Origin: Armatimonadota bacterium
Lineage (GTDB): Bacteria; Sysuimicrobiota; Sysuimicrobiia; Sysuimicrobiales; Humicultoraceae
NCBI GenBank assembly: GCA_037446215.1
Contig: JBBIJB010000039.1
Location: 1 to 20,569, forward strand
Direction of reading: 5' to 3'
Length of the DNA stretch: 20,569 nt
The position numbers were made by a program, and so were the translations under genes. Under the pieces are notes generated by a model, which ran no database searches, had not been told where the DNA came from, and worked only from the letters and a program-made list of their open reading frames with translations. Positions within the stretch are counted from its first letter, which is position 1; each line of letters opens with the position of its first letter. Of the stretch, positions 1-20,569 are shown piece by piece.

Positions 1-13
1 GCTCTTCCGATCT
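1..13 (+). other. Illumina TruSeq adapter remnant (GCTCTTCCGATCT); technical artefact at contig end
   Basis: Bases 1-13 exactly match the 3' end shared by the TruSeq adapters/read primers and sit at position 1. Confidence 0.9.
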
Positions 14-53
14 CGACTCATACGATTCACCCCGATGCGTGCGCAGAGTAGGA

Positions 54-91
54 GCGGGCGACGGGAGAGGGGATATCCTCCCGCCACCCGC
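54..91 (-). terminator. 14-bp GC-rich stem-loop just 3' of the ABC solute-binding gene (mRNA stabiliser or weak terminator)
   Basis: Minus-strand RNA GCGGGUGGCGGGAG-(10 nt)-CUCCCGUCGCCCGC pairs fully with two G.U wobbles, which pair only on the minus strand. No U-tract. Confidence 0.6.
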
Positions 92-99
92 AGTGCAAC

Positions 100-1605
100 C
101 TAGGGCGCGACCGAGACCTCGTTGAGGGTGAAGATCTCGCTGGACGGCGCCTTGAATCCCTGGACCCGGGTGCGGTACGCGTAGCTCTCAAGCGACTCGA
201 ACAGGAAGATGGCCGGTCCTTCCGTCCAGAGGAGCTCCTGCACCTGCTTGTACAGCTCGCAGCGTCTCGCCGTATCCACGGTGGATGCCGCCTGCTCGAG
301 AAGACGGTCGACCTCAGGATTCGCATACCCGGTGCGCCGCGCCCGGGAGTGGTAGAGCCGACCCAGGGTGTAGTCCGCGTCGCCCGTGACGGCGCCGGTT
401 CCCAGCAGGTTCAGGTCCCAGTTCAGCTTCACCAGGTCGTCCAGCCAGATCGCTCGCGGCTGGAGGGTGTTCTTGACTCGGACCCCTATGAGGGCCAGCT
501 GGCCGACGATCGCGTCGGCCACCTCTCGCTCGCGCGGGAGGGCGTCATTCCACTTCAGCTCCACATCGAAGCCCTTTGGATACCCCGCCTCCGCCAGGAT
601 CTTGCGGGCGAGCGTGGTGTTGAACCCGTAGGGCTTGAACTCGACAGCGCAGAGCACGTTGCTGGCAATCGGCCCCCGGGCCGGCTTCGCGATACCGTTC
701 ACGAGGGCGGCGGTGATGGCCTCGATATTGAACGCGTGGTGCAACGCCTGGCGGACCTTGACATTGTCGAACGGCTTGCGACCCCCGTTCATCCACAGGA
801 ACCGTGTGTAGAACGTGGGTCCGATGTCCACCCTTGTGGTGGTGCTCCCCTTGAGCCGCCTTATCTCCTCCGGGGTGAGCTGGACCGTCATATCGATCTC
901 ACCGGTGTCCAGCGCCGTCATGCGGGCCGAGAGCTCTGGGATATCAAGGAACACGAGGCGCTGCAACTTCGGGATGCCCGGACGCCAGTAGGCGGTGTTG
1001 GCCTCGAGCACGACACGGGTGTCCCGCACAAACTCGACGAACTTGAAAGGGCCGGTGCCGATGGGCTTGTCACCAAAGGCCGGCGTCGAGGGAGTACCCG
1101 GCGGTACCATGGACAGCATGGTCAGGTTCGACAAGAGGGTACCCAGTGGGCCCGTGGTCTTGAGGACTGCCCGGTAGGGTTCTGGCGTCTCCACGGAGGT
1201 GATGGGCTGGAACAGGGGGCGCATCGGCCCGGGCATCGTCGCCATGCGTTCGATGGATGTGGCCACTGAAGCCGATGTGAACTCCTGTCCATCGTGGAAG
1301 CGTACGCCCCGGCGCAACTGGAACTCCCACGTCGTGGGATCGATACTCCGCCAGCGCTCGGCCAAGGCCGGCTGGAACCTCTTGGCCTGTGGGTCCCATA
1401 CGACGAGCGTGTCGAACAGGTGGCCTCTGAGGATGATGTTTATCCGCTCGGCAGCAGCCGAGCCGTGCGGATCGAGGGAGACAACGCGCTGCGGATAGGA
1501 AACGCGCAAGGTGCCGGGCGGAGCCGCCGGCCCAGCTCCAACAAGGCCTGCGGCCAGCAGGACTGCGGCCGCTGCGGCCAGCGTCACGGTTGCCTTTCTT
1601 GGCAT
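100..1605 (-). CDS. ABC transporter substrate-binding protein, family 5 (DppA/OppA/NikA-like), about 501 aa
   Basis: Signal peptide MPRKATVTLAAAAAVLLAAGLVGA. Family-5 motifs SLDP, LFDTLV, PALAERW, FQLRRGVRFHDG, PIGTGPFKF, KPFDNVKVRQAL. Start set to ATG 1605, with SD GGAGGT 7 nt upstream. Confidence 0.93.
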   Translation of the reverse strand: MPRKATVTLAAAAAVLLAAGLVGAGPAAPPGTLRVSYPQRVVSLDPHGSAAAERINIILRGHLFDTLVVWDPQAKRFQPALAERWRSIDPTTWEFQLRRGVRFHDGQEFTSASVATSIERMATMPGPMRPLFQPITSVETPEPYRAVLKTTGPLGTLLSNLTMLSMVPPGTPSTPAFGDKPIGTGPFKFVEFVRDTRVVLEANTAYWRPGIPKLQRLVFLDIPELSARMTALDTGEIDMTVQLTPEEIRRLKGSTTTRVDIGPTFYTRFLWMNGGRKPFDNVKVRQALHHAFNIEAITAALVNGIAKPARGPIASNVLCAVEFKPYGFNTTLARKILAEAGYPKGFDVELKWNDALPREREVADAIVGQLALIGVRVKNTLQPRAIWLDDLVKLNWDLNLLGTGAVTGDADYTLGRLYHSRARRTGYANPEVDRLLEQAASTVDTARRCELYKQVQELLWTEGPAIFLFESLESYAYRTRVQGFKAPSSEIFTLNEVSVAP

Positions 1606-1761
1606 GACTGACACCTCCCAGTGGTGGCTTGCCCCTGCCTCCGACCATGGAACCGTGCTGTGTCACCTAATGATATCGCGCGGCCGATCTCTTTGCCACG
1701 CTACCCTCGCAGGAATTCGCACGGGGCAGAACTAAGCGAACCGGGAGAGGGGTGACCGCCG

Positions 1762-2637
1762 ATGCAGGAGATCAAGATCCCGGCACAGCCCGGGCCTGGC
1801 CGGTTCGATCCGCTGCCGCGCATTCTCTGCCACGACGACTTCGACACGGGCCTCTGCGGGTGGGGGGCCCTGATCGGCAACTACGAGGGCTCGCTGGACA
1901 CGCTGCTGCCGGGGTACCGAGACCTGCGCCCGCCCATGCTCAGCAACCTGACCGCCTGGGATACCGGCACTGCCGGGGCGCTTTCCGGTACCTACGCCAT
2001 GAAGCTCGCCACGCGGGCCCAACCCGGCAGCCTCGCGGTAGGAATCAAGAGGCTGACGTTCAGGCAGCCAAGCAGGATTCGGGCGGAGTACTACTTCACG
2101 TTCAAGCCGGAGGCCGTGGAGCTAAGGTTGTCGGACACCGATGTCCGGGCCGTGGGCTTCGGGTTTGACCTGCAGGACGGCGACCGCAAGGGCGAGGGTG
2201 CCCGGCGCGTGATGCCTCACCTTCGCTATCTCAACTCAGTGGAGGGTCAGCCGGTCCAGCGCTGGCAGTTCAAGCGCGCGCTCGAGCCGATGCGGCATAT
2301 CGGTGGTAGCGGCCAGACCCGCTCGCACTTTCACCTTGCGCCCACCGGTTGGGAAGACGTGCCCGACGGCGACCAGCGGCTCTGCTACAACGAGATCGCG
2401 ACCAAGCAGAACTGGCACTATCTGAGGGTAGGGATTGACCTGGACGCCATGTGCTTCACGGAGTTCAGGTGCAATGATCGCCTCTTCGACCACACCGCTA
2501 TCGCGCCGATGGTTCTGAGCGCCATGCCCAACCTCTGGTGCATGCTGAACCTCTTCGTTTGGGTCGAAGCCGACTGCGGCAAGCGCGCGTTCCTGTACGT
2601 CGACACCGCAATGCTGTCTGCGGAGGTGGAGGGCTGA
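1762..2637 (+). CDS. Uncharacterised 291-aa protein (from memory resembles DUF6772 family; unverified)
   Basis: Long ORF with GC3-biased codons and globular composition. SD-like GAGAGGGGTGA upstream. Stop overlaps the next start (TGATG). Confidence 0.8.
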   Translation: MQEIKIPAQPGPGRFDPLPRILCHDDFDTGLCGWGALIGNYEGSLDTLLPGYRDLRPPMLSNLTAWDTGTAGALSGTYAMKLATRAQPGSLAVGIKRLTFRQPSRIRAEYYFTFKPEAVELRLSDTDVRAVGFGFDLQDGDRKGEGARRVMPHLRYLNSVEGQPVQRWQFKRALEPMRHIGGSGQTRSHFHLAPTGWEDVPDGDQRLCYNEIATKQNWHYLRVGIDLDAMCFTEFRCNDRLFDHTAIAPMVLSAMPNLWCMLNLFVWVEADCGKRAFLYVDTAMLSAEVEG

Positions 2638-2969
2638 TGCGCCGGAGCCACACTGCAGTGATCGAGCGGAACACCACATGGTCGGGCGCATTCTCCACCG
2701 AGCCCTATGAGGCGGGCTGGGCTTCCGAGGCGGTCTTCTTCGTGCGTGCCCTGGAGAGATCAGGACTCACCGCCGAGGCGGCAGCCCGGGTCCAGATCTC
2801 TCCGGACGGCATTCACTGGTGTGATGAGGGGACGATACTGCGGCTGCCGGCTGCTCCGGGCGTGGTTTGTGCGAGGTTCTCCCAGTTCGGGGGGTGGCTG
2901 CGCCTGGATGGCGAGTTGCCTCCCGGCTGTACCATGAAGGTGATCGTCTACTGCGCGCTCAAGGAGTAG
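2637..2969 (+). CDS. Uncharacterised 110-aa beta-rich protein (from memory resembles DUF6385 family; unverified)
   Basis: ATG at 2637 overlaps the upstream TGA. Sequence MRRSHTAVIERNTTWSGAFSTEPYEAGWASEAVFFVR...VQISPDGIHWCDEG. The ORF-track start at 2538 lies inside the upstream gene. Confidence 0.75.
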   Translation: MRRSHTAVIERNTTWSGAFSTEPYEAGWASEAVFFVRALERSGLTAEAAARVQISPDGIHWCDEGTILRLPAAPGVVCARFSQFGGWLRLDGELPPGCTMKVIVYCALKE

Positions 2970-3196
2970 ACGTGGAGCCTGTGGGTCCCCGGTGGCTCAA
3001 CCCGCGGCGCGCCAGCCCGAGCTGCTCATCAGAGGATATGACACCGGCTGGTTGAACTAGGTAACATACCTTCGCAGGATTCCCGCCGTACTCGACCCGA
3101 CACTCGATGGGGTGTATATGACGGGTATCAGCATCAACGAGCTGTTCATCACCCTGCATCGGAAGCATTGATGCCGCGCGCGAGAAGCCGCAGGAG

Positions 3197-4087
3197 ATGA
3201 CCCGGTGGGCGCTGTCAACGGTCTGGCACGAGTCGCGCGTCTCGGAGCCCTCTGAGCTCCTAGGTCTTCCGGGTCGGATCGGGTTTGGCGGCATCGAGCT
3301 CAGCTCGGTGGACGCGCGCTGCGTCGAGGCGCTGGTGGCGTTGGGGCGAGACGGGCTGCCTCCGGTGGTCAGCCTGCACGCGCCGTGCCCTGTTCCCTAT
3401 CCCGGGGGTGCAAGGGCCGATTACCTGGCGTCGGCGGAGGAGGCCCAGCGGGTTGCCGCGGTTGACCACACGCGCCGCACGATCGACGCCGCCGAGGCGC
3501 TGGGCGCCGGGGCGGTCGTCGTGCACCTCGGCACGATCGATCTGCCCGTCCCCCAGTCCGCGATCTTGGGGGCGATGGAGGACGGCGACCCGGGGTGGAG
3601 TGGGATGCTGGAGGAGGGGTTGCGGGACCGCCGCGGCCTGAGCGCGCGCCACCTCGACCGCTGCATGCGAAGCCTGGAGGCGCTCGCGGAGCACGCGGCC
3701 GGATCGGGTGTGCGGATCGCCCCGGAGACCCGCTACGAGTACAACGACATCCCGGACCTGGAGGAGTTCAGGACGGTCCTCGACGCCTTCGGTCCCCGCG
3801 GGGTCGGCTACTGGCACGATGTCGGCCACGCCCATGCGCAGAGTGTCCTTGGCCTGGCTCCCCCCGGCGCCTACCTGGAGTGTTTCCGGGACCACCTGGT
3901 GGGGTTCCACGTCCACGACGCGGTCGGGGCTCGCGACCACTACCCTCCGGGCGAGGGCGAGATAGGGCTCGCGGAGCTGCGCTCCTACATCGAGCCGCAC
4001 CACATCTGCGTAGTCGAGGTCGCGGCGCGACACACGAGCGACCGGGTGGCCGCGTCGCTGGGGTATCTCGAAGGGTTGGGGCTCTGA
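3197..4087 (+). CDS. Sugar phosphate isomerase/epimerase family protein (xylose-isomerase-like TIM barrel)
   Basis: Metal-binding pattern SLHAP, VVVHLG, IAPETR, YWHDVGH, FHVHDA, DHYPPGEGEI, VVEV. Confidence 0.85.
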   Translation: MTRWALSTVWHESRVSEPSELLGLPGRIGFGGIELSSVDARCVEALVALGRDGLPPVVSLHAPCPVPYPGGARADYLASAEEAQRVAAVDHTRRTIDAAEALGAGAVVVHLGTIDLPVPQSAILGAMEDGDPGWSGMLEEGLRDRRGLSARHLDRCMRSLEALAEHAAGSGVRIAPETRYEYNDIPDLEEFRTVLDAFGPRGVGYWHDVGHAHAQSVLGLAPPGAYLECFRDHLVGFHVHDAVGARDHYPPGEGEIGLAELRSYIEPHHICVVEVAARHTSDRVAASLGYLEGLGL

Positions 4088-4123
4088 GCTAGCGCCCGGC
4101 CATCGCAGTGAGGGCGCTTGCCC

Positions 4124-5566
4124 CTATGCCGGCTCCACGTCGTGCGGCAGCGACTCCCTCCATCCCGCGGGTGTGATCTGGATGAACTCCGCGCGCTCCT
4201 GCAGCTCGGCGATCGTCCGGGCACCGCAGTAGCTCATCCCGGAGCGTAGTCCCCCGGACATCTGGGCGAGGACATCTCCCGCCTTGCCCCTGTAGGGCAC
4301 CGTGGCCTCGATCCCCTCGGCGACGATCTGGCTGAGATCCTCGTCCTCGACAGGGGCATCGAGGGCTTGTCTGCGGGCGGCCGCCCACAGGCTGGCCATG
4401 CCGCGGTAGGTCTTATACTGCCGGCCGTTGCGGATTATCAATCCCCCGGGGCTCTCGGCCGTTCCGGCCAGCAGGTTGCCCAGCATCACGGTGCTGGCGC
4501 CGGCGGCGAGGGCCTTGGTCATGTCGCCCGAACTCCTGATGCCCCCGTCTGCGATGACCGGGACCCCGCTTCCAGCGGCGGCGGCCGCGCAGTCCATGAT
4601 CGCCGTGAGCTGCGGTACGCCCGCACCGGTCACTATCCGGGTAGTGCAGGTCGACCCCGGGCCGACGCCGACCTTGACCGCGTCGGCGCCGCGCTCGATC
4701 AGGTCGCGCGTCCCCTCCGGGGTGGCGACGTTGCCGGCGACGAGATCGGTGTCGGGGAACCGCCCCCGCAGCTCCTCCAGGGCCGCCAGCGCGGGCTCCG
4801 TGTGCCCGTGGGCCACGTCGAGCACCAGGAGATCAACCCCCTCCTCGACGAGCGCTCCGGCGCGCTCTATGTAGTCGCCCCTGATCCCGACCGCCGCTCC
4901 CACGCGTAGCCGGCCCTTGGCGTCCTTGGTCGCCAGCGGGTGCCTGAGCCGGCTCTGTATGTCTCGGCTCGTGATGAGGCCGCACAGCTTTCCCTCGTCG
5001 TCGACCAATGGGAGCTTCTCGATCCTGTGCCTGTGTATCATCGCCCGCGCCTCTTCCAGCCCGACGGAGGGAGGAGCGGTTACCAGGCGCTCGCGCGGCG
5101 TCATGACCGTGGAGATCGGCTTGTCGAGCCCGTCGGCGAAGAGGAGGTCGCGCGCCGTCACCAAGCCGAGGAGCTGCTCGTCCTCTCCGATCACCAGCAG
5201 GCCTGCCGAGCCGTGCTCGTCCATGAACAGGACCGCGTCGCGCACGGTCCGGTCGGGCGTGAAGCGGTAGGGCTGCTCGATCACGATGCTCTCGGCCCGC
5301 TTGACCTTGCGCGCCTCGGCCACCTGCTGCTCGACCGAGAGGAAGCGGTGGATCACTCCGATCCCGCCGGCCCGCGCCATCGTGACCGCCATCTCGCTCT
5401 CCGTCACCGAGTCCATGTTGGCGCTGACAATCGGGACGGCTACGTCGATGTGGCGCGTGAGGCGTGAGAGCGTGTCCACCTGCGACCGGCTGGTCACGGC
5501 CGATCGCCGCGGCACCAGCAGCACGTCGTCGAACGTCAATCCGGTTCGAAACTGCCGTTCGGGCAT
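4124..5566 (-). CDS. guaB: IMPDH/GMPR-family enzyme with CBS (Bateman) pair, 480 aa; GuaB-like, but motifs suggest GMP reductase (see finding)
   Basis: [25 protein letters not shown] catalytic Cys loop, [18 protein letters not shown] insert, [12 protein letters not shown] 5566 with SD AGGAGG 9 nt upstream. Symbol denotes the family only; function may be GMPR. Confidence 0.9.
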
Positions 5567-5617
5567 CTCCCGGCCCCTCCTGGGAACGTCAGCTGCGAGG
5601 TGCGCAGCCACCCCGTA

Positions 5618-5626
5618 TTATCCACA
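5618..5626. promoter_or_regulatory. Perfect DnaA-box 9-mer TTATCCACA overlapping the probable -10 (GATAAT, minus strand) of the GuaB-like gene
   Basis: Exact consensus match about 50 bp upstream of the start codon in otherwise GC-rich DNA. Single copy. Confidence 0.35.
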
Positions 5627-5690
5627 AAATCGGGTCGGGGATATAGGGTGTCGACCGGTAAGGGCCTCATGGCGCTGTCAGGCAACGGGA

Positions 5691-5720
5691 GGACGGCACT
5701 CATGAGTAGGAGTGCCGTCC
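5691..5720 (-). terminator. Perfect 11-bp inverted repeat 3' of the TctC-like gene (stabiliser/terminator)
   Basis: GGACGGCACTC-ATGAGTAG-GAGTGCCGTCC, about 20 bp after the stop codon. Weak U-tract. Confidence 0.6.
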
Positions 5721-5739
5721 CCGTCCGGTTCTGGGTCAA

Positions 5740-6846
5740 CTACCTTCGCGAGAACTCCTTCCAGGTGGCCTCTATCCGCTCAGGCCAGGGCCTCGCCAGC
5801 TCCCCGCGCTTGTGCGGCGGCCACTTCATCGCCTCGACCCTCTTGATGCCGAAGATAGTGGGGCTCTTGACCGCCACCTTGGCCTCGAAGAGGGGCCAGC
5901 TCCGGGCCGCCTCAACCCTGGCCATCATCTTGTCCGACTCGACGCCAAACAGCGGGTCGAGGAACATGGCACGCTCCAGGCCTCCCCTGACGAATCGCTC
6001 CTGGCGGACCGCGTGGATGAACGCGTCGGTGAGCCGGACCAGTACATCCTCCGGAGTCTTTCGGCTCGCGTACATGCCGAAGTAGGGGTTGATGGGGATG
6101 TGCGCCGCGAGCTTGGGATTCGTAGCCGTGACCGGCGGGAACGAGACGCCTTCCCAGGTCATCGGTTTGTCTGTCAGGTTGGCCAGCGGCCTCAACTCGC
6201 CGACCTTCGCCCAATCGGAGACGTCGCCGAGGCTCACCGAGATGAAGTGGACGTCGCCGGCCAGGAGGAACCTGCCCGCGTCACGTCCGCCAGGGTAGGG
6301 GATGGCCACAGCGGCCTTCTGGTCCAGCCCGGCATCCTTCAGCAGCAGCATCGCGAAGATCTCGCCGTTGCTGCCCGCCCCGGGATGGCCGTAGCGCATC
6401 GTGCCGGGCCGCGCCTTGATGTCGTTCAGCAGGGCACGCACGTCACGCCAGGGCGCGTCCTTGCGGACGTAGATAGTTGTCGGCGTCGTGAACGCCAACC
6501 AGGAGTAGTAGTCGGCCCAGGTCAGCGGTGAGTGGCCCAGAACCTGCCACGTCCCGTGGACGGCCGCGCCCCCGAACAGGGTGTAGCCGTCGGGCGGTGC
6601 CTGGTCCACGGCGGTGGCCCCTATGGCGCCGAGGGCCCCGGTTATGTTGGTCACCGAGAGCTTCACGCCGAGAGGGCGCTCGAGCTCGATGGAGAGCAGG
6701 CGCGCGGTCACGTCCGACGTACCCCCGGCCGCCCACCCGCAGATTATCGAGATGGGCCTCGTTGGCCATGCCGCGGCAGACGCCGAGAGCACCGACGCGG
6801 AGATCACCAGCAACGCAGCCAAGCCGACCCGCAAGAACCTACGCAT
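5740..6846 (-). CDS. Tripartite tricarboxylate transporter substrate-binding protein (TctC/Bug family), about 368 aa
   Basis: Signal peptide MRRFLRVGLAALLVISASVLSASAAA, then WPTRPISIICGWAAGGTSDVTAR, NITGALGAIG, APPDGYTL, IPYPGG. SD-like AAGGTGGT upstream of ATG 6846. Confidence 0.9.
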   Translation of the reverse strand: MRRFLRVGLAALLVISASVLSASAAAWPTRPISIICGWAAGGTSDVTARLLSIELERPLGVKLSVTNITGALGAIGATAVDQAPPDGYTLFGGAAVHGTWQVLGHSPLTWADYYSWLAFTTPTTIYVRKDAPWRDVRALLNDIKARPGTMRYGHPGAGSNGEIFAMLLLKDAGLDQKAAVAIPYPGGRDAGRFLLAGDVHFISVSLGDVSDWAKVGELRPLANLTDKPMTWEGVSFPPVTATNPKLAAHIPINPYFGMYASRKTPEDVLVRLTDAFIHAVRQERFVRGGLERAMFLDPLFGVESDKMMARVEAARSWPLFEAKVAVKSPTIFGIKRVEAMKWPPHKRGELARPWPERIEATWKEFSRR

Positions 6847-7056
6847 CACTACCACCACCTTCAGGGATCTGGCTTGCTCCCATACCGCCTGGTCCTTCGG
6901 TAGATCCGCGAGAGCCTCTGGAGCCGCCGCCCGATCGGGGCGATCGCTGCCAAACGCCGCTGGGACTTCTTCGGCGGCCGGGAGCACCATCCTGCGGAGA
7001 GCCATCACCGGCCCGGCCAGCCGAGCGCGCACGTCCTGGACACGGCTGCCGCTATG

Positions 7057-7071
7057 TGGCACGCTTGGTGC
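7057..7071 (+). promoter_or_regulatory. Putative sigma54 (-24/-12) promoter of the alcohol dehydrogenase gene
   Basis: TGGCACGCTTGGTGC: perfect TGGCACG -24 element and exact GG-N10-GC spacing, 37 nt before the TTG start. Confidence 0.65.
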
Positions 7072-7108
7072 GGTTGGCCTTCCGAACCCCTGATGGAGGT
7101 GGAGCCGC

Positions 7109-8245
7109 TTGACTACGACCCTGTTTCGCGCCTGGAAGCTGCCCGAGCACGTCTTCGGTCCGGGCTCACTGGCGGCGGTCTCCGACCGCGTCAGGAGTAT
7201 GCGTGCCGAGAGGCCCCTTCTCGTGTGCGACCGGGGCGTCTCCCGGCTCGGCTTCGTGGAGCGGGTCATCGAGGTCGGCAGGCTGCCTCGTCAGCTTACG
7301 ACGGTCTTCGACCGGATCGAACCCGAGCTACCGGTTCCGTGCGCCGAGGAGGCACTGGAGGTTGCCCGCTCGGCCGAGCACGACATATGCATCGGCATTG
7401 GCGGCGGCAGCACCCTGGACGCCGCCAAGGTGTGCGCGGCGCTCGCGCGCAGGCCCGGAGGGCTGCGAGACTACTTCGGGGTGGGTACGATTCCCGGTCC
7501 CGGGCTGCCCTGCATCCTCATTCCAACCACGTCGGGCAGCGGGTCCGAGGCGACACCCAACTCGATCCTTCTGGACGAGGAGAAGGGCGAGAAGGCCGCC
7601 CTGGTCAGCCCCCACCTGATCCCCACGCTCGCGGTCCTGGATCCGGAGCTTGTGGTGGGGCTGCCTCCTTCGATGACGGCTCAGTCCGGGATAGACGCCC
7701 TCGCGCATGCCGTGGAGTCCTATCTCTCCACCAAGGCGGACTCATACTCCCTGATGTACAGCGGTCACGCCATCAGGCTTGCCTGGCGAAGCCTGGCCAG
7801 AGCCGTCCGCGATGGACGCGATCTGACGGCACGCGCCGAGATGCACCTGGCCAGCTTCCTGGCCGGGGTCGCGATAGGCCAGGCAGGAACCGCGGCCGCC
7901 CACGCGCTCTCCTACCCGCTGGGAAGTCGCCATCACATCCACCACGGGCTGTCGGTCGCGCTCCTTCTGCCTTCCGTGCTCGAGTTCAACCTGCCCGCCG
8001 CCGAGGCCCGGCTTACCGAGATAGCCGAGATCATCGGCGTGAGCACGCCGTCGTCGGTGGTGGAGTCGCTGAGGCGCCTCTACGGCGAGATCGGCATCCC
8101 CTCGGGTCTGCGGGAGGTAGGGGTAGGGCCGGATGCCGTCGCCGGGATGGCCGAGGAGGCCGTCGCGCTACGACGCCTGATGGACAACAACCCGCGCGAG
8201 ATGAGCGCGGAGCAGGCGAGAGAGGTCTTCGTGCGGGCGCTCTAG
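7109..8245 (+). CDS. Iron-containing alcohol dehydrogenase
   Basis: GIGGGSTLDAAK, IPTTSGSGSEAT, DALAHAVESY, AHALSYPLG, HHGLS metal/NAD motifs. TTG start with SD GGAGGT. Confidence 0.93.
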   Translation: MTTTLFRAWKLPEHVFGPGSLAAVSDRVRSMRAERPLLVCDRGVSRLGFVERVIEVGRLPRQLTTVFDRIEPELPVPCAEEALEVARSAEHDICIGIGGGSTLDAAKVCAALARRPGGLRDYFGVGTIPGPGLPCILIPTTSGSGSEATPNSILLDEEKGEKAALVSPHLIPTLAVLDPELVVGLPPSMTAQSGIDALAHAVESYLSTKADSYSLMYSGHAIRLAWRSLARAVRDGRDLTARAEMHLASFLAGVAIGQAGTAAAHALSYPLGSRHHIHHGLSVALLLPSVLEFNLPAAEARLTEIAEIIGVSTPSSVVESLRRLYGEIGIPSGLREVGVGPDAVAGMAEEAVALRRLMDNNPREMSAEQAREVFVRAL

Positions 8246-8279
8246 CAAGGCGGGCGTGTGAAGCGCCGCTGCCTGCGAA

Positions 8280-10832
8280 CTACGCCCACACAACAAGGCC
8301 CATCTCCACGGGATCCAACAGGTCGTCATGCTTGGGAAGCACCCGTACGGCGAGGCCGTGCCTGCCGCTGGTGTCTATCTCCATCTCTCCCGCGAACGTG
8401 TGCAGGTCGCCGTCTGAGCTCACGGCATGCATCCGGGCGATCGCCGGATCGGCAATCGCGCCTCCCGCATCCAGCCTTCCCACGCACAGCTGCACCAGCA
8501 CGTCGTCAGGGCCGAGGCCGCCGAGGGAGACGCGCGTCCTAACCCCGATCTTGGAGCCCACGCTCAGCGCTCCATCGGGAGGCCCATCGACGCTCTCTAT
8601 CCGTAGCGAGGCCCACTGGTCTCGCACGCGGCTCTTCCAGGCCGCGAGCTGCCTGGAGCGGGCCATGCCGTCGGCCGACATCCGTGCCGCGTGGTCGAAC
8701 GAGGGCAGGTAGCACCTCTCGACGTACTCGGAGGCTACCCGCGTGGCGTTGAACATGGGGCAGAGGTTCCGCATCGCCGCCTTCATGCGGGCGATCCAGC
8801 CGCGGGGGAGGCGGTCCCTGCCCCGGTCGTAGAAGAGCGGCACGACCTCGTGCTCGAGGATGTCGTAGAGCACGCTCGACTCCACCGAGTCCTGAATCTG
8901 GCTGTCCTCGTACGCCTCGCCGCTGCCGATCGACCAGCCGAGCGCCGGGGCGTAGGCTTCGTCCCACCATCCGTCAGGGGTGCTGACGTTGAGCGCGCCG
9001 TTGGCCGCCGCCTTCATCCCGCTCGTGCCGCTTGCCTCCATCGGCCTTAGCGGCGTGTTGAGCCAGACGTCGCAACCCTGGACCAGGTAGCGCGCGACGT
9101 TCATGTCGTAGTCCTCCAGAAAGACGATCCGCTGGCTGAGCCTCTCATCGCGGCAGAGGTGGACTATCTGGCGGATCAGCTCCTTTCCTGCCTCGTCCTT
9201 CGGGTGGGCCTTGCCCGCGAAGATCACCTGCACCGGCTGGCCCGGGCGGTTCAGTATGCCTGCCAGGCGCTGGGTGTCCCGGAGGAGGAGCGTGGCGCGC
9301 TTGTAGGTCGCGAACCGCCGCGCGAATCCTATCGTGAGGGCCTCGGGGTCGAGTGCCTCCTCTGCCAGGGCGATCTCGGATGCGGGCGCTCCCCTTCGCC
9401 TGAGCTGAACCTGGAGGCGCTCCCGGGCGAAGGCCACCAGCCTCTCACGGCGCCGCTCGTGGGTCCTCCACAGCTCCTCGGTCGGGATCGCCTCGACCCG
9501 GCGCCACAGCTGTTCGTCCGCGGGCGACTCCCTCCAGCGCGGCCCCACGTAGCGGTCGTAGAGCTGGTTGAGGTCCTGGGAGATCCACGAGCGGAAGTGG
9601 ACTCCGTTGGAGACGTGCTTTATCGGCACCTCCTCGGAGGGGATCCTCGGCCACAACCCCTGCCACATCCGCCTCGTGACCTCGCCGTGCAGCCTGCTTA
9701 CCGCGTTGCGGTGTCCCGCCAGGCGCATCGCGAGTATCGTCATGCAGAACGGCTCCCGATCGTCGTTTGCGTCCCTGCGCCCAAGTGCCAGAAACTCCCG
9801 ACGTGAGAGTCCCAACGCCTGGGAGTAGTCGCCGAGGTACCTCTCCACCAGCGCGGGCGGGAAGTAGTCATGCCCGGCCAGCACGGGCGTATGGGTAGTG
9901 AAGACGTGGCCCGCAAGGGCCGCCTCCGCGGCCTCGGCAAAGGTCAGGCCCTGTCCCGCGACCAGGAGCCTCGTGCGCTCGAGCGCCGCGAAGGCCGCGT
10001 GGCCCTCGTTTAGATGGAGCACGCTCGGGCTCCAGCCCACGGCCTGCAGCGCCCGGAGCCCACCAATGCCCAGCAACATCTCCTGCTGGATCCGCATCTC
10101 CTGGTCGCCGCCGTAGAGCTGGTCGGTTATCATGCGGTCTTCCGGGCTGTTCTGGGCGGTGTTGGCATCCAGCAGGTAGAGCGGGATCCTGCCCACCTGC
10201 GCCCTCCAGATCTGCGCCGTCACCGTTCGGCCCGGGAAGCCCACCGCCACCGTAACCGGCCCCCCGTCCGCGCCGCGCTCCAGAGAGACGGGGAGGGAGT
10301 AGAAGTCGTTGCTGACGTACCGCTCCTGTTGCCACCCGTCGACGTTCAGGTACTGGTGGAAGTAGCCCTGCTGGTAGAGCAGCCCTACGCCAGCTATCGG
10401 TACGCCGAGATCACTGGAGGCCTTGAGGTGGTCGCCCGCGAGCACGCCCATCCCGCCCGAGTAGATCGGCAGGCACTCCGTGAGCCCGAACTCGGCCGAG
10501 AAGTACGCCACCCGCATCTCCCTGCCCGCATGCGATGCCCCGTACCAGGAGGCCGCGCCCGACATGTACTCGTCGAGCGACTGGCAGATGCCCCTGTAGT
10601 GGGCAACGAATGCCTCGTCCGAGGCCGCGGCCCTGAGCCTATCCTGTTCGATCGAGCCCAGCATCAGCACCGGGTTGTGTCCGGTGGCCTCCCACAGATC
10701 GGCGTCCAGGCGGCGGAAGAGGGCGATCGTGCCGTGATCCCACGTCCAGCGGAGGTTGGCCACCAGGTCACCCAGCCGCTCTAGTCCCTCCGGCAGCGTG
10801 GGCGTGACCGTGAAGCTCCTTACCGGGCGCAT
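8280..10832 (-). CDS. glgP: Alpha-glucan (glycogen/starch) phosphorylase, GT35
   Basis: VAYFSAEFG, YSGGMGVLAGDHLK, HLNEGH, FARRFATYKR, AGKAHP, PLP site EASGTSGMK. SD GGAGGGAG. Confidence 0.96.
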   Translation of the reverse strand: MRPVRSFTVTPTLPEGLERLGDLVANLRWTWDHGTIALFRRLDADLWEATGHNPVLMLGSIEQDRLRAAASDEAFVAHYRGICQSLDEYMSGAASWYGASHAGREMRVAYFSAEFGLTECLPIYSGGMGVLAGDHLKASSDLGVPIAGVGLLYQQGYFHQYLNVDGWQQERYVSNDFYSLPVSLERGADGGPVTVAVGFPGRTVTAQIWRAQVGRIPLYLLDANTAQNSPEDRMITDQLYGGDQEMRIQQEMLLGIGGLRALQAVGWSPSVLHLNEGHAAFAALERTRLLVAGQGLTFAEAAEAALAGHVFTTHTPVLAGHDYFPPALVERYLGDYSQALGLSRREFLALGRRDANDDREPFCMTILAMRLAGHRNAVSRLHGEVTRRMWQGLWPRIPSEEVPIKHVSNGVHFRSWISQDLNQLYDRYVGPRWRESPADEQLWRRVEAIPTEELWRTHERRRERLVAFARERLQVQLRRRGAPASEIALAEEALDPEALTIGFARRFATYKRATLLLRDTQRLAGILNRPGQPVQVIFAGKAHPKDEAGKELIRQIVHLCRDERLSQRIVFLEDYDMNVARYLVQGCDVWLNTPLRPMEASGTSGMKAAANGALNVSTPDGWWDEAYAPALGWSIGSGEAYEDSQIQDSVESSVLYDILEHEVVPLFYDRGRDRLPRGWIARMKAAMRNLCPMFNATRVASEYVERCYLPSFDHAARMSADGMARSRQLAAWKSRVRDQWASLRIESVDGPPDGALSVGSKIGVRTRVSLGGLGPDDVLVQLCVGRLDAGGAIADPAIARMHAVSSDGDLHTFAGEMEIDTSGRHGLAVRVLPKHDDLLDPVEMGLVVWA

Positions 10833-10847
10833 TGGCGCTCCCTCCCT

Positions 10848-12965
10848 CTAGTCCGGGGCTCTCAATCTGGCCCGCACGTCCACGGCAACCGCGCCTCCGC
10901 CCGGCTCGAGCACGACCAGTGGGTTTATCTCGATCTCCGCGACGGCAGGATGCTGTGCGACGAGCCGGGCCATCGCCATGATCGCCGAGATCACGGAGCC
11001 GCGGTCCGCGGGCGGTAGGCCACGGTGGCCGCGCAGCCGGCGGCCTGCCCACGTGCCTTCCACCATCCGCTCGGCATCCTCCGGCGCCAGAGGGGCCAGC
11101 TCGAAGGCGACATCACGCAGTTGCTCGGCCTCGACCCCTCCTGATCCGAACATCACCAGGGGTCCGAACTGGGGGTCCTGCACGGCCCCCACTATTACCT
11201 CCTGCCCCGAACGCGCCATCCTCTGCACGTGCACGCCCGCTATCCTGGCTTCCGGCAGCGCGCGTCCGGCATTGGCGCAGATGCGCTCAAACCCCTTGCT
11301 GACCATTGTAGGGCTGTGCAGGCCCAGCGCCACCCCGCCGGCATCGGACTTGTGCGGTATGTCGGGCGAGGCCACCTTCAGGGCGACCGGATATCCCAGC
11401 CGCTCCGCGATCTCGACCGCCTCGTGCGCGCTCCCGGCAAGCTCTACGGGCAGCACCCGGATGCCGCACGTCGACAGGATCCGGCCGCACGCGGCCTGGT
11501 CCAGCGCGCCGCCCTGGCCGCCCGCCCAGGCCAGCAGGCGCGCGACCTCGCCTGGGAGGGCCCCTCCCTGTACGGGAGGGAACGGGTCTACGGGCGAGCG
11601 GGCGCGGATCTCGCCCCATCTGGCCAGCGCGGACATCGCGGAGGCCGCCGCTTCGGGCGAGCGGTAGGCCGGTATCCTCGAATCGCGAAGGAGCTCTGCG
11701 GCGCGGCGGACGGTGCGCTCCCCCATCAGCGCGACCGCCACGGGCTTGGCCGCCCCTCGCGCCACGCCGGCTATCGCCGCGGCCACCGACTCGGGCGAGA
11801 AGCGGGGAGGAGGGGGGAGCACCACGATAACGCCGTCCACCTGTGGGTCGTCCAGTAGGAGGCGAAGGCACGCGGCATAGAGCTCCGGCGACGCCGAGGC
11901 AAGGATGTCCACGGGGTTGCCGATGCCGGCCGCCCCGGGCAGCATCGCCCGCAGAGACGACTCGGTGGAGTCGCTGGGCCGCGCCAGCCGCAGGCCGCAC
12001 GCCTCAACGGCGTCCGCCGCGAGGACCCCCGGGCCGCCCGCGTTGGTGAGCACGGCGAAGCCGCGGCCCGCCGGGGGTGGGCACCAGGAGAGAGCGCACG
12101 CCCACTCGAACAACTCCTCGCTGTCGGCGGCCCGCAGCACCCCGGCGCGCCGGAACGCGGCATCGTAGGCCTCTTCCTGGCCGGCCAGTGCTCCCGTGTG
12201 TGAGGAGGCGGCCTTCCTGCCGCCCGGAGACCTGCCGGCCTTGAGCGCGATCACGGGCTTCGATCTGGTGGCCGCCGCGGCCTCCCGCACGAACCGTCGC
12301 CCGTCGCCCACCCCTTCCAGATAGAGGGTCACCACCCGCGTATGCGTGTCCGCGGCCGTCTGCGAGAGCACGTCGGTCTCCGTGACATCGGCCTGGTTGC
12401 CCAGACTCACCAGGCGCGAGAGGCCAAACCCTTGCGCCTCCGCCCACTCGACCACCGCGGCGCAGATCGCGCCCGAGTGCGATACGAACGCCACCTCACC
12501 GGCTCGCAGGCCACCCCGCGCCAGGAAGGTCGTGTCCAGGGGAAGGTGGGTGTCCAGAACCCCAATGCAGTTGGGCCCGAGCAGCCGGAGCCCGCCCTCG
12601 CGGGCGATCCTCAGGCACTCCTGCTCCAGCTCCTCGCCCTCGGCTCCTGCCTCGCGGAAGCCTCCTGAGACGATGACCGCGGCCTTCACGCCCCTCTGGG
12701 CGCACTGGCGGAGCGCTTCGGGGACCACCGGGGCAGGTACTATCAGCACGGCCAGGTCCGCAGGCTCCGGAACGGACGCGACGTCAGGGTAGAGGGGCAG
12801 GCCGAACAGGGCGCCTCCGGAGGGGTTGACCAGGTGGATCCCTCCCTGGTATCCGCAGTCCAAGAGGTTGCGCGCCAGCCCGTATCCCAGCTTGGACGGG
12901 TCCTGCGAGGCCCCGACCACGACGACCCCGCGGGGGTGGAAGAAGGGCTCAAGCGTTGGATCCAT
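10848..12965 (-). CDS. Acetate/acyl-CoA ligase (ADP-forming) family, fused alpha+beta
   Basis: CoA-binding N-terminus (VVVVGAS), LLGPNCIG, SLGNQADV, phospho-His motif SSHTGALAG, TNAGGPGV, NPVD. ATP-grasp C-terminus GYPVALK, HKSDAGGV, DPQFGPLVMFGSGG, EIEINPL. No GNAT domain. Confidence 0.92.
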   Translation of the reverse strand: MDPTLEPFFHPRGVVVVGASQDPSKLGYGLARNLLDCGYQGGIHLVNPSGGALFGLPLYPDVASVPEPADLAVLIVPAPVVPEALRQCAQRGVKAAVIVSGGFREAGAEGEELEQECLRIAREGGLRLLGPNCIGVLDTHLPLDTTFLARGGLRAGEVAFVSHSGAICAAVVEWAEAQGFGLSRLVSLGNQADVTETDVLSQTAADTHTRVVTLYLEGVGDGRRFVREAAAATRSKPVIALKAGRSPGGRKAASSHTGALAGQEEAYDAAFRRAGVLRAADSEELFEWACALSWCPPPAGRGFAVLTNAGGPGVLAADAVEACGLRLARPSDSTESSLRAMLPGAAGIGNPVDILASASPELYAACLRLLLDDPQVDGVIVVLPPPPRFSPESVAAAIAGVARGAAKPVAVALMGERTVRRAAELLRDSRIPAYRSPEAAASAMSALARWGEIRARSPVDPFPPVQGGALPGEVARLLAWAGGQGGALDQAACGRILSTCGIRVLPVELAGSAHEAVEIAERLGYPVALKVASPDIPHKSDAGGVALGLHSPTMVSKGFERICANAGRALPEARIAGVHVQRMARSGQEVIVGAVQDPQFGPLVMFGSGGVEAEQLRDVAFELAPLAPEDAERMVEGTWAGRRLRGHRGLPPADRGSVISAIMAMARLVAQHPAVAEIEINPLVVLEPGGGAVAVDVRARLRAPD

Positions 12966-12995
12966 GGTGGCTCCGCGCCCGCCGGTGCGGGCGGG

Positions 12996-13382
12996 CTAGC
13001 CCGACTCCCAACCGCGCAGTGAGGCGCCCCAGTCCGTTCGTCCGGGCAGCTTGATCGAGATGTGGCAGGCCGGCCCTGCGCCGCTCGACCCGTGCCAGTG
13101 CCAGGCGCCTCGCGGCACCTGGACGAAGTCGCCCGGACCCACCTCCCGTCTCTCCTCCTCGATGACCACCACGCAACTCCCCGACACCACCTGCAGGACC
13201 TGGTCCGTATCGTGGACGTGGGGCTTGGTGCGGGCGCCCGCATCGAAGAAGACCGCGACGAGCTCCGACTCACCGTCGTCTCGGTCGGGCCTGTAGAGCG
13301 GCTGCATCCTGACCTGTCCCTGGAACAGCTCCGGCTGCTCGACCGGATGCGAGAGCGCGCGGTCGACGCGCGTCACTATCAT
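12996..13382 (-). CDS. Cupin domain protein
   Basis: Cupin motif 1 TKPHVHDTDQVLQVVSG and motif 2 PGDFVQVPRGAWHWHG. SD GGAGGT. Confidence 0.88.
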   Translation of the reverse strand: MIVTRVDRALSHPVEQPELFQGQVRMQPLYRPDRDDGESELVAVFFDAGARTKPHVHDTDQVLQVVSGSCVVVIEEERREVGPGDFVQVPRGAWHWHGSSGAGPACHISIKLPGRTDWGASLRGWESG

Positions 13383-13416
13383 CTAGACCTCCCTGGGGCG
13401 GCTACATCCGCCCACG

Positions 13417-14595
13417 CTACGCAGTTGATGTCGTACGGACCGCGGGGATGGTGAAGGAGAACGCGCTTCCCTTCCCGAGCCCGCCGCTGGCGGCCCAGAT
13501 CGCTCCCCCGTGGGCTTCGACCAGGTAGCGCGCGATGGTGAGACCCAGCCCGCTTCCTCCCACAGGTCGCGAGCGGGAGCGGTCCACCCGGTAGAAGCGC
13601 TCGAACAGGCGCGGTAGATGCTCCTCGGCAACTCCATGCCCCGTGTCCCGGACTTCTATCTGGATCCACCCGGGCTTGACCCTGGCCGAGATCGTGACGG
13701 CCCCAGGCGGGTCGGTGTATTGGATCGCGTTGCCGATCAGGTTGATCAGCACCTGCTGGATCCGGTTGGGATCGACCTCGGCCGAGGGCAGGCGTTCGGG
13801 GAGCTCCAAGCTCATGAGGAGCCCCTTGTCCTCGGCCTGCGGCCGCAGCCGTTCGGCCACAGCCGTTACGAGGTCCGCCACCGCCGTGGGCCGCCTGCTC
13901 ATCGCCAGCAGGCCTGCGTCCAGCCGCGACAGCTCCTCAAGGTCGCCGACCAGCCGCTGCATCCTGTGCACGTCCGCGGATACCCTTGCGAGGACCTCGG
14001 GCTCCGGGGAGAGCACGCCGTCGGTGAGCCCTTCCACATAGCCCCCGATGCCGGCCAGCGGGGTCCGCAGTTCGTGCGCCACATCGGCCAGCAGGGCGCG
14101 GCGGCGGGCCTCGGTCTTCTGCAGTGCCTCGGCCATCGTGTTGAGGCTGTCGCCGAGCTCCGAGATCTCGTCGCCGCCACCCGCGGGGACCCGCTCTTCG
14201 TAGTGGCCTTCGGCTATCCGGCGGCTGACTCCGGCCATGATCTGCAGGGGATGGGCTACGCGCCGCGCGACCAGGAGGCTTACCGCGCCCGCTGCAAGGA
14301 CCGCGGCGGCGCCACCTACAAGCAGGGCATCCACCAGACCGCTCCTGAAGAGATGCTCGACCGGCGTCGAAGGAGGTCCCCCCAGGCCCCGCCTGCCGCC
14401 CCCGGCTCCGCCTCCTCCTAGGCCGAGCCCCCCGTAGGAGTCGGACGCCTGTATCCTGCGGGCTATCTGGCTCGGGGCGAACAGGCTCGCGGACGCGGTC
14501 AGGACCGCGAGGCCGACAGCGATGACCGCCAGATAGGAGAGGAACAGCCTGGTTGCCAGGCGTCCCCCCGCCCTCGTCACAGTCCTACCCCACAT
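13417..14595 (-). CDS. HAMP-containing sensor histidine kinase (HisKA, BaeS-like)
   Basis: Two TM helices, HAMP (GDEISELGDSLNTMA), H-box DVAHELRTPL, N-box NLIGNAIQY, DTGHG, FERFYR, GSGLGL. Confidence 0.94.
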   Translation of the reverse strand: MWGRTVTRAGGRLATRLFLSYLAVIAVGLAVLTASASLFAPSQIARRIQASDSYGGLGLGGGGAGGGRRGLGGPPSTPVEHLFRSGLVDALLVGGAAAVLAAGAVSLLVARRVAHPLQIMAGVSRRIAEGHYEERVPAGGGDEISELGDSLNTMAEALQKTEARRRALLADVAHELRTPLAGIGGYVEGLTDGVLSPEPEVLARVSADVHRMQRLVGDLEELSRLDAGLLAMSRRPTAVADLVTAVAERLRPQAEDKGLLMSLELPERLPSAEVDPNRIQQVLINLIGNAIQYTDPPGAVTISARVKPGWIQIEVRDTGHGVAEEHLPRLFERFYRVDRSRSRPVGGSGLGLTIARYLVEAHGGAIWAASGGLGKGSAFSFTIPAVRTTSTA

Positions 14596-14607
14596 CGCAT
14601 CGTGCGG

Positions 14608-15297
14608 CTATCCTCCGTCGAACCTGTATCCGGCGCCCCTGACCGTGGTGATCACTTCCGGCTTGCTCGGGTCGTCTTCGAGCCTCTTCCGGAGCTCCTT
14701 CACATGGACGTCCACGACCCTCTCATCGCCGTAGAAGTCGCTTCCCCAGACCCTCTCGATGAGCTGGGCTCGGCTGAAGACCAGGCGGGGGTGGGTGGCC
14801 AGCGACAGCAGTATCTCGAACTGCAGGTTGGTCAGAGCCACGGGCTCGCCGTCCTTCCAGACCCGCCGCTCTCCCGGATCTATGCGCAGGCGCTGGAAGA
14901 CCAGCGGCGCCGGCCTCCCGCCCCGGGTGCGCCCCCTTCGTAGGACGGCCTTCACCCTCGCGACCAGCTCGCGGGGGCTGAACGGCTTGGTCAGGTAGTC
15001 GTCGGCTCCGATGCCCAGTCCCAGGACCTTGTCGCTCTCGTCCGAGCGGGCGGTGAGGAGTATCACGTAGGCCTCCGACCACTCCCTGACGCTTCGCAAC
15101 ACCTCGATGCCGTCCAGGCCCGGGAGCATGACGTCCAGCACGATCAGGTCCGGGCGCAGGCGGCGCGCCGCCTCCAGAGCCGCGGTTCCGTCCTCCGCCG
15201 CCTCGACCGCAAACCCGTCGCGCTCCAGGTATCTCCTGACGAGGTCGCGCACGGACTCCTCGTCGTCTACCACCAGCACCGTAGGGGGTGTGGACAT
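14608..15297 (-). CDS. OmpR/PhoB-family response regulator
   Basis: VLVVDDE, LDVMLPGLDG, LLTAR, GADDYLTKPFSPRELVAR; winged helix ERVVDVHVKELRKRL, TVRGAGYRF. Confidence 0.95.
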   Translation of the reverse strand: MSTPPTVLVVDDEESVRDLVRRYLERDGFAVEAAEDGTAALEAARRLRPDLIVLDVMLPGLDGIEVLRSVREWSEAYVILLTARSDESDKVLGLGIGADDYLTKPFSPRELVARVKAVLRRGRTRGGRPAPLVFQRLRIDPGERRVWKDGEPVALTNLQFEILLSLATHPRLVFSRAQLIERVWGSDFYGDERVVDVHVKELRKRLEDDPSKPEVITTVRGAGYRFDGG

Positions 15298-15488
15298 AGT
15301 CCCCGTGTCCTCTTGGGCCAGGCCGAGGGCAGGGCTACCCCGGCCGTGCCCTGTGCTCCTCTACTATCCGCGCCTCCACGCGCACGCGCCATCACCGGTC
15401 GGCATTCGGCGGGCGCGATCCCACATCTGGACTCTTACCCGCGCCGGCCGGAGTTCCTGCCGGGCGCGCCGCATCCGCGGCGCCCTGT

Positions 15489-15526
15489 GGGGATAATCCC
15501 CTCCGCGCCTCTCAAGGATACCCCGA
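15489..15526 (+). promoter_or_regulatory. Candidate response-regulator binding sites upstream of the redox operon
   Basis: Palindrome GGGGAT-A-ATCCCC (15489-15501) and related imperfect copy TCAAGGATACCCCGA (15512-15526). -10-like TACGCT at 15550-15555 with no clear -35. Confidence 0.4.
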
Positions 15527-15565
15527 TTCCGGGCCAGGGCCAGGGTCTGTACGCTGAAAGTGGCT

Positions 15566-15994
15566 ATGAGTGACAAGGCCCTAAGGGTTCTGGTCGCCGC
15601 GGGCGATGAGAGGTTCCGCGGGGCCCTCGGCGAGCTTGCCGAGGCCTCGCGCAGCCTGCTTCCCACGCAGATCGAAGTTGAACAGGTCTCTTCGCTCGGA
15701 GCGGTCCGCGAGCGCCTTGGCGCCTGGGCGCCCGACGTCCTGATCCTCGACTGGTACCTTGCTGCGGCCGACGTGCTCACCGCCATACAGGAGCTGGCCC
15801 TGGAATACCCCGGCCTCCGAACGCTGGTTCTACTGCCCGACTCCGGCCGTGAGTACCGCGAGGCGGCGTGGAACGCCGGGGCCTGCGCGTGTGTTCCGCG
15901 CGACCGCATAGACCCGGAGTGGCTGCAGGCGATCCTGTGCGTGATGAACCGAGCCAAGGAGCGCGAAGAGAAGATCCGGAGGCAGGTGGCGTGA
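15566..15994 (+). CDS. Stand-alone atypical (pseudo-)receiver domain protein
   Basis: CheY-like pattern LRVLVA...PDVLILDW...YPGLRTLVL...AWNAGA. Acidic pocket, Thr/Ser and Lys are degenerate. TGA overlaps the next ATG. GTG 15560 is an alternative start. Confidence 0.75.
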   Translation: MSDKALRVLVAAGDERFRGALGELAEASRSLLPTQIEVEQVSSLGAVRERLGAWAPDVLILDWYLAAADVLTAIQELALEYPGLRTLVLLPDSGREYREAAWNAGACACVPRDRIDPEWLQAILCVMNRAKEREEKIRRQVA

Positions 15995-17313
15995 TGGCGC
16001 ATTTGCGCGCGCCGATTCGCAGGGTCGGATCGCTCGTCTTCCTGACCGCCCTGGTGGCGATGCTGATTCTCCCGCTGGGAGTGGGCGCGCCGCCCGCGCC
16101 CTCGGGGCCGGCTCAGAGCGGCTGCGTGGCATGCCACACCAGCCGGACGATGCTGGAGCCGCTCGTGCCTCCACTGCCGCCTCCGCCTGCAGAGGGTGAG
16201 GGGTGAGCGGCCCCTCTGCCCCCGTCGGGGGCACCCTACGAGCGAAAGCTGGTTTCTCAGGCGTTCCTGAAGTCGACCCACGGCCGGCTCGGGTGCACGA
16301 CGTGCCACGCCGGAGCGCCGCAGACGCTGGATCGGAACTTGGCGCACAAGGGGCTCGTGCGTAGGCCCTCCGCGGACCCGATCAAGGCATGCGGAACCTG
16401 CCACTCCGAGACCGCCTCGAAGTTCTCGCGGAGCCTGCACTTCACCGCCCGTGGGCTCGAGACAGGGCTGAAGGCGCTCACAGGCCAGGTGCGGTGGGCT
16501 CTGTCGAAACCGACCTACCAGCGCTCGTGCAAGAGCTGCCACGCCACCTGCGGGGATTGCCACGTCAGCCAGCCGCCCTACATACCGCAGCCCCCGACGG
16601 TACTGGGCGGCCTGCTACGCGGGCATGAGTTCGTGCGCACGCCGCCGGCGGATCGGACCTGCGGCGGCTGTCACAGCGGACGGGTCTACGCCGAGTTCAC
16701 CGGCAGCTACGAGGGCTTCCCGGCGGACGTGCACTTCTCCAAGGCGAAGATGACCTGCACCTCGTGCCACACCGCTGCCCAGATGCACGGTGACGGCAGC
16801 ACGCCTGCCTACAGGCGGGAGGTCAAGACCAAGCCCGCCTGTACCGACTGCCACCCGACGGCCGCCCCAGGCAAGAGCAGGCTGCAGGCGCACAACGTCC
16901 ACGGCAACAAGCTCAACTGCGCTGTCTGCCACGGCGGCATCGTCAAGAGCTGCTTCGGCTGCCATGCCGGCGAGGGCTCGAGATCGCAGCCCACGTTCAA
17001 GATCGGCCGGAACACCGACCCAAACATACCCAACGCCTTCACGGTGCTCCGGCACATTCCGACGACCAAGGACATGATCGATCGGCCGACCGGCCTCTCT
17101 GGGGCGCTCGCGAACTTCGACCGAGTCCCCACGTGGAAGCCGGCGACGCCGCACAACATCCAGCGGGTGACGGCTCGCAGCCGCACCTGCGACGCCTGCC
17201 ACAACAACCCAAACCTGTTCCTGCGGCTACAGGACCTTGATCCCAGGGGCTCGCAGGCAAACGGCAGGGTGGTTATGTCGCCACCCCCGCCGCTACCACC
17301 AAGACCAAGGTAG
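15994..17313 (+). CDS. Secreted multiheme cytochrome c (11 CXXCH), putative selenoprotein with Sec71 encoded by in-frame TGA 16204-16206; 439 aa
   Basis: ORF-track pieces 15868..16206 and 16339..17313 share a frame. The bridge is open and reads AAPLPPSGAPYERKLVSQAFLKSTHGRLGCTTCHAG. Signal peptide occurs only in the upstream piece. Heme motifs: CVACH, CTTCH, CGTCH, CKSCH, CGDCH, CGGCH, CTSCH, CTDCH, CAVCH, CFGCH, CDACH. SECIS-like hairpin follows the TGA. Confidence 0.85.
16207..16233 (+). other. Putative bacterial SECIS element
   Basis: UGA, 10 nt, then UGCCCCC-GUC-GGGGGCA: 7-bp stem (16217-16223/16227-16233), apical loop starting with GU, 17 nt between UGA and loop. Confidence 0.75.
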
Positions 17314-17325
17314 GAGGTATTCAGA

Positions 17326-17769
17326 ATGTACAAGAGACTCTCGATAGTCGCCCTGCTGGCAGTAGCGCTGATCGTGGCGCCCGCTGCCGCGGCACCTTCT
17401 CCAACGCCTGGGGACGCCGCCCTTCAGTTCATTACCAACCTGCCCGACGGCTTCCGCAGCATCGCGCCCGCGGCCCTCAAGACCCGGCTGGACGCGGGTG
17501 AGAAGCCGTTCCTGCTCGACGTCCGCGAGCCCAACGAGACCGCGGCGGGCGTCATCGCAGGGGCGGTCGTGATCCCGATCCGCTCCCTCGCCGCGAACAT
17601 GGGCAAGATCCCCACGGTCAAGGAGGCCGAGATCATCGCCATCTGCCAGTCGGGGCTGCGCTCTTCGTACGTGGCCATGGCGCTCGTGATGAACGGCTAC
17701 ACCAACGCCAGGACCATGTCGCTCGGGATGCGCGAGTGGTACGCTCAGAACTGGCCCGTCGTCAAGTAG
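17326..17769 (+). CDS. Secreted single-domain rhodanese (sulfurtransferase)
   Basis: Signal peptide MYKRLSIVALLAVALIVAPAAAA, LLDVREPNE, GVIAGAVVIP, active loop ICQSGLRS, SLGMREW. SD AGGAGG. Confidence 0.92.
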   Translation: MYKRLSIVALLAVALIVAPAAAAPSPTPGDAALQFITNLPDGFRSIAPAALKTRLDAGEKPFLLDVREPNETAAGVIAGAVVIPIRSLAANMGKIPTVKEAEIIAICQSGLRSSYVAMALVMNGYTNARTMSLGMREWYAQNWPVVK

Positions 17770-17790
17770 GAGCCAGGCAGGCGCAGTAGC

Positions 17791-17828
17791 GAGCACCCCC
17801 GGGCCCATGCCCGGGGGTGCTTGTTCTT
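17791..17828 (+). terminator. Intrinsic terminator of the redox operon (probably also serves the convergent two-component genes)
   Basis: AGCACCCCCGGGC-CCAT-GCCCGGGGGTGCT (13-bp stem) followed by TGTTCTT. Confidence 0.85.
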
Positions 17829-17852
17829 GCTGTTGGATGGGGTACCGGTCTT

Positions 17853-18515
17853 CTAGGGCTCCTCTTCCAGGAGCCCCCTGCGCAGCGCGTAGCTCACCAG
17901 ATCTGCCCGCGTGTTGAGCTCCAGCTTCTCCATTATCCGGGAGCGGTAGGTCTCGACGCTCTTGGGGCTTAGGCCGAGCTGCTCCGCGATCTCGCGGGAG
18001 GTGAAGCCGGAGGCGACCAACTTCAGCACCTCGCGCTCCCGCTCGCTCAGCCGGTCGTAGCTGTCTCGCTCCTCGCCCCTGCTCACGCCCGCGATGACAT
18101 CCTCGAGCAGCCTTCGCGTCATCGCCGGGTGGAGGAAGGCGCCCCCGCCGGCGACCGTGCGGATGGCGGCCACCAGCTCCATGTCGGCGGCGGTCTTGTT
18201 GACGTACCCTGCCGCCCCCGCCTTCAGCACCGGGAACAGGTAGCGCTCCTGAGCGTGCACCGTGAGGATGAGTACCTGTGAGGGGAGGTCAAGGGCCCGT
18301 ATCTGCCGCGTCGCCTCCAGCCCGTCCAGCCCGGGCATGCTGATGTCCATGATCACGACGTCGGGGAGGAGCCGGCCGCTGAGCTCAACCGCCTTGTGGC
18401 CGTCCGATGCCTCGCCCACGACCACCATATCCGCCTCCTGCTCGATCAGCGTGCGCAGGCCGGTGCGCAGCACCGGGTGGTCGTCCGCCAGCAGCACACG
18501 AATCGGCTTAGCCAT
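17853..18515 (-). CDS. NarL/FixJ-family (LuxR-HTH) response regulator, NreC-like
   Basis: VLLADDHPVLR, MDISMPGLDGLEAT, ILTVH, GAAGYVNK; HTH LSEREREVLKLVASGFTSREIAEQLGLSPKSVETYRSRIMEKL. Confidence 0.95.
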   Translation of the reverse strand: MAKPIRVLLADDHPVLRTGLRTLIEQEADMVVVGEASDGHKAVELSGRLLPDVVIMDISMPGLDGLEATRQIRALDLPSQVLILTVHAQERYLFPVLKAGAAGYVNKTAADMELVAAIRTVAGGGAFLHPAMTRRLLEDVIAGVSRGEERDSYDRLSEREREVLKLVASGFTSREIAEQLGLSPKSVETYRSRIMEKLELNTRADLVSYALRRGLLEEEP

Positions 18516-19611
18516 TGCCGCCTCCCTCCCTGGACGAAGATACCCGGTCCGGCGCGAGGGCGGCCACCGCGGTTCCGCCGCCCGGCGACGACCTGATCGT
18601 CAGTTCACCGCCTATCAGCGCCATCCTCTCGCGCATCCCCGAGATGCCGAGCCCACCCCGGCCGGGCCGCAGCACGCTGGGTGTGATGCCGACGCCGTCG
18701 TCCCTCACCTCCAACTCGATGCGATCCTCCCCGCGCCGCAGCCGTACCCAGGCGCGGCTCGCGCCGGCGTGGCGGCGCATGTTGGTGAGGGCCTCCTGGG
18801 CGACCCGGAACAGGGCCAACTCCACCTCGGGACGCATCCGACCCTCGCACCCCTCACACAGGAACTCGATCTGGGTGGGCCCCACGGCGTTCAGGTCGTC
18901 GACGTAGGCGTGGAGGGCGGCGGTCAGCCCCAGGTCGTCAAGCACCGCGGGGCGGAGCTCGACGGCGATCCTGCGGACGTCCTCCAGGGCACGCGCGGCA
19001 AGCTCGCGTAGCTCCGTCACCCTCTCCTGGGCCCTCTCCGGTGTCCGGGCCTGTTCGAGAAGGCGGAGCCGGACGAGCAGCGAGGTCATCGACTGCGCGG
19101 CCTCGTCGTGAAGCTCCCGCGCGATCCGGCGGCGCTCTTCCTCCTGCGCCCCCAGGATCCGGCCGGGCAGATGCTTCAGGTGCTCGGCCTGCTCCTCGAT
19201 GGCGGTCACCATGCTGTTGAATGTGTCCGCGAGGCGGCCGAGCCGCTCGTCCGGCAGTCCTTCCGTAGCCACCCTGACACCGCTTCCGCCCGCACGGATG
19301 GCGTCCACCGCCCCCTGGAGGTTGTCCAGCGGCCGCAGGACCGCCCTCAGCACCAGGTAGTTCAGCACGAGGCTAACGGCCAGCCCCACCGCGGCGAAGC
19401 CCGACATCAGGCCGTAGTGCGGGTGTCCGGGGTGGAGCGCCCCGTGTCTGAGCGCCACCGTCATGCCCGTGATGGCGCCGCCGACGACCACAACGGCGTT
19501 CACCAGGAGTATCTTGTGGAGCAGGGGGATCCGGGCGATGCGGCTCAGGGCGCGGCCGGGCAGCAAAGGCAGGCGATCTGGCAGCGTCGGCGGGGCCTCT
19601 GGGTGGGTCAC
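18508..19611 (-). CDS. HAMP-containing HisKA_3 sensor histidine kinase (NarX/NreB/UhpB-like)
   Basis: Two TM helices, HAMP, QEEERRRIARELHDE, LRPAVLDDLGL, FRVAQEALTN, RDDGVG, GLGISGMRER. 8-bp overlap with the regulator. Confidence 0.94.
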   Translation of the reverse strand: MTHPEAPPTLPDRLPLLPGRALSRIARIPLLHKILLVNAVVVVGGAITGMTVALRHGALHPGHPHYGLMSGFAAVGLAVSLVLNYLVLRAVLRPLDNLQGAVDAIRAGGSGVRVATEGLPDERLGRLADTFNSMVTAIEEQAEHLKHLPGRILGAQEEERRRIARELHDEAAQSMTSLLVRLRLLEQARTPERAQERVTELRELAARALEDVRRIAVELRPAVLDDLGLTAALHAYVDDLNAVGPTQIEFLCEGCEGRMRPEVELALFRVAQEALTNMRRHAGASRAWVRLRRGEDRIELEVRDDGVGITPSVLRPGRGGLGISGMRERMALIGGELTIRSSPGGGTAVAALAPDRVSSSREGGGNG

Positions 19612-19703
19612 GCTCCCAGCCTACAACCGGCGAAACCCCACTCGCCATCGGTCGGCCGCAGTACCGCCGGCCTCGTGGGCGACGGGGGTGAAGGCGTCGA
19701 ACT

Positions 19704-19727
19704 GGGGAGGCCTACTACGGCCTCCCC
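19704..19727 (-). terminator. Stem-loop 3' of the cold-shock gene
   Basis: GGGGAGGCC-TACTAC-GGCCTCCCC perfect 9-bp inverted repeat, 25 bp after the stop codon. Confidence 0.6.
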
Positions 19728-19752
19728 GCCAGAGGACGGTGATGCCTGGTCG

Positions 19753-19959
19753 TTAAGGCACCGGCTTGACGTTGGCGGCCTGGGGTCCTTTCTGTCCCGT
19801 GGTCACCTCGTACTCAACTTTCTGGCCCTCCGAAAGGCTCTTGTAGCCTTCCTGTATGATCGCGGAGTAGTGGACGAAGACATCCTTTCCACCCTCGTCC
19901 GGAGTTATGAAGCCGTAGCCCTTTTCAGCGCTGAACCACTTGACGGTTCCTATAGGCAT
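19753..19959 (-). CDS. Cold-shock protein (CspA family)
   Basis: [15 protein letters not shown] (RNP1), DVFVHYSAI (RNP2), [10 protein letters not shown]. Confidence 0.97.
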
Positions 19960-20034
19960 CCTCTAGCCCACCTCTTTCGATCTTTGCCGCCCAACGATGC
20001 CGCCTGACGGCAGTGCAGTGTAGCCTTACAGCGC

Positions 20035-20042
20035 TATACTAT
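20035..20042. promoter_or_regulatory. Overlapping divergent -10-like hexamers between the csp and M16 peptidase genes
   Basis: TATACT on the plus strand (20035-20040) overlapping TAGTAT on the minus strand, in the intergenic region. Confidence 0.4.
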
Positions 20043-20115
20043 TGGCACCCGATGTGGGGATTCCTTCTTTTCGGAACGCGATTTTCGCCCGTGGGGCGAT
20101 GATTGGGGAGGCCTG

Positions 20116-20569
20116 GTGAGATTGAACACCCTACCGCTCCGCAGCCTCCTGGCTGCTGTACTCGGGGCAGCCCTGCTTGCCGTCCTGGGGGCGGGTGGTG
20201 CCAGCGGCCAGACCCGGCCGCCGTCTCGCCCCGTGCACGTCGTGCTCGAGAGCGGGCTCACGGTCATCGCAGAGGAGCAGCGCGCCACTGGAGTCGTAGC
20301 CCTGCACACGTGGGTCAGGGCAGGGTCGAGGGACGAGGAGGACGAGACCAGCGGCGCCGCGCACTTCCTGGAGCACATGCTGTTCAAGGGCACCTCCAGG
20401 CGGCGGGCCGAGGAGATCTCCCGCGAGGTCGAGGGAGCGGGAGGCATCCTCAACGCTGGTACCTCGATGGACTGGACCTACTACTACGTGGTCGCAACCG
20501 GCCGGCAGTTCGACCGGATGCTCGATCTCCAGTCAGACGCGGTGATGAACTCCCTGATAGATCCCGATG
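20116..20569 (+). CDS. Secreted M16 (insulinase/pitrilysin family) zinc peptidase, 3'-truncated; missing from the ORF track
   Basis: Manual translation from GTG 20116 (SD GGGGAGG): MRLNTLPLRSLLAAVLGAALLAVLGAGGASG...WVRAGSRDE...GAAHFLEHMLFKGT...GGILNAGTS. HXXEH motif; frame is open to the window end. Confidence 0.92.
   Translation, partial: MRLNTLPLRSLLAAVLGAALLAVLGAGGASGQTRPPSRPVHVVLESGLTVIAEEQRATGVVALHTWVRAGSRDEEDETSGAAHFLEHMLFKGTSRRRAEEISREVEGAGGILNAGTSMDWTYYYVVATGRQFDRMLDLQSDAVMNSLIDPD

Follow-up and report, generated by a model that had tools for sequence, protein, structure and literature searches.

We found that the locus centers on a cytochrome with 11 hemes, a predicted selenocysteine (Sec) and an adjoining rhodanese, which we read as a molybdenum-free reductase of sulfane sulfur (polysulfide/thiosulfate) whose Sec arm the rhodanese would load (probability about 0.6). 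The locus lies in a window of 20,569 nucleotides, the whole stretch of DNA that was analyzed, and has the following features:

15486-15529, plus strand: upstream element TGTNNGGRAA...CCCGATT, containing the palindrome GGGGATAATCCCC at 15489-15501
15566-15994, plus strand: pseudo-receiver gene, a stand-alone atypical receiver of 142 amino acids
15994-17313, plus strand: multiheme cytochrome gene, a single open reading frame of 439 amino acids with predicted Sec71 and 11 CxxCH motifs
16204-16206, plus strand: in-frame UGA, the Sec71 codon, in the context GEG-U-AAP
16217-16233, plus strand: SECIS-like hairpin, 13-29 nt past the U of the UGA, with G in the loop
17326-17769, plus strand: gene of a single-domain, predicted exported rhodanese with active-site Cys107 and no lipobox
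17788-17825, plus strand: terminator-like hairpin between the three-gene operon and the convergent two-component pair
17853-18515, minus strand: NarL/LuxR-type response regulator gene (REC and GerE domains)
18508-19611, minus strand: HAMP-HisKA_3 sensor kinase gene, with two transmembrane helices and a short His-rich loop

The coordinates agree with the original prediction of three plus-strand genes with a 1-bp overlap and a 12-bp gap: The TGA stop of the pseudo-receiver shares one base with the cytochrome ATG (TGATG), and the gap before the rhodanese gene contains TAGGAGGT. The regulator and kinase genes do converge on the hairpin at 17788-17825. Its description as a strong terminator stands for the hairpin itself (17 pairs, z = -4.3, equal stability in none of 200 shuffles) but not for the T-tail, which is modest and present for the plus strand only. 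There is no match to a sigma-70 promoter in the locus. Export signals of the locus proteins were judged by hydrophobicity alone. As foreseen, no quinol-interacting membrane subunit is encoded in the locus, and we detected no NrfD (PF03916) in the host genome (91% complete). To call the system "self-contained" was an overstatement, since its quinol partner has to come from another locus; the host genome also encodes PhsA-like and TtrA-like molybdoenzymes, which counts against our main reading.

Judged from sequence, UGA71 is confirmed as a selenocysteine codon, so that the cytochrome is one gene (15994-17313), as had been proposed. Across 80 loci, the residue-71 site is TGA in 61, Cys in 15, and neither in four (one truncated, one apparently frameshifted, and two in which the site is lost); TAA and TAG do not occur. 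Residue 71 is the sole conserved Cys/Sec outside the CxxCH motifs, and the Cys forms carry GGGCGG or GAGCGG loops. The SECIS-like hairpin at this locus has a z of -2.3 against synonymous recodings, of which two out of 100 are equally stable. Its mean z is -2.15 in the TGA group and +0.06 in the Cys group, with z < -1 in 49 out of 61 TGA loci compared with two out of 15 Cys loci, and a G at +20 is found in 57 of the 61. This synonymous-codon test is the stronger SECIS result: The fixed-register pairing count is only moderately high (43%-87% per pair) because registers vary between clades. selA scores above its cut-off in 57 out of 60 TGA genomes and two out of 15 Cys genomes (kin genomes are not independent), and selA, selB, selC, and selD are all present in the host genome.

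Database annotation instead follows a reading that takes UGA as a true stop and splits the locus into genes of a small monoheme and a 10-heme protein; 112 entries begin directly downstream from the UGA site. This reading is almost certainly wrong, given the exchange of TGA with Cys, the complete lack of TAA and TAG, the TGA-specific hairpin, and the co-occurrence of selA, and it would leave the 10-heme part with no export signal. The family thus appears to be a widespread, predicted exported, selenium-containing eleven-heme enzyme that is mis-annotated in databases, cut at the UGA. It is not among the 119 selenoprotein families listed in 2026, and our search of open-access papers, which did not extend to BSepDB or the MccSep data files, yielded no account of it as a selenoprotein.

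All 11 CxxCH motifs are conserved in the cytochrome alignment (77 rows), with only nine further conserved His, and two hemes have no distal His in this alignment. Two Arg are also conserved (R230 in 76 rows, R353 in all 77). The AF2 model has a pLDDT of 91, lower in the Sec loop (76/59). The sole chain matching its fold at Z of at least 5 is OTR of Shewanella (PDB 1sp3; Z 9.7, 275 amino acids, rmsd 4.5), which also gives a profile match (E = 1.2e-8) with colinear heme spacing. Foldseek finds nothing at E ≤ 0.001, with OTR at 5e-3; a single-sequence PDB search returns cytochrome c7 only, and no NCBIfam or Pfam family scores above its family-level cut-off. By alignment and predicted model, the cytochrome is an OTR-like core with an N-terminal two-heme extension that carries the Sec loop. 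Its family comprises 233 clusters at 50% identity (E ≤ 1e-30), some of which are merely distant multihemes, and with its rhodanese spans about ten phyla; our family tree is a quick version that serves only for this lineage spread. Cultured carriers include Anoxynatronum, Gudongella, Desulfitibacter, and Thermanaerosceptrum. Syntrophales, Tissierellia, and Anaerolineae, which are not known as typical sulfur respirers, make up many of the hosts, a point against our main reading.

The OTR fold and heme order could point to a direct tetrathionate, nitrite, or hydroxylamine reductase working at an open heme independently of the rhodanese, and multiheme enzymes are often promiscuous (PMC13510729). 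We consider this very unlikely. OTR has a Lys ligand at its catalytic heme (PMC13562315), with no counterpart in the cytochrome as far as the alignment allows a judgment: No Lys reaches 40% of the 77 rows between H149 and C179. Membership in the OTR family (TIGR04315) was rejected at 19.6 compared with 375 bits and 11 hemes instead of eight. Although the OTR CTSCH motif aligns with heme 4, the proteins are 18% identical, and the cytochrome differs by three extra hemes, the Sec/Cys arm, and the rhodanese partner, which an OTR-like activity leaves unexplained. Genes resembling NrfA/NrfH and TtrA are, moreover, present elsewhere in the host genome.

The rhodanese (PF00581, 51 bits against a cut-off of 22.2) has the loop C107-QSGLRS, with C107 invariant in nine alignment rows. 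The original prediction was to fall if other genomes showed no conserved linkage to rhodanese or sulfur genes, and it survives this test: A rhodanese adjoins the cytochrome in 74 out of 80 loci from about ten phyla. It lies upstream in 20 of these loci and downstream in the other 54, and has one, two, or four domains depending on lineage. Two database proteins (P0155 and P0173) are rhodanese-cytochrome fusions, and two long-flanked loci (L025 and L030) have no rhodanese. We discarded a supposed pairing of Sec-less cytochromes with Cys-less rhodaneses: The L047 partner keeps its domain 1 Cys, and P0173 combines a loop lacking Cys with an active-looking rhodanese.

This linkage, near-obligate and extending to fusions, bears on the possibility that the cytochrome is an electron conduit or hub, in which Sec/Cys71 would do no more than ligate a heme axially or tune redox properties while the rhodanese serves another enzyme. 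Such a role would suit the two hemes without distal His, the upstream multiheme and putative porin genes beside Ignavibacteria members, the Fe(II)-oxidation response described below, and the many homologs without Cys/Sec (the loop Cys is missing in 32 out of 52 N-terminally intact database homologs, among which Sec forms are under-counted). Yet Sec is kept across phyla, the operon has no other catalytic gene, and the cytochrome sits in the slot of a catalytic complex; we regard a conduit as quite unlikely.

That slot is defined by the gene following the pseudo-receiver, which in 13 genomes of the phylum is the cytochrome in seven (one of these, G084, is cut by the end of its contig and shows no more than the cytochrome signal peptide) and a Thermus-type PsrA in six. 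A rhodanese comes after either one wherever the contig extends that far. The PsrA of L162 scores 1069 bits to Thermus thermophilus PDB 2vpw and is followed by Fe-S, NrfD, and predicted exported rhodanese genes; PsrABC with its periplasmic Sud-like rhodanese thus shares with the cytochrome cassettes of its relatives the operon slot, the regulators, the upstream element, and a predicted exported rhodanese. Unlike PsrABC and PhsABC, the cytochrome locus has no molybdopterin, Fe-S, or NrfD subunit, but a heme chain and no membrane anchor. NrfD and Fe-S genes near L015 belong to a TtrA-like complex and cannot clearly be assigned to the cytochrome module. This slot exchange is a new result; exclusion between cytochrome and PsrA at the level of genomes is by itself not significant (P = 0.34). 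Both proteins have a Pro-rich GG-(C/U) loop, which in the PsrA of the alternative cassette reads GG-(U/C)-AGP with TGA in five out of seven, and GGCSGP in 2vpw, where the Cys is Cys388. The likeness is compositional (48 out of 500 shuffles score equally high), and homology of arm and loop is unsupported.

Because the same cassette heads PsrABC and a rhodanese in relatives, polysulfide and thiosulfate, among the substrates originally proposed, are favored over selenite. Reduction of selenite or tellurite, or selenium salvage, might be suggested by weak matches to the Geobacter ExtM/N/O models (about 40 bits against cut-offs of 200-800), by selA/selB inside the fetched flanks of six out of 80 loci, and by the selenite reduction of MccSep (PMC13510729). 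Besides PsrABC in the same slot, the lack of selA in 13 out of 15 Cys-form genomes and the thiosulfate induction of a family member make it highly improbable.

The control genes are confined to one or two families. The pseudo-receiver occurs in 13 out of 94 phylum genomes and the sensor part of the kinase in 14. The former scores 21.2 bits to PF00072, under the cut-off of 30.2, and its name is apt in that the switch Thr/Ser and Lys are lost (Leu and Arg in five out of five aligned), but the phospho-acceptor Asp62 is still kept and invariant; a GACAC-PRDR motif is also conserved. In four close relatives (L015, L016, L017, and L022), the kinase and NarL genes lie immediately upstream in the same orientation, and in L130 a regulator ortholog (82% identical) directly precedes the pseudo-receiver. 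The kinase appears to be of the intramembrane-sensing type. Of the palindromic sites noted originally, GGGGATAATCCCC alone is at chance level (best score 7, reached by 76 out of 200 shuffles); what holds is the core and position of the element, conserved in nine out of nine aligned upstream regions (five cytochrome-type, four PsrA-type). It is probably the binding site of the NarL-type regulator. The pair and the pseudo-receiver are linked as a lineage-specific cassette, which would exert its control at this element.

One member of the family has already appeared in proteomic work. Dethiobacter alkaliphilus WP_008516925.1 (DealDRAFT_1917) is 39% identical to the cytochrome (E = 3e-84) and adjoins a rhodanese; by sequence comparison it is a truncated member, a new result. 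This gene is known from the protein alone, and its closest locus, L116 (62% identical), has the UGA. DealDRAFT_1917/OMD50_RS07060 was published as a 10-heme SirA-like protein without a signal peptide (PMC10376724, PMC5609068); the main texts of both papers do not contain "seleno," and the missing N-terminus went unnoticed there. DealDRAFT_1917 is 2.4-fold up with thiosulfate compared with ferrihydrite (q = 0.032; thin data, with three peptides), while the rhodanese level is unchanged. Both Dethiobacter strains reduce thiosulfate without molybdopterin enzymes (PMC10376724), and D. alkaliphilus lacks Psr, Phs, and Dsr. From the slot exchange and these proteomic data we infer a polysulfide/thiosulfate reductase activity for the cytochrome.

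Dethiobacter also bears on the reverse chemistry, a periplasmic oxidation of sulfide or sulfane sulfur, or one arm of disproportionation, in which the rhodanese would unload the product. Strain AHT1 disproportionates sulfur, the family protein of Z-1002 increases about 7.6-fold under Fe(II) oxidation, CSP1-3 are reported with sulfide as donor (PMC11604079), and SQR-type, TusA, DsrE2, CsoR-type, or heterodisulfide-reductase-like genes are neighbors in L021, L131, L134, and L164-166. But Z-1002 has the same cluster, yet is incapable of disproportionation; the Dethiobacter protein rises when thiosulfate is the acceptor; and the slot counterpart PsrABC is a reductase. We regard oxidation as unlikely. 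Z-1002 is also incapable of S0 reduction, which, like its Fe(II)-oxidation response, counts against our main reading.

A precedent for reduction is MccSep of Geobacter sulfurreducens, which reduces polysulfide using Sec and heme (PMC13510729). MccSep/ExtKL (NF040886; PDB 9wt8) is likewise a periplasmic multiheme c protein with Sec/Cys variants and molybdenum-free S-S cleavage, and its wider gene cluster has a rhodanese, ExtH (PMC13510729). It has five hemes rather than 11 and pairs Sec325 with a heme-ligating Cys239, whereas the cytochrome has no conserved Cys beyond Sec71; it is also inactive on thiosulfate (PMC13510729). Membership was rejected (no NF040886 match at E ≤ 0.01, only E = 0.008 over a CxxCH stretch). 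MccSep is not among the matches listed by the fold searches, whose libraries may not include it.

The substrate, direction, docking, and electron donor that we infer for the reductase are as follows. Rhodaneses carry sulfane sulfur as a Cys persulfide, SoxY has a GGCGG swinging arm, and TsdA and SoxA have His/Cys hemes. The exported rhodanese would withdraw sulfane sulfur from polysulfide or thiosulfate, forming a persulfide on Cys107, and pass it to Sec71 on the flexible Pro/Gly-rich arm, forming a selenosulfide. The SoxY-like GGCGG-type loop of the Cys forms is likewise a likely sulfur carrier to heme, here built into the cytochrome itself; we do not claim homology. The arm would bring the sulfur to one of the hemes that have no second His; the likeliest is heme 4 (C179-H183), whose OTR counterpart we take to be the catalytic heme. 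The heme chain would then give two electrons and HS- would be released, with electrons supplied by a quinol oxidase encoded elsewhere, perhaps the NrfH-like protein of contig C10 or the cytochrome b/heptaheme pair of C84 in the host genome.

We propose, by analogy, that cytochrome and rhodanese do the job of PsrABC and its sulfur carrier. Molybdenum-free sulfur respiration is probable because a molybdenum polysulfide reductase of the classical type fills this slot in close relatives; on the host phenotype, PMC7763609, PMC7988955, and PMC3306737 contain nothing usable. A broader reading is more tentative: The family may be a second, independently evolved class of Sec-heme sulfur reductase on an OTR scaffold, forming with its exported rhodanese a drop-in molybdenum-free replacement of PsrABC and, in Dethiobacter-like bacteria, the thiosulfate reductase that has been missing, with the GG-(U/C) arm a convergent sulfur hand-over device shared with PsrA, and some PsrA unrecognized selenoproteins. 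If the Sec reading is true, this is an uncatalogued selenoprotein family over about ten phyla. The swap with PsrABC inside a single genus amounts to a natural experiment that compares heme with molybdenum catalysis, and the cytochrome offers a testable answer to thiosulfate/polysulfide reduction in cultured D. alkaliphilus. Surveys based on psrA/phsA markers would, if our reading is right, overlook sulfur respiration in Anaerolineae, Ignavibacteria, Bacillota, Syntrophales, and CSP1-3.

The arrangement in the original prediction, with three genes, a 1-bp overlap, a 12-bp gap, a hairpin and an opposite-strand pair, was found as claimed:

15566-15994, +: receiver-like gene (pseudo-receiver), 142 aa; 1-bp overlap with the cytochrome frame
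15994-17313, +: cytochrome frame, 439 codons; single in-frame TGA at codon 71; 11 CxxCH
17326-17769, +: rhodanese, 147 aa; 12-bp gap after the cytochrome
17788-17825: hairpin, 17 pairs, z -4.3
Opposite strand (-): NarL-type regulator and HAMP-HisKA_3 kinase

The exported cytochrome and rhodanese each have a single N-terminal hydrophobic stretch. The nearest named relatives are Ca. Sysuimicrobiota/CSP1-3, and in four close relatives the kinase, NarL, pseudo-receiver, cytochrome and rhodanese genes are all co-directional; the convergent pair is therefore part of the module. In its cytochrome-type copies the pseudo-receiver (15566-15994 in the window) retains the GACAC motif together with one more Cys, and the protein is a possible thiol/persulfide sensor. 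An ADP-forming acyl-CoA synthetase gene (10848-12965, -), whose orthologue adjoins the kinase upstream in loci L015, L017, L022, L162, L168 and L171, may travel with the control cassette. An OmpR/BaeS-type pair (13417-15297, -) is divergent from the operon and did not turn up as a conserved neighbour in the four closest relatives; the gene at 19753-19959 (-) is labelled a putative cold-shock protein gene by sequence reading.

Judged from sequence, the in-frame UGA of the cytochrome is a selenocysteine codon. From 177 related stretches we kept 79 loci, giving n = 80 with the window. The Sec site is TGA in 61, Cys in 15, TAA or TAG in none, and neither TGA nor Cys in four (L019 is truncated and L081 apparently frameshifted; the site is lost in L030 and L047). 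Over the ten codons 9-39 nt past the TGA, the fold beats synonymous recodings at the TGA loci (mean z -2.15, 49/61 below -1); the same stretch shows no folding excess at the Cys loci (mean z +0.06, 2/15 below -1). selA exceeds the cut-off in 57/60 TGA genomes versus 2/15 Cys genomes, counts that are non-independent because genomes are related. The window's genome has selA, selB, selD and tRNA-Sec, all over cut-off, together with cytochrome c maturation genes. Beside these data, a true stop at the UGA is exceedingly improbable. The selD gene (G000:C18:15924-16847, L121) carries an in-frame TGA of its own. At 6/80 loci (L032, L075, L083, L085, L089, L091) the cytochrome gene has selA and selB no more than a few kb away. 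In database proteins P0095, P0128, P0129 and P0158, the Sec residue or its neighbour is Trp, which would reflect either mutation of TGA to TGG or genes called with a different code.

Family-model searches found no library family that covers the cytochrome. At E<=1e-30 the full search yielded 233 clusters; among near-complete matches 112 begin just past the Sec site, 20 have the loop Cys and 32 are without it, and a further 68 are partial in other ways. Across an alignment of 77 rows (3/80 excluded as truncated or broken), conservation extends to all 11 CxxCH, to nine additional His (96, 118, 149, 211, 247, 265, 300, 303, 387) and to R230 and R353. With 11 CxxCH and nine such His, two hemes are left lacking a distal ligand of this kind. 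An AF2 model built from 115 rows has a pLDDT of 91, with the lowest certainty in the Sec loop.

In structure comparison, OTR (1sp3) was the sole chain with Z>=5 among 48,161 (Z 9.7, 275 aa, rmsd 4.5). A profile match aligns cytochrome hemes 3, 4 and onward with OTR hemes, heme 4 corresponding to OTR's CTSCH motif, the site of the catalytic heme. OTR differs in having a Lys heme ligand (accessible text of PMC13562315), which has no conserved counterpart in the cytochrome, and an OTR-like direct reductase is improbable. Identity with MccSep was rejected, since MccSep has five hemes, Sec325 and Cys239 (accessible text of PMC13510729). The family is absent from the 119-family selenoprotein table in the accessible part of PMC13188914, the words "cytochrome" and "heme" are absent from the deep-Sep and BSepDB main texts, and our literature search brought up no paper treating it as a selenoprotein.

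A rhodanese adjoins the cytochrome in 74/80 loci (54 downstream, 20 upstream); in the remaining six it lies 2.2 kb off (one), a contig edge intervenes (three) or it is absent (L025, L030). Depending on lineage, the rhodanese comprises one, two or four domains; proteins P0155 and P0173 carry it as a fusion. Selenium handling is about as improbable as the OTR-like reading. Other neighbours are lineage-specific. NrfD and an Fe-S protein occur in 13/20 Chloroflexota loci (where examined, at L083, together with a cytochrome of 8 CxxCH), Bacillota have ResB/CcsA, Ignavibacteria have multihemes with a putative porin, and some CSP1-3 loci have TusA/DsrE2/SQR-type/CsoR-type genes. That the cytochrome is simply an electron conduit is unlikely. 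At L132:78-1232 (G110:C134), a kinase N-terminus is fused in-frame to the cytochrome C-terminus and followed by the rhodanese, reflecting a deletion or misassembly.

The pseudo-receiver occurs in 13 of the 94 phylum genomes, followed by the cytochrome in seven (in G084 by its signal peptide only, at a contig end) and by PsrA in six. The slot PsrA matches PDB 2vpw at 1069 bits and, in all five contigs of sufficient length, precedes an Fe-S protein, NrfD and an exported rhodanese with 37-40% identity to that of the window. Both cassette types occur in the window's genus and share an upstream element (9/9 aligned). No genome has both, an exclusion that by itself falls short of significance (P = 0.34); the case for slot exchange is positional.

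Slot PsrA proteins have a Pro-rich GG-(U/C)-AGP loop (GGCSGP in 2vpw), with TGA and a hairpin 3′ of it in 5/7 and Cys in the other two CSP1-3 genomes, as in 2vpw (C388). The loop resembles PPLPPPPAEGEG-U-AAP of the cytochrome; composition accounts for the likeness (48/500 shuffles), and we therefore read the loops as convergent. The TGA-bearing loop with its hairpin is at L163:5424-5480 (also L164, L166, L167, L172; CSP1-3), and this Thermus-type PsrA is likely a second unlisted selenoprotein, polysulfide reductase not being included in the accessible part of the PMC13188914 table.

Starting from the Bacillota clade, a search led to WP_008516925.1, a Dethiobacter alkaliphilus protein with 39% identity to the window cytochrome over 369 columns; MCW3489883.1, from the same cluster, is OMD50_RS07060. 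Identity of 98% and the masses fit DealDRAFT_1917 in the accessible tables of PMC10376724. There, DealDRAFT_1917 has 10 hemes, no signal peptide and an adjacent rhodanese; the first two features would be expected from truncation at a putative UGA. According to the accessible text, it is 2.4-fold up on thiosulfate versus ferrihydrite (q 0.032, 3 peptides), and both Dethiobacter strains reduce thiosulfate without molybdopterin enzymes (PMC10376724, PMC5609068). The accessible text of PMC10376724 also holds counter-evidence: the rhodanese level is unchanged, strain Z-1002 has the cluster yet is unable to reduce S0, and its protein is about 7.6-fold up under Fe(II) oxidation. Oxidation or disproportionation in place of reduction is unlikely, though the least so of the alternatives. 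Taken together, the published Dethiobacter data point at least as strongly to sulfane sulfur derived from thiosulfate as to S0.

Most likely (probability about 0.6), the rhodanese would deliver sulfane sulfur to Sec71, whose arm would offer it to a heme without bis-His ligation, probably for reduction to HS- by the heme chain. NrfD gave no match in the window's genome (91% complete). Electrons may come from products of an NrfH-like gene on contig C10 or cytochrome b/heptaheme genes on C84, candidates labelled by sequence reading. The C84 stretch (G000:C84:282-7493, L170) encodes a TtrA/ArrA-like molybdoenzyme, an Fe-S subunit, cytochrome b, and heptaheme and pentaheme cytochromes, without NrfD. 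The genome additionally encodes PhsA-like and TtrA-like molybdoenzymes, so the organism overall is not molybdenum-free. The cytochrome module is built like OTR and would work as PsrABC does with Sud and as MccSep does, but is a member of none of these systems.

Follow-up and report, generated by a model that had tools for sequence, protein, structure and literature searches.

MccSep (ExtKL; GSU2937-2936) of Geobacter sulfurreducens is a periplasmic multiheme cytochrome c selenoprotein whose gene had been annotated as two at an in-frame UGA. As described in a 2026 report, MccSep is a polysulfide reductase and provides the first biochemical proof of multiheme cytochrome selenoproteins; it shows polysulfide reduction by a Sec adjacent to a heme, and the protein also reduces selenite (PMC13510729). 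This and another paper place a rhodanese, ExtH, in the MccSep gene cluster (PMC13510729, PMC5877670).

Another relevant enzyme is the octaheme tetrathionate reductase (OTR) of Shewanella oneidensis (PDB 1sp3; family model TIGR04315), the family of which includes Sec-type members and bears the Cys or Sec residue on the segment preceding its second heme motif. One OTR-family locus (L131) has TGA in place of the Cys that NNF-C-I contains in 10 other aligned members. The active heme of OTR is reportedly Lys-ligated, with Cys64 at the active site. In the Sud-Psr system of Wolinella succinogenes, a periplasmic rhodanese-type carrier passes polysulfide sulfur to a terminal reductase. His/Cys-ligated hemes are found in the c-type cytochromes TsdA, SoxAX and DsrJ, whose sulfur chemistry relies on a chalcogen side chain at a heme. 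OTR is promiscuous according to the MccSep report (PMC13510729), and stands among selenoprotein families as 'GenBank annotated' in a May 2026 review (PMC13188914).

We analysed a window of 20,569 nucleotides (the whole stretch of DNA under study; contig JBBIJB010000039.1, assembly GCA_037446215.1) from an Armatimonadota bacterium placed in Sysuimicrobiota by GTDB. The plus strand of the window contains a single frame from ATG 15994 to TAG 17311-17313, in which the only in-frame TGA is at 16204-16206. The initial annotation had interpreted this frame as a single exported selenoprotein of 439 residues and 11 hemes that standard gene callers would miss, and all the sequence features that it listed were present upon re-translation and inspection of the open reading frames; the earlier coordinate reading needs correction, 17313 being the final base of the stop codon, and the product of the whole gene (15994-17313) has 439 residues counting Sec71. 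Gene callers do split this selenoprotein, as is evident from the database call for this cytochrome, a 318-aa fragment (P0001), and from most homologues, deposited as 'hypothetical proteins' of 340-365 aa whose start lies after the TGA.

A Shine-Dalgarno-like GGAGG (15978-15982, plus strand) precedes the start codon by 11 bases. Residues 1-31 (15994-16086) resemble a signal peptide, with a basic n-region, a hydrophobic core and VGA followed by PP, and are a putative export signal; helix 13-25 has low pLDDT in the AF2 model. The first heme motif, CVACH (residues 44-48; 16123-16137), lies 5′ of the UGA and is invariant in the alignment of homologues. Between it and the TGA is a Pro-rich stretch followed by ...PAEGEG. 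On the 3′ side, 368 sense codons (16207-17310) bear 10 further CXXCH motifs, counted in the translation, which span residues 101-403 (16294-17202) and are positioned at residues 101, 133, 179, 186, 223, 255, 283, 309, 320 and 399. The translation of 15994-17313 thus has 11 CXXCH motifs, which hold all 22 of its Cys. The window is rich in G+C and has numerous long shadow ORFs (for example, 399 aa on the minus strand at 15364-16563), so an open frame by itself carries little weight; this frame stands above chance through its 10 heme motifs and because other genomes conserve it.

We found relatives of the cytochrome in at least 559 species-level genomes. Among the best 80 of the at least 559 homologous loci (L034-L113), 78 are interrupted by a stop codon at the Sec site, and wherever the codon was read (77 of 77 loci) it is TGA with both flanks conserved, in the motif [SA]EGEG-U-A[AG]xP. 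Within 60 genomes of the same order, TGA is kept in six full-length and two partial matches (L021-L026, L029 and L031). It had been expected that homologues aligning across the GEG-x junction would have TGA or Cys there; TAA and TAG were never seen among the 77 codons read, and 7 of the 10 full-length non-Sec homologues carry Cys at or adjoining the Sec column. The remaining three (P0065, P0103 and P0092) have 11 heme motifs and no Cys or Sec at the site, and locus L100 has CGA (Arg) there with its 11 heme motifs intact, so folding, and perhaps some function, does not require the Sec-site residue. The 11 CXXCH motifs are all retained in every locus examined.

The Sec machinery is complete in the genome. 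The genes selA (490.6 bits) and selB (340.9 bits) and a tRNA-Sec with the anticodon TCA are together on one contig (C16), selD is of the Sec type with an in-frame TGA of its own, and the profile scores of the sel genes are all above the curated cut-offs. TGA is an ordinary stop in 3 of 14 neighbouring genes, so the genetic code is not reassigned. A SECIS-like hairpin starts 11 nt past the UGA (16217-16233, plus strand) and has a 7-bp stem, UGCCCCC/GGGGGCA, with the apical loop GUC; GU-loop hairpins with different stem sequences are found at the equivalent place in other clades. The hairpin region was more stable than the mean of its own synonymous-codon variants in 77 of 77 sequences (median z -1.61), and the hairpin of the window itself, with z of -0.91 and -1.03, is not significantly stable. 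GU loops were present in 37 of 77 real sequences versus 14% of shuffles. Uninterrupted stems of at least 5 bp (74 of 77 real sequences versus 71% of shuffles) are non-discriminating, as stems are frequent in shuffles rich in G+C. One hairpin register shared by all clades was rejected for its weak pair statistics: pairing in the fixed register over all clades was seen in 71% of cells versus 67% in shuffles, and a register shifted by 3 columns covaries more than that of the fixed hairpin. Overall, we regard it as almost certain that UGA 16204 is read as Sec and that the two pieces are one protein.

An exported single-domain rhodanese of 147 aa is encoded on the same strand (17326-17769), starting 12 nt past the stop codon of the cytochrome and preceded by its own GGAGG. 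Its rhodanese domain matched Pfam PF00581 (E 2.1e-13, 51.0 bits against a 22.2-bit cut-off), and within the active-site loop C107-Q-S-G-L-R112 the residues C107, S109 and R112 are invariant in 15 sequences. A same-strand exported rhodanese directly 3′ of the cytochrome was found in 70 of the best 80 of the at least 559 loci and was absent in the other 10; the rhodanese of L037 was additionally found by tblastn. In a natural fusion of 725 aa (P0121), hemes 2-11 are followed by tandem rhodanese domains. The proposed pairing of cytochrome and rhodanese rests on genomic evidence, namely this adjacency and the one fusion.

The gene upstream (15560-15994, plus strand) encodes 144 aa with a weak likeness to receiver domains (Pfam Response_reg, E 3.4e-4, 21.2 bits, under the 30.2-bit cut-off). 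Its TGA stop (15992-15994) overlaps the ATG of the cytochrome by one base, so the two are probably co-translated; tblastn matched it in 7 of 86 loci, and it is lineage-restricted. A terminator-like hairpin of 17 pairs, 12 of them G-C, lies at 17788-17825 (plus strand) and would end the cytochrome-rhodanese unit, and is suggestive as a terminator, with one such site found against 0.8 expected by chance. No electron-donor gene is encoded beside the cytochrome within the window. The downstream neighbour in Syntrophorhabdaceae is an exported Fe/Mn superoxide dismutase; in three of the 80 loci (L061, L065 and L073) such an enzyme is encoded 3′ of the cytochrome or the rhodanese.

The AF2 model of the cytochrome has a mean pLDDT of 85.5 and a pTM of 0.81, with moderate confidence (~70 pLDDT) in the Sec arm, residues 61-80. 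Residues 118-318, containing hemes 3-9, align to hemes 1-7 of OTR (hhalign 98.35%, E 1.1e-14, 192 columns), and VIA-align superimposed the model on 1sp3_A with Z 9.7 (rmsd 4.4, 267 residues aligned; the next match had Z 4.9). As judged from the profile alignment and the predicted structure, the core of the cytochrome is homologous to OTR. Only the wide VIA-align search found OTR: Foldseek gave no match in the PDB at E <= 0.001, and 1sp3 was absent among the 55 sequence-profile matches to PDB chains at E <= 1, of which the top was 28pb_A, 'Cytochrome c' (E 2.6e-8, residues 87-190). Matches in the ESM Atlas bore only generic cytochrome c7/c3/c554 cluster names, and TIGR04315 scored 19.6 bits with the whole protein and 23.3 bits with the post-UGA part against a 375-bit cut-off. 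Compared with OTR, the cytochrome has three extra hemes (1, 2 and 10). The K...NNF-C/U loop of OTR aligns to residues 155-178, which contain neither Cys nor Sec; Sec71 is instead on an N-terminal two-heme extension that OTR lacks. The kinship with OTR and the rhodanese partner are two key facts about the locus that the initial annotation had not seen.

Outside the heme motifs, eight His are invariant in the family, and H303 and M253 are conserved in 84 and 86 of 87 sequences, respectively. As this gives at most 10 His/Met candidates for 11 sixth-ligand positions, at least one of the 11 hemes would have no conserved His/Met sixth ligand. The initial annotation had proposed that Sec71 acts as a heme axial ligand or catalytic nucleophile, and it may do so; the homologues with 11 hemes and no Cys or Sec (P0065, P0103, P0092 and L100) are some evidence against an obligatory role of Sec as a heme ligand.

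The architecture had been judged to be different from that of ExtKL/MccSep, and our comparison agrees: the two proteins show no detectable sequence relation, NF040886 scored 8.9 bits (E 0.47, over a 69-position stretch) against a 250-bit cut-off, MccSep has 5 hemes whereas the cytochrome here has 11, and Sec is N-terminal here. According to the MccSep report (PMC13510729), the Sec of MccSep is residue 325 in a C-terminal Ig-like domain, in contrast to residue 71 on an N-terminal arm, and MccSep needs C239 as a heme ligand, whereas the present protein has no free Cys (22 of 22 are in CXXCH). Furthermore, the rhodanese associated with MccSep is a lipoprotein of a porin cluster, whereas here it is an adjoining or fused gene. 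The two families nevertheless share splitting by annotators at an in-frame UGA, the existence of Cys-type homologues, a rhodanese gene nearby (ExtH in the case of MccSep), and a Gly before and a Pro soon after Sec (D-G-U-P and G-E-G-U-A-A-P, respectively). MccSep is thus the best functional analogue of the cytochrome. The Sud-Psr system resembles the locus in combining a rhodanese-type carrier with a terminal reductase, but Psr is a molybdopterin enzyme, whereas here the reductase is presumed to use heme and selenium and no molybdenum. TsdA, SoxAX and DsrJ have two or three hemes and Cys in place of Sec; the searches run showed no sequence relation between them and the cytochrome. A further candidate, 'Hypothetical protein DG, GUxG, NF049953', taken from a review table (PMC13188914), was rejected, having no match on this contig.

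We propose that SelB and tRNA-Sec decode UGA 16204 with the help of the hairpin at 16217-16233. The resulting protein would have an OTR-like multiheme core, made of hemes 3-9 and probably heme 11, ahead of which is an added N-terminal module of heme 1, the Pro-rich arm with Sec71, and heme 2; its gene would be co-transcribed with that of the exported rhodanese. The rhodanese would load its Cys107 with sulfane sulfur drawn from polysulfide, thiosulfate or persulfides, and present the sulfur of the resulting persulfide to the cytochrome. Sec71 would then attack the sulfane sulfur to form an Se-S intermediate, which electrons from the heme chain would cleave, releasing sulfide. The pair would thus be a Mo-free periplasmic sulfane-sulfur (polysulfide/thiosulfate) reductase that works as MccSep does on a different scaffold. 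From these considerations we infer that the function is periplasmic reduction of sulfane sulfur supplied by the rhodanese. The best explanation overall, and in our opinion a fairly probable one, is a single Sec undecaheme cytochrome with an OTR-like core that acts as a rhodanese-coupled sulfane-sulfur reductase; that the protein catalyses sulfur or selenium redox reactions in partnership with the rhodanese is to us just as probable. The specific persulfide-reductase chemistry is put forward tentatively. It is more speculative still that the family represents a second, independently evolved heme-selenium centre, in which an OTR-type multiheme core gained an N-terminal two-heme module whose flexible arm puts Sec at an open heme to make, with the rhodanese, a widespread Mo-free sulfane-sulfur reductase.

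Gene callers read TGA 16204 as a true stop (P0001 and most homologue entries), which would leave a monoheme peptide of 70 residues and a 10-heme protein with no leader, and the hairpin of the window is statistically unremarkable; this reading, like that of a pseudogene or an assembly error, is nonetheless scarcely credible. It is contradicted by TGA with conserved flanks in all 77 loci read, never replaced by TAA or TAG, by the Cys of other homologues and by the complete Sec machinery. In addition, no in-frame ATG, GTG or TTG follows the TGA before TTG 16339, which is 3′ of the CTTCH codons (16294-16308) and is CTG in one strain variant. Attachment of c-type hemes takes place outside the cytoplasm, yet the downstream part has no signal peptide, and a two-gene form in which it has its own start and signal peptide, the arrangement that the initial annotation had set against its reading, was found in none of the loci examined. 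A base-call error is disfavoured, as TGA at 16204-16206 recurs in the contigs of three additional runs, although these belong to the source study and are not independent of it. If UGA is read as Sec, the residue could still be a structural or electronic axial ligand (a His/Sec heme) that tunes the potential of an electron wire and takes no part in catalysis, which we consider very improbable. The shortage of conserved His/Met, at most 10 for 11 sixth-ligand positions, and the His/Cys hemes known in TsdA, SoxAX and DsrJ would suit such a ligand, as would that of MccSep (PMC13510729). However, all 11 hemes are present in P0065, P0103, P0092 and L100, which have neither Cys nor Sec at the site, the model of the Sec arm (residues 61-80) has moderate confidence at ~70 pLDDT, and an electron wire needs no rhodanese. 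Selenoproteins almost always use Sec catalytically.

A catalytic alternative is an OTR-like reductase of small anions, in which tetrathionate, thiosulfate, nitrite or hydroxylamine would bind to an open heme 4 (the equivalent of OTR heme 2), with Sec as an auxiliary and the rhodanese handling a sulfur product or substrate. Such an activity would be in line with the core homology (hhalign 98.35%, VIA Z 9.7), with the Cys/Sec beside the active heme in the OTR family itself (TGA in L131) and with the promiscuity of OTR noted in PMC13510729. It is unlikely, however, given the 19.6-23.3 bits against the 375-bit cut-off of TIGR04315, the absence of Cys from the stretch aligned to the K...NNF-C loop (155-178), and the near-universal rhodanese partner, which favours sulfane sulfur over nitrogen oxyanions. 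Lys ligation of the OTR active heme was reportedly described by Mowat et al. 2004. The cytochrome could also belong to a periplasmic detoxification module, outside energy metabolism, that reduces selenite, tellurite, or reactive species of oxygen or sulfur. The spread of the family over physiologically diverse phyla would fit this, as would the exported Fe/Mn superoxide dismutase 3′ in L061, L065 and L073, the reduction of selenite by MccSep (PMC13510729) and weak matches (37-44 bits) to ExtN, ExtO and ExtM of the Geobacter selenite/tellurite operon. We nevertheless find such a module distinctly improbable: the ExtMNO matches are far under the cut-offs of 200-800 bits and cover generic heme-packing regions, the dismutase is a neighbour in 3 of 80 loci, and eleven hemes would be a high cost for a pure detoxifier. 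The rhodanese-coupled reduction of sulfane sulfur remains the reading that we prefer.

The best 80 loci, arranged in a quick, midpoint-rooted locus tree, come from at least seven phyla: Sysuimicrobiota, Methylomirabilota/Rokubacteria, Tectomicrobia, Nitrospinota, Nitrospirota, Spirochaetota and Thermodesulfobacteriota. The hosts include strict anaerobes and also members of nitrite- or methane-oxidising lineages, a spread compatible with respiration and also with a part in housekeeping or detoxification. Gene callers cut the cytochrome in two, so that databases list the part with hemes 2-11, which lacks a leader, as a 'hypothetical protein' or mistakenly as a sulfurtransferase. No model in NCBIfam or Pfam describes the undecaheme Sec cytochrome family. 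None of the open-access main texts searched on Sec, multiheme and rhodanese cytochromes describes the family, and the literature found on Fervidifonticultor makes no mention of multiheme, rhodanese, selenocysteine or thiosulfate. The family is thus widespread and routinely mis-annotated, and it probably functions in the reduction of sulfur compounds.

One host, Desulfonema magnum 4be13 (locus L057), is cultured and fully sequenced, which makes bench testing of the cytochrome possible. Recognising the family would allow thousands of annotations to be corrected, and would extend the known sulfur-cycle repertoire of many uncultured anaerobes and chemolithotrophs by an enzyme that depends on selenium. 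The family would offer a second natural test of the cooperation between selenium and heme in catalysis, and it would link the selenium requirement of its hosts to periplasmic sulfur chemistry. If the proposed heme-selenium centre is true, Spirochaetota, syntrophic Thermodesulfobacteriota, Nitrospirota, Methylomirabilota, Nitrospinota and Sysuimicrobiota would possess an unrecognised route of sulfur cycling that is invisible to current annotation.

A single plus-strand frame runs from ATG 15994, which shares one base with the stop of the upstream ORF and is preceded by GGAGG, to TAG 17311-17313, and is interrupted only by TGA 16204-16206. Read through, it gives 439 residues: a basic and hydrophobic N-terminus, a first heme motif (CVACH, residues 44-48), a Pro-rich stretch ending in AEGEG-U71-AAPLPP, and 10 more CXXCH motifs downstream of U71, with all 22 Cys inside the 11 motifs, as the initial annotation had described. 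Translation also agreed with its statement that no ATG, GTG or TTG occurs between the TGA and 16339; the earliest in-frame start codon is TTG 16339, 3′ of the second heme motif. In the contigs of run X4, C replaces T at window positions 16339 and 16257, and the former change, a strain variant, turns this sole candidate restart codon into CTG. Long shadow ORFs are numerous in the G+C-rich window, so an open frame alone has little weight; the heme motifs and conservation elsewhere carry the weight for the predicted gene at 15994-17313, whose product we call the Sec-cytochrome.

The UGA at 16204 is almost certainly read as selenocysteine, as initially proposed, judging from the conserved codon, the Cys-containing homologues and the sel genes of the host. 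Among 60 genomes of the same order, full-length matches were found in six, each with one internal TGA; two partial matches in same-order genomes likewise have TGA, and the flanks in the same-order matches are AEGEG-*-A[AGV]P. Scanning 185,579 species, each represented by a single genome, gave at least 559 loci encoding relatives. In the best 80 of these, a stop stands at the Sec position in 78, and the codon was TGA in 77 of the 77 loci read (that of L072 is not among them); also among the best 80, L037 ends at a contig edge and L100 has CGA (Arg) at 4178-4180. The CGA of L100, which is from Syntrophales, is one base from the TGA of all others. L072 (Spirochaetota) has an extra TAA at 230-232, 16 codons 5′ of the Sec site, where relatives have Gln; this points to a pseudogene or else to an error in sequencing. 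The 11 CXXCH motifs are kept in every examined locus. The best 80 of the at least 559 loci span Sysuimicrobiota, Methylomirabilota/Rokubacteria, Tectomicrobia, Nitrospinota, Nitrospirota, Spirochaetota and Thermodesulfobacteriota; the isolate Desulfonema magnum 4be13 is a Thermodesulfobacteriota member of the loci, and the nearest named relatives among the matches listed are Ca. Fervidifonticultor and Calidihabitans (Sysuimicrobiota; 75-76% identity).

Most protein-database matches span only 72-83% of the query, because the database entries begin past the TGA. Eleven of the 120 matches listed cover at least 89% of it, and 10 of those were compared at the Sec column: Cys is at or next to it in seven (P0047, P0049, P0051, P0070, P0075, P0079 and P0094) and absent from it in three (P0065, P0103 and P0092). 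The expectation that homologues would show TGA or Cys at GEG-x was upheld by the TGA codons and these seven proteins, but not by the three without Cys or by the Arg of L100. The host genome (2.16 Mb, 149 contigs, 91% complete) contains the Sec machinery that a genome search was expected to reveal: selB, selA and tRNA-Sec (anticodon TCA) adjoin each other on contig C16, and selD lies at G000:C18:15924-16847 (locus L007), all above curated cut-offs. The selD gene has an in-frame TGA of its own, so the Sec-cytochrome is not the organism's only selenoprotein, and three of 14 neighbouring genes end in TGA as an ordinary stop, so the genetic code is not reassigned. As to a base-call error, TGA 16204-16206 is retained in the contigs of three other runs, which are from the same study and are not independent of it.

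A hairpin with a 7-bp stem and apical loop GUC folds on the plus strand at 16217-16233, 11 bases 3′ of the UGA. Other clades have a hairpin at equal distance from the UGA, with differing stems and G-U again in the loop (UCCGUCG/CGGCGGA with loop GUCC; GCUCC/GGAGC with loop GUU; a bulged UCCCCCG/CGGGCGGA with loop GUU). As a reference for fold stability, 200 variants with synonymous codons were drawn for each sequence according to the codon usage of its gene. Each of the 77 distinct sequences, which are related and not independent, was more stable than the mean of its own variants (median z -1.61; 49% below -1.65); z for the window hairpin was -0.91 and -1.03. When one pairing register is imposed on all clades the fit is poor, and stems are also frequent in G+C-rich shuffles; the SECIS evidence is softer than the codon evidence. 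A quick maximum-likelihood tree, rooted at its midpoint with no outgroup, was built from 87 rows that were unevenly drawn, Sec rows from the genome scan and non-Sec rows from the protein search. In it, Sec-type rows occur throughout both major clades and Cys-type and Cys-less rows are nested within, which fits, but does not prove, an ancestral Sec that was later replaced.

No NCBIfam model reached its cut-off for the Sec-cytochrome. The best scores were to ExtN, ExtO and ExtM (37-44 bits versus cut-offs of 200-800 bits), which belong to the Geobacter selenite/tellurite operon; TIGR04315, the model of octaheme tetrathionate reductase (OTR), gave 19.6-23.3 bits versus 375, and Pfam found only generic cytochrome c7/c3 domains. 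Identity with ExtKL/MccSep of Geobacter sulfurreducens was rejected (NF040886, 8.9 bits versus 250). MccSep is described as a five-heme protein in which Cys239 ligates a heme and a C-terminal Ig-like domain bears Sec325 (PMC13510729); the Sec-cytochrome, in contrast, has no such five-heme set, Cys ligand or Sec-bearing C-terminal domain, bearing out the initial impression that the two differ.

An AlphaFold2 model built from 70 sequences was of high confidence (mean pLDDT 85.5, pTM 0.81), with pLDDT ~70 for the Sec arm (residues 61-80). Foldseek gave no match to it at E <= 0.001. Exhaustive VIA-align placed Shewanella oneidensis OTR (1sp3_A) alone on top (Z 9.7, rmsd 4.4, 267 residues aligned, spanning model residues 93-439; runner-up Z 4.9), and profile-profile comparison with 11 OTR-family sequences (probability 98.35%, E 1.1e-14) aligned residues 118-318 with OTR 2-256, which pairs hemes 3-9 of the Sec-cytochrome with hemes 1-7 of OTR. 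Like the Sec-cytochrome, the OTR family has a Cys/Sec site, located elsewhere: in one of 12 OTR-family loci (L131), TGA replaces the Cys of NNF-C-I present in the other 10 aligned members, so that L131 is, from its codon, a Sec-type OTR. This locus lies at G119:C191:4242-5594 on the minus strand and scores 591 bits against TIGR04315. The OTR family is among the selenoproteins as annotated in GenBank in the part of a 2026 review covered here (PMC13188914). The NNF-C-I loop aligns to residues 155-178, a stretch with no Cys, so Sec71 is not the OTR Cys/Sec site; the multiheme core is common to both, whereas Sec71 belongs to an N-terminal addition, made up of heme 1, the arm and heme 2, with no counterpart in OTR.

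Twelve bases past the cytochrome stop, with its own GGAGG, begins a rhodanese of 147 residues (17326-17769, plus strand; PF00581), predicted to be exported, whose catalytic loop C107-x-S-x-x-R112 is invariant in 15 homologues; a terminator-like hairpin follows on the same strand (17788-17825). Pfam identifies a rhodanese as the following ORF on that strand in 70 of the best 80 of the at least 559 loci, and tblastn found one more downstream in L037. Loci of the Sysuimicrobiota and Methylomirabilota clade encode a single-domain protein (~147 aa), and most other loci a tandem one (~295 aa). Elsewhere the rhodanese is on the opposite strand (L083) or upstream (L057, L062), an exported superoxide dismutase follows the cytochrome (L065, L073), or the next gene is another multiheme cytochrome with no rhodanese (L100); L048, L056 and L081 had no rhodanese among the ORFs examined. 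A natural fusion (P0121, 725 aa) starts just past the Sec site and carries hemes 2-11, then tandem rhodanese domains, and a rhodanese neighbour or fusion looks obligate. One source calls many post-UGA cytochrome fragments 'thiosulfate/3-mercaptopyruvate sulfurtransferase', probably because the name was transferred from rhodanese-fused members such as P0121.

An Fe/Mn superoxide dismutase extended at its N-terminus is encoded in Syntrophorhabdaceae-type loci, after the cytochrome or its rhodanese and in the same orientation (L061:6372-7106, L065:5338-6153, L073:5585-6283), which hints at a tie to oxidative stress. ResB-like and CcsA-like genes (System II cytochrome c maturation) are present in 22 and 21 of 81 loci, respectively, mainly in Spirochaetota, just upstream of the Sec-cytochrome on the opposite strand (as at L051:152-1917), and may form a dedicated maturation system. 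The operon in the window is flanked by two minus-strand two-component systems, an OmpR-type regulator with a HAMP/HisKA kinase (13417-15297) and a NarL/LuxR-type regulator with a HisKA_3 kinase (17853-19611); an upstream receiver-like ORF is common to close relatives only. The two-component genes have tblastn likenesses in only 4-14 of 86 loci, and the NarL/LuxR-type regulator weakly resembles the tetrathionate regulator TtrR (71 bits versus a 290-bit cut-off). A DUF6772 protein at 1762-2637 (E 8e-117) has no relation to the Sec-cytochrome.

Multiheme cytochrome c selenoproteins are already known as a class. The present family has no model in NCBIfam 20.0 or Pfam. It is not among the three cytochrome entries (ExtKL, the GSU2204 family and the OTR family) in the portion covered of the May 2026 selenoproteome review (PMC13188914), nor in that of the MccSep paper (PMC13510729), nor was it found in the further papers searched on selenocysteine, multiheme cytochromes and rhodanese. 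Within the literature covered, the architecture, the Sec position and the rhodanese coupling are new, being described nowhere in it.

The comparisons show a protein that is exported, carries 11 hemes and a single Sec, has an OTR-type core and is neighboured by, or fused to, a rhodanese; the function we infer for it is well motivated. Only eight non-motif His (96, 118, 149, 211, 247, 265, 300 and 387) are invariant in 87 full-length sequences, with H303 kept in 84 and M253 in 86, so a conserved His/Met sixth ligand is missing from one heme or more out of the 11, and such a heme may be the site of catalysis. In MccSep, a Sec beside a heme reduces polysulfide (PMC13510729). By analogy, the rhodanese would bear sulfane sulfur as a persulfide, Sec71 would attack it to form an Se-S intermediate, and electrons passing along the heme chain would release sulfide from that intermediate. 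A rhodanese-to-reductase hand-off operates in the Sud-Psr system, on which the one proposed here is patterned. We regard this particular chemistry as tentative, falling a little short of an even chance.

Rival readings are OTR-like reduction of a small anion, which would build on the shared core although Sec71 is not at the OTR site; a role in detoxifying selenite, reactive oxygen species or reactive sulfur species; and a Sec that is purely a ligand. Against an indispensable Sec, the three Cys-less homologues and L100 keep 11 of 11 hemes; counted alongside is that the window holds no electron donor gene beside the Sec-cytochrome. Taken more broadly than the persulfide route, a role for the Sec-cytochrome in sulfur or selenium redox, together with its rhodanese, seems moderately probable.

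Follow-up and report, generated by a model that had tools for sequence, protein, structure and literature searches.

A probable bacterial SECIS element in the coding region of a gene for an exported 11-haem cytochrome c

A hairpin at positions 16217-16233 of the window (the whole stretch of 20,569 nucleotides of Armatimonadota DNA that was analysed, contig JBBIJB010000039.1, forward strand) is very probably a genuine bacterial SECIS element situated in a coding region, 10 nt past an in-frame UGA at 16204. The hairpin is RNA-level evidence, independent of the protein evidence, for UGA as selenocysteine (Sec), and implies that the two ORFs called at this locus are one exported 11-haem selenoprotein.

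The probable selenoprotein gene and its product

The gene occupies positions 15994-17313 on the forward strand. When TGA is translated as Sec, this region is a single open frame of 439 codons with the in-frame TGA at codon 71, and encodes an exported cytochrome c with 11 haem-binding motifs. The read-through protein contains 11 CxxCH motifs and displays matches to the Pfam cytochrome c7/c3 families. In a sequence search of the PDB, the closest entry was a cytochrome c7 (E = 0.008). An AlphaFold2 model based on a 16-sequence alignment was poor, with a mean pLDDT of 50.9 and a pTM of 0.31. Gene callers report two ORFs for the one gene. Its relatives in public databases look cut short and carry the name 'hypothetical protein' or, surprisingly, 'sulfurtransferase'.

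A hairpin immediately downstream of the UGA

The UGA codon (16204-16206) corresponds to residue 71 in the motif PPPPAEGEG-U-AAPLPPSGA and is followed, as read from the sequence, by a 10-nt spacer (GCGGCCCCTC, 16207-16216). The 5' arm of the stem (UGCCCCC, 16217-16223), an apical loop GUC (16224-16226) and the 3' arm (GGGGGCA, 16227-16233) come next, all on the forward strand. With the U of UGA counted as 1, the loop begins with G21 and U22. The original prediction had proposed this very hairpin, with a stem starting at the 11th nucleotide past the UGA, a distance of 17 nt from UGA to loop and a loop starting with GU, and both the element and its geometry were found as described. The stem is a perfect helix of seven contiguous base pairs without a bulge, with a loop of 3 nt. 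This helix, including both arms, belongs to the minimum-free-energy (MFE) fold of 16204-16263, and the hairpin folded alone has an energy of -12.8 kcal/mol.

A published description of bacterial SECIS (bSECIS) elements gives a loop of 3-9 nt on a stem of 4-16 bp, a spacing of 16-37 nt, a G among the first two positions of the loop, usually followed by G or U, and an energy of -7.5 kcal/mol or lower (Fig. 2 legend of PMC13188914). On all four counts the hairpin lies within the published ranges (3-nt loop and 7-bp stem, GUC, 17 nt, -12.8 kcal/mol). With the UGA at 16204 in frame in the ORF 15994-17313 and the stem 10 nt beyond, it also shares with the consensus its location within the ORF directly 3' of the Sec-UGA, the small loop with G then U and the GC-rich upper stem (PMC13188914). 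Rfam gave zero matches at the gathering score in the whole window, and only chance-level matches (E ≥ 1.7) in 16150-16300.

The prototype of bacterial SECIS elements is that of E. coli fdhF, which has a bulged U in its stem and G23/U24 in a larger loop, whereas the element in the window has a perfect 7-bp stem and a 3-nt loop with G21/U22. There is zero sequence similarity between the window hairpin and fdhF-type or bSECIS elements, and no Rfam model matches.

Taken alone, the hairpin is mildly unusual and only suggestive, and its thermodynamics are not significant. Compared with dinucleotide shuffles, the 60-nt fold had a z-score of -0.10, with 80 of 200 shuffles folding equally well or better, and among 330 further in-frame positions of this gene, 5.8% had a 32-nt segment of equal stability. 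These unremarkable energies are in line with the possibility that a Pro/Gly-rich peptide encoded in a GC-rich gene yields the hairpin incidentally, that the hairpin is devoid of an RNA-level function, and that any Sec decoding uses something else. CCN...GGN is self-complementary, and LPPSGA naturally gives C-runs followed by G-runs. We nevertheless consider an incidental hairpin very unlikely on the basis of the homologues and codon choices described below.

In the genome itself (68% GC), geometry and stability like those of the hairpin were observed after 0.9% of 681 ordinary TGA stops and at 1.1% of 4849 random in-frame coding positions. The concern that had accompanied the original prediction, that equally good hairpins might be as frequent after ordinary TGA stops, was not borne out; they are rare (0.9-2.2%; 7 of 681 by a tight criterion). 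All in all, a comparable hairpin accompanies about 1-3% of ordinary TGA stops or in-frame coding positions. A strict, MFE-based bSECIS test was passed by 45 of the 681 TGA stops and 94 of 1617 coding sites. On its own, then, the hairpin is no more than suggestive; what makes it significant is its conservation, covariation and synonymous-site bias in homologues.

Conservation of the UGA and the hairpin in homologues

Homologous loci were collected from genomes and metagenomes; the counts below are among the matches listed, and more loci exist. Genome searches at the class level and at the phylum level gave the same 94 genomes. Wherever a homologous locus among the matches listed had a stop at the site, that stop was TGA (91 of 91, 88 of them unique), never TAA or TAG, and the aligned codon was TGA in 91 of the 92 loci covering the site, the remaining one being Cys. 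In the same phylum, all ten other genomes with a match across the site had TGA. The metagenome matches listed included a further 68 loci with TGA and nine with TGC/TGT. Cys also occupies the aligned column in full-length homologous proteins. One further homologous locus lies in Desulfonema magnum (NZ_CP061800.1, about 6.797-6.801 Mb). Homologues occur in at least eight phylum-level groups, among them the hot-spring phylum of the window itself, Chloroflexota, Desulfobacterota, Spirochaetota, Nitrospinota, Rokubacteria, Planctomycetota and Gemmatimonadota.

These loci bear on a second alternative, namely that the TGA is a true stop, that the hairpin is a terminator, attenuator or pause element following a 70-residue mono-haem ORF, and that the downstream cytochrome is translated separately. 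The split made by the gene callers would agree with this, as would the database homologues, most of which span roughly 80% of the query, starting past the TGA. However, both the reading frame and the sequence on either side of the TGA are conserved in each of the 91 loci among the matches listed, the stop is always TGA, and the Cys homologues are continuous proteins. Furthermore, no in-frame ATG/GTG/TTG follows the TGA until 16339, a position beyond the invariant H96 and C101xxCH105, and these residues can thus be translated only when the TGA is read through. The stem also lacks a following U-tract. A true stop is, in our judgement, extremely improbable.

The hairpin itself was then traced by an ungapped positional search for at least 6 contiguous base pairs with the loop starting at nucleotide 19-26, using in-frame sites in the same genes as controls. 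Among the matches listed, 115 of 151 unique Sec-type sequences carried a hairpin of at least 6 bp; G was present among the first two loop nucleotides in 114 of the 115, and the loop started exactly at nucleotide 21 in 97. At the same-gene control positions, the numbers were 325, 117 and 53 of 4641 (7% with a hairpin of at least 6 bp). None of the eight unique Cys-type sequences among the matches listed had the hairpin. Retention of the hairpin in TGA homologues at the same offset, with covariation, and its loss in Cys homologues had been named as a check of the original prediction, and this is the pattern that was obtained. Absence from the Cys-type homologues also argues against an incidental hairpin.

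When the strict MFE-based test was applied, 87 of the 151 Sec-type sequences among the matches listed passed and 64 failed. The distance from UGA to loop was 17 nt in 71 of the 87. The failures include close relatives with an identical hairpin; the test under-calls because competing pairings of C-runs win in the global fold, and also because of bulged stems. A covariance model built from the 88 genome-derived sequences, which also carries coding-sequence signal, matched the TGA site in 68 of 80 independent metagenome loci and in none of nine Cys-type loci. Two relatives from the phylum of the window have a GGC loop, without the U.

Covariation of the stem and constraint on codons

RNAalifold applied to all 88 sequences detected no consensus structure, because about half of the family (group B) has the hairpin shifted by 3 nt; in the register of the window, only 71.3% of the whole alignment is paired. 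Realignment with a covariance model left the shifted sequences unmoved (the columns of alignment A3 were those of A2), and the alignment was therefore split by a peptide rule (the regular expression AG..P.V after Sec) into A4, with 47 sequences including that of the window, and A5, with 41. One row of A5 (L060) has its hairpin in the other register and was counted there as unpaired.

In A4, 86.9% of cells were paired, compared to 70.3±1.3% after shuffling (none of 500 shuffles reached the observed value) and 42-55% with a slid partner. Compensatory changes were found in five of the seven pairs, and the covariation score was 0.426 against 0.157 (0 of 500); as the sequences are phylogenetically related, these shuffle statistics overstate independence. 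One pair, for instance, is CG in 24 sequences and GC in 17, and another is UA in 18, CG in 16 and GC in 8. The inner 5 nt of the arm occur as 25 distinct sequences, each with a complementary partner. Pairing is preserved even through an amino-acid swap, ..LAPLEP.. being encoded with GGCUCC/GGAGCC and ..VEPLAP.. with GGAGCC/GGCUCC. Differing peptides (LAPLEP, VEPLAP, LPPLEA and APEYSA) all retain a complementary stem at the same offset, which is hard to reconcile with an incidental product of the peptide sequence. Group B was 91.5% paired and conserved with almost no covariation, and this latter point would suit an incidental origin.

The element also encodes Leu-Pro-Pro-Ser-Gly-Ala, so that RNA pairing constrains the choice of codons and amino acids in this segment. 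The proposal that the hairpin limits the choice of LPPSGA codons was supported. Only 3% of 300 synonymous recodings of the window sequence were equally stable, and the joint probability of codon choices keeping all seven pairs was 0.012 under the codon usage of the genome. Over the 88 sequences, a median of 3.7% of synonymous recodings were equally stable, and 50 of the 88 were at or below 5%. A by-product of the peptide would not account for such a scarcity of equally stable, peptide-keeping recodings.

The loop is constrained in a similar manner. Among the matches listed, 139 of 151 unique Sec-type sequences had G as nucleotide 21, and 136 of the 151 had GU at nucleotides 21-22 or 22-23. G21 occupies the third, synonymous position of a Pro codon; the codon was CCG in 109 of 116 cases, whereas CCG accounts for 40% (1104 of 2758) elsewhere in the same genes. 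Retention of this G where synonymous change is free to occur again speaks against an incidental hairpin and for a SECIS element.

Selenocysteine machinery and decoding of the UGA

The genome harbours a complete Sec machinery. A cluster on contig C16 contains selB (340.9 bits), selA (490.6 bits) and a tRNA-Sec gene (69.1 bits), the last also identified by ARAGORN as tRNA-SeC with the anticodon TCA. A selD gene with an in-frame TGA of its own (377 bits) is located on contig C18, and SelB has the RNA-binding winged-helix domains SelB-wing_2 and SelB-wing_3.

The presence of these genes has to be set against a third alternative, in which the UGA is read without selenium by a near-cognate Trp or Cys tRNA, and the hairpin is a generic stimulator of read-through and not a ligand of SelB. 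Trp (TGG) is indeed found at the aligned column in three full-length homologues (P0049, P0053 and P0094). On the other hand, the machinery is complete, the G(U) loop and the 17-nt spacing fit the SelB-dependent bSECIS model, and TGA is an ordinary stop here, ending 684 of 1618 long ORFs. We regard selenium-free decoding as highly unlikely. An alternative genetic code was ruled out from the same count of TGA stops in the genome.

The structure of the hairpin, its loop G(U), and a pairing that is conserved and covaries in TGA homologues bear out the earlier suggestion of RNA-level support for Sec decoding. By analogy with known bacterial elements, the C-terminal winged-helix domain of SelB would bind the apex of the hairpin, the G21-U22 loop on the GC-rich 7-bp stem, and this binding would tether the SelB-GTP-Sec-tRNA(Sec) complex to the mRNA. 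A ribosome at the UGA would then receive Sec-tRNA(Sec) in place of release factor 2, and the remaining 368 codons would be translated to give the exported 11-haem cytochrome c, about 47 kDa at full length, with Sec71. Binding by SelB and the actual insertion of Sec are what we infer from the element and the genes above.

A possible second family of multihaem selenoproteins

To our knowledge, only one multihaem selenoenzyme has been characterised so far, namely MccSep. This multihaem cytochrome c selenoprotein of Geobacter sulfurreducens (ExtKL, GSU2937-2936) was described in 2026 as a polysulfide reductase (PMC13510729). MccSep and the window protein have in common an in-frame UGA followed within 30 nt by a stem-loop, a periplasmic multihaem cytochrome c gene split by gene callers, homologues in Sec and Cys forms, and a rhodanese-like gene nearby (PMC13510729). 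They differ in that MccSep has five CxxCH motifs and the window protein 11, and in that the Sec peptide of MccSep, ...IPDG-U-PTPNR, precedes the last part of about 11 kDa, whereas Sec71 in the window lies in GEG-U-[AG]G (PMC13510729).

None of the curated selenoprotein models tested was matched by the window protein. The MccSep/ExtKL family model (NF040886) scored 8.9 bits at the locus against a cut-off of 250, and was absent from an NCBIfam scan of protein P0002 at E ≤ 0.01. The octahaem cytochrome model of the tetrathionate-reductase family (TIGR04315), which is counted as a selenoprotein family in PMC13188914, scored 19.6 bits against a cut-off of 375. Our literature search retrieved MccSep/ExtKL and reviews of cytochrome-type selenoprotein families, among which the 11-haem family is undescribed; supplementary tables may list it.

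The hairpin is an element of a known kind; of the two, greater novelty may lie in the protein family. We tentatively propose that this family could be another group of multihaem cytochrome c selenoproteins, the second and as yet unlisted, separate from MccSep/ExtKL and spread over at least eight phylum-level groups. Its members would have 11 haem-binding motifs and, in the N-terminal part, a Sec within GEG-U-[AG]G, and would exist in Sec as well as Cys forms. Its family-specific SECIS, with a G21-U22 triloop and 17-nt spacing, would be strong enough to dictate amino-acid swaps. An exported rhodanese is frequently encoded downstream, suggesting a Sec-dependent enzyme whose substrates are compounds of sulfur or selenium, for example polysulfide or thiosulfate. 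If correct, selenium-dependent haem chemistry in the sulfur cycling of anaerobic and hot-spring settings would be enlarged by a further multihaem Sec family that is widespread and unrelated to the first. With about 150 sequences and 25 stem variants among the matches listed, the family is a clean set of natural data for studying how protein sequence is limited by a SECIS within the coding region, and for studying SelB recognition outside Proteobacteria.

Other candidate Sec sites in the genome

The two other sites differ from the cytochrome site in stem sequences and offsets. At the selD site, the MFE fold contained only a weak hairpin of 3-4 bp. A peroxiredoxin-like ORF on contig C87 (FYPADFTFV-U-ATEF), a candidate selenoprotein, has an 8-bp GC-rich stem with a G-first 3-nt loop (GGC); it shares the small-triloop style of the cytochrome hairpin, with the hairpin a few nucleotides further from the UGA. 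A crude genome-wide scan for in-frame TGAs with coding-like sequence on both sides, from which the peroxiredoxin-like candidate was picked out, missed the cytochrome site at its thresholds and returned 41 candidates, which were mostly spurious.

SECIS-like hairpin downstream of the in-frame UGA

When TGA is read as U, positions 15994-17313 (+) form a single open reading frame of 439 codons with the TGA in frame. The product has a hydrophobic, signal-like N-terminal segment, 11 CxxCH haem motifs and Pfam matches to cytochrome c7/c3; a sequence search identified no related protein among solved structures. The candidate Sec-UGA codon (16204-16206, +) is followed on the same strand by a spacer, GCGGCCCCTC (16207-16216), a 5′ stem arm TGCCCCC (16217-16223), a loop GTC (16224-16226) and a 3′ stem arm GGGGGCA (16227-16233), all read from the sequence. 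The stem of 7 bp starts at the 11th nucleotide after the UGA, and the distance from the UGA to the loop is 17 nt. The minimum-free-energy fold of 16204-16263 includes this helix (-12.8 kcal/mol on its own), confirming the 7-bp stem and G-first triloop of the original prediction. The hairpin also agrees on every point with the bacterial SECIS (bSECIS) consensus criteria set out in PMC13188914 (legend to Fig. 2).

Taken alone, without its homologues, the hairpin is barely above chance and suggestive only, because the background is 1-3%. Against its own dinucleotide shuffles the 60-nt fold had z = -0.10, with 80 of 200 shuffles equally stable, and an equally stable 32-nt segment was found at 5.8% of 330 other in-frame positions of the gene. 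We then used a crude set of 1618 long, high-GC3 ORFs from the same genome (68.4% GC) and defined SECIS-like geometry as at least 6 bp, a loop start at nt 20-24 (the U of UGA being 1) and G within the first two loop positions. After 681 ordinary TGA stops, 6.9% of sites reached the stability, 2.2% the geometry and 0.9% both, so that hairpins as strong are not equally frequent there; equal frequency would have counted against the prediction. The values at 4849 random in-frame coding positions were 9.0%, 2.7% and 1.1%. TGA is otherwise an ordinary stop in this genome, ending 684 of the 1618 ORFs.

Conservation of the TGA codon and probable read-through

The phylum was sampled as 94 species genomes (one class, one order), 13 of which had a match. 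Where the match covered the site, TGA was present at the same codon in 10/10 other genomes, with the motif PPPPAEGEG-U-AAPLPPSGA kept. A scan of GTDB species genomes gave at least 80 loci in Chloroflexota, Desulfobacterota (including the isolate Desulfonema magnum), Spirochaetota, Nitrospinota, Rokubacteria, Planctomycetota, Gemmatimonadota and others. Among the matches listed, 91 of 92 site-covering loci had an in-frame stop, always TGA and never TAA or TAG, within GEG-U-[AG]G; the single exception, locus L110, had Cys. Loci L025, L027, L029, L030 and L035, fragments or paralogues without the site region, were left out. A metagenome scan seeded with Cys forms added at least 9 TGC/TGT loci (8 unique) and at least 68 further TGA loci. 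Cys occupies the aligned column in six full-length proteins (P0051, P0060, P0072, P0077, P0081 and P0096), and most other database proteins start just 3′ of the TGA, with about 80% query coverage. Trp is found there in P0049, P0053 and P0094, in two of the three right after a Cys (..S-C-W-A..), and Pro in P0067 and P0105; these lineages may have moved the catalytic residue to another position or no longer have it.

If the TGA were a true stop, the hairpin could be a terminator or pause element. This is unlikely, as a U-tract is absent and the stop at this site is always TGA. Moreover, the earliest possible start 3′ of the TGA is a TTG at 16339, and H96 and C101xxCH105, invariant in the cytochrome family, are encoded upstream of it. 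Only read-through of the TGA would thus allow the stretch between it and 16339 to be translated.

The hairpin is retained in TGA homologues and covaries

The hairpin was expected to be kept in homologues with TGA and lost in those with Cys, and this was the case. In an ungapped search (at least 6 contiguous bp, loop start at nt 19-26), 115 of 151 unique Sec-type sequences among the matches listed had the stem, 114 with G in the first two loop positions and 97 of these with the loop starting exactly at nt 21, whereas the counts for the 8 Cys-type sequences among the matches listed were 0, 0 and 0. At 4641 other in-frame positions of the same genes they were 325 (7.0%), 117 (2.5%) and 53 (1.1%). 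A strict test, combining the global minimum-free-energy fold with the published bSECIS criteria, was passed by 87/151 Sec-type sequences (71 of the 87 with exactly 17-nt spacing) and 0/8 Cys-type sequences, again among the matches listed, and in the window's genome by 45/681 ordinary TGA stops and 94/1617 coding positions. Many of the 64 failures hold the same hairpin, lost to competing C-run pairing in the global fold, or have a bulged stem. In Cys-type genes structure was not enriched at the site (own-gene percentiles 0.05-0.88, median near 0.4).

The stems of individual clades differ yet remain complementary (GCCCCC/GGGGGC, GGCUCC/GGAGCC, GCCUCC/GGAGGC, GGAGCC/GGCUCC, GGCGCC/GGCGCC, CGCCGGA/UUCGGCG, GCCUG/CAGGC), and 135 sequences with at least 5 bp contain 25 distinct inner 5-nt arms. 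When the 38 nt after the UGA were folded in 88 unique sequences, the main loop started at nt 21 or 22 in 64, mostly as GUU, GUC, GGU.. or AGU... An alignment of these 88 had 71.3% paired cells in the window's register versus 60.4 +/- 1.1 in shuffles, and RNAalifold gave no consensus structure, both because about half of the family has its hairpin 3 nt further downstream. We split the alignment by peptide, sequences with AG..P.V after Sec forming one subset (41) and the rest, including the window, the other (47). In the latter, 86.9% of cells were paired versus 70.3 +/- 1.3 when shuffled (0/500, a count that is not a probability because the sequences are related); slid partners, a control that preserves relatedness, gave 42-55%, agreeing in direction. 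Compensatory changes occurred in 5/7 pairs (51 cells), and the covariation score was 0.426 versus 0.157 shuffled (0/500, likewise not a probability), which bears out the covariation proposed for TGA homologues. The 41-sequence subset was 91.5% paired in its own register, conserved but with little covariation. Its hairpin lies 3 nt further from the UGA, and the family thus has two SECIS registers. Its members (for example loci L045, L055 and L104) are mostly Desulfobacterota, Syntrophorhabdia and Spirochaetota, with the peptide U-AG-x-PP-x-V, a stem UCCGCC/GGCGGA or bulged UCCCCC/GGGCGGA, and loops of 3-6 nt containing GU.

Constraint on the overlapping codons

The stem is made by codons 4-9 after Sec, and the results support the claim that the hairpin constrains the LPPSGA codons. 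Only 3% of 300 synonymous recodings of the window, drawn from the gene's own codon usage, had an equally stable segment; over the 88 sequences the median was 3.7% (at most 5% in 50, at most 10% in 65, above 50% in 1). When codon usage is taken over the whole genome, synonymous codons that keep all seven pairs of the window's stem would be chosen jointly with a probability of 0.012. The loop G at nt 21 is a third codon base, and among the matches listed the codon is Pro in 116/151 Sec-type sequences; CCG is used in 109/116, versus 40% (1104/2758) of the remaining Pro codons of these genes. Between clades with ..LAPLEP.. (GGCUCC/GGAGCC) and ..VEPLAP.. (GGAGCC/GGCUCC), Ala and Glu are exchanged with pairing retained. 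An incidental palindrome of Pro and Gly codons is therefore unlikely, opposed by the synonymous-site results, the covariation and the loss in Cys forms.

Selenocysteine machinery and the proposed decoding of the UGA

The window's organism decodes Sec. The window is contig C39 of its genome, and contig C16 carries a cluster of selB (340.9 bits, over the cut-off), selA (490.6 bits) and tRNA-Sec (69.1 bits), the last identified by ARAGORN as tRNA-SeC with anticodon TCA; SelB contains the winged-helix domains SelB-wing_2 and SelB-wing_3. selD (377 bits) has its own in-frame TGA. Reading of the UGA without selenium is unlikely, considering that the full Sec machinery is encoded and that the hairpin geometry is of the SelB type. 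Together with homologue conservation, covariation and the synonymous-site results, the machinery supports the proposed role in Sec decoding, and a bacterial SECIS inside the ORF, ordinary in mechanism, is the best-supported interpretation. The winged-helix end of SelB would bind the hairpin, whose stem is set off from the UGA by 10 nt, and would deliver Sec-tRNA(Sec) for insertion of Sec at that codon.

In selD (contig C18), the TGA lies in ..MVACAG-U-ASKLPPGDL.., and the downstream hairpin is predicted to be weak and short. On the minus strand of contig C87 (reverse-complement offset 2260), a peroxiredoxin-like motif, FYPADFTFV-U-ATEF, contains an in-frame TGA, and a GC-rich hairpin of 8 bp whose triloop is GGC comes after it. 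The gene probably encodes a Sec-peroxiredoxin and has a SECIS similar in style to the window element.

Relation to known systems and gene neighbourhood

No Rfam family matches the element. The prototype SECIS of E. coli fdhF has a bulged base in the stem; the window element lacks the bulge, and its GU is two nucleotides nearer the UGA. Going by the accessible part of PMC13510729, the closest system in the literature is a SECIS-like element in the gene for MccSep/ExtKL, a multihaem cytochrome c selenoprotein of Geobacter that was shown in 2026 to be a polysulfide reductase and has 5 haem motifs in contrast to 11 here; the window Sec is near the N-terminus, in a motif unlike that of MccSep/ExtKL. 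The window cytochrome does not belong to this family, its score with NF040886 being 8.9 bits where the cut-off is 250. The accessible part of the review PMC13188914 names three families of cytochrome-type selenoproteins: ExtKL, GSU2204 and the octahaem family TIGR04315; the ExtKL and GSU2204 models were absent from an NCBIfam scan of the window cytochrome, and TIGR04315 scored 19.6 bits against a cut-off of 375. We found no literature description of an 11-haem Sec cytochrome family, which supplementary tables of large selenoproteome surveys may hold. The host gene appears to represent a widespread, unlisted family of 11-haem cytochromes that contain Sec, and an exported rhodanese is often encoded next to them on the downstream side; this family, more than the RNA element, carries the interest of the finding.

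In the window, the rhodanese ORF (17326-17769, +; 147 aa; PF00581, 51 bits) has a signal-like N-terminus and starts 12 nt past the cytochrome stop. Single-sequence tblastn placed a rhodanese-like match next to the cytochrome gene, in most cases immediately 3′ of it, at 15 of the 80 loci listed, from several phyla. Many truncated cytochrome homologues bear the JGI name 'thiosulfate/3-mercaptopyruvate sulfurtransferase'. The upstream ORF (15560-15994) has a weak receiver-domain match (21 bits, below the Pfam cut-off); its stop TGA shares one base with the cytochrome ATG (TGATG, 15992-15996), and this overlap suggests translational coupling. The locus is flanked by two complete two-component regulators: an OmpR-type regulator (14608-15297, -), paired with a HAMP/HisKA kinase (13417-14595, -), and a LuxR-type regulator (17853-18515, -).
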